The notes under the pieces: generated by a model | Told to the model about the DNA's origin: nothing | The model's input: only the letters and a program-made list of their open reading frames with translations | Databases searched by the model: none | Assembly (NCBI GenBank): GCA_001179505.1 | Contig: CDMY01000718.1 | Location: 62,001-126,000 of the forward strand | Reading direction: 5' to 3' | From: Vitrella brassicaformis CCMP3155 | Taxonomy: Eukaryota; Protista; Chromerida | DNA length: 64,000 nucleotides | Program-made: the position numbers and the translations under genes | Part shown: one piece after another, positions 1 through 64,000 of the stretch | Numbering within the stretch: the first letter of the stretch is position 1 | How the letters are laid out: every line of letters starts with the position of its first letter

Positions 1-165
1 GCGGGCAGCAAGACGAATAAGGCTGCGACTCCACATCGTTGATGATGGAGGACCGTCCCTTCACAATACCCAACCGGTAAGACAGCAAATGACCTCACCT
101 TCAGGGTTTGGGTTGCAGGGTTTGGCTCGGGCTAAGCTTGCAGCTCTCCATCAAGAGGAGAAGTC

Positions 166-3100
166 ATGGCGCCTGGTGAAGGCACAGCAGCCGGCTCTGT
201 GCCGGGCTCTGCAAGAGGCTCCAAATTGTCTGGAGCGCCCTTCCACAACGTCGCCGAAATCAGGTCGCCGAGCAGTCAGCAGGGCAGCTTCTCGCCCCTC
301 AAGAAGGCAGCATCGCTGCTCAGGTCGAGCTTTGGTGGGGAGGCCTCACCCGGTGCCGGTGCTGATGCCTCCCCCGCCTCCATGGAGGAGCAGAGGAGGG
401 AGTGGCTGGGTGCGGCAAGGCGCGGCTCCAGCGGCCTGCCGCCAAACCTCGATGCCGGCCTGGGTGTCGACCCGCAGCAGGTGTTTGAGCGGCTCGGGAG
501 CGCCGCATCGCGGCTGTCTTCCCAACTGAGCCACCAGATGTCTCGGCTGAGCCGGCGGATGAGCTCACAGAGGGAGGGGCCGCCGGGGGAGGAAATGCGG
601 ATTGAGCCGCTGACCGGGATAGAGGAGGGGGAACAGGAGGAGGATGCGGGGTTTGGCCTGACGAGGCCGTCCGACAGGGATGACATGGTGTTGGTGAGGA
701 GGGCTTCGAATGTGGGGTGGCGTTACGTGAGCGCCAAGCGGTCGGTGGACCTCTTCTGGCTCGAGAAGATCCTCCTCATTTGGGATGCTGCTCAGGTAGG
801 TGTCCATCGATCGATGGATCTGACCTGAGGCTATCTCTCTCTCTGTCTCTGTGTCTCTCTCTGTCTGTCTGTCCGTCTGTCTGTCTGTCTCTTTGTGTCT
901 CTCTTTGTGAATGTGTGTCTCTGTGTGTGCATATCAGATATGGGGTTTGTGTTGGGTGATGTTTCAGCCTTACCTGCCTTATCAGTGGAACTACCGCACC
1001 AAGTTCTCCGTCTGGTTCAATATGGACATTGCCAACTCGGAGTTCAGACCGCTGCCGGGTGGGCTGGCCGGACAGACAAATCACACAACTACTGCTCGCA
1101 GCAGACGTGTCCTTGTCTCTTTGTCTATAGGTCACCGCCGAGTGAATGAGCTGACATTGAATAGATGGGAAAGGTGAGACACGAGAAACCTCATTGTTGG
1201 TCTGTTTGTGTCCCTATCTTTATGTGTCTCTGTGTACATGTGTCCAGGGTTGTGTACCTGTTCGTTTGGGCTGCATATCCTCTTGTTTTGCTCGGGCTGC
1301 GCCACCTGTATGTCAAGTCCAGGGTGAAGAGAGGCATTTACACACCTGGTGAGGGAACCAAGACAGCAAGGCAGACAGAGAGCAAACAGACACAGGGTCT
1401 TCTCTCTCGGTGCCTGTGTATGGGCGTGTCGGTGAATGAAGACATGAAGGCGAGCAGCGAGCGGTGGCTGCTGCTTGCCTGCATGATAACCTACACGTGG
1501 TTCCTCATGGGCACACTCCCAATCGTCTTCTGCCAAGTGTGCGACCTGCTCACCAACAGCCACACGAGACACAAACGATGGTTGGCTGGGTGTCTGGATT
1601 CTGCTGTGTGTCAGGACGATTGGGACGGGTGCGATCCGTGGTGGTATTTCATATTGAGGATGGTGCTTGGGGTGTACTGCGTCGGAATGGCCGTATGTGT
1701 GCCCGTGCTCGTCTTCAAACTCATTCACAGACAGATTGTGGCCGACGACAACGAAGCACACGAACGGTGGGCGAACGGCAGGCTGGCGATGAGACGTGGA
1801 CGCTGCTGTCTGTCTGTGCAGGTATCTTCGTTTGAAGGAGACAGAGTATCTGTTGGACCTGAACAGCCACTGGGACCACGGACACATCTGGCTCTTCTCA
1901 TCATACAAGCGAAGCCTCCTCAGGCACGCAACACAAACAAAGGACCAAAGACGGAAAGAAGCCTTCTTGCCGTGTGTGTGTGTGTGTGTGTGTGCAGGGT
2001 GTACCACCGCCCGATTTTGTTTGCCGTCAAGTTCATCATGGTGCTCGTGTACTCGTGTTTTCCGACGCTGTCTTTCATCCCGCAGAGCGAGCGGAACATG
2101 ACACAGGCGATGATCGTGTGCGTTGCCCTGTTGTTCGTCACGATACTCACATGGGTGCGCAAGCTCTACAGGTGACGGAATCTGAAATGAATAATGACCA
2201 CCACGCAATTCTGCGGTGTTTGTTCATTTTTGCTCCCGTGTGTGTGTCTGGATGCAGGTGTTACAGCACTTGGTTGCTGCAGCAGGCCTTCTTCTGGAAC
2301 ATGTGCGCCTACTCCCTCATCGCCGCCATCAAAACTGTCGAGGGATACAACTCCGTCTTCCTCGTCGACGCAACACGTAACAAGCATTCCATCCATCCCA
2401 AAACCGCACATGAATGCTATCTGCGCGTCTGGCAGTGTCGCTGATCCTGATCAGCATCCACATGGCCATCGGCATCTTCATTGGGGTAAGCTGTACAGAC
2501 ACACTCGTGGCAACGGCACGCAGCACATCCGCGCTGGTCTGTCTCTGCCTGCAGATAGTGCTGTTGATCTGTATGGGCCGCAGTGCCCTTCGCGGCCTCT
2601 GGCCCGTCACACTCGAAGATGCGGACGAGATCGCCATGGGTGAGACATGGAAGGGGCTGATGAAGCCAGCACTCACTGTGGAAGGCGCCTGTCTGTGTGT
2701 TTGTCGCCTGGTCAGAGCACGAAGACGTTGTGCACGACCTGCAGCTGGCAAAGAGGATGCTCGAAGAGGTCAGACACCCACGTACAAGGGGAGACATGCA
2801 GGAACGATGTGGCTTGGAATGTGTGTTTTGCAGTATGGCGTGACCAACCGTCGCTACATCCCCGTCGACAGGGTGCAGGCGATGATGCAGAACCTCGAGT
2901 ACCACCTTAACGCCACCAGGAAATACGACCAGTGAGGAGAAACAAGGACTGGACATGGCGACAGCATACACTCATGTGTGCGTGCGTAAAATCAGTCCAT
3001 TCCACTGGACCGTGGTTGACGTGCTCGAGGACATCACCGACCTCTACGCCGAAGTCAAAGCGGTGAGCGACCAGCCAAACACAGGAAGACCCGAAATTAG

Positions 3101-4031
3101 CTGGGCGGCGGGGCTGTGTGCGTCGGCCAGATGTCCTACTTGCCGCATCCAGCACTCGAGGGAGTCCTCATCCCTGTAAGAAAGGACAATGTGGCGTCAG
3201 CCTGATGGTTAATGGCTGATTGGATTTGTGTTGTCATTTCAGCTCCAGAAAGCTCTGCGGGCTCGCCGCCAGGAACTGGTGCTCATGAACCCGAAGAAGA
3301 GAAGAATTCTTCTCAAGCTGGGTGAAAGACCTACACACATTGCCTGTCGTCTGTCTCTCATTCTTTCTGCCTGTCCGTTCTTAGTTGCCCTTCGCGCCCT
3401 GTGTGGCAAATATCTGACGGAATTTGACGTGGCGCCACTCGACGGTGAGACCAGAAGACGTGGCTCTCTCGGTCTGCTGACAGTGTCATTCCCTTGTGTA
3501 GATCGGTACGCGTTGCCGTCCGGGGAGACACCCGACTACCTCAGCCTGCCGCTGATCGGTGTGACGACACCCAAAATGGGCAACAGGAAGTCACTGCTCC
3601 TTTCCTTAGGACAGCAGGACGAGGCACAACAAAGGTGACCATCACCCACAGCAGCACACCGAGGCATCATGCGTGTCACCCTCTCTCTCTTGCGTCGCGC
3701 CCTCAGGTTACTTGACCCCTCTGCACAGCTGCTGCCCGAAGGCCCTGACGTATCGCCAGACATATCCCCGACGCGTATCGGCCGGCCATCGGACGAGGAG
3801 GAAGACCATGCGGAGGTGGAGCCGGAAAATGCCGATCTGTTGGGGGAGCAGGCAGACGATGAAGCGGGGTATGAGGGGGAAGAGGAAGAGGAAGAAGAAT
3901 ACGACTACGGTGAGGGCGATGAGGAAGAGGAAGAGGAGGCAGAAGAAGAGGAAGGGGAAGAAGAACAGCCCGATGAAGAGGAAGGCGAAGGCGAGCAGGA
4001 GGGGGGGCAAGAAGAAGACGACAATGATTGA
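166..4031 (+). CDS. Multi-exon multi-pass membrane protein of unknown function; disordered N-terminus and strongly acidic (Glu-rich) C-terminal tail
   Basis: ATG at 166. Successive exons flanked by GT-AG encode hydrophobic helices (VVYLFVWAAYPLVLLGL, WWYFILRMVLGVYCVGMAVCVPVLVF, PILFAVKFIMVLVYSCF, LAVSLILISIHMAIGIFIG). The last exon (ORF 3669-4031) is E/D-rich and ends DDND-stop. Family not recognised. Confidence 0.7.
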
Positions 4032-4847
4032 TTGATGGGTACTTTTTGAAGACAGGCGTGTGTGTGCATTTTTCAAAGCCTTTCTTCATGTCAGATGCAG
4101 GGGGATTGCACTGTCTTACCATGCATGCATTCATTCCATGCATGACGTCTACCTATCCCTCAATTCCAGCCAGCCAGCCAGCCAGCCACTACAGTAAGTA
4201 CTCACTCACGCACTCATACAAGGCCGAGCACAACAAGCAGTGCTTCGCCAACCATCGGTGGCCTGGTAGAGCAGATGGCCGATGCTGCGACACAGCGGGA
4301 TACGGCTGTGTCACTGCGCGGCCATCTGCATCACCGGCGCTCCGACGGACGCACACCGACACAAGGGCTCCATCCATCCATATGTAGCAATCAGCACAAC
4401 ACCATTCTCACAACCAAGTGTACGGTCCACATGCATCTCGCTCTTGTGCCCCCGCACACTGACTGTCATTTCCGCGCCGTCCACCATGCCGACAACGTAC
4501 CTTTAGTGACAAGCTTGTCAGCTTGGCACCGAATGTGCGGCCGAAGGCGATGGTGGATGGGAAGGAAACGCCTGTGTGTGCTAGGGGTCAGAGAGAGAGT
4601 AGCAACACAACCAAACCCTCCCCCCGGGGTGTCTCTGGGTGAAACAAACAGTTGCGCGAGCCGCCCTTCCAGGCCAAAAAACGCACCCACGCATCCATGC
4701 ACATCCAGCCGGCCAGACGTCAACAGCCGAGACATTCGTACGGATATCGTACAGACAGCCGAGCCCCACACAAGACAAGGCAGCCACGCCATCCAGCCAT
4801 CCATCCAGGCCTTCCCCCACTCGTGGTAGGGTCCATGTATTATCATC

Positions 4848-6210
4848 ACGAGCCGACGGGTGGGTCTGGTCTGAGGTCCTCTGGGAGGTCCTCTGGCAGG
4901 ATGAACGTGAGCTCCTTGGGCTTGTGGAAGTCGGGGCAAACCTTGCTGAGATGCGGGTCCGTGTTGACCTACACACACACACACACACACACACACAGGG
5001 AGAGTGAGAGAGGATGCAATGCGTGGCGTGTTTCTGCTCTCAATGGGTGTCTGTCTTTGATACGTACGTTGGGTATTTCGAGTGAATTCTCGTAGATGAG
5101 CCCTCGCCAGCGGCGCGAACGGCGAGCCTCGAGCCACTGCATGTACCGATGGTGGTCTGACATACAGAAACACACGACATTCACACACACACAAAGAAAG
5201 AAGGAAACACATGACATCCTCCAGGAATGCAGCTAAGATGTCTTATACGTTGATCGGCCCACTGACCATAGCTCTGGCCGTACTGGATCCACCAGTAGTT
5301 CTCGAAATACTCGTCGGCATCGAGGCGCCCGTCGTTGGGCTCGCGCGCCTGCATCACGAACGCGATGACGATGGTGGGTCCGAATGTCTACACAGTACAT
5401 ACCGCACACACAACACACAACACAGGGGCGTTTGTCGGCACGATCGATCGGCCGGGCGTGCACCTCTCTGCCTGCCTGCCTGCCTGCCCGTTTGTCTGGC
5501 TGGCAAGTGTGCTGTATACTTACGTAAAAGACCCAGGAGCCCGTCCAGTACATGGAGCGCGAGTAGGCGAAGACGGCCGTCATGATAATCTTCCAGTCAT
5601 ACTTCTGCCACCAAAACGACAGGTCGAAATACGTCGTCAACTCATCTGTCGACACACACGACAAGCAGTTGGGATCTCTGTCTTTTCGACTCCCCTCCTT
5701 CAGGTACCTTACCTTCCGTCATGGAGTTGAGCCATCCACCATAGTTGAGGTTGGCCCCGTGGTGCTCACACCCGGTGTGCATCGGCTCATGAGGCTTGTA
5801 CGGACTGAGAAATTGATCACACAGACACAGACACAGACACAAGCACGGACAGGTGACCAGAGATCACGAGACACGCAGCAGCTCCGCCCTCTCTGCGTCG
5901 CTGTGCCCTTCACGTGGGGCCTCCCTGCCGGCCTGCCTGACGCCGCCCTGCAGCGCCTCCTTGCCTGTCGCTGCCTGATCTGCGTGGCGTGTTGTGGTCT
6001 GTCTGTCTGTGCTGACTCACTCCGAGAAGAAGGGGCATGACATGACGAGTTTGTCCATATCGAGTCCCTTCCAGGGCCGCAGACTATCTCGCACCTGCCC
6101 CGGCCAGCACTGCGTTGACTTCTGGGTGAACCTGTGGGACGTCACCGGCATGTTGCAGCCGTACCGTGGACTGAGCAGCAACGGCGACCCACGCCGCGCC
6201 ACACACCGGG
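4848..6210 (-). CDS. Probable mitochondrion-targeted single-pass membrane protein of about 255 aa; possibly a myzozoan-specific respiratory complex IV accessory subunit (ApiCox-type)
   Basis: Hand-splicing in phase gives MTLARCVARR...PFFSD|PYKPHEPMHTGCEHH...MTE|DELTTYFDLSFWWQKYDW...WTGSWVFY|TFGPTIVIAFVMQAREPNDGRLDADEYFENYWWIQYG...|HHRYMQWLEARRSRRWRGLIYENSLEIPN|VNTDPHLSK...PPVGS-stop. The N-terminus is Arg-rich and lacks acidic residues, and there is one hydrophobic segment. The ApiCox resemblance is from memory only. Confidence 0.6.
4971..4996. repeat. (AC)n intronic microsatellite, representative of many in the window (for example 7286-7310, 20083-20107, 26335-26357)
   Basis: Read directly; located next to 3' splice sites. 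Confidence 0.95.
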
Positions 6211-6346
6211 CGAGCGTCATCGCGCCCGCCGATACCTGCTTTCCTTCTCCTCCTCCACTTCCCCTCAGCTCGCAAATGGTTTTACGGGGGAAGATTGGCG
6301 TCGACTGAAGTGAATTGTCAGCGTGCGGCCGCCTGCGTCTTCCGCC
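6211..6346. promoter_or_regulatory. Putative bidirectional promoter (about 136 bp) between two probable mitochondrial genes
   Basis: Divergent ATGs at 6210 (-) and 6347 (+). Positional inference only; no motif identified. Confidence 0.45.
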
Positions 6347-7726
6347 ATGCTGATGCGCCTGGCTGCGGCCAGAAGGGTAAGCAAAACACACAGAAGCGAA
6401 GGCAGCGCACGAGGGGCGGGGAGGCAGATGCAGATCAGGCTTCGTTTCCACTTGTCTGTCTGTCTGTCCGCTCAGGCGTGTGCTGTTCAGCACGCCGGCC
6501 GTGGCGCGGTGCTGTGGCCGCCTCAACAAACAGCGGCCGGGCATCGATTTTTCAGTACGGTAGTGGTTGCTGAGCATGACACGAAGAAGCTGGTGCCCTC
6601 GACCCTCAGCGCCATCAGGGCCGCACTCGAAATGAAAGAGGGAGATGTAAGCCGAGAAGCCAGCCACACACAGAGGGAGGGAGGGAGGGAGGGAGGGAAG
6701 GGGCACACGCACGTAATTATTGGTCTGTGCGCTGGTTCGTTCAGACCCACGTGTTGGTGGCGGCTCAGCCTGGGATGGCGAGAACGGTGGCTGAGGATGC
6801 CAGCCGTGTGTCGGGCGTCAAGTCGGTCATCGTGTGTGAAGACAATATCTTCAGATACCAGAGACCAGGTAAGGAGGGAGAGAGGGAGAGAGGGAGGGAG
6901 GGAGGGAGGGAGAGGCGGCACACGCATGCACGCGGCTTGGCGAGAGATGTCTGTGGTATCTGCATGGGTGTGCCTGTGTGGTCAGACACCATGTACAAGC
7001 TCCTTCGCAAGATTCGCAAGAGCATGACCATCACCCACCTTGTGGGCAGGTCGGGCCAACCATCCCCACACACCTCATTCACAAACATGGCTTACAAGGC
7101 CTAGCTTCATTCACATGCAGCTGTCCCTTGTGTCTGTGTCTGTGTGTGTCCAGTGACTCCCCGGCAATGCTGGACATCATGCCGACGTGCGCCAAGAAGC
7201 TCAACGGCTACTACGAATACGCCATCACCAAATACGACAGAGAGGTCAGTCCGCCAATCACTTAGCGCAACGTGCCACGTGTTTATGTGTGTGTGTGTGT
7301 GTGTGTGTGTATGTCAGCAACTGACCAAGGACATCAAGCTGTATTTGGAGGATGCGTGGGAGTTCAAGTACAAGGACGACCCCGAGCTCCAGTGGATCCC
7401 CACCAAGCCAGTTGTCACCAAAGACATGATGCTCAACACCGAACCAAACATACTCCGGGTATGTAAAAAACCACCTAAACTAAGCCGCTCACACACACAT
7501 CAGAAGCACATCGCCCTTGCCTGTCGATCAGTGTCTGTCGGTTGACACGACGGCGTATGAGCCTGCGAGTATGGCCGGCAGCCCCGTGCCGGTTGAGAAG
7601 TTCAAGTCGCCCTTTGACCACGGGGAGCACAACAACCCCCACTGGTTTGGCGCCGACTGGCACGGATGGCTCGCCGGATACACACTCATGTCACTCGTCT
7701 GGTATATGAATAAACAAGCCGATTGA
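6347..7726 (+). CDS. Electron transfer flavoprotein alpha-like protein comprising domain I only, with a short C-terminal aromatic/hydrophobic tail instead of the FAD-binding domain
   Basis: Seven exons splice in phase. FFSTVVVAEHDTKKLVPSTLSAIRAA, HVLVAA, ASRVSGVKSVIVCED, THLVGSDSPAMLDIMPTCAKKL and LSVDTTAYEPASMAGSPVPVEK align by eye with ETFA domain I (STLVIAEH...[22 protein letters not shown]...FSVRGTSFDAA). The N-terminus looks like a mitochondrial presequence. Stop at 7726. Confidence 0.75.
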
Positions 7727-8691
7727 CGCACGCACGAGGCAGATGACGGAATATGGAATGTCTGTCTGCTCTGGTCTCTGCTTCGTTCAGGTGGTGTGGA
7801 GTTGGCTGATTGAGGTGTTTCCGTTCGGCTTGATTTGTGCCTGCCCGTCCCTGCTGCCGCTCGTGCAACTGACGAACAAATGGTCTATGAGAAGAGAGAG
7901 GGTGTTGGGTGTGCATGCGAGTGTAGAATATGCCGGCAGTTTGTGATCGATTTGCCTCAAGCTGTCAATCGAGGCTGTCCGTTGTTTGACGAATGGATCA
8001 GGGGAGGGGAGGGGAGGGGAGAGCTGTCTGTCTGTATGGTGCAGTCAGGGCAGTCGTATACATCAGATGATACATTCATTTGTTTCTTCGTTGTGCGTGT
8101 GTGAAGCCGTGCACGCCATGACTCACCCCGTCGCTCTATCTAGATGGTGCAGTGACTCCAACCGTATGTATGTGAATGAAGTCTTTCAACAAAGCCCGTA
8201 TTCAAACGATCAACTGTCCCACTCATCTTGATGAGTTATCTGACGCCCTTTCTTCTGACCCTTGCGGCAGCCCTTCACTCACGCCATGCTTAATCATGTC
8301 CCCACAAAGAAAAGTCCCCCTTCCGTGTCTGCGAACTGACGAAAAAGGCCTGCGGGGACATGTTCTTTTGGCAGGGAAGTGGGACAAGATGGCCTTCGTG
8401 CTGGGCAGCCGGGCTTGTGTGACGACCCAGACCGGCGCTCGTTGCGCTTGAGGCAGCTTCGTTTATGCGGTCCTTTGTTTGGTGTAGGGCTGAGACTCCT
8501 GATACTGTGAGCAGGAACAAATTGGAAAAGGGACTGGCATGTTCATACAAATCATTCAGAAACTCCGAGTCAGAAACCGCGAGACGGAGCACGCATCAGC
8601 TGTACAACATACAAAGTGACTGTACACACCAATGAATGCTACACGATCGATGTTCATTTCGCAGACAGTATACTACATTTCGCAATGGTTG

Positions 8692-11600
8692 TCACTGACT
8701 CATCCGCTTCCCCACGTGTGTCCCTCGGCTCCCTCGTAAGCCCAGCATAACCTGCTCACTGACCAACGAATGGCGGTCAGGGGGGACAGAGGAAGGAGTG
8801 AGGCCTTTGCGCGGACGCCCCACTTGGCTCAGGCGCTTCCGCCCCATGACGTCTCGCGGAAGTCGTTTCACTTCCGGAGCCTCCGGGGCGGACGGAGACA
8901 GCATATGTGCCAGGCTCTGTGCACACAGGGCAGCCGCCAGTCATGAATGCGATAAGCATGTCTCGTGTATTCGACTGACTTACATTGACAAATTCAATTG
9001 CGCTCGGTCGTGATGAGGACGTCGTCTTGCGAAGAGTGCCGGGAACCGGGGGCGCGACCTGAGACACAGAGACAAAGCCAATGACTGGTTTCTTCCCGCT
9101 ATCCACCGTGTCTTGCCCTTCGGCCACCGGCGGATTGGTCTGTTCTGTTGTCACAAGAGAGGCTGCTGCGTCCCTTGGGCCATCGTCATAGATATCGTGC
9201 TGCTCCTCGTGTTGAGACAACGTGCTGCTCCGTCGGCGCACGCTGCTTCTTCGCGAGTCGGCCCCGGCCCCTCCCTTGCCGCTACCCCCAGTGACCAATT
9301 CATTCATGGCCATTTGAAGGGCACCACGTGTGGGGTCGAGGACACCCTTGCCCTCTTTCCATCCGCTGCCCCTCCGACTGGTGACGACAGATTCGGCCAG
9401 CGAGCTGCCCTCAAGAGTGTGGACCGATAGCGTTGAGCCCCGCCGTTTTTCCTCTCCCTCACCCATGTCTCCTTCATCATCAATCTGGCCCTCGCCTTCG
9501 GTCAATGACGCCAATATGTCATGGTGCGGCTGCGAGTCAGAGAAGACGCTTAAGCGAAGGCCCAATGAGGCGCCTTGGGGGATGGGACCAATCGACGAGA
9601 TAGACGCGCGCCCCGTGTCTCCTTCCTCGGCAGCGTGTGTCGGAGCGGCCGCCGCAGGGAGGTCATGCACAGCCGAAAGAGTGACAGGGACAGGTGCTTC
9701 GGGCACTGGCTCCTCTATGCTGCTCGTGTGAGGGACCTCATCGGTTGTTCCCAGAGCGCGATTGAGGTCTTGCAATTCGATGATGTCCTGGAGCTCGTCA
9801 GTCTTCATACGCTCGAATCCCTCCAACTCGGTCTCAGCCCCAAAGTAGTAGGCCAGATCGAACAGCGCCCGACCCATTCTATTCTTCCTTGTACCGCCCC
9901 ATCCCCCGCCTCTCTTGCCGGTACGGATCACGCGAAGGATCATCTCAGGATGAGGCTGCAGCTGCTCGGACAGGCTTGCTGGTCTCTCGCCCATCTCCAC
10001 AGACTCGCCGGCTTTTGGCAGCTCAGTGGGAGCGCCGGTAGACTGTTGTTGCAGCAGACGCCCATATACGGTGTGCGCAGGAAGCCTCTTCGGCTGAGGG
10101 CCCCTCTTGCCTTTGCTGCCAGCTTTTGCCTCTTCATCGAACGGAAGGTCCTTCCATCCCTGCCGCAGCTGCTTCTGGCTCTCCAGCACGCGACGCAGGC
10201 CCGTGGGATTCTTGAGGAGCGGACACTCGAAAAGCGGCTTCCCCCACTCTCTCTTGCTGCCTTCGGTGCTGGTGTCGGACGTGGCGCCTTCTTCAGAACT
10301 TTCTCTTCCGCTCTCCCATCCGCGCGTGCGCCGCGATCTCCTTGCGGATGGAAGTGGCGAAACGGGGCACGACTGCGTCGTCGTTGGCATTCCATCGACT
10401 GGAGAACACACTCGTGTCGTCTGTTCGAGGGCGGTGTCCTTGGAAAGGTAATTGTTGAAGGTATAAGAGTCTCGGAATGCCAGGTTCTTGAAGCGTGCGA
10501 AGAGTTCAGTCGGCGAGAAATAGTCGCCTCCCACGTAGAGCTTCTGTTGAGGAATCGGCGGGGTGAAAGGGCGCCATACGTTCCCTCCTTCACCCAGATC
10601 CCGCCTCACTCTCTTGCCGCTCTTCTCGCCATACCGAGGCCTTGAATCAAGCCGCGTATTCCTCTTGCCAACAGTCACGTCGCCGTCCACTGTCATTCTC
10701 ACTGGCCGGTCCGCTTTGAGCTCACGATCGGCAATCCTCACGCCCTCCCTTTTAGCATCCTTCCGACCTCTGACCGAGACGCTGCCATTCACATCAGATC
10801 CCTTGATCGACTCCCGCTTAACCCGCGGTGTCTCTACGGTGTTCATCTGCTCTGGCACTGGAGACCGGGCGTCTTCAATGGGAAGCAGCGCTTGTAATGG
10901 CTGCGTGGGGGATGTCTTGTGCTCAGGCACGGTCGATGAGATGACGAGGCCTTGCAATGAAAGAAGCTGGTGTATCAGACGGCGAGGCTCTTCTTCAGGC
11001 GATATCCAGCTGAAGGACAAGTCAACGTTATGAGGACAGGTCCCCTGCACGTGTTCTTTGCCCTACTTTGTGTTGACAGAAGCCAGAAGCTGGAACTGCG
11101 GCGCATATCTGAGAGTCCGTTGCTTGTTCCGCAGGAAAGGAGACGTTGAGAGGCTCGGAGCTGCCTTCGGCGCTACGAGCCCCTTCCTGTCCTTGAGCAC
11201 GGTAGACGGCTCCTGGTTGATGACTGCAAGTGCTGCCTGCGGCGCATCGCCGGTCTGGACGGCCTTGGCGATGTGTGATGCCTCAGAGGTACGAATGATG
11301 ACGTCATTGCGGACAGCCTGCGAGACATGAGCAGACTCCGCGAACGTATTCTTGCTTCGTTGTTTCGATTGTTCACCTCGATTTGTTGCAGCCGCTCATG
11401 ATGCCATTCGACCTGTTTTGCATACAAATCGCGCAGGCCTTGGCCAAACACAAAAAGGTCAGAGACAACGGACACAACGACGTGAGCGGCTTGTCGATCC
11501 CGTTGTTGCCTGCTGCTACCTCGCTGCACAGCCCCCGGCAGCCGTGTGTTGGCATCTAGCTTGGTGACCGTCCATACATCCAGACGATTGGATGACACGA

Positions 11601-14600
11601 TCACCGACAAAGGCTGCACAGACGCACATACGACAAGACGTGTACGTTGATGAAGTCGGTGAAGTTTCAAATATGTGACCTCGGCTTTCCCAGTGAGGAC
11701 CGAGAGGCCCAAGACTTGACCAATCCCGACCAAACCCATTGTAATTCCCTGGAGAGGCACATGTAGAGCCCCAAAGAACAGGCCAAATGTTTACAAAGCA
11801 CCAAGGGCGCCTTCTCTGCTGTGTCCCTCTGACCCCAGCGTAGCTTCCTGACACGACCTTGCCCTTCTCCTCTTCTGCACCCTCCCCGATCTCCCCTCCT
11901 TCAGCCTCGCTCGTCACAACAGGCAGCGGCCCCGAATCTCCCCCACCGGTCAGCGTGTTCATCCGAACAATTCCCCTCTCCTGACTGGCACTGCTTCGCA
12001 GCACCTGCTTGTTCACGGTGAGGTTTGCTGGGTTCGTGAAGGTTGTTTGGGGACCGGGCAGACGTGGAGGCTGGTTGGCGTGGCACATGAGCCGGCACTG
12101 ACCGTCACGTATAAGGTAGAGGCGGTTCGCGGGAGTGCCCTCTTTCAACAGGACTCTGCCATGATGGAATGTCTCCTGCATGCGAAAGAGGGGCATTTAG
12201 ACTCACAATGATGAGGCCTGGCGTTCTCGTACTTGTTTGAAGTAGTAGGAGAACTTGCTGATAAGGTCGAGACGCAATGTGGGCCCTGTAGGCAGCCATT
12301 TGCGAAGGAAACTGCACTTCTCTTGATGCTGATTCGACAAGTCAGCCTGCAGACAAGACAAAGTGATCAGGCACCAACATAATGGTGCACAGAGCTGTGT
12401 CTCTCCTGTCTTACCGCAAAGATTCGATTAAAAGCGTTCTTGTCAACAACAAGAAACTCGCATGGCGTATGAGTCCTGGTGCAGGGAAGAGCACGGAGGG
12501 CTCACAAGCATCTCACCTCCCTGTCTGTCACTTGTGTACATGATAGTAGCAGCACGCTTGGCGTTCTCCAGCAGCCCCTTCTCGCCAAAGCTCTCCCCCT
12601 CCATAAGTGTTGTCACGCAATTGAATCCCTGCAGCCGAGGACCGCTCTCCACATTCCCCTTTCGTGCAGCTTTTTTGCCTGCCGCCTTTCGCTGTCCCCT
12701 GCCCTTCTCGGCCGTGCCGGCGGCTATGTTGAGGAGGGAGTTGCGATTCTTTGTGACAGCCTTTGCTTTCCCCCATTTTCCCTTCGCTTGGGGTTTGCTA
12801 GAGGAGCCGCGGGTAGCTTCTTGGCTGTCTGCGTCTTGGCCCTCCTCGCCCGCTTCCTTCCTGCAAAGGCGGTGGACTGCAGTAGGTGTCTTGTTTCTTT
12901 TTTTGTGTGTGTTTGCCTGTACTTACTCGTTGGCTGCGTCAGGTTGGTGGGCAGTTGGCTCTCTCGAGGCAGGACTTGACGCTGCGACCGACGAATGCGC
13001 TGACGAAGAATGACGAGAACCTGCAGACATATGGAAGCTGATTTGCATTCTCTACGTGACTGAAGCTGATGACCTTTCATCAGGTGCAGTGTGCTGATGG
13101 CTGCGTCAAGCGCTGTCTGCGCTGTCTTGAGCTTCGATGACAGAAAAGAATGCTCAACGCGATCGTCGATGCTCAGCTGAAGGGGACTCCGCGTCAAGAG
13201 TGACCAGCGGGGCTCCGCCAAGGCCCGCCTGTTGCAGTATGACAAGGGCGTACGAAGTGTGGATGTCTGATTATGTGTGCCATCTCACCGTAAGGTCTTG
13301 ACGTCATTGCTCAGCTTCTTGATATGCTCTTCACATGCTTGGATCTTGTCGACAGCTTCCCTGCATGCATAGAGCGAAAGCCAATCAAAGCCACCGTTGC
13401 TGTCGTGTCTCTCTCTTCCCCTTTACCCATCGACCATGCTCCTGAGCACAAGTGCGCCGTCCGCTCCTGTGACGGTAATGCCGCTCACCGGCGGACGCGC
13501 CGTACTCCCAGCGCTCTCCCCTTCTCGGTGTGTCATGCCTCCGTCAAGCTGTGTCATGAATGTCGGTTTGGACGGGGGACCCTTCAGCTGAGGAATGGTG
13601 GGTATGGGAGGCAGTGCAGGTGTCGCGACCGACTGGCGGGCCCCGCCTGCACGCGGCGGAGGTGGCGGAGGGCCGGGATGGGGGCCGGTTTGGTTGTTCG
13701 ACGGCTGGTCCGGCTTCTGCCTGATGTAGACGCCTACGAGCCCTTTGAGGATCATGTAGAAGTTGTCAGCTTCGTCGCCCTGGTTAAAGAGGATGGTCTC
13801 TCTGGGCAGATGGCGGTACGACATCAGCTGACACACCTCAATCTGAAAGCACAAAGGCATGAAAGGCAGTGCAATGAGCACTGAGGCACCATTGTGTACC
13901 CGCATGGCAGGGGACAGGTTCTGGAAGAAGGCGTTGTTTTTTATAAGCTCAAGCAGACTGGTCAGCTCCACTGGTGTCCGCATGCCAGCCGTACGCTGCT
14001 TCAGGACGGTAATGGCCATCTCGCGATGAGATGTCTCCTGCAGTGCGAGAGGAGCCGGTCGTCTTGGACAGTAATGGCGTGTCACGATCGTCTCACCTCT
14101 CTGTGCTGCTTGAGAATGCGGTTGTATGCTGACTTTCCCAGGGACGCAAACTCGCAGTCTGTGTGACAAACAATGGTCGCTGACCTGCAGGAAGGAGACA
14201 CAGCGCAATCCGACTTCTGCCCTCTGGTACCCTTTACTCATCTACCCTACCTCCGCTTGTCCTGTCCCAGCAGCGCCCACTCCCCGACGGCTGCTCCCTT
14301 TTCCATGTGTGCCACACACATCTTTCCCTCCAGCAGCACTTCGACAGCCACCGAGCCGTCGGTTTTGCGGCGGTCGGAAATGCCTGTGGAGCGGCGCCTG
14401 CTGCCGCGGCGCGCTGGTGTGGGAATGCCGACCTGCATTGGGTCTTTCTTTTCTAGCCCCGTGTCGACGTAGACGCCCACCGTGCCGTCGAGAATGATGA
14501 AGAAAGAGTCAGCGACATCGCCCTGACGAGGAAAATACAGCAGGCCACCGCGGTGTACGAAGAGAGGAAAAATGTCCGTGCGAGACCTGGTGAAACAGGA

Positions 14601-17600
14601 TTTCTTTTGCATTCAGTGCCCGGTGCTCCAGCGCCCGACAAATGTCTAATCGGACTTTGTACGAAAGGCCCTTGAACATGTCGTTTTGGTTGATCAGCTC
14701 GTCCAGAGACGCCAGGTCAGCGCTGAAGGCAAGAAGACACGGCAGTGAGCCTTGTGTGGATACTTTCACGTGCTGACCTTGTCCGTTCGATAGCAGGTTT
14801 GGTCTTTAGGATGGCTATGGCTTGCGTCTGCGCAACACCCTCAACAGTCTGACAAAGAGACAAGCAAATGCTTGGCTCGCTGCCGGTCCAATGCGCTTTG
14901 TTCCTCACCCCCGCGACAAACGCCAGTATCCTCTGGAACTCCTGCCGCTTAAGAATCATGACGCGGCACCTCGACAGCGCCTTGACAGACACCTGCCGCT
15001 TCTCCTCTTGCACCAGGCCCCACTCACCAAAGCTCTCGCCCTCCTCATATTCGCCCACTTGGAGACCGACCTGAATGCGTGTACTTGACGTGAGGAGAGA
15101 GACATGGAGACGCGATATGGCTTACCCTTGCTTCTTGTACCCGACTGACAGTTCCTTCGCTTGCTGGCACAGATAGCGCAGAAACGACAGATCCCCTTGT
15201 CGATGACTTGCGCACAGCATGGATAGATGGAGATGTCCGACTCCTCTCGGCATACTGTCGCTTCTCCCCTCTCTCGACGTGCTTCATGTCGTCAATCATT
15301 TCGATGGACACACGCTTGCTCGATCTTTGCTGCGCTGTCTCTTCGCTGTCACCGTCTGGCCTCTCCGCTGTGCCTTCTTGCTTCTCCTTCTTCTCCATCC
15401 CGATGACAGAAGCGACACGTCTGTAGCCTTTGTAGTCACGAATGCTCTTCTCATCGACACCGACAGACCCTCGTCTGTGTGTGATGACATTATCTGCTCT
15501 CTGAGAGGATCTCTCGGTAGTGTGTTGAGGGCGATCGAAGGCGTGAGGCATCAGCTTGAGGATGCGGCTGATCTTTCGTACGGCCTCCTTCCACTTCTCC
15601 CGCCAGTTGCGACGCTTGAAGACACCGGCTCGACCACTGACCAAAGAAGCAGCTTTAACAAGGATCAATCTGTGTGGATGCACTCTCGTCTTACGCGAGG
15701 ACCAGGAAGAATGTGTCACCCGTCTGTCCCTCCTCTGATAGAACCTCTCCCTTCTCGAAGGTCCTCAGCCGCAACACTTTGCACAGCTCTCGTCTCGTGC
15801 GGCGCCCCAGCGCATTGAAGACGCGACGCGTCTCTATCTGAAGAAAGCAAGCAAAGGTGGATTCTGGCCAGTGAGTGTTCTCGCAGGTGAGTGAGACAGC
15901 AAAATTCTTACGAGGCTGTCGAAAAGCTCAATCTCTGGCGGTCCTCGTTGTTCAGGTAGTCTGTTCTTGAGTAGTGCTCCAGCTGCCTCCAGCAAACACC
16001 GGCGGCTGCGATGGTGACGCAGATATCTATGAACAGAAGGAGGAATAGCATGTGCGTGTCTGGCATTTTGCATTATGCCTGATGTAGGTGACTCGATCGA
16101 CCGTCAGCACGATCGCTGATGTAATGGCCACCACGTATCCCAGCCTTGGGCCGTCTCGAGCCAGTGCCCACTCGCCAAAGGCATCGCCTGATGGCGACAT
16201 TCTTGGGTAGCGATTCGGTGAAGGTCTGTGCGTCTAACGCGTCTTACCCTCCTCGAGTAGGGTAATAAGCTCTAGGAAGCTTTCAATTGGCTCTCCCTCC
16301 TCTGTGTATGGCATCGGACCGGCAGCGCTGGCTGCCGATACACCAGAGATACTCGACGCAGCGTCAGCATGATCCTACATAACACACAGCCCACACATCT
16401 GCGCAAATGTGCACAATTATGTCCCTGCAGGCCTTACCCCTTCGTTGTCCCTGCCTTTCCTCGCTCCAGAGATACTCTCCGGACTGACTTCCCCCTCAGT
16501 GCCTTCCTCCTCTCCGCCACCGCTCAGGCTGCAATAGGCGCCCAGGACGCCATTGAGCGGCAGATAGAAGAAGTCCGCTTGTGCACCGTCTTCTATGATC
16601 ACATCATGCTCGCTCACGGACCGCACCCCCACAAACTGGGAGACCTCTAAAAGGGTTGATCGGGGGATCGCGTTGAAAGGAGACATTGTCTCCAAAAAGT
16701 CAGACAGAAGCTTCAGGTCCTGCATTGCTCTGTGACATATGAAGCAAGGGTAGTTGTGTGGATGCCTCATCTCTCTTTCTGTCTCGTACCTGTCCTGGGG
16801 GGACCTTGATCTCATGATGTCCAGTGCAGCGCTCTTTTTGACGGCCAGGCTCCGAGCCTCCTTCAACACAGACTGGTAGAAATCCTTGGACACCCACAAA
16901 AACTCACACCTATTAGAGACAGACAATAAGGACCGCTTTCCAGAGCTCTTTGCTCCTTGACTTACGGAGACAGGGTCCGAATGGTGGCAGCCCGCCTCTC
17001 GTTCCGAATCAAAGCCCACTCACCAAAGGAATCGCCCTCACTCAGATCAGCCAGATGCTTCTCGCCTTCCTTCGCTGCCGGGTGCAGCACTGCTTGGACG
17101 TCTCCTCCCTCCATGACAGCTTCATCGTCTCCCCTCTTCTGCCTTGGTAAATCAGCGAACACACTCACAGTGCCTGAACCGACAGAGACACGTCATTGAA
17201 ACGAATGCGTTGCATGTTGCGGACCTTTTAGAACGAGATAGAATGCATCTCCTTCATCTCCCTGGTGAAACAGCTCTTCTCGTTCTCGCTTTTCGAGAAA
17301 CCTCAACTCACGACACACTAGCTGACGGACGGCCACGCTCAAGGAACGAAAGAACTTGTTGCCACGGACAACCTAAGACAACAAAAAGGCATCAGCGTTC
17401 TTCGTGCGTGTGATCGTCGTTTTCCATATACACCATGAACAAGACTTCAATGTCGTCGCGACTTCTCTCTTCGGGCGCCTTTGACCTCAGGATAGTCTTT
17501 GCCTCTTCGAGCACAGTTGCATCGATTTTCGTGAAGCTGCCGGGCCTTTCAGAGGCGCCCGTCGCTTGCCGAGCGATGATCTTCCTGACTTGTCCCTCTT

Positions 17601-18165
17601 CACCAGACTCTGCCGACGAACTTGTCGCTGCACAAACAACCAAATGTGACAAGGCAAACAAAACGAAAGGGGGGGCTGGGTGCGGACCAGATGAAGACGA
17701 TGACGGCAAGAAGGCGTGTTCATTGCACACTCGATGCGCTATGTTAGCTGGCAGATCCGATGCCCAGGGGGTCGCGCTCTTGTCCTTGGTCAGCGCGAGA
17801 ATTCGGTGCTGAAGGGCCAAATTCTAAACAGACAAGCAAATGAACAACAGAGGTGTCTTCATCGGCCACTAGACAGCTTTCTTTCTTACCTGCGCACTGC
17901 TTGCCTTGCACCTTGTGCTGCCCTGTCGTTTCAACAGCGGTCGGTGTCCATCAGCTTGTGGGCTTGAGGCGCCAGCGATTCGCTGCGCTGATGCAACGAC
18001 TGAAACGAGGCTGCTGATGCGAGGGCTCCTCGGACTCATGGTCGGCGAGTGCACGGCCGGCAGGGACTCGGAAGTCCCATGATGTTGTTGGGTGGTGCCA
18101 TGATGTTGGGTGGGGGAAGAGGGGAGAGATGCCGAAGGAGTGGGGGGGACAGGAATTCGCAGCAT
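8692..18165 (-). CDS. Very large multi-exon protein with about six cyclic-nucleotide-binding domains and a long low-complexity C-terminus
   Basis: Repeated CNBD motifs: LFHQGDEGDAFYLVLKG...SFGEWALIRNERRAATI; IIEDGAQADFFYL...AFGEWAL; SFGEWGLVQEEKRQVSV; LFHQGDVADSFFIILDGTVGVY...VGEWALLGQDKRRSATI; LFNQGDEADNFYMILKGLVGVY...SFGEKGLLENAKRAATI; LLKEGTPANRLYLIRDGQCRL. The 3' end (8692 versus 8777) and the exact exon set are uncertain. Confidence 0.85.
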
Positions 18166-18456
18166 TCCAAGATTCAAAGCACAGAGGTCATCCAGCAGCA
18201 GCGATGATCAAGGGAGGAGGGGGGAGGGAAAGAAAATACTGCTAAGCTCGCAGTTGGGCGATCCTCTCACAACACCCCGCCATCGCTGATTCGGCGCATG
18301 GTGTACTGCGATGCTCGCACCATGCATCTGCACTGAAACACACGAAAAAGAAGCACTCTCTGCGAAGCGATCAACGGCAAAAGACAACGAAAGACTCACG
18401 AACCTGGGGCACAACAGCATCTGTGATTGTCAATCTGCTCGCTGGGACGACATTCA

Positions 18457-21209
18457 ATGATAAAGAGCGCCGATCTCTCTCCCTCGGCTCTCGTCGGACT
18501 GCTTCGTGAGCTCAAGATCCCCACATGGGTGTTGGTTGCAGCGTGCGGGACTGCCTCAGTGGCTGCTATCTATGCATATCTGCTGGACTTGAACCGGCGC
18601 AGAAGGGAGCATTTCAAGGTACGTGTACAGTTGATGAATGGACAGACCGCTCATTCGATGCGCTGTGTGCGTGTTTGTGGCAGGACACGCCGCAACCCGA
18701 TAATGAGCACCCACTTCTCGCGGGCCTGCCCGTCACACGCAGGTGACGCGGAATCCTCTGAAGGACTCTCGGGGGAGACCACTAAATGACTCACTTGGTT
18801 GTTCGTTTCTCTGTCCAGGGTGTTTGGCAGCTCGACGAACCAGTCGCAGGGCATCCAGGAGCTGTCTGACAAGCTTGGTCCCACATGGGGCGTGCGCATG
18901 CCTCTGTTCCTCCCCGGCTTCAGCAAACAAGGTACCAAGGACGCCGCCTGCCCCACTTGACTGACCTTGCGCTCACTGTGCTGTGTTGCCTGTCGATTTC
19001 ATCAGAGTTCATTCTGTTCACGTCCGATCCGGCCATTATCAGCGAAGTGCAGGCCAAGAAGGACATTTTCCACAGCAGGCCAAAGGTGGGCTTCCACTCG
19101 ATCATCCCGCAAGGCTTGCTGGCCCTCCGTGCGGACAAGGGGCAGTGGCAAACGCATCGGCGGCTCATTGCGCCTCTCTTCAGCGACAAGTTTTTGGCTG
19201 GTAAGCGTTGTCGTTGCCAGAAGAGGAGAGATGTGATGCATCGCGCCTGTGTGTGTGCGGCGTTTGTTCAGCGTATGGGCCGACACTCTACGAGAAGAGT
19301 GCGCTGCTGCACGATTCTCTCCTCCAGCACTTCAATGACAAAGTCAAAACGAAAGCGGTACGTGCACCAGAAGAGATGGGACGAACGTGCATTGACGCAC
19401 ACACATGTTTTTCTTTTTTTTCGTGTCGTGTCAGTTTGATGTGCAAGAGTGCCTGAACTTGGTCACGTTGGACATCATCACGTCGATCGGTTTTGGTTTA
19501 GAGAAGGCTGACTCTGTGCGCGCGCTGCTGCCGCCGGATAGCCCACAAGCACTCAAGCCGAATGAGGTACGGATGTGCGTGCGTGTGGCTCGCATCACGC
19601 CCACGGGTGTATGCGTGTGCGCATCAGTTGCGTTCTGCTCTTGGATTCAAGCGGTGAGTTGGTCGGAAGCAGTGATCATTGACTAGTGCACTTACGCTTT
19701 TATGTGTCCCTGTGTGCCTGTCTTGGTAGGGCCTCTGACGTCTTGCTCGACGAGGTCATGAAGCGGGTGGCAGAGCCATCAGTCGCACGGTGCGAGTCGC
19801 ACTGAGCACATCACACTATACACACATCCACGAGTGTGTCTGCTTCCCTCTCTCTGCGTGCCGACAGGTTTTGGCCGCCGAGATACATCCGCTATCTCTC
19901 AGCGTACGCAATGGCAACCAAGCGTGTGTACGAGGTGTATCGTCACAAGGGTGACTCAGTCTCATCTGATGCATCGGGGCGCGGAAGCAAGGATTTCAAC
20001 ATGCTGATCGCTCTCAAGAACGCACAGGGTAGGTCAGGCAGCGCACACCCATCCACACACCCATCCATCCATCCATCCATGCGTGTGTGTGTGTGTGTGT
20101 GTGTGTGCAGAGGGCGGACAGCACATGACTATGAAAGAGGTCAAAGATGAAATCATTACCTTGATGATTGCCGGTGAGTCGGTCGCTGAGAGGGAGGGAG
20201 GAACAGAGGCAGGCCTGATGGTGGTACTGGCTGTTGGTGTGCTCACTCAGGTCATGAGACGACTGGCCTGACGACGTCGTGGGCCTTGTATGAGTTGGCG
20301 GCCAACCCAGATGTGCAAGACAAAGTCTACAAAGAGGTCAGTCAGGAGAGAGATGCGCACGTGAGTGACCACGAGGCAGGTGCACTGCACCGAGTGTGTT
20401 GCATCTGCTCGTACAGGTCAAGGACGTGGATCTCAAGTCGCTATCGCTGACCGAAGTCAAAGACAAGCTGCCCTACACATACATGGTAGGGGGCACCGGA
20501 GCTCATACGCCAGCAGCCGCACACCATTCATCTGTCCGTCTCTCTCCCCTTCCCACACAGACATTCCAAGAGGCTCTGCGTCTGCACCCCACCGTCAACA
20601 TATTCCCGCGAGAGGTACATGCACTTTAATTGCTGCTTTGGCACATACATAAGTCAGTCGTGCAATGCTATCTATGGGTTCCTTCCGTTGCATTGCAGGC
20701 GTCTGAGGATGTTGTGCTGGGCGGCAAGTATCGTCTCCCTGCAGGGTCCCGCATTCTGATCAACCAGCAGGCGCTGGCCTGGAACACGGAGCTGTGGGGG
20801 CCCGATGCCAAGAAATTCAAACCAGAAAGGTGCGTGGCGTGCGACAAACAGAGAGGGCAGGAAAGGCAATCAACGAATGTGCTCGTGTGTGTGTGTGTGA
20901 ATGCCTCTCAGGATGCAACGCCCCGATTTGGCCGACCTGGACAATTACTTCCCTTTCGGCTTTGGCCAAAGGTATTGAGCATCCACCGAGTGACACACGC
21001 ACACGACGCACGTACTCTTTATGTGTCCATCCAGGACGTGCATCGGCAAGCGGCTTGCCTACGTCGAAGGCGTCTTCCTCCTTGCGCACATGCTGCAGGA
21101 CTTCCATCTGGCCGTGCCGTCAGAGTTCGCCCCGCGATACGAGGTGCGAGTGACGCTGCGGAGTGCAGACGGCACCACGCTGCTGCTAACGCCAAGGGCA
21201 CACGATTGA
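18457..21209 (+). CDS. Cytochrome P450 monooxygenase
   Basis: N-terminal membrane anchor, C-helix W..HRR, I-helix LMIAG|HETT, K-helix EALR, KPER, and heme motif PFGFGQR|TCIG (FxxGxRxCxG), all assembled across GT-AG introns. Confidence 0.95.
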
Positions 21210-22339
21210 ACCAATCCGACTGAGGCCTCGAGCGTTTGCCGTGCCTCGAGAGGAAGCATGCAAATGTCTCCTTTTTCCGTAGGGGTAAGCGGGGTGGTGG
21301 AGTGCGCTTCATGTCATGGTGTTTTTGTATGTCGGTACTGGTCCAGGCAGGACTGTGCAGGTGTACCCAGTGTGAATGGGCAGACACACGTTGTTTGGTG
21401 AATGGCAATTTGGCAGCATACATAGAAAGATCTGCTCCCTAGCTTGCTCCCTAGCTGCCCTGGTCTGCCCCCTAGTAGGCCTGCGTGCTGGACATTTGTG
21501 CGCTGCTTATGTATTGTACGGACGGGCAGAAGGGAAGACGAGGCTGACCGTCACACGCATCATGTCTCCTTGAAGACTCCTTCACACGCATCACGTCTCC
21601 TTTCTGTCAATAATGTTTACTTTCGGCATTCGACGAAAGACCAGGGTTTCTGGAAAAAATGCCAGATCTGTCGGCAGCGGTGGGCGACACATGCGATGTG
21701 ACAGTGCTTTGTCTACCACACCTACCTGCCTCCTGACGTGAGGGCTGGTGATTGTATTGTGCCCCGTGCGTGTGTGTGTGGTGTGGGATGGGCCGCGTCA
21801 GCCGACACACAGCGGCAACATTAAGACATCCCGCCAGCCAGCTTTAAAGCTGCGTACTGTGCTGTCTTCCGGTGTGCGCTCGGCAGACAGCCCAGCGACA
21901 CCCACACACAGACACACACCAGAATGGCAGCGATAGGCAGCACTTCAGCACCACCAACACACACTCACAGCCCCGATGATGGCACGAAGTGTCTCTTTTC
22001 CCTCTCCGTCCCTCTCCAATTTGCTCAAGCAGTTGCCGACCAGAAGGGCGGCGGAATGGGTGAGGCGCACACCTGTCCACCGCAGTCATGGGCAAACACA
22101 GCCGCCAGGCAGACAATGGCATACCAGGCCTCGATCCATCCATCCATCCATCCGTCCACGAAGCGGCCATGCGACAGACACACATTACACCGTCCCTCGC
22201 TCCCTCTCTGTCTACGGGGTGTGAGTGTTACGGCAGGATGCTGCTGTGTCATGTCGTATGCTCTCGACACAGCCTGGAACACACATCAGCACACACACAG
22301 ATTATGTGAAGGCAATGATGCATTGCTCTGCCTTACCCT

Positions 22340-25323
22340 CTAAGAGCGACGCGTTGCAGCCAGCTCAATGCTCCCTGTCCATCGTCTCTCACGTGTGTCG
22401 ATGGTGAAGTTGTCGCCGACCGCTGTGCCGGTGGGAAGGTGCTGTTGAATGGCAGCGCGAGTGGCTCCGCTGCCCCACACATTAAGCGTCAAACACTCCA
22501 GGCCCCGCACGGCATCCACAATGGATGAGATGCCGCCTCAACAGCCCCAGAGGGCTCCAACTCGTCGGGCACTGAGGAAGGAACAACAGACACACAGCAG
22601 CAATGCACACACACAAGAGGAGCCAGCCAGTATCGTTTGTTGCAGAATATTGCCTACATGACAACCCCATGTCTATGCGGCCCATCGATGGGAAGCTGTC
22701 CGACCCCCAGCCGTCCAATGCACCCCCAGTGAGACTGACCGAAGGCCCCCGATGGCCCACATCAACAGTGCCCACTTCCCTCTCCGCGCCCATCGCCCCC
22801 AGCACGGCCCTGCAGTCCTCTGCCCTCACAGCTGAGTTGAACTCCACCAGCTCCACCTCCCTGGGCATCTTCTGGGCCAGAAGCCGACCCGCAGCACCGC
22901 CAAGAGCACTGTTGATTTCCATCGAGCTTCGGGAATAATAGAGCTGTCGGGATCTTGGGAACTGCTGCAGGTGGTTGATGATGGTGGGCTGAGGTGAGGG
23001 GGCGCCGGGAGGGGGGACGAAGCCATGGGCGTTGAAGACACACACCGACTCCACGTTGTCGAATGTGAGTGTCTTGGCGATGTCGATGGCCGCCTGGCTG
23101 GGGCTGTCGACGGGGTGAGTGAGGCTATGCTGGCTGATGGTGTAGCTGATCTGTGCCGCCTGCCGGACCAGTGTCTGGATGGCCATCTTGTAGAAGCGGG
23201 ATGGGTGGGAGGGGAATTTGTCGGCATTGAAGAGGGACAGGTCGAAGCGGTGCTGCTCGGACAGCTCCCAGGCCCCTGGTGTCGACGTCACAGTAATGTT
23301 CGCGTTGGGCGTGCAGCATTCCTTGACGAGGCTGTCGACTGCGAGCAGGGAGTCGATGGCCGTGTGGTCGCCGAGCGGTGGGATCTGCACGTCGAGCTCT
23401 TTGAGCGACTTGCGGCAGCCACGAGATGTGAGCACATCCTACAAGACAAAAAACACAAAGACGTGACGAGCGTATCCACAGGATCGTGTGCGGCCTCTCT
23501 TGTGTGTGATGGCTGCCTACCTTGAGCTGCTCAACTCCCCCCTGGTACTCCTCGTGTGTCTGTCCATCCCGATGCTCAATCAGCCCGATACTCTGCAGCT
23601 GACTCAGCGGCCCCTGCTGCCCCTTTTCAGCCTTGGGGATGTGCTCGAACAGACTGGCCCACTGCTCACCCACCAGATAGCCGCCCACGCGCTGCAGACA
23701 CCGTGACGAGCTAATGAAGCTGCCCAACTCATCCGGCCCCCACCCTGTCTGCTCCACTGTCTCGAGTGACGGCATGCGCCAGCCTCTGTTGGCCAGCTCA
23801 CCGTGCTGGCGGACGGCTCCTGCGACGGCCTTGAGTGAGGGGAGGGTGGGGGGCTCGGTGAGGCGAGGAGGGAGAGGGGGACGCTGCCGCCTCAGCTGAC
23901 GGCCCTCCGCCGCACTCATCCGCACCTCTTCGAATGCGATGGTCTCCAGCCGACTGGCCGACGGTCGCACCTCGGAGGGCCTCTGGGTGGCGGGGGCATC
24001 TCCCTGCGTGTCGGGATGGTCGGTGTCGGGAGGCGGCTGAGTGGGGGCGGGCGGGGCGGCCGTGGTCTCAATGATGGTCACCAGCACGTCACCGCACCAC
24101 ATGGGGTGATGCTCAGGGCGGTACTGGCGAGGGTGGCAGAGGGTGATATGGGTGAGGCCGGTGAGCCGTGCTGCCATTCGCTTGACGAGGTCGAGAGGGA
24201 TCTTCTGCCAAAAGGTGCGGCCCTCGGTCGGCGATCGCCAGCAGTGCTCGTCGCCCTTGGCGCAGTCCATGAAGAGTCGTGTGTGGCTGGGGGCCGCCTT
24301 TGCCCACATCTGCCTGGTGCTCTTGGCCAGCCGCTGGGAGAGGGGGACGAGCACATGAAGGGGCAGACACTCCATCACCAACGAACAAATCTGCACAACA
24401 CACACAGAGGCAGGGATGGGTGTGTCTGTATGTCCGTCATTCACTGCAGATCCCCTCTGGCTGGTCTCACCGTTTCTATGCGCTGCTGCTGCTCTCCGTC
24501 GCCCGCCGCTGCACCGTCCTCTACAACACTAGCACCACCACTACCAGCACCAGCCGGGCTGTCAACCACACGCGCGCGCTTGTTGCCATCACCAACACAC
24601 ACCTGGACAGACAGACGCAGCCCTGGTCCACGTGTGTCAGTGTGTCTGTCTGTGTCTGTGTGTTCGTACGGCTTTGGAGTGCTGCCCTTCTCTGTTGGTC
24701 TCGCCCGAGCTCACAGCGCCGCCCACGCGATGGATGCACCGAAACAACCTCCCGTCGCCATCAGAGCCCTGACCACACACACACCAAGCTCTCCTCTAGA
24801 TGTGTGTCTGATGGGTGTGCGTACCTGTTGCTGATGCGGTGGTGTGTGGGTCTGATTGTGCGGGACGACCTTCTGGAACGGCTCCCGCACCCCGTTGACC
24901 GCCTCCACCGCCCTCAGGTACACCACCGTCCCTCCCTCAGTCGGCTGCACGAGATACACCTCGGCCAGCGCCATGCCCCTCTTCTGGACAGTCGACACCA
25001 TCCACAGCCGAGTGCCCTCCTCGTAACTCTGAGGGCCACGGCGGGACGCCAGCTGCACAACACACAGACAGAGGCAACGGAGGAATGAGTGAGTCTGTCA
25101 GTTAGTCGCTGCAGATCCCCCCTTGGTCGGCCTCACCTCTTTAGTGCGCTCTTGGACTTCTTCATCGCTGGCCGCTACACCATCCTCCACACCACTACCA
25201 GCACCAGCAGCAGCAGCCGAAGCACCCCTCTGCCGGTGAGAAACAAGCAGCAACGGGCAATAGGACAATCATCACTCCGCTGCAGCCGACTTGCGTCACC
25301 TTCGCGGTTTCCCTCTCAGACAT
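22340..25323 (-). CDS. Lineage-expanded family protein (copy 1): N-terminal beta-rich module, F-box-like segment, divergent repeat region; last exon frameshifted relative to copy 2
   Basis: Long ORFs 23125-24444 and 22482-23435 are closely similar in protein and DNA to 37956-38756 and 36900-37952 (shared MLTSRGCRKSLKEL, QPTIINHLQQF, ANRGWRMPSLETVEQTGWGPDELGSFISSSRCLQRVGG). The F-box-like call for ICSLVMECLPLHVLVPL is inference. Confidence 0.7.
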
Positions 25324-26015
25324 GATCTCTCTCTGTGCGATGAATGGCTAAGTCGTCTGGACCATCTCGACTCGACAGCTGCCGCCCACCTGCAGCACAC
25401 ACGCCATCCGTCAAGCCATGAATCGCGCGTGTGTGCGTGTCCATGAAGGGTCATCCATCCATCCATCGCCATGGCTTACCGGCGAGAGGCTCTCTGGTGA
25501 GGCTGCTGATCGAAATGCGCTAACCACAGCACTCACGCTGCTCACGTGAGCCCAACCAAGGTGTAGAAGGGCGCTACTTCCTCCCTCTCAACGCGAGCTG
25601 TAGCGATAGCTGGCGATCCATCACAGGACTGCCGCAGCTGGATGGATGGATACGGTGCCGCCCAGCTCATGTGTGCTTGTTGTGCCGCTGTGTCTGCTGT
25701 GTTGCTGCAGATCTCTTCATTCATCTCACCACAAGCCAAGATCTCGGTGGACATGGCTCTGGTGCTGACAAGGCAAGTGCCCGACGATCCACTGACGCTC
25801 GGGAGGAGAGAGGGGAGGGAGGGAAAGGGGCGGAGCGGAAATTCCATTACCCGTTCTGTCGTGTGTTTCAGGTGCGGGAGCCTCGTTTGGTCTCGTCTCC
25901 ACGACAAAACGTCAGCCAGGAAAGTCCGACGACACACACACGACACGACAGGAGCGAAAGCAGCCAAGTGCAGGAAGGTTTTCGTTGTTTCGCCGAGCGT
26001 TTCCTCACAAGGGAG

Positions 26016-29000
26016 ATGGCGCTTGAAGAGAGCACAATTGCGTCAGACACGGAGGTGCCGTCGAAGTCCCGCCTATGTCAAGATCTGCGGCTCACGGAGG
26101 CGGAGGAGTCGCTGTTCGAGCTGCTGCTGAATGTGGTCAGGGACAAGGATCTTGACACCACGCTGCGTGTGGCGGGCGGCTGGGTACGGGACAAGCTGCT
26201 GCACTTGGGGGACACCGCCTCGCACGACATCGACATTTCTGTGGAGGGAATGCTGGGGCGCCAGTTCGCCGAGCACCTCAATGAGTGAGTGAGCGAGGGA
26301 GTAGTGGACGCACTCCTGGAAGGGCCGCCGTCAGTGTGTGTGTGTGTGTGTGTGTGTACACATGCAGCTGGTTGAAGACCCGTGGGCTCCCGCCCCGCAA
26401 GATAGGCGTGATGGCGGGGAACCCCGAGTCGAATAAGCCTGAGAGGGCGACGCTCAGGCTGAAGGGTGTTCAGGTGGATTTCGTCAACCTGAGGACCGAC
26501 TTCGGCACGGAGGACTCGGGGATGCCCTCGGTTTGCCAGACAGGCAAACCTGGAGGAGCTTCTGTCGCCTGTGTGGTCGACGCCTATCCTCGAGACCTGA
26601 CGATCAATGCCCTCTTCTACAACCTGCACGACAAGAAAGTGGAAGACTTCACCGGTCGGTCTGTGAAAAGAGTGACGGACAGAGAGACAGGCCGCTGACT
26701 GATCCACGCTGCGCTGTGCTGCGTTGTACTGCAGGTCGTGGTATCGAGGATCTGAGAGATGGTGTCCTGCGAACACCACTGGACCCCGCCAAAGCGCTGC
26801 TCGAAAACCCCCTGTGCGTGCTCAGGACCATCAGGTGAACGCACAGACATCTGATGGCTGCCGCATCTGAGTCACCCGGCACATGTCATATGTGCTTTGA
26901 TCGGGCTTTGCAGATTTGCGTCTCGTTTCGGTTTTCGCATCTCGCGTGAGCTCGAGACAGCCTGCCGCGATGCGGGGGTACACCAAGCGCTCGCAGACAA
27001 GGTAAGGTGGTGACGAACTGCACACACAGGCATATCACATCACACATGACTGATGGCGGGCACACGCTGTCTGTCTGCAGGTCTCCCGGGAGCGCATAGG
27101 TGCCGAGCTGGACAAGATGATGAGCTGCAGCGACCCTGTTCAGTGTCCCTGGCAGCTGCTCACCTCCTTCGGGCTGGCCCCCGTCCACTTCTTGCAGCCA
27201 GACAGGATACAGTGGAGCCCCGAGCTGCTCGACCGCTACGTGAGGTCCTCAAAGTCGCCCAACCAGATGTGTGTTGACGGGGTCCTCAGCGATGGCCTGA
27301 TGACCGTCAAGAATCTGCACAGTGTGATGAAACAGTATGTCATCAACGACGCACACTCGACGTACTTCCGGGCACAGAAAGGGGGATTGTGTTGTGTGTG
27401 TGTGTGGGTTTGTAGGTTTGTTGAGCAGTGGGAGCCTGATGAGAAGAAATTGATGAGCTACGCGGCATTCCACGCGCCCCTCGCCGGTCCGAACACACAC
27501 AGAGACTCATTGACTCACGTGAAGGCACACACATCTGGAACGAACGCACTGCTTCATCTGGACCAGGTCTCTCTCTCTGTGTGTGTGTCTGATTACTTAC
27601 CGTTTGTGTGCGTGTGCAGGTCTGCATTATAAGGTTGACAAAGGCAGACCCGCGCCCCTTATCAGCCACCTTCTGGGCAGCCGTCTCAAGCTGCCAAGAC
27701 AGGTCGCACAACGGTGAGAGGCTGAGCAGACCACGACAGACCGAGCAACACACAGCACCTCCAGAGTACCCTCCAACTGCTTCCTTTCTTGTTGTGTATT
27801 CAGCGTGGCTCTCATCTTGTCGACAGCTCTCGAGTTCCAGCGACTCGTCGGGGAGCGGGCCGAGGGAGCCTGCCCGCCGCCTCCAAAGACCGACGCAGCC
27901 GCCCGATCTTCTGCTGCATCTCAGCGGTCGCAGTACGGCCGAGTGGATCTGGGCCTCATAGTCAGAAGAGCGGGGCAGCTGTGGAAGGTACGCACATACA
28001 CACACACACAGAGCAAGCAAGCAGCACTCGCGCTACCGACCTCTTGTGTGTATTGTGTGTCCCCAGGCATCCCTGGCGGTGGCAATGGCCGGGGCCATCG
28101 GCAAAACGCCCCTCGAGTCAGCCCAGCACCTGATGTCCGGCTACAGGGCCGTTGAGGAGGCCGTCGATGACTTCGGCCTCATCGGTGTGTGGCTGCGAGA
28201 TCCGCCTCTGGGCGGGAAGGCGGTCAAGGATGTTCTGCCTTGTCTGCCGACGGGGCCCGAGCTCAACGAGATAATGAAGGAGGTAATGGACTCGCAGGTG
28301 GTGTGGATGCTGGCGCACCCTGACGGCACGGCCGATGAGTGCAGCGAGTTCATCAAAAGCGAATTCGGTCGGTTCTGTGGCGTATCACGCGCCGAGAGCC
28401 TCACGTCCTTGAGATACTACCGCTACGTCAGAGATGAGAGCCCCGATGATTCCTCACTCTATGGCGAGATCAGCCAAAGCGGAGAGTTCAGCAGCGAAGA
28501 GATGTTCGGCCCTGTGGTGGTGTCGTTTGATATCGACGGCACCCTGGCGAAGATCGAGAAGCGACTGGCGCTCAGACGGGTGCGTCTCTGGACACACACG
28601 ACAGGACAGAGGGAACACGGGACGTCCTGTTGTGCTGCCTGTGTTGTGTTGTCACTGTCACTGTGTGTGCGGTCAGGTCCACCGAAGCCAGAAGGATTGG
28701 GACGTGATACTTAGTGGCGACAACTACTACCTCGATGAGGTCAGTCAGTGACTCGTGGGCACACGAGACGCTCCATTCGCATGATACACATGCCTGCCTG
28801 CCTTCTGTGCTGTCTGTCATCTTTCGCTGCGGTGCCGCGTCATCGACACGACAGCCGATTCCTGAAGCCCGTGGTACGAGCAGACTGGCTAATGATCGAT
28901 GCACCCACAGCTGAGTCTGCTGCTGCGTTCAGCTTTCCTGCAACAGCTCGTCCAGCTGACCAGACACCATCCCACTGCCCCCTCCCCACCGGCCGACGGC

Positions 29001-29658
29001 GACCCTCCCTCGTCGCCCATCACCATTGTCTATCTATCGGGCCGTCGAGCGGGCACAGAGGTGCAGACCTCACAATGGCTGGCGGCCCACGGCTTCCCAC
29101 ATGGCGTGATATTCCACCGCCCCAAGGGCGTCAAGGGGGGTCTGTTCAAGGAGCGTGTCTTGAGGTGCCTCCACCAGCCGCCAATGAGGCACGTCATCGC
29201 TCATGTGGGCGACCGGCCGATGGAGGATGCTCTGGCCGCTGTCAAGACAGGTCGGTGCACATACACACACACACACACGGACGGAGGCAGACAGCTGGAT
29301 GTGATATGTGGCGGCTTCTGTTGCGTGCGCGGCAGGGGTGCGGCCCGTCTTGATTGCACCGAACGAGTGGACGGGCAGGGCCCATTCGGCGTCTCAGGAG
29401 TGCAATCGGCCGGCTGGATGGGTGAAGAGATCGACGCTCGAGAGCATCGTGGTGGCGCTGCTGGACGACGAGAGCCGTGAGGGCAAGCAGCCGTCGAGGA
29501 GCTCGCGGGAGGTGGCCGAGGGGCGCTCTTTGCTGCGCGAGTCGCCTTACTGGTCGAGTGGTTCGTGTGCTGACTTCTTCGCCCTCAATATGGCAGCGGA
29601 CTTCTGGGCACATATCAACACAGAGAGAGCGGGGGTGGGTCGTGCGAGTGAGGAGTGA
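26016..29658 (+). CDS. Class II (plant/fungal-type) CCA-adding tRNA nucleotidyltransferase-like protein fused to a C-terminal HAD-family 3'-phosphatase (T4 Pnkp-like)
   Basis: NTase motifs LRVAGGWVRDKLL, HDIDI, DFVNLR, RDLTINALFYN, RTPLDP, FASRF and VSRERIGAELDKM, plus the tail WMLAHPDGT. The same exon (ORF 28046-28714) continues into HAD motif I FDIDGTLAK. Later in-phase exons give YLSGR (II), FKERV (III) and GDRPMED (IV). A 5' extension upstream of 26016 is possible. Confidence 0.85.
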
Positions 29659-29834
29659 CCAGGGCGGGAATCATTGTGTGTTTTTCAAGTGATGGGTTCA
29701 GTACATTGTCGATGTGTGAATAAATTGTTTGTCCAATGCACTGGGGATGTGTTCGTTGAGCGGTTACAGCTGGACACAGCTAGACACAATACAGTACACG
29801 CACAGTGAATGTCCATTGCTCAGCCAACGCTGGG

Positions 29835-31762
29835 ATGGCGGCTGCACGTCCTTCTGATCATCAGACCCTGCAGCAGCAGAGCTCGAGAGGCATGGTCGTG
29901 TTGGGGATGGACCAAGAAGGTCGACAAACGGATGACGGCGAGCACCGCACAAACGACAAACCAACTCATCCGTATTTGCTGATATCGCCACTGTGGCAAT
30001 CTACAGGTCCGTTAACCGTGCTCAATGCCTTATCCTTTGGCAGTTCCTCCTCCTTCACGACGCGAGCTTTGGTCGACATGAATTTCAAGCTCGCACACAA
30101 TCTAAGGTCCAAGGCAGGTCAAAGCAGGGCAACACGACGCACGGGGCATGGAAGTGTGACATCTGGCGCGATCTGCATTGGAATGGCGTCAGCAGGCAGC
30201 CGGACCATCGCCGATGCGCTCCGCGCGTGTGATCCCCGCGACATTCTGGACATGTCATGCCGTGAGCCCGTCACCAACTCGCCCTTCGGCCACACGGCAG
30301 TGACCAAGCTGGAGATCTTCAGGCGGATACGGCAGCTGGGCATGAGGAATGTGGCAGCTCTTGCCTGGTATGACGACTACTGCCCGGTGGAGGACCAGTT
30401 CCTGCAGCTGCTGATGGCCGAGGAGCCTCGGCTAAATGGAATCGTCGTCATGTTCCCGGCAGGTCTGAGCACATGAGTGCATTCAAGCATTGTGGTGATT
30501 GAACCTTCTCATTACGTCTTGTGGTGTCTGTCTGCAGGTGACCAGTCGGCGCTCGCGAAGCTGCGGGCATCGTCCATCCCCAATGTGTTCATCGACGTCT
30601 ACCTCTCACCCCGCAATCAGCGCGGCGCTGTCGACGCATCAGTCAGCCCCCAGACCCACATCCAGCAGACCCTTCAGTCGATTCTGGAGCACTTCAAGGC
30701 CATCAACAGGCAGCGGCAGCCACCTCCAATCAACCTTGATGGGAAGTATCGCTACCACATCTACGTCAATCTGGTGGACCTGTGCGATGCGCCCATTGGG
30801 ACGCCGGCCACTGATGCCACCATCGCCTACCTCAAGGGAGCTAGTGCCGTGGTGCCCAACGTGACGCACATCTGTTTTGAGGAGTTCAGGGGCAATTGGA
30901 CGCACGAGAAATACGGAGAGGTGGCGGCCCTACTCAGGTGAAGTGTCAGCCGAAGCATTGCCAGCACGGCTGATGGATTGCAAATGCCTCTTGTCTGTTT
31001 TCATTCAGGTCGCATTTCCCTCGCGGCCGCTACAAGCTGCTCGTCCATGCCCACGCTGGCGCAGCGGCCAACGACACGGGCGCGTCCACTCTGGAAGCTG
31101 TCAAGCACGGGGCGGACGGCATCTGGTCGGCCTTTCTGCCCGACGCAGCCCAGATTGGCCACAACTCCTCCATTCGTTTCCTCAGCGACCTCTGGCACCA
31201 CGACCATCCCACTGTGGATCACTACTACTCATTCGACAAAGTGAGCAGACACACACGGGGAAAGATCGCTGAAGAATTTGGTGTGTCTTCGGTGCTTCAG
31301 ATGATCCCATTGGCGCGCGAGCTGCATGAGCTGAGCTTCCCGGGCGTCGCCATCGATCCGCTGTGCCCCATCTATGGCGTTCACGCCTCTGCCTGGGTCA
31401 ATCAGGCCTTCAGACACCAAGACAACTCGCCACACGCATTCCCGGCTCAACTGGTGAGCTACTTGCACGTTGATAAAATAGCAACCAACCCGATTGTGCC
31501 TGTCTGGTATGAATTCTCGTGTCAGTTTGGCGGTTGTAATCGTTCGCGCATCGCTCCAATGATCTCCGACGACGCCACGATTGCCGGGCGAGTGGGCGAG
31601 GTGGTCGGCAGGTCCTTTACCCGGCTGCCGCTCGAGAGGCAGCACGAGGTCGCTCGACGGATGCGTCGATGTATGCACGCCGTGCTGGCCGATGGGCGAC
31701 GATATGACTTTGATAATCCCGCTATCGTCAAGTGGATCTACCGACACGTATGTGACGACTGA
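29835..31762 (+). CDS. DRE-TIM metallolyase (HMGL-like/pyruvate carboxyltransferase fold) of an uncharacterised family
   Basis: ILDMSCREP...GHTAVTKLEIFRRIRQLGMRNV resembles the ILDxxLRxG...EEKLEIA..L..LG start of DRE-TIM barrels. LLVHAHAG...TLEAVKHGADGIWSAF carries the HxH metal motif and the AV.AGA.. strand. GT-AG introns are in phase. Confidence 0.65.
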
Positions 31763-31985
31763 CAGGCCATGAAAGCGAGTTTTCACCTGCTGTGGTTTCC
31801 TTCAGGTCTGTTCGCTGCGTGCTGATGAGGAAGTCACAGCCCCGTCGGCGCAGACAGCGCCTTTGCCGGCGATCCTCGACTCGCAGCCACTGCCTGGGAC
31901 TCAAAGGTGACGATGAAGGCAGCGAATTGCACTCATTGGAGTGACAATATTGTACGTTTCCTTTGTCAGGGTCGTTGGTGTGCCG

Positions 31986-34900
31986 ATGGCGTTGGAGGGT
32001 GACACCGCCATGGCTGACGAACAGAATATGGAGATCGATCCTTACTCAGACAGGTAAGCAACCACAGTCCTCGTCACTGCACGTCATCACGTCACGGTCA
32101 TGCTCCTTCTGTCCAGGTCATCTGACGCATCAGAGGGAGGCGGCGATGCATCCGCGATACATCCGGCCCCGCCGTCGACGGCTCTCCAGAGCCCCGACCA
32201 AGACTGGCGCAGCAGGCACAGCGGCCGGGCCAACACTGCGCCGTCTGAGCCGTACAAGACGCCTCCAAATACGATGCAGCCGTACGTCGCACCGCCGCAG
32301 CGGGGACGGCTGCAGAATCTCCCGATGGAGGGGGGCGTACCCCCTGCCCCCACACGTACGCCCACACCGACGCCCAAGCGCAAGACCAACCTCCACACCG
32401 TGACAGAGAAAGCCGAGGGTGAGGCGGGTCCACCACCACCCACAACAGCAGCTGTTGCTGAGCCTGCCCGGGCTCCTGGACCAGCAACAGCTCACGCACC
32501 CGCACCAGTGTCATCGTCAGCGCCACCCCACCAGCAGCAGGGGCCTCCTGACGTGATTCCTTACCAGCCGGCCGCCATGATGCCCCTCGTCACAGCCCGA
32601 CCCCAGCACGGCCAGGCCAGTGCGGCGTCGGCAAGAGCCGCACCAGAGAAGCTGCCGAGTTCCTCGGCGCACTTGCTGCGGACGGACCGAGCATCTTCAT
32701 CCTTTGTACGTCCGCCGCCACCCGACCACGGCTCACCTGCCAACGTCAAGGCTATCCTCACCCACCATGCGACGAGGTACGGACGCGTCAAGGAGCCCAA
32801 GGACGTCACCCGTCTGCTGAGCATGCTGCAGTCGGTCATGGGGACTCAGGGAATCTCATCGACCAAGGTCCGTGGCTTGGAGAAGATGATGACGCCCACC
32901 TATATCAGCGAGACGCCCACCTTCATCAGCGAGACGCCCACCTTCATCGACGAGACGCTGCCCGTCCTGTGCGCCGTCCTGTCCAAGAGCGAATTCAGCT
33001 TCCCCCTGCTGCCCCCATCCAGCCACCCACACAGTACAATGGAGAGAAAGATGACGGCTCGGCAGTGCTTCGCTCTCGTCGGTGCGGGCTTCCTCTGTCT
33101 GCACAAGCACTCGGATGGCAGCCTCAACTTCGATCGCCTTTTCGACAACCACACACCCTCTGGCAAGGCCAAGCTAGAGTGCCTCATCCACTACCTCAAC
33201 ACCATGGCGAGGGCGATCAGGCAGGGCAACATCACCGAGACGGAGAGAGTTGTCATCTTCCAAGCACTCGACAGTCCCGGGGCGGGGCTTCAGGATTTGG
33301 CGGGGCTGACCGCCCCTCTGATGGACGTGCACTTCATCCAGGGGACTAGTGAATCTATCTTCACCTCGAATGGCATCCGGGGTGACTTCGCCAATGCCCA
33401 CATCGGTGGCGGGACACTGGAAGACGGTTTAGGCACGCAGACCTGCACATGCACAGGCAAACATCTGCGCGCGCATCTGCATGTGTGTCTTCGCCTTGCT
33501 GTGTGTGTGTGTGTGCGGCCTGTCAGGTGCGATGGAGGAGGAGATTCTCTTCTCGACCGAGCCGGAGTGTCTCGTCGCCCGTTACCTATTCCCCAGGCCC
33601 ATGGGGCCCACTGAGGCCTTCATGATCGTCGGCTCCAAGACATTCAGCAAGACGACGCGCTACGGCCGTGGCCCGCTCCGCTTCGCCGGCCCTGCCCACG
33701 ACACCGCCACAATGAGACACATCGATGGCCATCCGGTTCTGAGCAAGTACATCGTGGCCTTCGATGCCGTCAACTTTGGCAAGCAGGGGGGCGGTCAGCA
33801 GTACGACGAGACGTGCGTGCTGCGGGAGCTCAACAAGGCATACACGGCCTTCCACTGCAACAGCCTGACGGTCGTCAGTGGCATGCCATTCGCGACGGGT
33901 GAGAAAGCCACACACACACACGCGACACTTCACCTGGGTGAGTCTGTGTCTGTGTATGTGTCCCTGCAGGCAACTGGGGGTGCGGTGTGTTTGGTGGCGA
34001 CCCACAGTGGAAGTTCCTCATCCAGTGGTGTGCTGCGAGTCTCGCTGGCCGACAGCTGCAGTACTACCCGCGAGGCGAGCAGAGCCTCATTGGCGCCGAG
34101 GACTTCATGCACAGGCTGAAGGACGCTGGATGCCGCACGGTGGGCGGGCTGGTCCAGCTGATGTGTGATGGGCGCACACGGAGGGCGGTCGGGCCTCACA
34201 TGTCGGCGTTCGATGCCGTCATGACGACTCTCATGGAGCGAAGCCGACCATCCCCACCACCACTGGTAAGCTGCTCCACACGCCTGTGCGAATCGATCAC
34301 ACTCTGTGTGTGTGTGTATGTCATAGCCTCGCACTCCATCCCCTCCACCATCCCTCCAGCAGCACTGGCATCCACCCGCACTGGCCGATTTGATGCCTCC
34401 GCCGCAGACCCAGGAAGCCCGCCAACACGACAAGGTGAGCCAAGCCGTTAAGTGGAGCTGCAAGACAGCAGATACATTGCTGCACTTGTGTGTGTGTCTG
34501 CAGGAAGTGTCTGCGGCGCCTCCAAAGGTGACGAGCGAGGCGGCGAGTGGCGACCAAAAAGAAGACGAAAGCCCGAGAGAGGTGCGTTGGCTGTGGATAT
34601 GTGCGCGTGAGCACCGACGTGGGTCTGTGTTTCGCTCTCCTGTGCCGTGGTTGGCAGGGTGGCTGTGCTCCGATGGAGGACACGACCGACACCAAGTCCA
34701 GCGTGGAGGGGGACGACGATATGGACATCGACACGGCCAAAGCGGCGGCGACGGATGAGGAAACCACACCGCTCCTCTCTGCAGCACAGAAGAGTGGCGA
34801 CAGCATGTAAGCACCCACAGAGACGCACACACCGCAGAGACCGGAGCGAACGGATCGTGGCTGTGTCTGTGTGCCTATGGTGGTGGTGCCAGGATCGATC

Positions 34901-35996
34901 ACATCTTCAAGTACGTGCCGACGGCGCACACTCGTCCCTCCAAGGTGGAGCTTAAGGGCTCGTTCGACGGCTGGCATGGCGAGTATCCGATGCACTGGTC
35001 TGCGGGGGAGCACAACTGCTTCGTGCTGCCCTTCCCGCTGCCGCCCGGCAGGTACACGTACAAGTTCATCGTCGACGGCAGATGGGTGTTTTCCAGCAAG
35101 CAGCCAACAGACCAAGATCGAGATGGCAATGCAAACAATGTCGTGGTCATCGGATAGACAGACACATCGATGCCATCGCAAGGCAAAGGATGCTAACAAC
35201 ACCACCTCCACTACCGAAGGTATTACCAGCCGCTTTTCCACGCCGGCCTGCGTCAATCAGATTTGAGTCCTTGCGTGTGTGCAGCCTCCCCTTCAATCAG
35301 GAACCAACAAACGAGCAAGCACACAGGGGAACCAGCCATATCTGCACGCTGCTCCAGCTCAGACCCCCCCAGCCTCATCCTTTGCTGCATCGCTCGTCTT
35401 TGCTCCGACTCCGGCTCCCTCGACCTCCGCTGCTCCGGCTCCCGAAGGCCGAGGGCAAGGGCTGGCAGCACGACCACCGACACACAAACGTGACGGATAC
35501 GGCATGGTGACGCCGCCTATGGTGAGATCCAAGCTGGAGACAGCTCGCACGTTGCTGCCCTTATGTTGGTACGTGTGTCAGGCAAAGTCTGCATCGGAGA
35601 GTCACGGCAGGATGGACGTCGACACGGCCAATGCGGGCGGCAACAAGTGAGCATGCACAAAGACGAGGGCACACACAGCGCTGGGAAGAAAGGGGCGTTT
35701 CTGGCTGTGTTGTCAGGGTCAACCATGTATTCGAGTACGTGCCGATGAAGCATCGTCGGCCCGCTAAGGTGGAGCTCAAGGGCTCTTTCGACGACTGGCG
35801 CAGTCGTTACGAGATGCACTGGTCGCCCGAGAAGAAATCCTACGTGCTGCCTCTCTCGCTGCCCCCTGGCAAGCACACCTACAAATTCATCGTCGATAGC
35901 ATGTGGACATGTGCATACACGAAACCGAAGGACGAAGACCGACACGGGAATATCACTAATGTCGTCACCATCCGGCCAGACGGACAGGCAGTGTGA
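31986..35996 (+). CDS. PARG: Poly(ADP-ribose) glycohydrolase with C-terminal CBM48 (AMPK-beta-type glycogen-binding) domain(s)
   Basis: KAKLECLIHYL, DFANAHIGGGTLEDG|AMEEEILF, IVAFDA, RELNKAYTAF, ATG|NWGCGVFGGDPQWKFLIQWCAAS. Phase-compatible linker exons lead to KVELKGSFDGW...LPPGRYTYKFIVDGRW...DGNANNV, with a stop at 35157. A second CBM48 exon lies at 35717-35996. Confidence 0.85.
32892..32954 (+). repeat. Coding tandem repeat, 3 x 21 nt (TPTYISE-TPTFISE-TPTFIDE) inside PARG
   Basis: acgcccacctatatcagcgag / acgcccaccttcatcagcgag / acgcccaccttcatcgacgag read directly. Confidence 0.95.
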
Positions 35997-36899
35997 GAGA
36001 CGTACGTGGGTTTGGCTTGCGTAGTGTGAGATCAGTCGTAGCCTCGCAGACGGATGACATTTTTACCAGCGAACGGCTGCCTATGCGCCTTCGTGCAGTG
36101 CCTCCGTTTTTTGGCACACGGAGATTTCTGTGTGTTGTGGGACTTGGCGTGCAGTGCGTGTGGTATGGTGTGCGAAGGTCAACACAGACCTTCCATCGAG
36201 CGGCTCACATTTGGCAGCCGACGTGTGTGTTTATGAGTGTTTGCGAGTTTATCCACAGTGCACTGGGGATGCATGAATGTGTTGTCGCGGATGCACTGTG
36301 TCGTGTTGGTCATTAGGGCTGTTGGAAGCTAGGGACGCCGGGTGAGCAGATGGCACACGTGAGCTGATGTGAGGGATGCATTAACGGACGCTGCATGCTT
36401 GTCGGATCGTAGCAAGACGTTTTTCATTGCAATGAAGAGAACGTGACTGGTCTGTGTGTCTGTCTGTCATCTCTGATCGTGGACCAAGGCAGGCCATGTA
36501 CACGAAAGGGGCGGCAGTAAGTGAACTCGTGCCGTCCATCTAATCAATCACATCCATCCAATTTGCTGTGCATGCAATGAGCTGCAACAAGCTGCAAGCT
36601 ATCTCTCTGCTGGCTGGCTGGGCCGCTGCCCGCGGCGGATATATGCCACATATGCACATTGAGCCCACGAGCCGAGTGTATTGGTGTATGGTGTCTTTGG
36701 GGGTGTGGTGTGTTGGAGGGGCCGCATCAGTCGACACATACTGCAACATCCATCCATCCATCCATCTCGTTGCCTCGACAGACAGCCTGACCCGGCCAAC
36801 GGCCACACACAGCCTGACCCAACGGCCACACACAGACACCAACACACACCATGAGGCCGGACGGTGGATGCATTGCTCTGCCTTTTCCCGCCTCACACT

Positions 36900-39431
36900 C
36901 TAGGAACGACGCGTTGCAGTTACTTCAACTGAACCCCATTGACTGCGTGTGCCGATGGTGAAGTTGTCACTGACCTCTGTCCGAACGGCCTCACGAACGG
37001 CGTCACGAACGGCCTCGCTGCCATGCACGGTCAGCGTCAAACTCCGCAGGCTCCGCACGCCGCCGACGATGGACGAGATGCCGCCGCGGATGAGCTCGGC
37101 AGCAGCAGAGGCCCCCAAGCCGTCGGGCACTGAGGAATAAGACAGACACGGGAGCAATGCACGCACACAAGATGATCCGCCAGAATCGTCTGTTCCGGTG
37201 CGGTGCATACCTGACAAATGCATGCCTATGCGGCCAATCGACGGGAAGCCGTCCGACCTCCAGCCGTCCAATGCACCCCCAGTGAGACTGACCTCATCAA
37301 CATTGACACTGCCCACCTCCGTCCCCGCCCCGAGGCCCTCCAACACGCCTATCATGCCCCCTGAACTCACACCTCGGCCAATCCACACCCACTCGACCAT
37401 CCTGGGCATCTTCTCTGCCAGCAGCCGACCTGAAGAATCGCCAAGAGCACTGCAGATGTACAGCTCAGTGCCCGTTAGGAACTGCTGCAGGTGGTTGATG
37501 ATGGTGGGCTGCGGTGAAGGGGCGCCGGGAGGGGGGTCGAAACCATGGGCGTTGCGGACAATCACGCGCTCGGCCTTGTCGAATGTGAGTGTCTTGGCGA
37601 TGTCGATGGCCGCCTGGCTGGGGCTGTCGACGGGGTGGGTGAGGTCATGCTGGCTGATGACGTAGTTGATCTGTGTGGCCTCCCTTGCGGCCGCCTGGAT
37701 GGCCATCATGAAGAAGGGGGAGGGGTGGGAGGGGATCGCGTCGCTGTAGAAGAGGGACAGGTCGAAGCGGTGCAGCCTCGAAATCACGGGGTGCGGTGTC
37801 GACGTCACAGTGATGCGCGCGTCGGGCGTGCAGCATTCCTTGACGAGGCTGTCGACTGCGACCAGGGAGTCGATGGCCGTGTGGCCGTAGAGCGGTGGGA
37901 TCTGCACGTGCAGCTCTTTCAGCGACTTGCGGCAGCCGCGAGATGTGAGCACATCCTACAAGACAAACAACACAAGACATGAAATGCGTACCCACAGGCA
38001 CGTGTGCGGCCTCTCTTGTGTGTGATGGCTGCCTACCTTTAGCCGCTCAACTCCCGCCTGGTACCGCTGGTGTGTCTGTCCATCCCGATGCTCAATCATT
38101 CCGATGCTCTGCAGCTGCCGGAGCGGCCCCGGCTGCCCAGCCGCTGCCTTGGGGATGTGCTCGAGCACCGCCGCCCACTGCTTACCCCACAGCTGGCCGC
38201 CCACGCGCTGCAGACACCGTGACGAGCTAATGAAGCTGCCCAGCTCATCCGGCCCCCACCCTGTCTGCTCCACTGTTTCGAGTGACGGCATCCGCCACCC
38301 TCTGTTGGCCAGGTCAGAGTGATGGCGGACGGCTCCTGTGACGGCCTTGAGTGAGGGGAGGGTGGGGGGCTCGGTGAGTAGAGGAGGGGTAGGGGGACGC
38401 TGTCGCTTCTCTGCCCTGCGGCTGATGCTGGTGTTGCCGGTGCTGCCGGTGCTGAAGGTGATGGTCTCGAGCGAACCCTCCGACTTGTGTTGTCGCCCAG
38501 CCGCATGACCCTCCACAACGGCCATCATGTTGTCCAGGCACGACACATCACCCTTGAGTGTGATCAGATTGACGAGCCGTCTGCCTAACTTCAATGCCGC
38601 CTCGCTTGCCGTCTGGCTCCAAAATCGACGGTCTGCATCGGTGGCGGCGTCTATGGTGGCGTGTGTGTGCTGGTGGACGGCTCCGTTGCGGATGGGGGAG
38701 CGGTGCGGGAAGATGGCCGACAGCTCGCGGGGGGTCATGAAGCCAAAGAGTGACACCTGGTGGTCATCGGCAAAACCATCAGGGGCCTGAAAGAGGGAGA
38801 GGGGGGCATAAAAGTGGGCGGGCTGGGCTGCGTGTAGTGCTCACCTTGTGTGTCTTTGGTTTCTTGTTTGGAGGCGTCGTGGTGTCACGTGAGGGGGGCA
38901 GACCGGTGAGGAAGTCGGGGAACCAGCCCCAGGAGTCGGGTCGGTTGTCGAGGGTGTCGTCGGGCCGGACGATCAGGCCAAGTGTCCATCCCGAGCTGTG
39001 CCGCTCCTGGATGCGGACCCTCGTTCCCTCGGCCAGCGAGAGCTGCTGCCCACCACCGCCCTCGGCGGTCCACTCCTCGGCTATCGTCACCTCCACTGCC
39101 GGCACCAGCACCTCAAACCTCTCACGGCAACCGGCAACCTCCGTCATGTGCACCTTGGTCCCTCTACTGGTCTCCTCCGGTCTGCGATCGACGACAGCCG
39201 TCACCCACTTGTGCTTGCCCTCCCTCTTGGTCTTCGACACCATCAGCACACGAGTGCCCTCTCGGTAGCGAGTGAAGGGTGGCATCAGCTGGTGGGTGAG
39301 ACGATCAAGCAAACGAGTCGTCACGTACCCACAACACACCGTGATGATGCATGTGCACTCGTGCCTTATTGGCTCACCGGCAGATGCGGCAGATTGAAGT
39401 GGCAGGCAGATGCTGACGAGACCGCCGCCAT
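36900..39431 (-). CDS. Lineage-expanded family protein (copy 2): beta-rich module, SH3 domain, F-box-like segment, divergent repeat region
   Basis: Paralog of 22340-25323. The exon at about 38850-39290 encodes EEWTAEGGGGQQLSLAEGTRVRIQERHSSGWTLG...WGWFPDF, an SH3 pattern (LSL..G..V.I.E..SGW..G...GWFP). ATG at 39431 in gccATGg context. Confidence 0.75.
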
Positions 39432-39749
39432 GGCGCCAGGTCAGTCGAACAGACAAATGCTGACAAGAGGGACACAGAATGGAATGAAGAGAGGGAGATT
39501 TCCATCAGATGAATGCATCGTCATCCACCGTGCTCGGCTTACCGGCTGAGGCTGAGGCTTCTTATCAAAACGCGCTAACCACAGCACTCACGGTGCTCTT
39601 CTATCTTCACCGTAGGTCAAGGGTTTATGGGGTGCAGGGTTTCCTTAGGACATGACATGAAATCCCTCGTCCTTGAGAGATCTCGAGGCGGATCCATCAT
39701 CACTCCGCTCCCCCTGCCACGCACAAGCGGCTGTGGTAAGCACTGGTTG

Positions 39750-40503
39750 AACCCCACAGAAAGGGATGGAATGCGCTTGACATTAAGGCAACGGTGGGTG
39801 CTCTCCTGTTCATTGATGCACAGATCCGACACAGATCCGTGTGTGGGTCGTCGCCGTCGTTCGATTGGAGCCCAGCGAGGTGACAACACAGATGCACACA
39901 GACCTCACACGATCATGAGTGAGTGCACAATGTTGGTTTTCCCTCATTCGTGTGTGACATCAGACCGAGTGACTGTTCGGAGAGGCGTTGCTTGAGAGAT
40001 CTACTTGCGAGACGAACCACCGAGAAAGAGGTGAGTCGTTGGGGATGGATACAGTGAGGAGAAAAAGGAGACATCTGTGTGCATCTCGTGCTCCTTTGTG
40101 CCTTGTCTGTCTGTGCAGACAGGCACCAACAGCAATGGGAGGCGGAGGCAGTGCCGCACGTGACCCGTGTGCGTTCAACGGCAACACCGGCGTGTCCAGC
40201 CCCCCGCCGTACTCTGCCCGCATGTCGCAGTTCGGATCCTCAGGCGGGGGCAGAGGCATGGGAGGCCGCGGTGCCAGCAATGGGTCACTGCGCGGTGGTC
40301 CGCGGTCGTCGGCGCCTTGCATGCGGCCTCTCGCCATCGTGAATGCCGATTCGGGTGTGGTGCCGGCCACCCGACGGCTCAGCGAGGCCCCGACACACAT
40401 CGCCACGGAGCCACGGGTGCCGCTCAAGACGCGCTGGCCGGTGAATGTGCCCGTCATCGGCAAGGCAGCCACCAACACAGACACCACACTGCTTCGCGAG
40501 TAG
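39750..40503 (+). CDS. Possible small Gly/Ser/Pro-rich hypothetical protein; start uncertain
   Basis: ORF 39988-40503 has an acceptor-like site near 40120, followed by low-complexity coding-like sequence. No domain recognised. Confidence 0.3.
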
Positions 40504-41574
40504 ACAGGAAGGCGGTAGGATCGTAGGCGCGCTCCCACGCTCTCAGTCGCGCACTGCGTACGTACGTGTGCTGTTTGCGTGCGGACTATCTTTTTTCTCA
40601 CTGCCCTGTGTGTACATTACATGTGTAAGTACACGTGCGTGTGTGTATACATGCACGCGCACTGTTCGTGCGCGACATGAAGAGTTTTCCCTTATTTGCA
40701 TGTCAGCTTTTTTGCGGCATTTTTCCGCTGCCAGCGGCTTGGTCTCATTCCTCTTCGCGTCGGTTGGGATGCCGACAGACAGCGCCGCCTCACAGACAGA
40801 CAGACAGACGGATGTGAGGGCGTGCGCGCATGTAGTTCATGCATGATGCATACTGACTGACTGACTGACTGACTGACAATTTTTTCTGACCAATATATTG
40901 CTTTGAGGGGTCCTCTTTCTTTCCTTTCGTCTGATGGACGGACAGACGGCAACGTGCGAGTTGGCGGCTCAGCGAGGCAGTGGGGAGGAGCTGTGCCAGC
41001 TGTATTACAGACATTCTTGTGTTGGGCAGGAAGTCACCCGTCTGCTGCTTGGGGCGGTCGGGTGGGCGCGACGTGGAGAACGGCGCGGGTCGGGGGGCTG
41101 CTCCCTCCTGGCTCACTGCGTACTCGCTTGCCCGACCCATTCGTCCGTCCTAGAGCCCACATGCAGTGTGCAGATGAAGCAACAGGGCAGGGGAGAGAGT
41201 GGTTGAAATGGGGTGTGTTGGCTATCAACCTTTCTTCATTTCGTTTTTGCAGCGAAGACACTCACGATGTGTTTTCTTTTGAATCGAATGGGCACTACGG
41301 GAGAAAACGCACCGCACGAAACAATCACACGCACATGGGAAGAGCTCGCGTTATTCCTGCAACAGGATAAGGAATTTCGCCCGTTGTCCTACGAACGATT
41401 CACCTCTCCGTCGTTCCCGCCTCGATACTGCTGCTTCCCGGTGTCCACATCAGCTGGGGTCACCCTCGCCAACCGAGCAGCATCCGTGAGAGAGAGAGAT
41501 GGAGCACCCACACGCAGACACCAGACAAGTATGCAGGCATTCTCTGTGCATGCTGATCAGACTGGAGGCAAGAC

Positions 41575-41898
41575 ATGGGCACTCTGTATCATCAGACCGA
41601 CAGCAATGCAGCGGCGTCCATCCAGCAGTCTGGCCAGATGCTGCCAGGCGGGAGCGGCGTGGTCGGACCGGCCATCTACTTCGCCACCTCCATAGGAGCG
41701 ACTGACGGCCTTGCCCGCCGTCGTGGCTATGTGGTGACGGCGAATGTCTCCCTGGGGCGGCACATGGTGATCTCTTCCGGCCAAGCGCCGAGAGACGTGC
41801 GGGGGCAGGGGTATGACTCGGTATACGTGGCAGACAGGCAGATATACGCAGTGTACAATACGCGACATGTGCAGGTGCTTCATGTTGCCCCACGATAG
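41575..41898 (+). CDS. Small ADP-ribosyltransferase-fold (PARP-like, Gig2-like) protein with an H-Y-I triad
   Basis: TLYHQT...AASIQQSG...PG..G.VGPAIYFA...VVTANVSLGR...QGYDSVY...IYAVYNTRHV matches the minimal ARTD pattern YHGT / G.GIYFA / V.LGR / GYDSV / xYVVY. Upstream exons are possible. Confidence 0.7.
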   Translation: MGTLYHQTDSNAAASIQQSGQMLPGGSGVVGPAIYFATSIGATDGLARRRGYVVTANVSLGRHMVISSGQAPRDVRGQGYDSVYVADRQIYAVYNTRHVQVLHVAPR

Positions 41899-42733
41899 GG
41901 CGCTGTGGCCTCTTTTGCACGCAGGGGGATGGGAAGATGTCGATGTGTATGTTTGCTATCTGTGTGTTCCTCGCTGACGCGTGGCCGACGGGTGAGACAA
42001 TGGCTGGTGGGTGCGCCGTTTTGTTTTGCTGCATGATGAACATCCGTTGTCTGTGTGAACGAAAAATGCACTCTTCCAATAAATATCCATCCATTCATCT
42101 CTCTGTGCTCTTCGTCGCTTTCACGTGGGGCCCTTCAAGTTGCGATCTCAGCGGGGGCAAATTTGAAGCAGGGCAACGGCAGCCCCTCTCGTTTGACGTG
42201 TCTTCTCGAGAAAGAACAGCAACTGCGGGCCGTCGATGAATCGCAGCGCATGAGAGGGGTTAAGAATCCTGGACCACCTGGACCAGGCATATGTACCTTC
42301 CCCTGCTTCGTAGCATAGGAGTCAAGATTGTGATGCATGAATGGAATGGATTACCGAGGAGGGCGGCCACATGCAGATGCGCACATTCACACCTCTGTTT
42401 GCACATCTGCAATGCTGTTTCTTTTCTGCATGTGACTCTTTGTGTATTCTTCAGGCTTCCGTGTCGTCCCCCCTGCGGGACTCGTTCGGTCCTCGCCGGC
42501 GCCTCGATGGAGGCAATGGATGCTGGGCGATTTTCATCGTTGGGCTCTCCTCTGTGCAAGTGCCTCGGGGGGACAGAGAGCACGTCGGTTGCACCCAGCC
42601 ACGTATCTCTGGGGACGCTCCTACGCTCCCGCCCGCTCATTTCGTTTCCTGCTCGGGCTGCGTCAGTCCAGTCGCACCGAGACAGACATTCATCCTCGTT
42701 TTTCGTCTCTTCCCTGCCTCTCCGTCAGGCAGT

Positions 42734-42785
42734 TTCCTCTCTTCGTTCCTCTCATCGTTCCTCTCGTCGTTTCTCTCATCGTTCT
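42734..42785. repeat. Imperfect 12-nt tandem repeat (ttcctctc[a/t/g]tcg) x4
   Basis: Read directly from the sequence; no unique spacers. Confidence 0.85.
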
Positions 42786-43235
42786 TGTGAACGAGCGATG
42801 TACGTAGCGTCCCGTCCGTCCATCTGAGCACAGGTGAGAAGAAGAAGACAAGCATCACATTAATTTATTTGATCGGCTGTCCTTTGCAAATAGGGCCTCG
42901 TTGGAGGTGCTGCTCGGTCGGGCCTATCTCGCGAGAAGAGGCGGGCCTCTTATCGTCTCAATCGATTCCTTCCACCACGTGACTTTCCTCCGCCGTTCTC
43001 GATGGAGAACTGGAGGAGAGGGGCGCTGGTCGGAATACGTGCCTTCCCAGCAAGGTGAGTTACATGGACTTGTTTCGTGCTCTTGCGTGTGGGCCGCCCT
43101 CCTCATTCATGTGTAAGTGTCGTGCGAGTGGTGAAATGAGCTTTCTTTTGATTTTGACCTGACGCACGAGTGAAACATCCATCCATGGAGTCAACTTGCG
43201 CTGCCGACCCAAACATCCACGCAGAAGCACACCCT

Positions 43236-45700
43236 TCACGCTTCTTCACTGGTCACGCTTTTCCTTCTCATGAAAGCTCTGGCAGGCAGCAGTCGTTTCA
43301 CTCTCTTCCAGAAAACCCCCCATCGCGACACACTCTCTCCTTCACGAGACGCATCACTCCCATGTCGTTTCTTTCTTTCCCCGTCCCGCCCCATACAGGA
43401 CTCGATTACATCTGCCTTGACACCATCAGCAGAGCGTGGATCGCCCGCCGCCTCACTTCTAGCGCTCGTCACTGCAGGCTGACACGCAGAATGCTGACCG
43501 TGCACGAATGGCGGTCTCGGGGCGAGGGAGATTGAGAAAGGCACACGGTTTGAGTGGCGGTATGGGGGGAAAGAGGAAGGACCCGCAGATGGAGCATGGA
43601 ATGGACAGACAGATGGTGGACAATTCGCGAACGTGTCCTCATCGGGGATGCTGCTGTCCGATCTCCGTGACGGAAGGGAAGCCACAGCCGCAGACTCGGC
43701 GTCTCTCCCGCTGCTGCGGTTTTTTCCTCTCTCCACCACTCTCTCCGGAGCGCGCCGTGCTGGGAGAAAAGTGCTGTCCAGACCTCCAGCCTTCATATAC
43801 TCTTCGATCGCCCCGTCGACACACGATCTGTTGCCTTCGCTGGATGTAGGCATTGGCGACAGCAGGAGGGCAGGTTGTCGCATCAGAGTGCGCAGGCGGG
43901 ATGGTGAGTGGTCGATAACTGGGTGGTCTGGTGGGAGTGGGTGCGGCAAGTGGTCGGTATGTCCGAGGAATCCCAAGACTTCGATCATGACCCGCCCCGC
44001 CTGCTCGAGAGCCATACAGTGGCCACCATTTGGGATAACGCGAAGGCTGGAGCACAGAGACAGACAGACAGACGGACAGACAGGCATTTGTATCGTAGAT
44101 GCCTATTTGCGTGGATGAGCACTCACGTGGCATTGGGCAGGCACTCGCTAGCAATGAAGCAGCAGGGGTCAAATGGGCACGTCTGATCTTCTTCACCTGC
44201 ACACAGAGGGGGCAGGTATGCACGTCTGTCTGGACGACGAGAGACATGCCTTCCTCCGCTTACCCCAGAGCAGCAGCACCGGTCTGGGATACTGCCCCAC
44301 CTCCCTGAAGACTTCCTCCATCGACGCCAGAGGAAAGTGACGCAACGTGGACAGCAAGCCCTGTGAGCAAACATGTAAAAACAATCGCGGGTGTGTACGT
44401 CTAGTACGTCCCCCGTCTCTTCCTACATTGATGTATCCCGGCGTGTTGTCGGCCTGCCATGCCGTGACACTCCTCATCAGCAGGCACCCCGGATGCTCAG
44501 TGTCATCAAAGTCTCCGACCACAGCACTTAGCAAAAGACGACCCTACAAGGGCAAGACAGCCGCACGTATTGTCGATTCAGAACACGTATCTGAACCTGG
44601 AATGCTTACCAGTGTGTTGATGATCGCCTCGCCCAGCCATGGCACTTTCAGCACACTCAGAAGGGGTGAGGTGACCCCCGGCAGCCCTGCCGGCGCCACT
44701 AGCAGCAATCGCCGGACAAGCTTCGGATACCTGCCATGATCACACCAAAATGAAGGTAAGCCTGAGACAAAAACCATGTGAGAGTTGCCCGCTCATACCT
44801 TTGAGCAAGCGTCAATGCAATGGCGCCCCCAAGCGACAAGCCCAGCAGAGTAATCCCCCCACTGACGTCAGCAAGACCCAGCTTGTCCAGCAAATGGTAC
44901 AGCTGATCAGCAAACAACACCTGAGACAGACACACGCGGGCAACAAATTTCTCTTGTGTGTCTGCTGCACAAGTGAAGTTTATCTCTTGTGTGGGGTCAC
45001 GTGTGAGCAAGGGGGCTGCGACGGCGGATATGGGCTGCGCCCGCGGCCGAAAAGGTCGAAAAGCAGCACTCTGAAGGGATACCAAATTGAATGATCACCG
45101 TCTCAATGTGATATGTGTTCTGCTGCACGGATGTTTTCGCACCTGTGGTTGCGTTGTATGAGACACTCGGCGAGTGGAGCCACTGATGCGGCGAAAGAAG
45201 TGATACCAGGCATAATCACAACCAACTTGCCGGTGGCCGGGCCCTGCCGGAAACAGACGACCACACAACACATAGCGCACTTGTGTCACAGTCCATCCGT
45301 CTGAGCAGACCTTGAGATGGTAATACGTTGCTCCCTCCACCGCCCATGTCTTGCCCCCGTGATCAACACCGTATTTCATCCGCACGTAGCCCTCTGAGTC
45401 GTCGCCATCTCCTCCTCTGGGCCATGGTATGCCATCGACGAGGCCCCACGGCCCTGGGCCATAGAAATCCACCACCCCGGGTGGCGGCACGAACGGCACA
45501 ACAGATAGATGCTCGTCGTCATGCCCATCATTGCTGCCGGATGCTCCTCCACCGTCCTCATGCAGAGCAGCATCGTTGCTATTTGTTCTTCCGCGTTCGG
45601 TCCCGACGCGTCTGCATGCTGGGGGAAGTGACGGTCCTGGCGTGGCATGCTCCTCCTCTTCGATGGATGGCTCTCGACGCGTGATGACCAGCGGACTCAT
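43236..45700 (-). CDS. Alpha/beta-fold serine hydrolase with a long disordered C-terminus
   Basis: Exons encode GKLVVIMPGI, VLLFDLFGRGRS, nucleophile elbow LGLSLGG, VRRLLLVAPAG, VLLLWG|EEDQTCP (catalytic Asp) and VIPNGGHCMALE (catalytic His). 5' and 3' ends are approximate. Confidence 0.85.
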
Positions 45701-45735
45701 TCGGGAGGAAGCTCGAAGGCGGCAGCAGCGGTTTC

Positions 45736-48700
45736 ATGGACCCCCCAAACCTGCGAGCTAGCCACGAGATTCTCCAAATGGAGGCCGCAGACATGGAGGA
45801 TGACGAAGCGCTGAGGCGGGCGCACCCATTGCAATCGCCACAATGTGACACTGCTGAATCAGATCTCTCCAGATCTCGCTCATCTCGGAGGCTGCCGCAT
45901 TTGTCATTGCTAATACTGCCCATCCTGTTTATTCAATGCGCGCACTCGGCCCAGCCCGACAGCGCTCTCTGTTCATCTTTCATTCCGCCTCTCTATCTTT
46001 CGCCCAGCCGGCCCTTTGCTCCCCATCTGCAGAGGAGGCGCGTTGTGCAGTCGACCACCACGCAGACCGACCCTGCTCTCAAGAAAAAGGAGGATATTGC
46101 GGCCGAGGAGAACGCGCCGAAAGCGAGGAAGTTCTTTCTGCCGAGGCCGAGGCGGCCACGGAAGGGCTTCGCTGCGGAGAGTGCGTACTTGTCGACGGCG
46201 ATTCTAACAGGTGAGGAATGCACTTGCGGTTCGTCCATCACAGCAAGATCTGCAGTGCACTGTGTGCGTGGTATGAGTGTATGTCAGGTGTGCTCACCGG
46301 TCTGTCGGTGACTGCATTCAAGCGGTCGATCAATCTGGTGCAGGGCCTGACCTACGGGGATCTCGCCAAGGTCGTCACGCCGTCGCTCGGCATACTGGGA
46401 GGTGGGCAAACTTCAAACACCTCACACAGACAGGTGCGTGAGTGGTCGTGTCTGTGTGGTTCCTCAGCTGCGCTGTTGGTGCCGGCGTTGGGCGGCCTGC
46501 TTGTCGGGATTTTGAGGGAGCTTGTGGGCTTCACCCCAGGTGAGCTGATGCGCGAATGTGAACACCTTCTTGATGCATACTGTCCATCTGTTGTGTCAGG
46601 TCTGAAGGGCAGCTTGAACGAGGTGGACAACCGTAAGAACTGTGCCTTCCAAAAGCAACTCGCCAAATCCGGGGCAGGGTGAGGAGGCACTTCACTGCAT
46701 GTGATCAGCGGATACGTGTCTGTGCACATGCCTTCATGTATGAGTGTGCCATCAGGGTGGCGACTTTGGGCACAGGGTGTTCCCTCGGCCCGGAGGGACC
46801 TGCCGTCGAGCTTGGCGTCTCGTGCTCACGACTTGTGTCGCAGGTATGAGTGAAGGGCATGTCAGTGAACCGTGAGGTTGCCTGAACATGGTGTCGTATT
46901 CGTGTGTGTGTACGACAGTTCTTTTCGATGTCGCTCGACAGACGTCGCCAGCTGCTGAGTGCTGGTGCAGCTGCGGGCGTGGCCGCTGGCTTCAACGCTC
47001 CCGTGGCAGGTACGGCGAATGGGCCAAGGACCTCCCAACATTGCAAATGCTTCGTTGCTTGCTCAGGTGTGTTTTTCGCCCTTGAGATTGTGACGGCGGC
47101 CAAAGACAACGTGGGCGTGCCGCGAACGAGCATTGCAGGCACCGTGTTGTGCGCTGTCGTGTCTGCCCTGACCGCCCGGATCGGGCTGGCCGAGACTCTG
47201 GCTTTCGTGCCTCCCCCCTCCTACTCGCTGCTGAACCCTTTGGTGGAACTCCCGCTCTATGTGGGCCTTGGTGAGAGAGGAACAGACTGACCCGTTGTGC
47301 ATGAAGGAGTGCTCTTCTGTGGGATCATATGTGTCATTGTGTGTGTGTCTACAGGTGCTGTGTCTGGTGCTGTGTCCATTTTATTCAAGAGGGCACTCGA
47401 GAGTGCTGAACTCGCCTTCGAAGGTACGTGGGCGTGGATACACTTTCATGATATATTCATGATCGACAATCGCATTAGTTGGCTGCATCAGGTGCTGTGT
47501 CCCGGTTCAAGTGGATGCAACGTGTCCCTCGCATCCTCAAGCCCGTCATCGGCGGTCTGCTGTGCGGCGTGGTGGGCTTCTGGTTCCCACAGGTGCTCTT
47601 CTCCCAGTACGGCACGCTGGACAAGGTGCTCACGTCAGCGAGCGACCCCGCCAGCTCACTCATCCTGCTGCTCTTCCTGAAAATGGTCATGACCGCCATC
47701 TCTGCCGGCAGGTGGGACCTTCAGCCAGCGAGCCAGATCGATGAGTGCTGTGTGACTGACATTCCCTTGTCTGTGTGTGAGTATTCAGTGGTTTGGTGGG
47801 CGGCACATTTGCCCCATCTCTCTTTCTCGGAGCCGTCGCCGGCGCAGCCTACCAGAAAGTCCTCGCGCCAGCCACAGAACAGTGAGCAACTACTGCACAA
47901 GCCCCGACCCCCTGGCATGATCCAATTCTTTCTCTGTAGAGTTGTCGGTTTGGCAGCTGGTCTGCCCTTGTTCCAGAGTGTGCTTGGCGGTGAGGGCGTG
48001 GCTCCTGCAGGGGCATACGCACTTGTGGGGGCCGCGTCCGTACTCTCTGCTGGTGGGCCGAATGAGACATACTTACGGCCTGCATCCATCCATTCACCAT
48101 TGTGTTTGTGTGTCCAGTGTACCGTGCTCCCCTGACCGGCACGCTTCTCTTGTTCGAGCTGACGCACAACTACGACATTGTGCTGCCGGCTGGTGCGTCG
48201 GCGGGGCTGGGCAGCCTTCTCGCTGAGCTGGCAGACAGACCCAGAAGATACATCGACCAGGTGCACGAGATCCACACACACGTCTCCACCCGTCTCGCAA
48301 TTACTCTGATGTCTTTCTCAGATCCGCACAAAGCCACGGCCGACCCCAATTCCCGTCCCCCCGCCCCCGGCCCCCCAAGTGCCGCTTCCCCCTCTGCCAG
48401 CGGTGCCGCCAACCACACTCACCGCTGGCCATGTCGCGCAGCCACAGGCGCCCGCCAAGACAGTGGAGGCGCCCGAGCCCGCTGCTGTGTCGGCGGTCAA
48501 GGGTGAGAAGGAGCTGCCTGACCGGATTATAGAGGAGCTTGACGAGCTGGTGGATGACACGCTGCCTCTGTCGCTGCCCGCAAACGATATCAGGGGCGTC
48601 CTCGACGACATACCGGTACGAAACCACACATGCAGGGATGTGTGTCTGCGCCACGTGTCTGTATCTGTGTGTGTTGTCAGGTGGAAGCAGGCCTGGTGCC

Positions 48701-49254
48701 GCGTGTCGTCGCTCTGACGCCCTCCACACCTCTCCTTGACGCGTCGCAGCTGATGGAGAGCGAGCTGACCGACACGGCCGTCGTCATCTCGCCGCCGTCA
48801 GCCGACATTACTCCTACAGCCGGCGTGTACGACTGGCGCGCACAGGGCGGCAGCAGCGAGATTGTGGGCGTGCTGACGGCGGGCGACATCCAGCGATTTG
48901 TGGACAGGGAGAGGGCGGCAAGCGGCCAGCAGCAGGAGTCGATTGCGTTTGATGTGCTGGGCAAGGCGACGGCGTCTGCGGCCATGACGAGTGAGCTGCT
49001 TTCCGTGCGTGAGGGCGATTCGCTCGAGAAAGCGAGGGAGACTCTGTCTGCCGAGGGCCTGCAGCTGCTACCAGTGCTCGACCAGGTGATTGATCGACAC
49101 ACCCACCAAACCGCGCACATCGTTTGACTGTCTGCCGCTGTGTGTATACGTGTGCATTTAGGAGGGCATGTTCCTGGGCGTTGTGTCGAAGGAGAGCATC
49201 GCATCTGCGGCTCAGATAGAGAGACTCAAGAGGCGGATAGGACTGCCGAAATAG
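45736..49254 (+). CDS. CLC-family chloride channel/transporter with two CBS domains, prokaryote-like plant CLC-e/f type; possibly plastid-targeted
   Basis: ALLVPALGGLLVG, TLGTGCSLGPEGPAVELG, LLSAGAAAGVAAGFNAPVA|GVFFALE, GLVGGTFAPSLFLGA, RAPLTGTLLLFELTHNYDIVLP, then CBS-like segments. The start ATG is uncertain (45736, 45778 or 45796). Confidence 0.92.
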
Positions 49255-49496
49255 ACAGGCAGATCCGTGTATGTGTGTGTCATAGCGGTTGTCCTTTTTA
49301 CGTGGCAAGAGCCGCAGTGTGGCGGCAGACCTCAATCATTTGTTGTGGCGAGAGAGTCGGTTTGAAAGCGACTGGGAGTGTCTTTTATGGATATACGACA
49401 AACAAACGAACGCACGAACGGATGAATGACCTTGGCAGACACGCACAGGAGTTGTTGACAGGAAGGCAAGGCACTCGGTGCACACATTCACAACAG

Positions 49497-50120
49497 TGTG
49501 ATACTGCCATCCAGTCCGACCGCTGAATTTACGCAGCGTACGCAATGCGCAACGGGAAAGAAAATATCGTCCTCGCCCGAGGCGTGTATCCAAGTGCGTT
49601 GGGGCTCTAACACTGTCGTGTTTGGCGTTCTTGTGCCGAGCCTCGACCACACAGTGTTGGACCTCAAGCAGTACATATTGGAGACCGTCGGCTACACTGC
49701 CGTACGCACGAGCCCCATACAGACAGTACACACACAAGGAACACATCCAGAGGAGCGTCGTGTTGTTCTTCAGGGATTCAGGGAGGCGAGGGAGATCCAG
49801 TTCGTTAACTGCGGTGATTGTGCAGAAGACAGGACATTGAGGGAGGTGTTTGGCGCAACTGGTTTGGGAATGTCACACCTCAGACCATTTATCATCCACA
49901 CACACTGTACGGTTGACCCACACACGGCGACAAAGTGTGAAAACCCTGATCGTGTCGTGTGCAGGTGCATATACGCCCGCGGCGCCGACTGCTGTTGACG
50001 AGAGCAGAAGGGATGAACGGATACGAAGCTGTTGTGCGTGTGTTGACCCTTCAGCTTCCGTGGAGCCTGAGCGGGAGCCTGAAGTCGAAGTCAGGCACCG
50101 GTGCATCCAAGGCAGATGAG
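49497..50120 (+). other. Ubiquitin-like domain-coding exons, probably the 5' part of a decayed UBL-PARG gene
   Basis: IQVRWG..TVV..VLVPSLDHTVLDLKQYILETVG...PEERRVVLQG...EDRTLRE resembles the ubiquitin-fold pattern. Short downstream exons run toward the PARG remnant. No clear ATG. Confidence 0.4.
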
Positions 50121-50352
50121 GCTGGAATGATTTACAGGAGAGAGGAGATTGGCGTCGGCGGCCGTGTCTGTATCTTTTTTTCAAGACTTGGTGTCGAACA
50201 AGCCTGCGATCTCAGTAGACTGATGTTCATTGTCGGCGAGACCTGATCTCAAACAGACGCTCACTTAGCAATGAAGGTTCACCCTCCAATGTGTCTCTTC
50301 GTGTGGATATGCGGAGAAAATCAGAAGGTCGCGCCTATCTTATCATGCATCC

Positions 50353-50713
50353 ATCGGTGGCGGGACGCTGGACTACGGTACGCAGACACAAACAGGCACA
50401 GGAAAACATGTGAGTGCACATCTGCATGTGTGTCTGCGCCTTGCTGTGTCTGCGTATGTCCTGGCAGGTGCGGTGCAGGAGGAGATCTTGTTTTCGATCG
50501 AGCCGGAGTGCCTCGTCGCACGCCACATTTCCCCAAAGCAATGCAGCCCACAGAGGCCTTCCTATCGTCGGCTCCAAGACATTCAGCAAAACACCTGGCC
50601 ACGGCCGCGAGACCCTCAGCTTCGCCGGTCACGCCCACCACACCGCCCCCATGAGACACATCGATGGCCATCCGGTTCTGAACAGGTCATCGTGGTGCCG
50701 TCAACTTTGGCAA
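50353..50713 (+). pseudogene. PARG: Frameshifted PARG catalytic-domain fragment, paralogous to 33400-33790 and including the homologous intron
   Basis: IGGGTLDYG|AVQEEILFSIEPECLVAR, then near-identical DNA to the intact PARG (atcgtcggctccaagacattcagcaa; atgagacacatcgatggccatccggttctga) with several small deletions that break the frame. The intron sequence is also similar. Confidence 0.85.
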
Positions 50714-51658
50714 CGCGTGTGGGTAAATATGAAGCGGGTAACATGCGAGCGGAGCCTCGGTGTGCCCAAGGTTACGGATCGTTCCATCTGTCTGTGCAGG
50801 TGAACGATGAAGCTGACATACATACAGACATGGTGCTGCCTGATGACAGCTAAATGAGTCGTTCTTTGGTTTGTCACCGCCGTCTTTCGTTGCTGCGTAT
50901 TCATACGACATGTTTTCAACATTCGTCTTTGGGGGTATGCATGCGCCGACAGTGTACTGAGTGTCAGACAGCACATTCCCCTTTGAACAATCCAAGTGCA
51001 CATATGCAGAGAAGGAAGAATGAACAAGTGAGCAAACGTCCCACGACAGCAAGAACTCCCCACCCCACACGCAATATTGACACACGCATCCACACGAAAA
51101 GGAGTGCCGCTGCACACTCACCCCCCCACCACTGCTGTCAGAGTGTGTTGTCCGTGGGCCATATCAGTTTCTTGTGCTTGGGCGAGAGAGAGGGAATTCC
51201 GCGTCAGACAGCCGAGACCCCGGGCACATGAATGTACATGCACACACACAAGAAAACCGACAGGTAAGCAAACAGTCCCACCAGCAAGAGAAAGTGAGAG
51301 TCTATCGTCCATACGCACCAACACACCCTTGTAGACACACCACTTGAAAATATCCACACGACGTGTGCAACAAATGCGGCCTCTCCCAACAGCGATCCAT
51401 CCAGATCATTCATTCTACCAGCGCCCTGAGATTGACATGCGTTTCGTATGATGGCTTGTGTTGGGTGGCTTCATTATCGTGTGTCTCCTACCCCGTGTTG
51501 TGTGTGCTGGAGTATATGTGGAGTATATGTCCTGGCCCACTGCTGGCGAAAGGCGCGTCCTGTCCAGCAGCGTGTGACACCTCTCCTCCCGCAATAACCT
51601 GTACACACACACGCCAGGACACGTGAACAAATTCATATCTCTCATCGGCCCCGTGTTT

Positions 51659-54570
51659 TCACCTTTTCAGGTCATGCTTTGACAGCTCCTGTCTATGGTC
51701 GTCGTGTCTCATCTGCGGCACAGCGTCGCCCGCACTGAATCGCCTTCTTCTTTCCACAACTCTCCGCCTCTCGCTTGACGGCAGGTAGCCCATTGTGGCA
51801 GCCCGCTGCCGCCTCAACACATCCTGCCACACGGCCATCTCCCTCTCAGCTCTTGGCGTGTCAAGAGCCATCATGGCGGCCCGCTGGACGAGAGCATTGA
51901 TGAGGGGCGAAGGGGAAGACTGGGGTGAGGACGCTGAGTGTGCATCCGAGGTGGCACCGATGGTCAGGGACGTGCGTGAGACGGGCGATGCTGCACTTGC
52001 CGCCTCGTGTGTGGCCTCGTGTCTCTTCATGGCTGATGAAGGTGGCGAAAGGGGCTGGTCGGGGTGATTTGACAGATGGGGGCGGGACATCGGGGTTGAC
52101 TCCTCGTCGATATCCGACAACTCCAACGGGCCTCTGAGAAAATGACGGCGAACAGATGTTGGTTGCCACGCATTGAGATATGGCAGTCTTTTTTCTCCCT
52201 GCGCCTCACGTGACAGCACTTCTCAGCTTCGTCGACGATATTTGCTGCCTCTCTGTCGACGCGCTTTCTCTCACTTTCCGCCTCCTCGACCGGAGGTCCT
52301 CCCACTCAGCCTCGCTCAGCGGGTGACTATACCGCCTCTTGGCCACAGACCGGACGTTCAGAGGTATGGGTACGGGTGGGGATGCATCGGATGATGATGC
52401 CGGCCCTACATCAGCGGCCGCCTCTTCACCTGGGGCGACGAGACGCACTCTGATGGGCCTTCTCTCGGGGGGTGATGTTTCATGTCGCTGGCTGCTGCGT
52501 GCTGCCCGGGATGGGTCGTCTGTTGCCTCTGGGTTGACGGGTGGTGCCGTCATGCGACGAGGGCTGAGGAAACCCGGCCTGGAGCTCAACACTGCAGGCA
52601 GGCCCGATGATATGAAGAGAAGATGCAGTCGACGAAAGCCAACAATAACCATGTCTCAGCCGGACCTGATCTGCTCCTGAGTCGGCTCTCAGAGAGGGAG
52701 GCGATCGGCGACTCTGAACACGAATGGACACGAACACGAATTTCCCTTGGAGTTTCGTTCGTGTTTAGGTGACTTACGTCCATCAATGCTCCTCAGTGTC
52801 GGCATACGAGGCAAGAACGACGCCACACCAAGACCAAACCTGCGAGGACGCACGACACACACGACCTTCCTCCACGTCTCCCTCCTCCTCTCCCTGGTTG
52901 GCTGGCTGACCGTCTGAGGAAGACCTGTTCGGCTCGTGCCTTCCTGTACGGAAGACTGCGATACTGAGGCGGCAGGTCCTCCAGATTGGTAGGGTGCTTC
53001 TTCTCCAAATGAAGGGCAGCGATCTGACAAACAAATTAAGCAATGGAGAGAGGACGACCGGCAGGGAGACTATAATGTCTCTGTATGCCAACTGACGATG
53101 CAGATGCCCTTCGTGTGCAGGTTGGGAGACTGGAGAGCGCTGCAAACGTTTGCGAAGGTACGATCAGTCACGTGTCTCTCCGCTGCCGGCTTTTACCTTT
53201 GTATGAGTACGATCCACAACGTGAGGGGCAGAGAAAGGTCCTCCATCGCCGCCAACGAATGCAAACGATGACGAGCAGACTGAACAAAGCGCAGAGTCGG
53301 CCACACTGAGTCGACCGTGCAGCCTATGCAGTCTTCTTTCTCCGTCATGCTCTCACCATCCAGAGAAAGGGCCCGAGTCTCACCGGCCTCAGGCGCATCA
53401 GTGAGGGCTTGCCCTCCTCGGGCAACAGCTCCTGCAGACCTGAACAAATACCATATGAGCATGGGTGTGGGTGCAAAGATTTGGTGGACAATGAGATGAG
53501 ACATACCGATGGTGAAACACTCGATGGCCGACCGATGAGCACAAGAAAAGTCATACGTGCGAGATTTCAGGACAAGAGAAAATGCAGCCCTGCATTGACA
53601 ACAGAACCAATTGGACAGAACAATTGCATGATCATCTCGCTCTCCTTCTCCTCACCAGTGTGGCGGCCTGAAGTCCGCCTGCAGCCTCTTGAACGTGAAC
53701 GTGTACGCACCAAAAACGACACCCAGCACATCTTCCAGCAACACTGACACGACCAACACCACCGAAACAACACATGTGCTTATACATCTATCGCGAGCCC
53801 AGCAGGCGCTTGCCCACCTTTCTTCCACTTGATCGTCCTGAAGCATCGTCTTGTCTCGTCCGTAACGCTCTCCTGTCCTTGCGATGACATGTGAGAGGTG
53901 GTGCTCCTGGTGCGGCGGAAGGCAAGCATCTTCGCCAGGCGATTCGCAGCTGGCAACTTGCTCTGCTGCTTCCGCTGCATGGTGCGTGCTTCAGAGGCAC
54001 TGCACACGGCCAGGGCCGTCCCGTCGGAGGTCAGCTTGACGAACTGCAAAGGCAAAGAGGAATGGAGAATGTGTCGCAAGTGGGGTGATGGAGATGATTC
54101 TGACCTTGAATTTCTTGCTGCTGACAGCTTGTGTGTTGTAGGAGAATTTCGTCAGCCACTGACCAGCCTTGAGCAGCATGAACCGCTTGCAAGACCGACA
54201 ATACGGGGCATCAAAATCCATCAAACTGAAGGCAATCGCACGTCTCAACATGGCTGGTACTTCCTCCTCCTCCTTGTCTGCTCACTCTGTGAGGAACGAT
54301 TCATCGACCAGTGCACCACAATTGGAGCATGAAGTATCGACGCCTTGGCTCTCGACGGCGTCCGACGTCGACGTCAGCGTCCGTGCCTTCACGAATCGAT
54401 TTCGCTTCTGGAGGGCCGCAAACTCCTTCGTCTGGCGCTTCTGCAGCGCGTGCCTGTAAAAGAAGGGAGAGTTTGAACAGCATCCCAAGTCGCTTGTTGC
54501 ATCTGCTTTTTTTACTTTGCTTTGAGGCGTTTTCTGCTCCCCAACGACTGAGATGAGGCAATGCGGCCAT
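51659..54570 (-). CDS. Protein with an N-terminal CxxC...CxxC zinc-ribbon-like segment, a PLC-type PH domain and a long disordered C-terminus
   Basis: Spliced sequence: SCSNCGALVDESFLTD|LMDFDAPYCRSCKRF-LLKAGQWLTKF...KKFK|FVKLTSDGTAL; LEDVLGVVFGAYTFTFKR...PPHW|AAFSLVLKSRTYDF. This follows the PH pattern of PLC/PRAF proteins (FSL....RxLD). The C-terminal exon structure is approximate. Confidence 0.6.
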
Positions 54571-54691
54571 CTTGCAAGGAAGGAGATGATACAGGAGGCC
54601 GCTCACTCGGACTCGACATCCTCGCTGGGGGCTTTGGGGGAGTTAAGCTCGCGCGCATGCATGCTTTGCCATCAGGCGATCCAAAGGAGAG

Positions 54692-56752
54692 ATGGCAGTC
54701 GTAGAGGACTCCTCGGCTGACGTGCTGCTGAGACGGCTTGGACTGGAGAGGTTCTGCAATGCCTTTGAGGCGGCTTTCTTGACAAACTGGGATGTCCTGT
54801 GTGAAGTGACGCACGATGACCTGCTCGCCATTGGCATGCAGGACAAGAATGGTACACAACAGAAGATCTTGGAGGTGATTGATGACCGCAATTTGTTGTT
54901 TTGACTGCAGAGCGTGATATTCTTTTGCATGCAATCCATAGCCACTTGCAGCCGACCCAAAGAGATGACCACGAGGACGAGACGGTGTCCCTGGAGCCAA
55001 GAAAGACAACTGCAGAGACAATCACTTCAGAAACTGGCTTGCCGGACGGGCAAGAAACATACAGGGTGAGCACAACAGCTGAGACACTCACGTCGATCGC
55101 GTGTCTTCCTTTGTTGGCCCTGTCAGTCGCACGGTCCCTCTCAGCCAATCTCTCTGGATCTCCTTTGTCGGTCTGGCGTGTCGGGACAGACAAGACGGAA
55201 AGGCGAGAGCAGGCGGACATACGCCGGGAGATTGACCCATCTGAAGCTGGAAGAGAGGCACATCGCAAAAATTGTACACAGGAAGACGCAGGCGGACCTG
55301 CACAGATGCATATTGTTTGCGTCTTGTTACTTTGTCAGGAGCATTTCGACATCCTTTGTCGGCAACTGCAGGTACTGTATCTGTACAGCAACGCAGTGAC
55401 GAAGATCCAGCACCTTCCCGAGACTCTGACACACCTCTATCTGCAAAACAACCGCATTAGAAGGATGGAGGGACTCGACAGGCTTGGGATGCTGCGCAAA
55501 CTGTCAGCTGAGACAAACAGAATTCATGCCACTGACACACAGTGCCCCACATGTGGTGTGGTGTGCAGGTATCTGAGTGAGAACTGCATAGAGAGAGTGG
55601 AGGGGCTGCAGGGGTGTCAAAGCTTGGAAGAGTTGTATATCCAGGTAACAAAGACACTAGCAGTCGTGCACTGACCAATTTGACCTCCCACCGGATGCGC
55701 CCGTTTGTGCAGGAGCAGCGCATATCAGCTCCTCTGTCATTCTGCCCCAAGTCGATACGCACCGTTGCAGTGAGCAACTGAAAAACGGCAAGAATCACCC
55801 AGTACGATTCTGTCTCCCTCCTGCCAGGCCAGTTTGCACACTCTCGACGCCTCCTCCAATCATTTGGACGCCCTTGAGCCCCTGGTGCAGCTGCAGTGCC
55901 TAGAACATCTGTTGGCTTCTGGCAACCAGCTTGCCTCCCTCCCTGACGTGCTCTCGTTGTTCCACTCCGTCCCGTCTCTGACACACGTCGATCTTAGCGG
56001 CAACCCGGTGACGAGCCAGCACAAGTATCGAGACAGGGTAATACTGGCCGCTGCTGAGACCGATGGGGGACTGGGTGAGTAGGTCTGCTTACATCGGTAT
56101 TTCTTGAGCTTGTTGTGTGTTTGTCGTGTGCAGAGGTGCTTGACGGCCGCCGCGTGACGGCTCACGAGAGAGAGTTCCTGACAAGATGGCGCGCCGTGCA
56201 GAAGGGAGAGACCAAGCACAGGTGAGGGGGAGGAAAGAGACACGAGACCATGCAGACTGAGAGGTCGTATGGATGGCTGCAGGCTGCGCCAGATGATGGG
56301 CGAGCAGCGGAAAGTGCGCACGCGGACCAATCTAAAGCTGCCCCCTCTGTCTCACGCCCCCACGACCACCAGCTCGTCGCTATTCTCACCATCAACCCCA
56401 CACACCACATTCACGAGAAGAACGGGTTTTGCAGCTACGCGACGGGACGAGACACAGGGGTCTGCTGGCGTTAAGGCCCGTGCAGTGCGTCGGTCGGCCC
56501 CCGAGTGGCCGTGGAAAGATGGTATGCTTGAGATCCCTTTCATTGATACATCGACGTGACGCATTTGTATCGTTTTGTACATATTCACACAAATATATGA
56601 TCGCAGATGTCTTGCATTTGTCCTTGATGCGGACATTTCATGGCACTGTATGGCATGCCGATCGCACTGCTACTCTCTCTGTCATGGACCAGTCTGTCAT
56701 GTCGTCGCATATATGCCTTGCATCCCTTTCTCGGATCTCTCTGGTCCGCTGA
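54692..56752 (+). CDS. PPP1R42: PPP1R42/LRRC67-like (Sds22-family) leucine-rich-repeat protein with an extra N-terminal SAM domain
   Basis: LRRs LQVLYLYSNAVTKI, LTHLYLQNNRIRRMEGL, YLSENCIERVEGL, LHTLDASSNHL and VDLSGNPVTSQHKYRDRVI, then LDGRRV...EREFL..W, follow the PPP1R42 layout. The N-terminal LLRRLGLERFCNAFE...THDDLLAIGM...RDILLHAI is SAM-like. The 3' end is uncertain (56559-56752). Confidence 0.8.
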
Positions 56753-57083
56753 CAGCGTCGTGCTTACTCGTGTTCCCTCACGAGTAGAGAAGCACCATGT
56801 GGACAGCAAAAAATACGAAGAATGTGAGCGCAGTGGCTGGCCACTGACAAAGACTACTTACGATAGACAAGTAGATGTACGCCGCATTTTGGGCGCGTCA
56901 TGGACTATATAGATATGCAAACACACATCTTGTCTCAGTGCATAGATCTACAGGCCCCCGCATAAACCAACCAGGGCAAAAACAGACGCATGTCGATCAC
57001 ACATGCATAGACACGGATACGTCTGTGCAACTACACACATCCGGATCGGTCAATGATCAGCCCTATGAAATGACAGTGCCGAC

Positions 57084-58186
57084 TTAGTCGAAGTCAATAG
57101 TTGTGCCTACGCCAGGGATGGTGGCAGCTGGGGGAAGGTTCGGCACGCAGTTGCCGGTGTGGGGAAAGCCCAGCAGCTTCTGCGCGCACGCAACGAGCAT
57201 GCAGGCACATGTACTGCACAATGAGTGGATTGTTCGTTCGTTTCTTACCCATTCACACGGTCCTCCGCCAACATCGCACTGCACCTGCAGCACAGCAATC
57301 ACCGGGACAGGAGGAGAGGAAGGGGATACTTCACATGACCGACCGTGTGTCCCTGCGTGCGTGTCTTCAAGCATGACACCCACCTCCACTTCAATCTGGT
57401 CGATTGTCCGGGTGTCGATCACGACAGGGTTGCCGTACACCCCCGGAACGTTGTCATCACCACTGCAGGAATTCAACGAGCCGCTGCGTCAAAGAAGACA
57501 ACAGATACACATGGATGGATCAAGCAGCCAGTGTAGAGGATGGCCCGGGCGCCCACATACGTTCCTGGCGTTGATCCTTGGAAGCAGAACAAGACGTTCC
57601 CGCGGATGGCGTCGCCCGCCAACACGTAAAGCGCCGGCGAGTACTGATTCAGCTGGATAGCCCCCAGCGGCACAGAAGTCCCCTCAGGCGTCGTGCAGCC
57701 GTCACCTGCCTGCGTGCAGCTCCTCTCGATGACCATACCTGCACACATACCAATGCACACACGCATGAAAATGCCGCCGTCCATCTGTCAATGTGGCTGG
57801 AGTTGTGCACCAGGGCAAGTTGTTGGTGGGCCTGGTGGGAAGTACTGCTCCGGCTCATGACCTGCAGACACACCCACATGCAATCTCCCTTTCTGTGGTT
57901 GCCCACACACGCCCGTGCTCGTACCCGACGACCGTGAGCGGTTGCGGCCACCGAGCATCACAGTGCTGTTGCTCTGCCCAGCTGTAGCCGCTGCTGCCGA
58001 CGAGGTGTCGTGGTTCTGGTGGCTCTGCTGTCGGTCATTCAAGAACCTCTGTGTCTTCTGAATGAGCTCTTCGAGCCGCTGCTGGTCCGATGCTGTGATC
58101 TCTGCCTGCCGCTCCCGGGCGTGAGCGACGCTACTGGACAGGAGTACAACAGACAGCAACAGCAGAGGGACCAACGAGCGCCGCAT
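57084..58186 (-). CDS. Secreted cysteine-containing protein of unknown function
   Basis: Clear signal peptide MRRSLVPLLLLSVVLLSSSVAHA. Downstream exons contain spaced Cys/Gly/Pro residues and end GTTIDFD-stop. Confidence 0.6.
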
Positions 58187-58420
58187 GACGACACCAATCA
58201 ATTTGGCTGACAACGGTTCGCTTGCCGTACGCGTTGTGTAGTGTAAATTGACTGGGCTCGAGCCGGAATCCATGCGATTACGCACTCACCGACTGCTGCA
58301 CAGACATGCAGTCCCCTCTATGCGACGACAACTATATATGCAAAAGCTCCATGCATCCATCGTGCATGACACATCTAGCTATCTCACTCGTCCGTTTCCA
58401 GTCTCCTCCCTCGCTATCAG

Positions 58421-60172
58421 TCAGTATTCGAACCCCCACTCACGCACACACTCGTCCCAGTAGCCCCTCACACCCTCACCCCGCAACCGCCACACATAAT
58501 ACCGCCTGCCGAGCCGCCGGCGGGTCCTCCTGGCCGGCTGCTCGGCCTCCGTCTGGTGGCCGTTCTCCTCTCGGATGGCTGGCGCCAACACAGACGACCG
58601 CCTGGAGGGCTCGATGCCAGGCGAGAGGGGATGGCGGGCAATGGGTGGCGTCAGAGGGACTGACAGGGACGGGGAGCGCGTGTGGCTGGCGGCTGTGGTA
58701 GGCCCGGTGGTTGAATGCCGCTTGTCGGCCTCCTTGCTTGGTGGCTGCTGGGTGCTCACAGGTTGGGGGCCGTCGGCAGGCTGCTGCAGGCAGACAGAGA
58801 GGGGGAGGGGGAAGGAAGGGCACGCCAGCTCGTCCGATGATGACGTGTCCGACAGGGAGGGCGACAACGAATCTGCAGGACAGAGGACAGAGATGCACGT
58901 GTGTGCGGACGCCTCCCACGGTTACGTAACCTGCCCCTTTCCTCCCCACCTTCTGCATCCCTCTTGCCCCGCTTCCCTGGCACCCGATATTCCATGGCGC
59001 TCTCGCTGGGGTACACCATCACAGGCCGGGCCAGGTGCACCACAGCGCCGCCGCTACTCGATGGCACGCAAGACGATGAATTAGCCGGCACCCGCACCGG
59101 AATCGACACAAATGGCTGAAAAGTGGTTGTGTCCTCTCTCGACTGGCCCTTGGACCGTTTCTTGGGCGACTCGGGTGGCCCGAGCGGCCCCGAGGGGACG
59201 GCGGGGATGGCCACGCGAAGCTCCGCAGGCCACATGGCGGTCTGCTGCTCCTGGTAGTGGCGCTGCAGCTCCTGCGTGTGCTGCATGAGCCAGTTGCGGA
59301 ACTGCTGCGGTTGGCCGTGACGGCTGGACCGCCGCCTCCCCCTCTTGCGCACAGAGGATGGGCACGACCGGCTGCGTGTCTTGATGCGACGTGCCGGCCT
59401 CTCGTCGTGAGGACACATGGCCACCTCCTCTTCCCGCTGCACGCCGAACTCACCATTATCCTCGCCCTCGTGCGTGCCATAGGAGCCTTTTGTGTGCTGA
59501 TTGATGGAGTCGCCGTGAGCAGCCAGCTGCTCAGCTGCGGCAGCGGGGGGCTGGGAAGGGGGCGACTGCCCAAACAGGCGATGCAGGAAGGGAGGGCGAG
59601 CGCGCTGGCGGGGAGGGATGGCGTGGGTGTTGTTGCTAGCTGTGCTGTTAAGCTTCTTCTTCTCCTTGAGTAGCGTGTCTATGTGAGTGCTATCCCGCTC
59701 AAGGACAGCCTCGTCGTAAGCCAGCGCCTGGCGATACGCGCGAATCTCCTGAAGGCATGAACAGGACAGCAGAACAGACAGATGCAGGAGGCTTGCTGAT
59801 ATGCTGCAGACACACCTGCATGAGCTGCATCCGTCTCTGCGTCAGTAGAGGGATGTCCTGCTCCAGCTCCCCAACTACAGTGCCCATCGCCTCTCGATAC
59901 GCCGCCAGCTGGCCATTCAGCACTCCCTCCCTGCCCTCCTGCACACTTCTAAGCTCCGACAACGCCATCCGCTTCGGCTCATCAGCTTGGCTGGCGTGCG
60001 CAGCTGATGCCATCCCCAATCTCTCCATGCCGTCGTCGATGCAGACGCCATTGTGGGCGTGCGATGGCGTCTGTGGTGCGAGGGAGTTGTCGCTGGAGAA
60101 GAGCGGCGAGGAGGAGGAGGGCTGAGGCGCCGCCGTGGACACAGACATGGAGGAGGACGATTTAAGGCTCAT
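58421..60172 (-). CDS. Hypothetical protein with a short coiled-coil and Ser/Pro/Arg-rich regions
   Basis: ORFs 59699-60367 and 58756-59442 are linked by GT-AG-flanked segments; heptad-like LSELRSVQEGREGVLNGQLAAYREAM. No domain recognised. Confidence 0.45.
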
Positions 60173-60430
60173 CGCAAATGGAACGATCTCAGACACTCGC
60201 AGAAAGCTAAGAGAACGCCTCGGCGCGTACCTTGCGGTTCTTCTCCCCAAGGCATTCGAGCTCGCAACTCTCCTCGGTCGAACCCACGTGCGCCGCGCGG
60301 AGGCTTCTTGGCAGTGCAGACAGAACGCTGAGAGGCCTGGTTGACAGGTCCATAGACTACGCGGCACTCCGTGCGTCTGCGTCTTGCAATCACCCGTCGC
60401 TCATTCCCACCGAGAGCGGGGGACGGTGTG

Positions 60431-61112
60431 ATGAAGATCTCTGCCATTCTGTTGGTCCTTGGCTTGTCGGGGCTGTGCAGCAGCTGCGTGGGACATCAAG
60501 TGAGCCGCGGGGCCGTCGCTGAGCCTCCGAACAAGGATACATTCGATTACGTGAGAGGTCAGCACACGACAAGGGCGAGAGCACCAGTGATGGTCCTGAG
60601 AGTTTCTGTCCTCTGCCGCCTCAGATCTGATCACCAAGCTGATCGATAAGCTGCAGTCTGCACAGGTGAGATGGCCCGACGCCTCACATTCACTGCAGCA
60701 GTCAATTGGATGGTGTGGTTTGCAGGCTGAGGACCAGACGAAGGGCCAGTTTTGCGCGACGGAGCGTCAGCAGCTCGCCGTACAACTTCAGGAGGCCCAA
60801 GCTGCGCTGGACAGCAAGGAGAAGGAGATCGAGGCAATGGGCGATGGAGAAGGCAAGGAAGAAGCCGTCGTCGAATACGACCAACTCAGCAAGGAACTCG
60901 AGCAACGTAAGGCACTAGGCCGCATGACCATGCTGGCATTTGTGGGTGGTCTGTGTTCTCTCCTTCCTAATGCAGTGCGGAAGCAAGACAATGCGTTGGC
61001 GGCCCAGTGCATCACGGACTCGTACGAAGAGAAGAAAAGGCGCCGGGAGCAGACCATTGCCGGCCTCAAGGATGCCTACGACATCCTCGATAGCTTCCCC
61101 AAACAGAACTAG
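60431..61112 (+). CDS. Small secreted coiled-coil protein resembling the myzozoan/dinoflagellate family ending C....SYEERxxRRExEIxGLKxA..IL
   Basis: Signal peptide MKISAILLVLGLSGLCSSCVG; LITKLIDKLQ..Q|AEDQTKGQFCATE; C-terminal QCITDSYEEKKRRREQTIAGLKDAYDIL. The family resemblance is from memory. Confidence 0.65.
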
Positions 61113-61261
61113 TGCCTTGTTCATGTAGCATAGACCATTGACCATTGACCATCGACCGAACGGTTTGCGTGACTGGCTGGTCATGTCAATCGCATGACGA
61201 CACAGACGATAAAGGTCCCGCCGGCGCATAAAGACACAAAGCGGAACAAACCATCGGACGA

Positions 61262-63123
61262 CTAATCCATGCCTCTACTCTTTCGCCCCATCTCTAATTT
61301 CCTTGAGTGCCTTGTCGGCCGCTTCGATGCGGTGTGCCTTGGCATTGCCCGCCCGCCGCTTCACCTTGAGCTGCCGGCGATCCAAATGCCGTTCCACATC
61401 ATGGACAGTGGCACCCGCTGCCACACACCTGCGGAACCACACAGGAGTTGAAAAACAAATGCCCAGATGTCGCCGTTACGTTCGTCTGTGTGTGTGTGTG
61501 TGTCTTGCCGTGTGAGTGCGAAGTAGATCAGGTCTGCCGCCTCGGCTGCCACGTGGTCGGGCTCTGTCGCCTCAGCCAGCTCCTGGGCCTCCTCCAACAG
61601 CTTGTTCCTGATGATAAACAGAAGCGCACGCGACCATTCTCTCCCTCCCTCCCTCCGTCCCTCCCATGCTTGTGTGCCCACCTGAGGAGGTTGGGATCGT
61701 TGAAGAGTTTTTGCGTGTATGAGCCTGGCGCGGCGCTATGGTATCGCCGCTGCAGCACCTCCTCCAGTGCGGTGATGCCCGTGGGCGGGCCCCAGCAGGT
61801 GAGTGTGTTGCGGTGGCAGAAGGCCTTCGGGTCACCCTGCTGCACCACTGTGAACCTGACACACACAGGGAAGGGAAGGGGAGTGGAAAGCAGCCGATGG
61901 ATGGATGTCGATATACTGACCTGACTGCGTCCCGATCACAGTCCGGCTCGATGCGGAGCAGTCGCTGTGTCGCACCTGTCGTGTCACCCTGACAACCAGC
62001 CAGCCACACACACAGACACACTAAGCCCTTCCAGCTCTCTCTCTTTCTCTCTCTCTCTCTGTGTGTCTGTACTCGTCTCTCGCTCCTGCATCGCACCTTT
62101 CGCCACAGTCCCTTCCTGCTTCTGGACCAGTAGACGCCCCTCTGCAGCGCTATCGCCACACGAATGGACTCGACGCTCGAGTACACAAGGCCCAGGGCAA
62201 TGCCGCCGGGGTCGCTCACTACAGTGGTGAAGAGGCCGTCAGGACGGTCGGTGCTGCAATGGGAAAGAGAAGGAAGGAGTGCCTCCGTCCTGTCATGTGT
62301 TTCATGTCGGCTCACGTCAGACAGCTGGTGAAGCATTCAACGGCATCCAAGGGCGGGGATGGCGAGGGGGATGAGCCACCCGATGCTGGCGCACTGCCGC
62401 CGTTGGCTGTCGGCAGCAGTGACGAGAAACAGACAGAAGGCTGGCCCTCTGCACCCCACAACAGAGAAAACAGAGGTGTGAGAGGAGACCATATTCCATC
62501 GGCTCATCCTCCTCACCTTCCATGGGCACGGCCGCCCCAGCCATGACGTGGACGTCCTTCCCCTGCAGTGTCGCCACCAAATCACCATCCACACCCGCCC
62601 CTTCAACCACCAGCTGCATGTAATCCTCCTGCACGTCCTTGCCTCGCGCGGTCTTCAGTGAGGCCACCAGCGCCATCCAGTCGATGCCTTCCCGCCGACT
62701 CGTCAGCTTGACCCAGCCCACTTTGCCCCGCAGCGCACCGACCAGACCAGGCAGGTGGTCACTCTCCCCAGGTGACACCTCCACAGCCAACGCGATTCGC
62801 TTCACTGCCTCTGGCGGCACGCCGTCCATAAGCCGCTCCAGCACGCCGACCCACTCGCCCCTCTGCGCCTCATCTGCCGTCATCTCCACCATGGCTGCCC
62901 CGCCATCCAGGCACTTGATGGCGCTGTCCATGCCTTCGTCAGTCATGCTGAAGGGACCCACCCAGCAGCGGAGAGGACGGCAAAGGGCGAGGATGACGTC
63001 CTGCGCGGCGTTGCGGATGGCCACTTGGCATAAGGCGAACGAGGATGCGCGTGTGAGCCATTCAGTGAGTCGCTGCGGAAGAGGGAGAGCAAGGGATGAA
63101 AGATCCACGACGGGAATCAACAT
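61262..63123 (-). CDS. hisIE: Histidine biosynthesis bifunctional phosphoribosyl-AMP cyclohydrolase / phosphoribosyl-ATP pyrophosphatase (fungal HIS4-like N-terminal part, no histidinol dehydrogenase)
   Basis: SDRPDGLFTTVV, LGLVYSS.ES, GVYWSRSRKGLWRK|GDTTGATQ, DCDRDA, FCH...TCW, GSYTQKLF, KLLEEAQEL, EAADLIYFA, LKVKRRAGNAK, then a stop at 61262. Confidence 0.92.
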
Positions 63124-63399
63124 AATCAGACGAAAAGAGGGGTGGGCACGCAAGCAGACGGACACGACTGGTGTTTGCTTTCTCCAAGGCAGCGGTTTCA
63201 GGGAGCACCCTAGGCGCCGAAGTGACACATTCTAGAATTATATGGGAACAGGATAGAAGTGAAAATGAATGTGTCACTTCGCACACTAGGTGAGTTCGAT
63301 CCCGGGATGGTGACAGAAAACGGGTCTCTTTCTGTCTGTTCTGTCTGGGCCTTTCTGAACCGCTGCGCATTCATGTGTTTGAAAAAACTGCAGAAGAGA

Positions 63400-64000
63400 A
63401 CGGAAGCGGCCAGCACTGCATGTCATTTCCCGTCAGTCCAGAGGGGCAAACGCTGGATGTACAGCGCCGAGCGATTGAGATCCGTCGGCTCCAGGACCAT
63501 CTCGCGACTGCATGCCGACACACAGACACCCACAGATGCAGACGAAGGACAGGACTTTTTTCACACCATCCTCCCATTCCACACGTACCCCTTGCAGTCG
63601 TCGTATTGCTTCTTGGAGGGCATCTTGGCCTTCATGTAGGTCAGCTTGAACGCACACTCACGGGCCCTCACTCCCTCGTGGCACAGCTGCCGCTGACTCC
63701 TGAAGGCGCGCACTTTCCCCGTGTCGACATTGATAACGGCAGCAAACACATTCACTGACACGTGGCGCACAGCCGGCGGGCGCTTGTTCGGCTGCTTGTC
63801 GCCCCCATAGGAGCAGCCGTCGAGCAGCCTGGGGAAGATGGCCAGTCGAGGGGCGTGGGATGGGTCTCCGTCACAAGCCACATTGGCCATCATCAGGTCC
63901 GCTTTGTCCTCATAGATCATCAATGGCCTTGCCGATCTGTCGTCGAGATTCAGGAAGTCCATGCGGGCGGCGTCTCGCTTGTGCCGGTGGTCGTTTCCTT
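63400..64000 (-). CDS. 3' part of a hypothetical gene continuing beyond the window
   Basis: ORF 63561-63962 is open towards the window edge, followed by a GT-AG intron and a short terminal exon. No domain recognised. Confidence 0.4.

Follow-up and report, generated by a model that had tools for sequence, protein, structure and literature searches.

The locus and its transcripts

The window analysed here is the whole stretch of 64,000 nucleotides whose position 1 corresponds to position 62001 of contig CDMY01000718.1 of Vitrella brassicaformis CCMP3155, and all coordinates refer to it. An ETF-alpha-like gene is located on the plus strand of this window. It consists of eight exons, every one of which is backed by spliced transcript contigs, and its features are as follows:

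6289-6346 (+): 5' UTR; no ATG upstream of 6347, and the extent is the reach of transcript contigs L002 and L003
6347-6376 (+): coding part of exon 1, residues 1-10, start of the predicted mitochondrial presequence; joint 6376>6476, blocks of L002 and L003, donor GTAAGC
6476-6646 (+): exon 2, residues 11-67; rest of the predicted presequence to about 6547, then the opening strand and helix of ETF domain I (STVVVAEHD...)
6745-6868 (+): exon 3, residues 68-109, ETF domain I; RNA contigs and blocks of L002 and L003
6986-7049 (+): exon 4, residues 109-130, ETF domain I; block of L002 and L003
7154-7244 (+): exon 5, residues 130-160; degenerate GKNxxPR position (SPAMLDIMPTCAK), and insertion 1 (residues 147-157, at 7203-7235)
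7318-7458 (+): exon 6, residues 161-207; degenerate RPIYAGN position (KPVVTKD), and insertion 2 (residues 175-188, at 7360-7401)
7532-7603 (+): start of exon 7, residues 208-231; final strands of ETF domain I, to ...PVPVEKF in alignment A2 (described below)
7604-7701 (+): rest of exon 7, residues 232-264; His/Asp-rich linker (DHGEHNNPH..DWH), then a Trp-rich hydrophobic helix from about 7658
7702-7790 (+): intron 7 (GT..AG); joint 7701>7791 in three runs and in L002 and L003; holds a stop codon at 7724-7726
7791-7809 (+): coding part of exon 8; completes W264, then WCGVG and the stop codon TGA (7807-7809)
7810-8208 (+): 3' UTR, end approximate; the extent is the reach of the transcript contigs

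Logan contigs of four runs served as transcript evidence over the region 5600-9600, and spliced contigs were present in three of them (X1, X2 and X8, from two studies). The GT..AG joints in these contigs are 6376>6476, 6646>6745, 7049>7154, 7458>7532 and 7701>7791. The JGI transcript contigs L002 and L003 matched the window with 100% identity in eight blocks, and the block borders agree with the Logan joints. The two junctions at microsatellites (6868>6986 and 7244>7318) are given by L002 and L003 only; the Logan contigs hold 64 letters between the neighbours of exon 4. Microsatellites of the types (GGGA)n and (TG)n occur in the introns of the gene, at 6657-6706, 6867-6920, 7130-7150 and 7285-7310.

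All introns have GT..AG ends, and the coding exons total 810 nt, corresponding to 269 codons and a stop codon. The spliced product of 269 aa has the C-terminus ...GYTLMSLVW, encoded up to the last joint, followed by WCGVG. It is identical to the public record P0001 ('unnamed protein product [Vitrella brassicaformis CCMP3155]', 269 aa). An earlier note, made from the letters of this DNA, had placed the gene at 6347-7726. The start at 6347 was retained in the transcript-supported model; however, the end lies at 7809, since the intron 7702-7790 removes the YMNKQAD and the stop codon that had been read there. The same note had considered splicing from before 7726 into exons for domain II. Such a splice was found (7701>7791), but it is followed by five codons and a stop codon instead of exons for domain II.

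The upstream neighbour is a minus-strand gene at 4846-6151 (called in L001), whose 225-aa product has no Pfam match; on this side, RNA contigs lie over 6021-6241, and a minus-strand intron is present at 5646-5712 (CT..AC). The downstream neighbour, also on the minus strand, extends from 8692 (ORF 8777-11050 and beyond) and is a very long gene, whose product of 2492 aa contains cyclic-nucleotide-binding domains (PF00027). Introns of this gene, likewise on the minus strand, are located at about 8917-8983 and about 9057-9125.

ETF-alpha domain I and the missing FAD domain

ETF carries electrons as a soluble protein of two subunits; domain I of the alpha subunit is generally regarded as an inert scaffold. 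In P0001, domain I of ETF-alpha corresponds to residues 35-231, as judged from Pfam, sequence and fold. The Pfam search matched PF01012 at E 8.7e-11 with 42.4 bits (cut-off 26.7), over residues 38-160 and profile positions 1-126 of 181. The best relative by sequence among the solved structures is human ETFA (E 1.6e-10), with residues 28-146 aligned to chain residues 12-127. Some of the exons could also be assigned singly. For example, exon 2 alone gave a weak match to PF01012 (E 0.042) and matched human ETFA 1t9g_R at E 0.0011, and exon 3 alone matched the Paracoccus ETF-alpha 1efp_A at the colinear position (E 0.0063); exons 6 and 7 searched singly against the PDB gave no match.

Alphaproteobacterial EtfA genes on plasmids were aligned by tblastn to residues 32-238 with about 25% identity, and the pairwise comparison of Azospirillum EtfA with P0001 reached E 2.3e-16 over residues 39-230. 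In total, 80 proteobacterial EtfA loci were gathered, and the domain I parts of 63 of them were aligned with P0001 to give alignment A2 (64 rows). In this alignment P0001 is colinear with EtfA domain I to ...SPVPVEKF. The homology through all of domain I to PVEK, as read in the earlier note, is therefore confirmed by A2, the tblastn alignments and the PF01012 match.

The AlphaFold2 model based on the 64-row alignment had a pLDDT of 74.9 and a pTM of 0.68. The pLDDT was above 90 over most of residues 34-150 and 200-235, and below 50 over both insertions; a single-sequence model with a pLDDT of 39 was set aside in favour of this one. Foldseek comparison with the PDB placed ETF-alpha chains at the top (1t9g_R, E 2.5e-11, TM 0.75 by target), and the Atlas structure searches agree with this result. 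ETF beta (domain III) resembles domain I in its Rossmann-like fold and naturally pairs with it. In contrast to the alpha subunit, EtfB showed no sequence match to P0001, and the beta chains were retrieved by Foldseek at 1e-4 to 1e-3, about seven orders weaker than the alpha chains. No ETF-beta gene was found in the 64-kb window.

The first 36 residues of the protein contain five R/K and no D/E. The N-terminal 34 residues, Arg-rich and free of acidic residues, sit at the position of the human ETFA presequence, and the junction reads RFFST versus RFQST. Mitochondrial import is predicted from this basic, acid-free N-terminus and from its placement at the human presequence. Judged by sequence and modelled fold, the gene is a strongly diverged, derived paralogue of the mitochondrial ETF alpha subunit (alphaproteobacterial-type, group 1).

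Human ETFA (PDB 1EFV and 1T9G) is the best match in both sequence and fold, and the Vitrella protein shares with it the place of the presequence, a colinear domain I and the same fold. The Vitrella protein differs in that PF00766 is missing and changes affect about 63% of the best conserved positions in domain I, those of GKNxxPR and RPIYAGN among them. Moreover, it has acquired the insertions 147-157 and 175-188, the His-rich linker and the Trp-rich hydrophobic helix at the C-terminus. The stretches unique to P0001 in A2 are residues 1-34, 147-157, 175-188 and 248-269, together with three stretches of one or two residues.

The divergence within domain I is considerable. P0001 keeps 22 of the 59 EtfA domain-I positions conserved at 90% or more in bacteria (37%) and has lost the other 37; whereas each of the 63 bacterial EtfA controls retains at least 83% of these positions. 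In the GKNxxPR and RPIYAGN motifs only the prolines are left. The retained positions are mostly A, L, V, G and P, residues which typically make up the structural core. Retention of such core-type residues, together with the confident fold prediction, suggests selection on the fold and not on ETF-specific surfaces. The interface with ETF-beta may also be gone, and pairing with a canonical ETF-beta is uncertain in view of the 37 lost positions.

The FAD of ETF is bound by domain II of the alpha subunit. This domain (PF00766, with the SGGRG, GASRAAVD, QVGQTGK and GISGAIQH motifs) is absent from P0001 in the Pfam search and from the transcripts; P0001 stops 38 residues past domain I, and the transcripts continue as 3' UTR. 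No coding sequence for domain II was detected in the 64-kb window, either by tblastn with 10 full-length EtfA or among the 40 best matches of a profile HMM in the six-frame translation. Since the FAD-binding domain is absent, the protein itself cannot take and pass electrons as ETF does. The earlier note had come to the same view, namely that domain II is missing and that the protein cannot act as a canonical electron carrier, and it is upheld by Pfam, the transcripts and the window-wide searches; the Pfam pattern it had anticipated (ETF present, ETF_alpha absent) was likewise obtained, with PF01012 at E 8.7e-11 and no PF00766 match. With the FAD domain and most of the conserved domain-I positions, two defining features of ETF-alpha are lost, so that the protein is not a functional ETF-alpha.

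Two weak candidates for FAD-domain sequence were rejected. A possible relic of the end of domain II, seen by tblastn right behind the truncation at 7710-7760 (47% identity over 17 aa) and at 7812-7877, with E 2.8-6, was treated as chance; it was not in the best 40 matches of the proteobacterial EtfA profile HMM in the six-frame translation. The plus-strand segment 50311-50508 recurrently gave weak tblastn matches to EtfA residues of about 215-282, in the FAD part (E 1-8, 23-29% identity), and had no support from the profile HMM; it is possibly an unrelated domain of similar nucleotide-binding fold.

Single ETF domains without a FAD domain are also known from prokaryotes. Ta0212 of Thermoplasma acidophilum (PDB 3FET) is a stand-alone single ETF domain fold, and the ESM Atlas contains bacterial ETF-domain-only clusters of about 190 aa. 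Like the Vitrella protein, these lack the FAD domain; unlike it, they are prokaryotic and have no presequence. The Foldseek match to Ta0212 (E 2e-4) was much weaker than that to human ETFA (2.5e-11), and hence the Vitrella protein has an independent origin, from a full-length ETFA of eukaryotes.

The C-terminal tail and the search for relatives

The tail begins with the His/Asp-rich stretch (DHGEHNNPH...DWH) and ends with WHGWLAGYTLMSLVWWCGVG; five of the eight Trp residues of the protein are within its last 35 residues. In the AlphaFold2 model the terminal helix spans residues 244-266, with a pLDDT of 56-61. The hydrophobic tail described in the earlier note does exist, but it is only moderately hydrophobic. 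Over the hydrophobic helix of about 20 residues, the best 19-residue Kyte-Doolittle mean is 0.83; whereas the usual level for a transmembrane segment is 1.6. The Eisenberg values (<H> 0.5-0.63, muH <0.1) indicate a non-amphipathic helix, and such values are in the range taken as typical of membrane-spanning helices in multimeric proteins. The Wimley-White octanol scale gave a favourable -9.7 kcal/mol, and the simple sum of the Hessa central-position values an unfavourable +5.1 kcal/mol. The Atlas neighbours of the tail model are single helices, several of which are anchors, and they are a weak lead owing to the shortness of the piece. The predicted tail could thus be a membrane anchor or a helix enclosed within a complex, and is marginal as a transmembrane segment.

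Before the hydrophobic helix, the region 7619-7684 (residues 237-258) contains H237, H240, H244 and H251 with D236, E239 and D249, in HxxH and HxxxH spacings. Such a cluster could bind a metal or haem, or may have no meaning.

Relatives of the protein were searched for in several collections. Exon 7 (residues 208-263), compared exhaustively by phmmer with 1.84 billion representative proteins, revealed no relative of the tail besides P0001. The second exon-7 match, P0002 (2518 aa, E 4.8e-13), was rejected as a chance match (ASEAGSPVPLYERTSPLLEADHEE) added up over 19 repeats; P0002 repeats a unit of about 131 aa 19 times in tandem with almost no change. In word-index searches, neither the whole protein nor its residues 30-150 retrieved anything but the protein itself, and a metagenome scan with the protein gave no match. 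An alignment-based metagenome scan, whose patterns were RPIYAGN and GKNxxPR, motifs that P0001 lacks, returned only canonical EtfA with 20-36% identity. Among the solved complexes of the PDB, the exons and the whole protein matched only ETF-alpha itself.

By these sequence comparisons, a close orthologue is absent from the collections searched, and the gene seems confined to Vitrella. A diverged orthologue, for example in Chromera, is conceivable, as the exhaustive search covered the tail exon alone. In the literature no truncated or anchored ETF-alpha was found, and ETF in Vitrella was met only as a listing of ETF-QO. In the supplement of PMC6668581, ETF:quinone oxidoreductase (ETF-QO) is listed for Vitrella as Vbra_4697, which indicates that the acceptor of the ETF pathway exists in this organism.

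Possible roles of the protein

The protein probably has a new role. The preferred reading of this expressed, lineage-restricted gene, with a probability of about 0.5, is a mitochondrial scaffold that derives from ETF-alpha, has been given a new, non-redox use and is probably associated with a membrane. The N-terminal 34 residues would send the protein into mitochondria, and the terminal helix, inserted in the lipid or built into a membrane complex, would keep the ETF-like domain on the matrix side of the inner membrane. In this position the protein would act as a non-catalytic scaffold or tether, that is, as a pseudo-enzyme; an ETF-beta-like partner near ETF-QO might bind to it over the former interface of domains I and III. 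The earlier note had similarly proposed an ETF fold repurposed as a membrane-associated structural or regulatory subunit, for example of a respiratory complex or as an ETF-beta partner. The loss of the FAD domain, the retention of the domain I fold and the gain of a hydrophobic helix are borne out; the membrane association, the place in a respiratory complex and the pairing with ETF-beta are putative. Three search results argue against a conserved myzozoan complex subunit: the tail has no relatives among the representative proteins, the word-index searches gave none close to the whole protein, and no solved complex was matched beyond ETF-alpha.

The gene might instead be a neutral relic, in which a duplicated ETFA lost its 3' half and has been drifting since, transcribed and spliced without a selected function. 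This is unlikely, although several observations are in line with it: of the highly conserved positions in domain I just 37% are left, both signature motifs have gone, disorder is predicted for the insertions, and with no tail relative among the 1.84 billion representatives and no close relative of the whole protein, conservation is unusable as functional evidence. A drifting relic is opposed by the reading frame, which is open over eight exons with GT..AG ends on all introns, and by spliced contigs in every RNA-type run examined. The retained core-type residues and the domain I pLDDT above 90 point to continued selection for the fold. Moreover, the identity of about 25% to EtfA indicates an old divergence, over which an unselected ORF should have been broken.

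A functional protein which is not inserted into the membrane seems distinctly unlikely. Here the Trp-rich helix would be a protein contact, and the protein a soluble matrix regulator or a decoy for ETF-beta or for ETF partners; the helix would pack in the bowl on domains I and III that is normally filled by domain II, or would dock another soluble protein. The marginal Kyte-Doolittle and Hessa hydrophobicity and the low pLDDT of the tail would fit such a contact, and Trp-, Tyr- and His-rich helices are frequent at interfaces. However, with a muH below 0.1 the helix is hydrophobic all round, like membrane-spanning or fully buried helices, and its location at the extreme C-terminus is that of an anchor.

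A bolder proposal, and rather a long shot, envisages a flavin-less 'ETF base' specific to the lineage, of which the protein would be the half that anchors it to the membrane. The partner of the protein would be ETF-beta or a second anchored ETF-alpha-like protein, and the base would dock flavin dehydrogenases or ETF at the inner membrane, beside ETF-QO; alternatively, the His cluster would bind metal or haem in place of FAD. The presence of ETF-QO would also suit a split ETF-alpha, in which a separate gene for domain II supplies a product that assembles in trans with domain I and ETF-beta into a working membrane-tethered ETF, but this is very improbable, because most of the ETF-specific conserved domain-I positions are lost, which is unexpected in a working ETF, the 64-kb window contains no domain II sequence, and a simple gene fission would not leave a hydrophobic tail.

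Chromerids are free-living relatives of the apicomplexan parasites, and unusual respiratory chains are already known in this group. The importance of the putative scaffold is limited by its apparent restriction to Vitrella and by the putative nature of its function. Nevertheless, a domain I kept alone and expressed in a eukaryote, on a possible membrane anchor, would show the reuse of the ETF scaffold as a pseudo-enzyme, and it could hint that chromerids organise the oxidation of fatty acids and amino acids at the inner membrane in a lineage-specific way.

Follow-up and report, generated by a model that had tools for sequence, protein, structure and literature searches.

The window, that is the whole stretch of 64,000 nucleotides that was analysed, carries on its forward strand, at 26016-29658, a gene of 860 codons whose 13 exons are separated by GT-AG introns according to the splice model and the reading frame (Table 1). 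The encoded protein joins a nucleotidyltransferase (NTase) half related to CCA enzymes to a predicted C-terminal HAD phosphatase half. Nine coding introns were confirmed by spliced joints in the RNA-type contigs X1/X6, and none of these joints was found in the DNA-like runs X2 and X5. The joint between exons 12 and 13 and the stop codon were confirmed by a JGI transcript contig (P0183/L011), P0183 being identical to the spliced exons 12-13 of the window. The fused gene is real and expressed in a Vitrella-type chromerid.

Table 1. Features of the fused gene in window positions. Joints are written as last position of one exon/first position of the next; X1 and X6 denote contigs from the RNA-type runs of these names.
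Feature	Position	Strand	Content and support
5'-leader intron	25773-25871	+	GC-AG; X6 loose end joins ...GCTGACAAG to 25872
Exon 1	26016-26284	+	Start ATG; Pfam PolyA_pol; motif A GGWVRD (aa 54-59); catalytic DxD (D71, D73) at 26226-26234; X6 covers 25870-26284
Exon 2	26368-26654	+	Remaining PolyA_pol head; Pfam PolyA_pol E 4.9e-8, 33.8 bits alone; joint 26654/26735 (X6)
Exon 3	26735-26834	+	Motif C; degenerate motif D ENPLC at 26803-26817 (vs EDPLR); X6 joints both sides (downstream 26834/26914)
Exon 4	26914-27001	+	Neck; GT-AG model and RNA contigs; joint 27001/27081
Exon 5	27081-27334	+	Motif E SRERIGAELDK, PolyA_pol_RNAbd region (PF12627); joint 27334/27416 (X1, X6)
Exon 6	27416-27486	+	Body; GT-AG model and RNA contigs; joint 27486/27620
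Exon 7	27620-27713	+	Body; GT-AG model and RNA contigs; joint 27713/27804
Exon 8	27804-27987	+	Body with low-complexity insert; GT-AG model and RNA contigs
Exon 9 (fusion exon)	28067-28579	+	CCA tail domain (aa 457-556), linker of ~45 aa, HAD motif I DIDGT (D604-T608, 28529-28543), R615 (28562-28564); open frame, unspliced RNA cover
Exon 10	28677-28739	+	HAD cap-region insert, invariant W (DWDVILSGDNYYLDE); joints 28579/28677 (X1, X6), 28739/28855 (X1)
Exon 11	28855-28873	+	19-nt micro-exon PIPEAR; X1 joints (downstream 28873/28933); peptide also in annotated P0072 and family consensus
Exon 12	28933-29250	+	SGRR 29037-29048, K720 29148-29150, GDRPMED 29208-29228; PHROG polynucleotide-kinase matches; joint 29250/29336 (L011)
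Exon 13	29336-29658	+	Final HAD strand VRPVLIAPNEW, poorly conserved tail, stop 29656-29658; P0183
AATAAA-like signal, 3' UTR	29719-29724	+	RNA contigs reach 29756-29821

The first-pass annotation had placed the CCA-enzyme tail and HAD motif I in one uninterrupted exon, and this held: WMLAHPDGT and FDIDGT were both found in exon 9, with no intervening stop and with FDIDGTLAKIEKR running from 28526. The RNA contigs pass unspliced through 28133-28578 (pieces 28133-28264, 28235-28524, 28250-28498 and at least 28515-28578), and no splice joint of X1/X6 lies within 28380-28520. Because the CCA/HAD junction lies inside a single exon with RNA cover, an artefactual gene model in which two genes are misread as one was rejected. 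The strings LSGRRAGT, TSQWL, HRPKG, FKERV and GDRPMED, previously listed as in-phase HAD segments, share one frame after GT-AG splicing, all within exon 12. The reading from exon 10 into the LSGRR exon had to be amended: the RNA contig joints give micro-exon 11 followed by acceptor 28933, and acceptor 28911 of a hand-built model was rejected. The leader contains upstream ATGs and an overlapping upstream ORF before the ATG at 26016, and translation from this codon may be hampered by the upstream ATGs.

The public V. brassicaformis proteome contains a sister protein of the same architecture, P0072, an unnamed 'Poly A polymerase head domain' protein 88% identical to the window protein; both copies were found in RNA contigs.

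The nucleotidyltransferase half

Profile searches were evaluated on full-length P0072. Two of the profiles expected in the first-pass annotation were recovered, PolyA_pol (PF01743; 78 bits, cut-off 23) and PolyA_pol_RNAbd (23 bits), whereas the third, HAD_PNKP, stayed below its cut-off. In a maximum-likelihood tree, the window copy, P0072 and the Vitrella paralogs P0002 and P0001 formed a clade with 100/100 support inside the eukaryotic CCA enzymes, and the window protein was 51% identical to P0002. As judged from sequence, the NTase half represents a paralog, specific to Vitrella, of the eukaryotic class II tRNA nucleotidyltransferase. It shares the head-neck-body-tail organisation of TRNT1/Cca1-type enzymes (including P0002, P0001 and Chromera P0013); other eukaryotic CCA enzymes, unlike the fused protein, end directly after the tail domain, which exhaustive HMMER likewise placed at their C-terminus, and keep (E/D)DPLR, RRD, SKHLET and SRIP.

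Alignment with 38 canonical enzymes showed that the window copy retains GGWVRD, the DxD carboxylates (D71-I-D73) and motifs C and E. Motif D, EDxxR, is the amino-acid template for CTP/ATP, and RRD of motif B serves ribose recognition. Motif D is changed to ENPLC in the window copy and GTPLR in P0072, while (E/D)DPLR is kept in all 38 reference enzymes, P0002, P0013 and the P0001 locus. RRD is PRD in the window copy, after a 7-aa insert, and is retained in P0072; in exon 2 of the window copy, SKHLET is replaced by SNKPER and SRIP by SGMP. Among 107 positions conserved at 90% or more, 22 are lost in the window copy, compared with 8 in Chromera and 13 in a canonical Vitrella paralog, and the templating residues are lost in the fused copies only. 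Since motif D, RRD, SKHLET and SRIP are lost, faithful CCA addition by the fused protein is doubtful.

In tRNA 3'-end repair, a 'healing' phosphoesterase acts first and a CCA enzyme follows. In bacteria the CCA enzyme itself carries a fused HD domain; in animals the two tasks fall to separate proteins, the mammalian relay being ELAC1/ANGEL2 plus TRNT1. Yakunin et al. are said to have described the HD phosphohydrolase domain of E. coli Cca in 2004; this C-terminal domain has 2',3'-cyclic phosphodiesterase, 2'-nucleotidase and phosphatase activities. The first-pass annotation had proposed a convergent heal-then-extend enzyme, in which the HAD domain clears a 3'-phosphate or cyclic phosphate and the protein's own NTase rebuilds CCA or another tail. 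A single transcribed in-frame gene with a Pnkp-like HAD agrees with this proposal, as do the retained carboxylates and motifs, the rule that co-linear fusion usually signals consecutive steps and the bacterial precedent; the 'extend' part, however, suffers from the altered motifs and lost positions. In addition, canonical CCA-enzyme paralogs (P0002, P0001) are present in the same genome, and at the templating positions the window copy differs from P0072, which makes a defined new specificity less likely. We regard the full two-step activity as unlikely.

The HAD phosphatase half and its relatives

The HAD domain belongs to a small eukaryotic/metagenomic family, in which its relatives scored E values of 1e-22 to 1e-29. 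In an alignment of seven members (A1), D604, D606, T608, S683, K720, D741 and D746 were invariant and the motifs DxDxT, S-G-R-R, K and GDxxxxD were all kept, so that the active site is predicted to be intact.

The domain is assigned to the open, cap-poor HAD branch, of which T4 Pnkp and Pnkp1, the members characterised, take 3'-phosphates off broken RNA or DNA ends. The previously claimed match to the T4 Pnkp phosphatase was upheld as the closest one by profile and fold, and the HAD similarity goes well beyond chance. phrog_415 ('polynucleotide kinase') spans the whole HAD domain (E 1.7e-12), phrog_505 (full Pnkp) matched at E 7.9e-7, and the best PDB match of the family profile was the T4 Pnkp phosphatase 5uj0 (E 3.8e-5). 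For the AF2 model of the domain (pLDDT 80), Foldseek ranked 5uj0 and 4xrp first and second, the latter being Pnkp1 of the bacterial Pnkp1-Rnl-Hen1 RNA repair system. VIA-align superposed the model on nearly all of the T4 domain with Z 16.3 (followed by 15.8 and 15.7) and rmsd 1.9 Å over 131/142 residues; 5uj0, 4xru, 1ltq and 4xrp gave Z 16.3 to 15.7 and the next family 14.4. The ESM Atlas neighbours by features and shape were almost all HAD_PNKP clusters (shape neighbours 97-100%). When the LSGRR exon was searched against phages by tblastn, the matches were individually non-significant (E 0.03-10), and 15 of the 20 listed lay on polynucleotide-kinase-annotated genes. The nearest characterised relatives are thus supported, by sequence profile and predicted fold, to be the T4 Pnkp and Pnkp1 3'-phosphatase domains. 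At the Pfam HAD_PNKP (PF25109) cut-off of 27.6 bits, however, the Vitrella HAD fell short with 18-19 bits; of its relatives, P0188 scored 37.7, P0185 27.2 and the others 16-23. Pfam/NCBIfam scans of single exons gave weak or absent HAD matches, which became clear with full-length P0072.

Shuman-lab mutagenesis of the T4 phosphatase reportedly concerned D165, D167, R176, R213, D254, K258, D277 and D278. In the HMM alignment to 1ltq/5uj0, D604, D606, R615, R685, K720 and D741 occupy T4 residue positions. Shared with T4 Pnkp are the HAD fold, the DxDxT nucleophile motif, the Arg at +11 from the nucleophile (R176, with the same spacing for R615), S-G-R (R213), the motif III Lys (K258) and an Asp (D278). 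The Vitrella HAD differs in its low identity (~20-24% to T4 Pnkp/Pnkp1), in lacking a fused 5'-kinase, in an extra insert of ~10 residues with an invariant Trp and a low-complexity loop, and in being eukaryotic and joined to a CCA-enzyme paralog. The earlier pairing of GDRPMED with the DDR of T4 motif IV stands only in part, the family form being not DD but GDxxxxD, typical of acid phosphatases. Gly stands opposite both T4 D254 and T4 D277, D746 being a candidate to stand in, and a domain scan of P0072 found no P-loop 5'-kinase; the missing equivalents of these T4-essential residues and of the kinase partner stand against the tRNA-end role favoured below. Many phage HAD_PNKP members are stand-alone, without a kinase.

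Class B/C acid phosphatases (AphA, P4), the LNS2 domain of PITPNM/Nir2 and lipins form a neighbouring HAD branch with similar motif II context and a GDxxxD motif IV. Their substrates are free nucleotides or lipids, and we know of no fusions of these families to RNA enzymes. A phosphatase of this kind (class B/C acid-phosphatase, T5 dNMPase or LNS2/lipin-like), fused without any RNA-end role, would account for several observations. LNS2_PITM1-3 gave the best Pfam score (28.5-29.2 bits against 27.7), over about 40 residues that match only profile residues 39-77 of 124 positions; full-length P0072 scored 24.8 bits, and the structural Z was 14.4. Acid_phosphat_B (PF03767) reached 11 bits with the Vitrella HAD, below its cut-off, and 47 and 39.5 bits with the relatives P0188 and P0185, above their own HAD_PNKP scores. 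Motif IV and the conserved insert W align with class C acid phosphatases, and an N-terminal membrane helix is present in the relative P0182. Phage T5 dNMPase clusters occur among the Atlas neighbours, so a mononucleotide substrate is possible. In the profile and fold searches, class B/C acid phosphatases and Nir2 LNS2 come shortly after Pnkp (E 2.5-2.9e-4, Z 13.5-14.4; Z 12-14.4 for the neighbouring branch with lipins). Nevertheless, polynucleotide 3'-phosphatases top every structure search and the PDB profile search, the model covers nearly all of the cap-less T4 domain, and the fusion partners seen in the HAD family are RNA-related (the CCA-enzyme paralog and, upstream of the HAD in P0184, a CCCH zinc finger). 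We consider a small-molecule or lipid phosphatase improbable. The score below the Pfam cut-off, with acid phosphatases and LNS2 as close seconds, makes a polynucleotide substrate no more than putative.

Burroughs & Aravind reportedly described a 'Swiss Army Knife' RNA-repair HAD family (Pfam HAD_SAK_1/2) in 2016. Its members are stand-alone RNA-end phosphatases (PMC7824862). The likeness to this family lies in the automatic name of A0A0G4ESP2 (AlphaFold DB, 326 aa), which is 78% identical to the HAD domain; HAD_SAK profiles barely matched (one of seven family members, HAD_SAK_2, E 0.17).

Distribution, selection and proposed role

The fusion has so far been observed in Vitrella only, in two paralogs. 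Exhaustive HMMER with the fusion exon returned 71 proteins that matched in the CCA tail only, none running on into the HAD. A downstream HAD in P0001 or P0002 was rejected, as tblastn of their loci (L003, L004) showed none, and no CCA-enzyme-HAD fusion was found outside Vitrella among the eukaryotic CCA enzymes examined, nor a publication describing one in a literature search. The architecture had been called unfamiliar in eukaryotic CCA enzymes; this agrees with the survey, except that P0072 already carries it in the public proteome.

The two copies are 93.1% identical in exons and 92.8% in introns, with dN/dS of 0.43 overall, 0.29 in the HAD and, in the C-terminal tail where P0072 stops earlier, about 1.3. 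For an enzyme of housekeeping type the overall value points to weak constraint; this weighs against the tRNA-end role favoured below, as do the equal exon and intron identity and the upstream ATGs of the leader. A young duplicate decaying to pseudogenes without maintained function would fit the equal exon and intron identity, the overall and tail dN/dS, the lost canonical pocket residues and the upstream ORF overlaps in the leader, but is very unlikely, as in both copies the ORF of >800 codons over 13 exons is intact, no indel shifts the frame and every splice site is preserved; both also occur in RNA contigs and retain each catalytic HAD residue at the lower HAD dN/dS.

Given roughly an even chance of being right, our favoured reading is a CCA-enzyme paralog with a C-terminal Pnkp-like HAD that serves tRNA-end recognition and 3'-phosphate removal, CCA being left to the canonical paralogs. 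A lineage-specific paralog would have acquired the HAD phosphatase, and its CCA-derived head, neck, body and tail would still recognise the tRNA acceptor end and offer up a damaged 3' end (3'-phosphate, possibly 2',3'-cyclic phosphate), on which the HAD active site would restore the 3'-OH. Because the fused paralog is without C/A-templating residues, CCA would more probably be rebuilt by P0002 and P0001, and its own polymerase site may be inactive or relaxed in specificity. From motifs and modelled fold, the 'heal' step is plausible; we infer an RNA-end substrate, tRNA binding and a sharing of tasks between the fused protein and the canonical enzymes, and the findings suggest a tRNA/RNA 3'-end repair protein.

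A eukaryotic one-polypeptide tRNA 3'-end repair enzyme, whose Pnkp-type HAD clears a 3'-phosphate or 2',3'-cyclic phosphate from the end and whose CCA module binds and re-extends it, is a further idea of low probability. It might act in the plastid, since the optional N-terminus is signal-peptide-like, on ends damaged, for example, by nucleases in ribosome-associated quality control or toxin attack.

Bacterial HD-type Cca resembles the fusion in combining a class II tRNA nucleotidyltransferase with a C-terminal phosphohydrolase able to clean tRNA 3' ends, and differs from it in its bacterial host and in the HAD domain and degenerate templating motif of the Vitrella protein. The phosphohydrolase is a HAD rather than an HD domain, and its gain would therefore be independent of bacterial Cca. 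The reach of the finding is limited by its occurrence in Vitrella only, in two paralogs, and by the rather weak constraint. If true, a Pnkp-type HAD on a eukaryotic CCA-enzyme paralog would be a third, independent solution to tRNA-end repair, and a one-polypeptide repair enzyme would be convergent with the bacterial HD-domain CCA enzymes and the mammalian ELAC1/ANGEL2-TRNT1 relay. The fusion offers a way into a small eukaryotic HAD family hitherto uncharacterised, including its member with a CCCH RNA-binding finger, and the loss of templating residues may make it a natural example of how a CCA enzyme is put to new use in recognising tRNA ends.

A transcribed gene joining a CCA-enzyme tail to a HAD domain

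Three-frame translation with GT-AG junctions placed by hand gave a complete open reading frame, modelled finally as 13 exons and 860 codons. RNA-type contigs from two public runs (X1 and X6) were mapped onto window 25800-29900, and their joints matched nine introns of the fusion gene; none of the nine was seen in X2 or X5, which are DNA-like runs. Two of the joints place a 19-nt micro-exon (PIPEAR) after exon 10 and ahead of the LSGRR exon, correcting the first model there. A JGI transcript contig (L011, ORF P0183), 100% identical to 29333-29821, confirmed another joint, the stop codon and a 3' UTR longer than 160 nt. Many introns carry (GT)n/(CA)n microsatellites near splice sites, and these runs were passed over as repeats in read mapping.

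Features of the fusion gene and its surroundings (window positions; joints as the two positions joined)
Feature	Position	Evidence or remark
Upstream gene	22022-25732	minus strand in L005, 872 aa
Partial copy of upstream gene	36867-38388	80% identical
5' leader	25642-26015	
Upstream ATGs	25642, 25669, 25753	
GC-AG intron of leader	25773-25871	confirmed
GT-AG intron of leader	25911-26011	kept in RNA contig 25870-26284
End of overlapping uORF	26130	
Fusion gene (+)	26016-29658	ATG 26016, stop 29656-29658
Joint	26654/26735	RNA contigs X1/X6
Joint	26834/26914	RNA contigs X1/X6
Joint	27001/27081	RNA contigs X1/X6
Joint	27334/27416	RNA contigs X1/X6
Joint	27486/27620	RNA contigs X1/X6
Joint	27713/27804	RNA contigs X1/X6
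Joint	28579/28677	RNA contigs X1/X6
Joint	28739/28855	RNA contigs X1/X6
Joint	28873/28933	RNA contigs X1/X6; 28933 = LSGRR-exon acceptor
Joint	29250/29336	L011
Exon 9	28067-28579	aa 450-620
Tail domain (W..HP.GT..EC)	28088-28387	model aa 457-556
HAD motif I, F	28526	
RNA contigs on exon 9	28133-28264, 28235-28524, 28250-28498, at least 28515-28578	last joined to 28677
Micro-exon	28855-28873	PIPEAR
L011 match	29333-29821	
Microsatellites	26323-26366, 27563-27600, 27983-28025, 29262-29280	

Exon 9 encodes in turn the tail domain conserved at the C-terminus of eukaryotic CCA enzymes (…VVWMLAHPDGTADEC…), a linker of about 45 residues and HAD motif I (VVVSFDIDGTLAKIEKR). No joint was found within exon 9 in the RNA contigs, which also cover 28380-28520, the interval where transcripts ending or splicing would have parted the two halves. 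The contig 28250-28498 had zero mismatches, indicating transcription of the window copy itself. The one open exon 9 and the RNA contigs thus confirmed the first-pass annotation that a CCA tail and a HAD domain lie in one gene. The tail domain, which had no Pfam name in the Pfam scan, also occurs as stand-alone proteins of 105-130 aa and in at least six tandem repeats in P0009 (586 aa).

In the 5' leader, three upstream ATGs open a signal-peptide-like frame (MCACCAAVSAVLLQISS/FISPQ…), which reaches the main ORF only when a further GT-AG intron is spliced, as in the annotated model of the sister copy P0072. The single RNA contig seen keeps this intron, which makes the upstream frame an overlapping uORF. 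The frame could represent an alternative plastid- or ER-targeted isoform.

The nucleotidyltransferase half

PolyA_pol (78 bits) and PolyA_pol_RNAbd were detected by Pfam in P0072, and both were also found in window exons 1, 2 and 5. In a maximum-likelihood tree comprising 30 eukaryotic CCA enzymes, a 100/100 clade united the window copy and P0072 with the canonical Vitrella paralogs P0002 (605 aa) and P0001 and left the Chromera enzyme P0013 outside, indicating that a lineage-specific duplication gave rise to the fused genes.

The window copy retains intact motifs A (GGWVRD, D71xD73), C and E. Motif D (EDxxR) is changed to ENPLC, and to GTPLR in P0072; the window copy further shows RRD to PRD, SKHLET to SNKPER, SRIP to SGMP and a 7-residue insert ahead of motif B. 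At 107 positions at least 90% conserved among 38 non-chromerid CCA enzymes, 85 were retained in the window copy, 86 in P0072, 94 in P0002 and 99 in P0013. A defined new NTP specificity appears unlikely because the templating positions differ between the two fused copies. The first-pass reading as a tRNA/RNA 3'-end repair enzyme therefore held in part: the Pnkp-like HAD is intact, but the templating residues of the nucleotidyltransferase half are lost. Full heal-then-extend activity by a single fused protein, as that reading proposed, is possible at lower odds.

The HAD half and its relatives

Residues 630-867 of P0072 matched the PHROGs profiles phrog_415 ('polynucleotide kinase', E 1.7e-12, whole domain) and phrog_505 (full-length Pnkp-type, E 7.9e-7), and the window exon pieces matched both collinearly. 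Pfam was less decisive on the identity of the domain. It gave the expected PolyA_pol domains on P0072, but for the Vitrella HAD the likewise expected HAD_PNKP stayed below its cut-off (18-19 vs 27.6 bits), as did Acid_phosphat_B (11 vs 27); LNS2_PITM1-3 scored 28.5-29.2 bits (cut-off 27.7), with only about 40 residues matched. A rival explanation is that the HAD is a nucleotidase or lipid phosphatase.

A profile of the seven-member family alignment (A1), searched against PDB sequences, matched T4 Pnkp phosphatase (5uj0, E 3.8e-5), Nir2 LNS2 (2.5e-4), class C acid phosphatases (2.9e-4), full-length T4 Pnkp (1ltq, 4.9e-4) and Pnkp1 (4xrp, 0.077). The AF2 model built from A1 (pLDDT 80, pTM 0.77) recovered 5uj0 (1.2e-6), 4xrp (1.7e-6) and AphA (3.5e-6) with Foldseek. 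VIA-align placed 5uj0 at the top (Z 16.3, rmsd 1.9 A, 131/142 residues), followed by 4xru (15.8), 1ltq and 4xrp (15.7 each), Nir2 (14.4), VSP (14.1), AphA (13.5) and Lipin (12.6). Neighbours in the ESM Atlas by features and shape were nearly all phage or bacterial HAD_PNKP clusters, with T5 dNMPase also near. Sequence and model together place the HAD, with its catalytic motifs intact, in the Pnkp/acid-phosphatase-B/LNS2 neighbourhood, and its nearest characterised relatives are, by a modest margin, polynucleotide 3'-phosphatases.

Homology searches recovered a small HAD family of 35-44% identity (P0182, P0184, P0185, P0186, P0187 and P0188), in which DxDxT, R at +11, the insert Trp, Y-x-S-G-R-R-x-x-T, K and G-D-x4-D are invariant in A1. 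P0182 (873 aa, Tara metatranscriptome) has a membrane helix and then a long low-complexity stretch ahead of the HAD. P0184 (293 aa, locus L007 35-916) carries an N-terminal CCCH zinc finger (zf-CCCH 23.2 bits, cut-off 20.5), which ties the family independently to RNA. On a metagenome contig (L008 2190-3348/L009 834-1992), the stand-alone relative P0185 (172 aa) precedes another ORF of equal length, a possible tandem duplicate that lies beside a MIOX gene. AlphaFold DB entry A0A0G4ESP2 (326 aa) shares 78% identity with the Vitrella HAD and is automatically named 'Swiss Army Knife RNA repair protein HAD domain-containing protein'; it is possibly a third paralog, of stand-alone form, from which the fused HAD may have come.

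Two fused copies and the proposed function

Exhaustive HMMER with exon 9 led to P0001 and P0002 of V. brassicaformis CCMP3155, and a P0002 search to P0072 (867 aa), listed for V. brassicaformis as 'unnamed protein product', which is 88% identical to the window model and shares its CCA and HAD architecture including PIPEAR. It lacks 18 nt (TAPSPP) of the HAD loop and has an earlier C-terminal end. Its locus (L005, CDMY01000238.1; copy at 10001-13802) aligns collinearly with the window (87-90% nucleotide identity), and the RNA run that gave window-copy contigs also contains variant contigs at 96-97% identity. The genome thus holds two paralogous fused copies, both expressed. An 898-aa AlphaFold DB entry was flagged as the window protein itself or a near copy. 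The neighbouring upstream gene has a partial second copy further along the window, indicating local segmental duplication.

Another rival is that the fused copies are a young duplicate in decay. Identity between them is equal in exons (93.1%) and introns (92.8%). Nei-Gojobori dN/dS was 0.43 overall, 0.48 in the head, 0.30 in the body, 0.29 in the HAD and about 1.3 in the C-terminal tail after it; every indel is in frame and every splice site intact in both copies. Constraint is thus real but weak, and it is tightest in the HAD and in the tRNA-binding body.

One transcribed gene thus combines a CCA-derived module, with catalytic carboxylates and without templating residues, and an intact Pnkp-like HAD. 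The CCA-derived module would dock the acceptor end of a tRNA, from which the HAD would take off a 3'-phosphate; T4 Pnkp reportedly opens 2',3'-cyclic phosphates too. CCA would more probably be rebuilt by the canonical paralogs than by the fused protein.

All 71 exhaustive HMMER matches to exon 9 covered the tail domain only, at their C-terminus. Among 188 retrieved proteins, tail domain and HAD occurred together only in the window model and P0072; when long proteins were searched with the HAD region, the only matches were P0072 and P0182, the latter of unrelated architecture. The HAD is absent from the Chromera enzyme and both canonical Vitrella paralogs, and the literature search found the fusion in no paper. 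AlphaFold DB also lists a 356-aa 'putative nucleotidyltransferase' from bacteria whose C-terminal domain is of the Vitrella-HAD type. P0072 already stands, unnamed, in the public Vitrella annotation. CCA-HAD, so far confined to the Vitrella lineage, is a new domain architecture and a variant of the known idea of a CCA enzyme plus an end-healing phosphoesterase.

Follow-up and report, generated by a model that had tools for sequence, protein, structure and literature searches.

A Vitrella gene predicted to join a CCA-enzyme-like nucleotidyltransferase with altered base-reading motifs to a HAD phosphatase

We analyzed 64,000 nucleotides of DNA from Vitrella brassicaformis CCMP3155 (the window, to which all coordinates below refer). 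The window has a GC content of 58% and abundant introns, and scans for tRNAs and Rfam families returned no matches in it. A gene on the + strand (26016..29658) encodes a class II nucleotidyltransferase (head, neck, body and tail) followed by a C-terminal HAD phosphatase. The coding sequence of this fusion gene is 2583 nt long (860 aa, with no internal stops). It is spread over 13 exons (26016-26284, 26368-26654, 26735-26834, 26914-27001, 27081-27334, 27416-27486, 27620-27713, 27804-27987, 28067-28579, 28677-28739, 28855-28873, 28933-29250 and 29336-29658), all separated by GT..AG introns. Most introns contain short (GT)n/(CA)n microsatellites (26337-26358, 27390-27406, 27575-27590, 28006-28016), and the unitigs of the public sequencing runs break at these repeats.

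We mapped contigs from four public runs to positions 25900-29800. Eight introns of the fusion gene were matched exactly by spliced contigs (runs X6 and X1); for intron 1 the support is an X6 contig with its end exactly at 26284. Runs X2 and X3 yielded DNA-like contigs that retain introns. The fusion gene is transcribed; rare editing and the relative expression of this gene and its sister copy (see below) lie beyond the resolution of evidence at the contig level. An X6 contig spans 25900-26284 unspliced, and a start at ATG 26016 preceded by a 5' UTR is therefore more likely in the window than an N-terminal extension like that of P0151, the sister copy. The annotated P0151 N-terminus (47 residues, with a hydrophobic start) corresponds in the window (25642-26015) to an upstream ORF in a different frame.

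The nucleotidyltransferase part was recognized by Pfam, which matched exons 1 and 2 to PF01743 (the PolyA_pol head; E 4.9e-8 for exon 2) and did the same for P0151 (E 1e-21). Motif A, which binds the metals and the triphosphate, is intact in both of its parts, GGWVRD (26175-26192) and DID (26226-26234). An earlier note on this DNA had said as much, and the translation confirms it, with GGWVRD lying just upstream of the position at which that note let the head begin. The third catalytic Asp (26477-26479, the D of VDFVNLR) is kept; its counterpart in the Arabidopsis enzyme is Asp185 (PMC12166844). Also kept are the basic/acidic (B/A) motif R-T-D (26492-26500) and motif E, SRERIGAE (27084..27107), and the RD of motif B, TINALFYN and motif C are unchanged in the fusion protein as well.

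Other elements of the head are altered. Motif B reads DAYPRD (26579..26596), and in its PRD (26588-26596) the first Arg of RRD is replaced by Pro, a change that could disturb ribose or triphosphate binding. Motif D reads ENPLC (26803-26817) instead of (E/D)DPLR: the templating Asp has become Asn and the templating Arg has become Cys. Both substitutions had been described before, with coordinates and translations that proved correct, and our alignment to solved e-type enzymes places RRD and (E/D)DPLR where the window has PRD and ENPLC. A conserved Thr of the motif D element is Ala in the window copy when the gene is aligned with 196 relatives.

Two more elements lie upstream of motif B. The family sequence NPxxSKHLETA is represented by NPESNKPERA (26420-26449), in which one residue is deleted and the K, H, L and T are replaced. 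The earlier note had given this sequence and its shortening correctly but had called it a loop, namely the one that separates CC-adding from A-adding enzymes. The sequence is instead the beta-turn that links strands 3 and 4, and AlphaFold modeling of the sister copy's head and neck (pLDDT 84.6) places NPEESNKPE between two beta-strands (E104-106 and E118-123). In CCA enzymes, this beta-turn sets the primer's 3' end in place (PMC7730189). The loop that does separate the two kinds of enzyme is at 26501-26578, a region of low pLDDT in the sister-copy model, and it is altered too, by an insertion of ~8 residues and an Ile to Met change. Compared to the e-type consensus Yxxx(x)SRxP (PMC7014341), the conserved Tyr (26504-26506) and the conserved Arg of SRxP (26519-26521) are both Gly. 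These two losses had escaped the earlier note and are independent of the beta-turn change. The human enzyme cannot add A without R105, a conserved Arg of its loop (PMC11784652). We can only infer that the Arg of SRxP is the counterpart of R105, because the human numbering has no direct mapping to e-type enzymes. Thus, of the features that mark CCA enzymes, the motif D template, RRD and the Yxxx(x)SRxP loop are all absent from the head of the fusion protein. Nor did it resemble a bacterial-type poly(A) polymerase (PcnB), the NCBIfam pcnB model scoring 65 bits against a cut-off of 305 when the sister copy was tested.

Assembly error and RNA editing were both excluded at the contig level because the motifs are unchanged in DNA-like and in spliced contigs. 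Positions 26440-26627 showed no differences in contigs of X2, X3 and X6, and none were seen in a spliced X6 contig that covers exons 3 (the one with ENPLC) and 4 and runs into exon 5.

How unusual are these changes? A phmmer search of solved structures aligned exons 1-3 to Arabidopsis 9kma and to S. pombe cca1 (9ns2) and cca2 (9ns4), which carry RRD, (E/D)DPLR and NPDQSKHLETA at the altered positions. Exon 2 was also used for an exhaustive HMMER search of 1.84 billion representative proteins, which gave 940 matches; among the best 150 of these 940, RRD was found in 144, (D/E/Q)DPLR in 121 and PRD in none. We also aligned 196 full-length eukaryotic relatives, to which the window exons were added as separate fragments. 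All 196 of them have RRD and both the D and the R of EDxxR. In these relatives, conservation reaches 90% or more in 76 columns of the head and neck. Deviations from these columns number 15 in the window copy, 14 in the sister copy and 4, all conservative, in P0001, the canonical enzyme of Vitrella. Of the 76 columns, 25 concern nucleotide selection or the positioning of the primer; all 11 non-conservative losses of the window copy fall within these 25, and the remaining 51 have none (Fisher p 8e-7, with the classes of pocket columns set partly post hoc and with small numbers of sites, as in all of our statistics). Four elements hold these 11 losses: the beta-turn region (SKHLET to SNKPER), the flexible loop, motif B and motif D. 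None of the full-length relatives is without any of the residues concerned.

The best relative of the fusion gene product is P0001 (605 aa, from the same strain), in which all motifs are canonical (RRD/EDPLR) and which is 51% identical to the fusion lineage, as measured with the sister copy. The sister copy P0151 (867 aa, Vitrella) is 84-92% identical to the window copy per exon. It shares the loop changes and has NPEESNKPERA, but it carries RRD and GTPLR; relative to it, PRD and the Cys of ENPLC are exclusive to the window copy. The sister locus (L001) matches window positions 21898-29538 at 86-89% identity, and collinearity ends outside this block. The two fusion copies are the product of a recent segmental duplication of ~8.6 kb that included an upstream gene. 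We rejected the possibility that they are alleles: collinear flanks are lacking, and sister-type variant contigs were found together with window-type contigs in the same runs. The duplicated upstream gene lies on the opposite strand (window 21898-25732; L001:5127-9769). Its L001 product, of 872 aa, has no recorded Pfam match, and relatives of lower identity occur in the window at ~36660-38400 and ~22400-23800. At the other end of the block, sister homology stops within the last exon at ~29538, and the C-terminal tails of the two copies differ (window 29539-29658).

Both copies have lost the C-to-A switching loop (Y...SRxP) and the beta-turn that positions the CC primer (SKHLET). The base-reading Asp of motif D is likewise lost in both, and the templating Arg in the window copy as well. 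Both retain the residues for phosphoryl transfer, which are GGWVRD, DxD and the third Asp, together with the RD of motif B and motifs C and E. Retention of the catalytic ligands despite only 51% identity to P0001 indicates a scaffold that is still constrained.

Exons upstream of P0159 carry a canonical DDPLR and motif E, and Vitrella therefore has another CCA gene of canonical type, with its head missing from the assembly. These exons (L002:43-420) are unannotated, and the P0159 model (343 aa) ends at the edge of contig CDMY01000524.1. The earlier note had proposed that the window gene is a paralog and that a second, canonical gene should be sought. P0001 supplies that gene and, together with the DDPLR gene at the P0159 locus, upholds the proposal: the fusion is not the sole CCA gene of the genome, and because canonical genes are present elsewhere, it is not the CCA enzyme of the organism.

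The full-length window protein was not found in protein collections, and P0151 was used as its proxy in the tree and the fold comparison. In a maximum-likelihood tree, P0151, standing for the fusion, and P0001 formed a clade (100/100) with the Chromera enzyme outside it, and the fusion branch was 1.85 times longer. Among the searches made, the nucleotidyltransferase-HAD fusion was seen only in Vitrella; no orthologous fusion was found outside Vitrella in the large protein collection searched. We found no paper naming both Vitrella and tRNA nucleotidyltransferase, nor any account of such a fusion in the literature on CCA-adding enzymes, 3'-phosphatases, HAD and RNA repair.

We compared the rates of change in the two copies. 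Exons (identity 0.92-0.94) have diverged about as much as introns (0.93). Nei-Gojobori estimates of dN/dS are 0.43 overall and 0.41 for the head, with a lower value of 0.24 for the HAD exons. Neither ORF is interrupted, and the five indels in the exons all have lengths divisible by 3, an outcome with a probability of about 0.004 by chance. In motif D, three of five residues differ between the copies (binomial p 0.004). The copies differ from each other at seven invariant columns, six of which belong to pocket elements (p 0.004) and one to the other 51 columns. When changes were polarized with P0001, 10 were derived in the window copy and 15 in the sister copy, numbers that do not support faster decay of the window copy. 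The window-derived set contains both the Arg to Pro change in RRD and the Arg to Cys change in motif D, and parsimony points to RRD and ENPLR in the common ancestor of both copies.

The HAD phosphatase core (28526..29228, + strand) was identified by profile match, motif alignment and fold matches. Motif I, FDIDGTL (28526-28546), and motif IV, GDRPMED (29208-29228), provide the DxDxT and GDxxxD signatures, and YLSGRR and HRPKG are also kept. The domain matched the phage profiles phrog_415, annotated as polynucleotide kinase, over the phosphatase part (E 2.7e-12), and phrog_505 (E 5.6e-7). On the HAD part, Pfam and NCBIfam gave sub-threshold matches only, and a PDB sequence search gave only a weak match to LNS2. 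A model of the domain, low in confidence (pLDDT 56), matched T4 Pnkp (5uj0), lipin and the lipid-phosphatase LNS2 domain of Nir2 alike, at E values of ~1e-4 to 1e-3. We infer that the substrate of the phosphatase would be an RNA 3'-phosphate. In the large collection, the sole relatives of the HAD module are P0262 (873 aa) and P0263 (506 aa), which are ~40% identical to it and lack the nucleotidyltransferase part. Both are uncharacterized proteins from other samples, with long N-terminal parts that are unrelated to the fusion gene and contain no Pfam domain.

How does the fusion protein relate to known systems? With the eukaryotic e-type class II CCA enzymes (Arabidopsis 9kma; yeast Cca1 type), among which Vitrella P0001 is nearest, it shares the fold, the domain order, the PF01743 head, motif A, the third Asp, the B/A motif and motifs C and E. 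However, the e-type enzymes have RRD, (E/D)DxxR and SKHLET where the fusion has PRD, ENxxC and SNKPER; their loop is Yxxx(x)SRxP where the fusion has GxxxSGxP and an insertion; and the fusion adds the C-terminal HAD phosphatase. Bacterial CCA enzymes with an HD phosphohydrolase domain exist, and these, T4 Pnkp and the Pnkp/Hen1 RNA repair system combine healing of 3' ends with end modification, as the fusion is predicted to do; the HAD domain of the fusion also resembles the phosphatase of T4 Pnkp. In contrast to these systems, the phosphatase of the fusion is of the HAD and not the HD type, kinase and ligase are absent, and so is CCA templating. CC-adding enzymes (S. pombe cca1, the Salpingoeca a-type enzyme, Acanthamoeba Ntr3 and the Desulfovibrio enzyme) have a degenerate or lost loop, as the fusion does, and they tolerate a first residue other than Arg in RRD (QRD) and a variable start of motif D (PMC7014341, PMC7947759). 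Yet they keep the templating Asp and Arg (xDxxR): the fusion has neither, and its sister copy lacks the Asp. The absence of the templating Arg is also what the fusion shares with the R215A variant of E. coli poly(A) polymerase I, an active class II enzyme. That variant is engineered and makes random A, C and U tails (PMC2532741), whereas the loss in the fusion is natural, extends to the Asp and sits on a CCA-enzyme scaffold.

Because the selection elements are lost while the chemistry is kept, and because the ORF is maintained and transcribed, we favor a transferase that is still catalytic with an altered choice of nucleotide. The retained metal ligands and triphosphate-binding residues likewise favor an active transferase. 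Our reading, to which we give a probability of about one half, is that the gene encodes a lineage-specific, neofunctionalized RNA 3'-end enzyme with a relaxed or changed choice of NTP, one that would both heal and tail RNA ends. The fusion protein would act on damaged 3' ends of RNA or tRNA. Its phosphatase would take off a 3'-phosphate and its transferase would then add at least one nucleotide, with a relaxed, non-CCA specificity. The window copy is predicted to be less selective than the sister copy because it lacks the templating Arg and has PRD in motif B. Mutants of E. coli poly(A) polymerase offer some precedent: R215A, with the templating Arg changed to Ala, is active and adds A, C and U at random, and D212A has little effect (PMC2532741). 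The human enzyme points the other way. When all three template positions were varied in a library whose options included Asn and Thr, selection for repair of A or of CCA left no variant with a replaced templating Asp or Arg (PMC11784652), and for this reason the pocket of the fusion protein may be simply crippled. A dN/dS of 0.4 is also high for an enzyme and counts against our reading, as do the Pro at the start of PRD and the equal scores of LNS2 domains in the fold comparison of the HAD part.

The main rival is a pseudo-transferase whose head neither binds nor transfers NTPs and whose nucleotidyltransferase part serves as a module that recognizes the 3' end of tRNA or RNA for the phosphatase. 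We regard it as possible but clearly less probable. It would explain why the first Arg of RRD, the Arg of the loop and the two residues that read the base are all gone from the window copy, and it agrees with the failure of all replacements of the templating Asp and Arg in the human-enzyme selection (PMC11784652) and with the stronger constraint on the HAD part (dN/dS 0.24, versus 0.41 for the head). However, a pure scaffold has no reason to retain metal ligands, and neither copy shows any change in the three metal-binding Asp residues, in GGWVRD or TINALFYN, or in the RD of motif B. Where constraint was truly lost, at the loop Tyr and the motif D Asp, the residues changed repeatedly, unlike the metal ligands.

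An enzyme that still adds CC, A or CCA by an RNA-assisted backup mode of selection like the one known from CCA enzymes whose templating Arg is mutated, as a dedicated CCA repair activity coupled to removal of 3'-phosphates, is unlikely. CC-adding enzymes do tolerate QRD, a variable first residue of motif D and loss of the loop (PMC7947759, PMC7014341), work that PMC2532741 cites reports correct CCA addition without the templating Arg, and the bacterial enzymes with an HD domain are functional analogs. On the contrary side, the motif D Asp and Arg are kept in all known CC-, A- and CCA-adding enzymes and in 196 of 196 relatives, and the loop Arg needed for A addition (PMC11784652) is gone. Divergence of three of the five motif D residues between the copies is, moreover, unexpected under conserved reading of C and A.

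It is similarly improbable that redundant duplicates are drifting toward loss of function, with the motif changes as signs of decay, a fate that has been proposed for Acanthamoeba Ntr3 (PMC7947759). The raised dN/dS (0.43) and the similar identity of exons and introns are in line with such drift, and the canonical paralogs would make the CCA activity of the duplicates dispensable. However, both copies are intact, spliced and transcribed, with every indel in frame. Invariant columns outside the pocket are nearly untouched (1 of 51 differs), and both copies retain the fusion architecture.

We found nothing in favor of an artefact and consider it extremely improbable, whether through misassembly, an incorrect gene model or RNA editing that brings back RRD and EDxxR. 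Contigs of several independent runs carry the identical sequence, among them spliced, RNA-like ones that cross exons 2 to 5, and the motifs are internal to their exons, at a distance from the splice junctions.

To return to the healing and tailing enzyme that we favor, one extension of it is that the pocket has been actively diversified between the recent paralogs (ENPLC/PRD versus GTPLR/RRD), such that the two proteins would make different non-CCA additions to RNA 3' ends healed by the phosphatase. We consider this eukaryotic heal-and-tag system rather doubtful; if it exists, its targets would be tRNAs that have been damaged, or RNAs of other kinds, and surveillance or protection from ribotoxins are examples of the roles it might have.

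For polymerases templated by protein side chains, the textbook example is the class II CCA-adding enzyme. To our knowledge, both the Asp and the Arg of EDxxR were regarded until now as invariant in nature and as irreplaceable in selection experiments. The Vitrella fusion gene presents a natural, expressed scaffold in which the catalytic ligands are kept and both templating residues are replaced, and it comes with a sister copy that bears a different replacement, a canonical paralog in the same genome that can serve as internal control, and a fused, putative 3'-phosphatase. It is thus a ready system for asking what function the scaffold has when its template is gone, and for studying the origin of new specificities in RNA tailing. 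In chromerids, which are photosynthetic relatives of apicomplexan parasites, it points to a predicted and so far undescribed activity that may repair or tag the 3' ends of RNA.

What the first reader, a model, noticed from the sequence alone, without database searches (positions are those of the whole stretch)
31986..35996. PARG fused to glycogen/starch-binding CBM48 domain(s)
Seen: four linker exons (34327-34434, 34504-34581, about 34660-34806, and 34893 onward) join the PARG catalytic domain in phase to a complete AMPK-beta-type CBM48 (KVELKGSFDGW...PPGRYTYKFIVDGRW). Knowledge: CBM48 targets proteins to alpha-glucan granules, and PARG is normally nuclear/cytosolic and reverses PARylation. 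Inference: ADP-ribose erasing may be coupled to storage-polysaccharide granules or carbon status. I do not know this architecture from other organisms.
Basis: partly seen in the sequence, partly recalled or inferred. Interest (0 to 1): 0.75.

Follow-up and report, generated by a model that had tools for sequence, protein, structure and literature searches.

The report
Starch-binding module fused to PARG enzyme
In the alga-like protist Vitrella brassicaformis, an expressed 1351-residue protein joins an enzyme that removes poly(ADP-ribose) from proteins to a starch/glycogen-binding module, a pairing found only in this species, which hints (untested) that this signalling mark is handled at the cell's starch granules.

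Summary
Pfam finds a PARG catalytic domain and two AMPK-beta-type CBM48 modules.

Two corrections are needed:
- The gene starts at 30183, not 31986. RNA contigs splice an upstream domain of about 430 residues in frame onto PARG. That domain is probably an isopropylmalate/homocitrate-synthase-like TIM barrel.
- The second CBM48 (35717-35996) is not in frame with the first. It belongs to a 203-residue ORF that starts 32 nt after the stop, although RNA contigs run across both.

The genome is Vitrella brassicaformis CCMP3155. The public model CEM31316.1 (1351 aa) already carries this architecture. Three paralogs on the same 287-kb contig also pair PARG with CBM48, and one of them is matched letter for letter by a transcriptome ORF.

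Among about 300 other PARGs examined, none outside Vitrella has a CBM48. No paper mentions the pairing. This scan had flagged the paralogs elsewhere in the genome.

The PARG catalytic residues and four of five CBM48 glucan-contact residues are kept. Vitrella starch is cytosolic. Targeting of PARG to starch is plausible but untested.

The parts
30183..31747 (+). Five exons (30183-30462, 30538-30937, 31009-31240, 31301-31453, 31526-31747) encoding the N-terminal domain of about 430 residues. It is probably a divergent IPMS/homocitrate-synthase-like (DRE-TIM) barrel.
   Evidence: The exon translations are exact substrings of public protein P0262. There is no hit in Pfam, NCBIfam or PDB sequences. 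The language-model look-alikes are homocitrate synthase and HMGL-like clusters, scoring 0.90-0.94. The AF2 model is poor (pLDDT 46) but shows an alternating strand/helix pattern. Its Foldseek top hits are MAM, IPMS, homocitrate and citramalate synthases at E 1.5e-3 and TM about 0.4. The only sequence relative found is the Vitrella protein P0297.
31806..32053 (+). Two short bridging exons (31806-31906, 31970-32053) that splice the N-terminal domain in frame onto the large PARG exon.
   Evidence: Contigs X6 record 15 and X7 record 20 place 182 unlisted letters, plus 3 ambiguous ones, between 31747 and 32117. The sum 101 + 84 = 185 nt fits these exons. Both are in frame and are present in P0262.
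32117..33426 (+). Large exon. About 260 residues of Pro/Ala-rich low-complexity linker are followed by the PARG helical domain and the first part of the macro domain, up to the GGG of the signature. The public model ends this exon at 33432, using a GC donor that adds Leu-Gly.
   Evidence: PARG_cat_N is found. In the paralog P0001 the homologous intron has a GT donor at the position equivalent to 33427, so 33426 is the better exon end. This junction was not among the joints listed.
33527..34265 (+). Two exons (33527-33898, 33970-34265) encoding the PARG macro-domain core. It holds the catalytic Glu-Glu (read E-E-E here, where other PARGs have Q-E-E), the Tyr-clasp tyrosine and the NWGCGVFGGD diphosphate loop.
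   Evidence: PARG_cat_C scores 169.9 bits on the whole protein. RNA joints 33898/33970 and 34265/34327 are.
34327..34806 (+). Three linker exons (34327-34434, 34504-34581, 34658-34806), Pro-rich and then acidic. They contain no domain.
   Evidence: GT..AG joints are seen in RNA contigs of X1, X6 and X7. The exons are in phase. The linker is homologous in paralog P0001.
34893..35157 (+). Last exon: a complete AMPK-beta-type CBM48 followed by the TAG stop at 35155-35157.
   Evidence: AMPK1_CBM scores E 7e-21. The alignment to the AMPK beta-2 CBM (4y0g) keeps the Trp, Lys, Trp and Asn glucan contacts. The 34806/34893 joint is. RNA contigs match the genome through the stop with no differences (records 18 and 22). 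The same stop context occurs in paralogs P0001 and P0151.
35190..35996 (+). Separate downstream ORF of 203 residues (exons 35190-35219, 35285-35521, 35582-35646, 35717-35996). It ends in the second CBM48, in a different frame from the PARG ORF. It arose by tandem duplication of the unit made of linker exon 7 plus the CBM48 exon.
   Evidence: It is a public gene call carrying PF16561. Joints 35219/35285, 35521/35582 and 35646/35717 are. X7 record 22 runs from 35004 through the TAG into this ORF and on to 36813. The two CBM48 are 57% identical.

Best explanation
This is one real, expressed Vitrella brassicaformis gene (window 30183-35157, 14 exons, 1351 aa, public CEM31316.1). Its product has five parts in order: a divergent IPMS/homocitrate-synthase-like barrel, a disordered linker, a canonical PARG that looks catalytically competent, a Pro-rich and acidic linker of about 190 residues, and a C-terminal AMPK-beta-type CBM48.

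Shown: the exon structure, the in-frame junctions in RNA, the domain identities, the conserved catalytic and glucan-contact residues, and the existence of three more PARG-CBM48 paralogs on the same contig.

Inferred: the CBM48 tethers the enzyme through its long flexible linker to cytosolic starch granules or soluble alpha-glucan. ADP-ribose would then be removed from granule-associated targets, which would tie NAD+/ADP-ribose signalling to carbon storage.

The fusion arose once in this lineage, because the linkers are homologous between paralogs. It was then duplicated, and the 3' module (linker plus CBM48) was exchanged recently between this gene and P0001.

I put about 0.9 on the architecture being real and about 0.5 on glucan targeting being its role.
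For: - Pfam domains are found.
- All junctions from the PARG core (33898/33970) to the CBM48 exon are seen as GT..AG joints in spliced contigs of three runs. Depths along the chain are consistent: X7 10, 19, 24, 21 and X6 39, 54, 55, 63, 61.
- The phase bookkeeping gives 2622 nt from 32010, in frame. The full model of 4050 nt matches P0262 exon by exon.
- The paralogs P0001, P0151 and P0152 all carry PF20811, PF05028 and PF16561. P0151 is identical to an MMETSP transcript ORF.
- The CBM48 is under purifying selection against P0152, with dN/dS 0.40, similar to the PARG exons at 0.26-0.50.
- The catalytic Glu-Glu, the Tyr clasp and the diphosphate loop are kept.
- The CBM48 keeps the Trp, Lys, Trp and Asn contacts.
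- Vitrella starch lies in the cytosol around the pyrenoid (preprint 10.64898/2026.09.25.754361), and the protein has no obvious N-terminal targeting extension (my reading of the P0262 sequence).
Against: - No single RNA contig or read spans PARG to CBM48.
- The contig holding the exon 6/7 junction is shared with paralog P0001, so the phasing rests on depth and on the genome order of the exons.
- These runs are contigs whose RNA nature is inferred from their splicing.
- The first residue of the QEE signature is Glu here.
- One of the five AMPK-beta glucan contacts (Leu146) is Asp.
- dN/dS of the CBM48 against P0001 is 0.73, on few changes.
- CBM48 modules can also mediate protein contacts, as in AMPK.
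- Nothing shows binding to starch, PARG activity or localisation.
- The census outside Vitrella covered about 300 PARGs, not all of them.
Confidence: 0.55

Rival explanations
1. The CBM48 here is not a starch anchor. It would serve as a protein-contact module, as the AMPK-beta CBM does when it packs on the kinase domain. Or it would bind another sugar polymer, conceivably poly(ADP-ribose) itself, which is a ribose-ribose glycoside chain. In either case it would recruit PARG to a partner or substrate unrelated to starch.
For: Leu146 of the AMPK-beta contact set is not kept in any Vitrella copy. The paralogs carry other targeting modules (zinc fingers) at the N-terminus, and one of them sits beside a mini-PARP according to an earlier scan note. 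That points to a self-contained ADP-ribose writer/eraser system, not a carbon-metabolism one.
Against: The four residues that stack on and hydrogen-bond to the glucan in AMPK beta are kept in all four PARG-linked copies. The AMPK-beta C-terminal domain needed for the kinase complex is absent. The closest solved relatives after AMPK beta are the starch phosphatases LSF1 and SEX4.
Confidence: 0.2
2. The fusion is a lineage-specific by-product of a rapidly duplicating, recombining gene cluster and has little or no selected function. The CBM48 would be a passenger that is drifting.
For: - At least six PARG genes and one broken PARG exon relic (50467-50689) lie on one 287-kb contig.
- The 3' module shows signs of recent exchange: dS 0-0.14 against 0.31-0.43 in the PARG exons, compared with P0001.
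- dN/dS is 0.73 for the CBM48 and 1.67 for exon 7 against P0001.
- This copy has E in place of Q in the QEE signature.
Against: - An intact 1351-codon ORF spans 14 exons and is expressed.
- CBM48 dN/dS is 0.40 against the more distant paralog P0152.
- The glucan-contact residues are kept in four copies.
- The stop context is conserved in three paralogs.
Confidence: 0.15
3. PARG and CBM48 are separate genes merged by read-through transcription and by annotation, so the fused protein is not the main product.
For: Genes in this region are tightly packed. Contigs also run from the first CBM48 exon straight into the next ORF, so read-through does occur here. No single contig spans PARG to CBM48.
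Against: Four consecutive GT..AG introns keep the frame open across about 630 nt of linker. No in-frame stop follows the PARG domain once it is spliced. The same layout occurs in three paralogs. A de novo transcript ORF for P0151 is identical to the genome model across both domains.
Confidence: 0.05

Closest known systems
Canonical eukaryotic poly(ADP-ribose) glycohydrolase (human PARG 4a0d/6o9x, Drosophila 8adj, Tetrahymena 4epp)
   Same: It has the PARG helical domain plus macro domain, the GGG...EE signature, the Tyr-clasp tyrosine and the NWGCGxFGGD diphosphate loop. The match to 8adj is E 4e-35.
   Different: The first signature residue is Glu instead of Gln in this copy. The enzyme sits between an N-terminal IPMS-like domain and a C-terminal CBM48. 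Among about 300 PARGs seen, the accessory domains include WWE, PUB, IQ, RING/B-box, PNK3P, ADP-ribosylglycohydrolase, uridine kinase and TPMT, but no CBM48 outside Vitrella.
AMPK/SNF1 beta-subunit carbohydrate-binding module (PF16561; 4y0g, 1z0n)
   Same: This is the best Pfam and PDB match for both CBM48 modules. The Trp, Lys, Trp and Asn glucan contacts align.
   Different: There is no AMPKBI C-terminal domain, so it is not an AMPK beta subunit. Leu146 is replaced. The module is at the C-terminus of an enzyme, not in a kinase scaffold.
CBM48-tagged starch enzymes and adaptors (SEX4 and LSF1 glucan phosphatases; PTST proteins)
   Same: The logic matches: a CBM48 tethers a catalytic or adaptor part to starch granules. 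SEX4 and LSF1 are the next-best solved matches at E about 2e-7. PTST is described in PMC4339375, whose title and abstract were seen.
   Different: Those proteins are plastid proteins of plants acting on the glucan or on starch synthases. Here the cargo is an ADP-ribose eraser and the starch is cytosolic.
Vitrella paralogs CEM31300.1 (P0001), CEM31365.1 (P0151) and P0152
   Same: They share the PARG-linker-CBM48 layout on the same contig. P0001 shares homologous linker exons and a near-identical 3' module.
   Different: They carry CxxC/His zinc-finger modules at the N-terminus where this gene has the 430-residue barrel. Only this gene is followed by a CBM48-only ORF.

Membership tests
Canonical PARG (Pfam PF05028 + PF20811) | Match to the PARG macro-domain and helical-domain profiles above the curated cut-offs | tested here: met
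   PARG_cat_C scores 169.9 bits against a cut-off of 26.3. PARG_cat_N scores 36.4 bits against 25.6, on P0262.
Canonical PARG (Pfam PF05028 + PF20811) | Catalytic signature GGG-X6-8-QEE with the two glutamates | tested here: met
   GGG followed by E-E-E aligns to the QEE of fly and human PARG, so both catalytic Glu are present and Gln is replaced by Glu. With the GT donor at 33427 the spacing equals that of the paralogs.
Canonical PARG (Pfam PF05028 + PF20811) | Tyr-clasp tyrosine (human Tyr795, numbering from my own knowledge) and the diphosphate-binding loop GNWGCGxFGGD | tested here: met
   The tyrosine aligns. NWGCGVFGGD is at residue 1055.
Canonical PARG (Pfam PF05028 + PF20811) | Hydrolysis of poly(ADP-ribose) | not testable with these tools
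   This needs an enzyme assay.
CBM48, AMPK-beta type (PF16561) | Profile match above the curated cut-off | tested here: met
   The first module scores 74.6 bits and the second 70.8 bits, against a cut-off of 26.8.
CBM48, AMPK-beta type (PF16561) | Glucan-contact residues (rat beta-1 Trp100, Lys126, Trp133, Leu146, Asn150; the list is from my own knowledge of the published structure) | tested here: met
   Four of the five align as identical in the first module and in the three paralogs, and Leu146 is not kept. In the second, separate module Asn150 is Thr.
CBM48, AMPK-beta type (PF16561) | Binding to alpha-1,4/1,6-glucan | not testable with these tools
   This needs a pull-down or ITC experiment.
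AMPK/SNF1 beta subunit | C-terminal alpha/gamma-binding domain (AMPKBI, PF04739) | tested here: not met
   There is no such hit on P0262 at E up to 1. The protein ends with the CBM48.
DRE-TIM metallolyase / HMGL-like (PF00682), for the N-terminal domain | Profile match to PF00682 or to a solved family member by sequence | tested here: not met
   There is no hit in Pfam, NCBIfam or PDB sequences, either alone or as a two-sequence profile.
DRE-TIM metallolyase / HMGL-like (PF00682), for the N-terminal domain | (beta/alpha)8 barrel resembling IPMS/homocitrate synthase, with an acidic metal ligand after strand 1 and His-x-His after strand 7 | tested here: inconclusive
   Atlas feature look-alikes score 0.90-0.94 and are all homocitrate, IPMS or HMGL-like clusters. 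Foldseek top hits are MAM, IPMS, HCS and CMS, but at E 1.5e-3, TM about 0.4 and on a model with pLDDT 46. His240-x-His242 and Glu28 are invariant between the two known members.

The most novel reading that the evidence does not exclude
Chromerid algae run an ADP-ribose writer/eraser system at the surface of cytosolic starch. A family of PARGs tethered by CBM48 would erase ADP-ribose from granule-bound proteins, or even from the glucan or ADP-sugar adducts. In this copy the PARG is also joined to an oxo-acid/acetyl-CoA-type barrel. NAD+ status and carbon storage would then be linked directly.
Probability: 0.15. Interest if true: 0.8.

Novelty: new variant of a known kind. Interest (0 to 1): 0.5.

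Why it matters
PARG is known as a nuclear and cytosolic eraser of PARP signalling. Its known accessory domains aim it at proteins or nucleic-acid contexts. A PARG family that carries a starch/glycogen-binding module would be the first genomic hint that ADP-ribosylation is used at storage-polysaccharide granules. Here the module is kept in four paralogs with intact sugar-contact residues, in an alga whose starch lies in the cytosol. The idea can be tested directly, because Vitrella starch can be purified and its bound proteome read. The models are already public but unnamed ('unnamed protein product'), and no paper in the searched library mentions the pairing. The finding is restricted to one species so far and has no functional data, which limits its weight.

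Tried and rejected
- **My first gene start (32010 or 31986).** I rejected it once contigs showed splicing from 31747 through two small exons into 32117.
- **My first end of exon 4 (34263).** It was off by two; 34265 restores the frame.
- **A fresh 1-nt deletion splitting a former two-CBM48 protein.** The alignment of the two units suggested this. I largely rejected it because the same stop context occurs in paralogs P0001 and P0151.
- **Programmed frameshifting at the stop.** I considered it from the sequence and rejected it. The needed shift is -1 and there is no slippery heptamer.
- **Sequence searches for the N-terminal domain.** Pfam by exon, Pfam on the whole, NCBIfam, PDB phmmer and a two-sequence profile all gave nothing.
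- **Structure prediction of the N-terminal domain.** Both jobs gave poor models, with pLDDT 45 and 46.
- **Atlas search with P0001.** It found only ordinary PARG clusters.
- **Paper searches.** PARG+CBM48, ADP-ribose glycohydrolase+Vitrella and PARG+chromerid gave nothing relevant.
- **Searching with a joined spliced model.** I searched exons by reference and then used the public protein P0262 returned by the word search.
Full report
**What is there.** The region is GC-rich (about 60%) eukaryotic DNA with short GT..AG introns. Pfam finds PARG_cat_N and PARG_cat_C in the ORFs between 32100 and 34448. It finds AMPK1_CBM, the AMPK-beta-type CBM48, twice: at 34915-35154 (E 7e-21) and at 35631-35993 (E 1e-19).

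**Exon structure.** From the sequence I derived these exons: 32117-33426, 33527-33898, 33970-34265, 34327-34434, 34504-34581, 34658-34806 and 34893-35157. Read in phase, they give an open frame from PARG into the first CBM48, ending at the TAG at 35155-35157.

**RNA evidence.**
- Eight public runs hold this stretch. I laid four of them on 31400-36900. Their contigs are spliced, so they derive from RNA, although the records do not say so.
- GT..AG joints are seen at 33898/33970, 34265/34327, 34434/34504, 34581/34658 and 34806/34893, in up to three runs each.
- X7 record 21 covers exon 3 to exon 6 in one piece.
- No single contig reaches from PARG to the CBM48.
- The contig with the exon 6/7 joint is shared with a close paralog. 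There its depth (103 in X7) equals the sum of the paralog branch (79) and this gene's branch (24).
- Along the chain the depths of this gene's own contigs are steady: 10, 19, 24, 21 in X7 and 39, 54, 55, 63, 61 in X6.
- The exon 2/3 joint was not among those listed.

**The gene is larger than the finding.** X6 record 15 and X7 record 20 join 31581-31747 to 32117 onward, with 185 intervening letters. That length equals exons 31806-31906 plus 31970-32053, and the frame stays open (my reading). Further upstream, canonical introns link 30183-30462, 30538-30937, 31009-31240, 31301-31453 and 31526-31747. The whole model is 4050 nt.

**Public model.** A word search with a paralog returned P0262, a 1351-residue public protein. 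Its accessions are CEM31316.1 and A0A0G4GM91, it comes from Vitrella brassicaformis CCMP3155, and it is labelled 'unnamed protein product / poly(ADP-ribose) glycohydrolase'. Every one of my 14 exon translations is an exact substring of it.

The only difference is at the exon 2 donor. The public model uses a GC donor at 33433 and adds Leu-Gly. The homologous intron in paralog P0001 has a GT donor at the position equivalent to 33427, which also restores the family's spacing in the signature.

I did not search with a joined model of my own. I searched exon by exon by reference, and then used P0262.

**The second CBM48.**
- The first CBM48 ends in a stop that stands in the RNA contigs with no differences (records 18 and 22).
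- The second CBM48 is in another frame. It belongs to a 203-residue ORF (35190-35219, 35285-35521, 35582-35646, 35717-35996) that the public annotation calls as a separate gene starting 32 nt after the TAG.
- X7 record 22 nevertheless runs from 35004 through the stop and all three introns to 36813. So RNA that carries the end of the PARG ORF continues into this ORF. The alternative is that the small gene's transcripts start inside the last PARG exon.
- Depth rises towards the 3' end in all three runs. That fits either 3' bias on one long RNA or an extra shorter transcript, and contigs cannot tell these apart.
- The second unit is a tandem duplicate of linker exon 7 plus the CBM48 exon, with the intron in the same phase. 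The two modules are 57% identical.
- An apparent 1-nt difference at the end of the first unit is not a fresh frameshift. The same stop context is shared with paralogs P0001 and P0151.

**Relatives and distribution.** I searched the PARG core exon against one representative per 50% cluster of about 15 billion proteins. It gave 433 hits at E up to 0.001. Among the best 150, only P0001 (Vitrella) contains a CBM48, by a permissive local phmmer.

Two word searches returned about 165 PARGs with precomputed Pfam. Only four proteins combine PF05028 with PF16561: P0001, P0151, P0152 and P0262. All four are on Vitrella contig CDMY01000718.1. Other PARGs carry WWE, PUB, IQ, RING/B-box, PNK3P and other domains, but never this one.

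P0151 is also recorded, letter for letter, as an ORF of an MMETSP transcript. That is independent transcript-level support for the pairing in a paralog.

The Atlas holds no large cluster with both families. No paper in the searched library pairs PARG with CBM48. Earlier first-stage notes of this scan had flagged the paralogs at the places I found them.

**Evolution within the cluster.** Against P0001, the PARG exons have dS 0.31-0.43, but the linker and CBM48 exons have dS 0-0.14. So the 3' module was exchanged or copied recently between the two genes. Against the more distant P0152, the CBM48 has dN/dS 0.40, like the PARG exons at 0.26-0.50. The paralogs differ at the N-terminus. P0001, P0151, P0152 and P0002 start with Cys/His zinc-finger modules, and only this gene has the 430-residue domain.

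**Are the domains functional?**
- *PARG.* The alignment to fly and human structures keeps the GGG, both catalytic glutamates, the Tyr-clasp tyrosine and the NWGCGVFGGD loop. The Gln of QEE is Glu in this copy only.
- *CBM48.* The alignment to AMPK beta-2 keeps the Trp, Lys, Trp and Asn that contact glucan, in this gene and in the three paralogs. The Leu is not kept. The separate second module has Thr at the Asn position.
- *Not an AMPK beta subunit.* There is no AMPKBI domain.

**The N-terminal domain.** No sequence search places it. Its only detected relative is the Vitrella protein P0297, which adds a TLDc domain. Three weak lines agree on an IPMS/homocitrate-synthase-like DRE-TIM barrel:
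- The language-model look-alikes score 0.90-0.94 and are all of that family.
- The strands and helices alternate, with His-x-His after the seventh strand.
- The Foldseek top hits are all of that family, but at E 1.5e-3 on a low-confidence model.

I rate this assignment at about 0.7.

**Mechanism.** Vitrella stores starch in the cytosol, wrapped around the pyrenoid (preprint 10.64898/2026.09.25.754361). The protein shows no obvious targeting extension. The simplest reading is that the CBM48, on a flexible linker of about 190 residues, holds an active PARG at starch granules or on soluble glucan. That is inference. The rivals are a protein-contact or PAR-binding role for the module, a drifting passenger in a fast-duplicating cluster, and an annotation or read-through merger, which I rate very unlikely.

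**Verdict.** The architecture is real, expressed, multi-copy and so far specific to Vitrella. It is already present in public, unnamed gene models but has not been described. The functional link to starch is plausible and readily testable, but no evidence for it exists yet.

Noticed in passing
window 50467-50689 (+): An isolated relic of the PARG core exon, 60-83% identical to the paralogs. It is broken by a frameshift, so the match continues in a second frame after about 25 residues. No other PARG exon or CBM48 lies nearby. It is probably a pseudogene fragment.
   Followed up: partly
window 33426-33433: The public model CEM31316.1 uses a GC donor at 33433, which inserts Leu-Gly into the GGG...EE signature. 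The paralog's homologous intron and the GT rule favour the donor at 33427. The joint was not among those listed from the RNA contigs.
   Followed up: partly
window 31525-31679: RNA contig X1 record 1 is a spliced copy of this N-terminal-domain exon with 13 differences (about 92% alike). So a second expressed gene carries a close copy of the domain. It is not P0297 (34% identical) and it is not in the paralog loci I fetched.
   Followed up: partly
window 34327-35157 versus L002 5860-6671: Against paralog P0001, the linker and CBM48 exons are far more alike (dS 0-0.14) than the PARG exons (dS 0.31-0.43). This is a mosaic that suggests recent gene conversion of the 3' module.
   Followed up: yes
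window 35004-36813: One RNA contig (X7 record 22) carries the end of the PARG ORF, its stop, and the whole downstream 203-residue CBM48 ORF with its three introns removed. This is either a two-ORF RNA or overlapping transcripts only 32 nt apart.
   Followed up: partly
window 33493-33519 and 36738-36766: GT/CA-rich simple repeats in an intron and downstream of the genes attract very deep pile-ups and many false long-range 'joints' in the contig lay-out (depth up to 4672). They are not splice events.
   Followed up: no
L002 2579-3232 (-) and 4001-6674 (+): Paralog P0001 (zinc finger, PARG, CBM48) sits head to head with a 165-residue gene that has no Pfam hit. An earlier scan note reads that gene as a mini-PARP sharing the same zinc finger.
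   Followed up: no
P0152 (L004 4001-7124): In this PARG-CBM48 paralog my pattern for GGG...[QE]EE found no match, so its catalytic signature may be altered. I did not look further.
   Followed up: no
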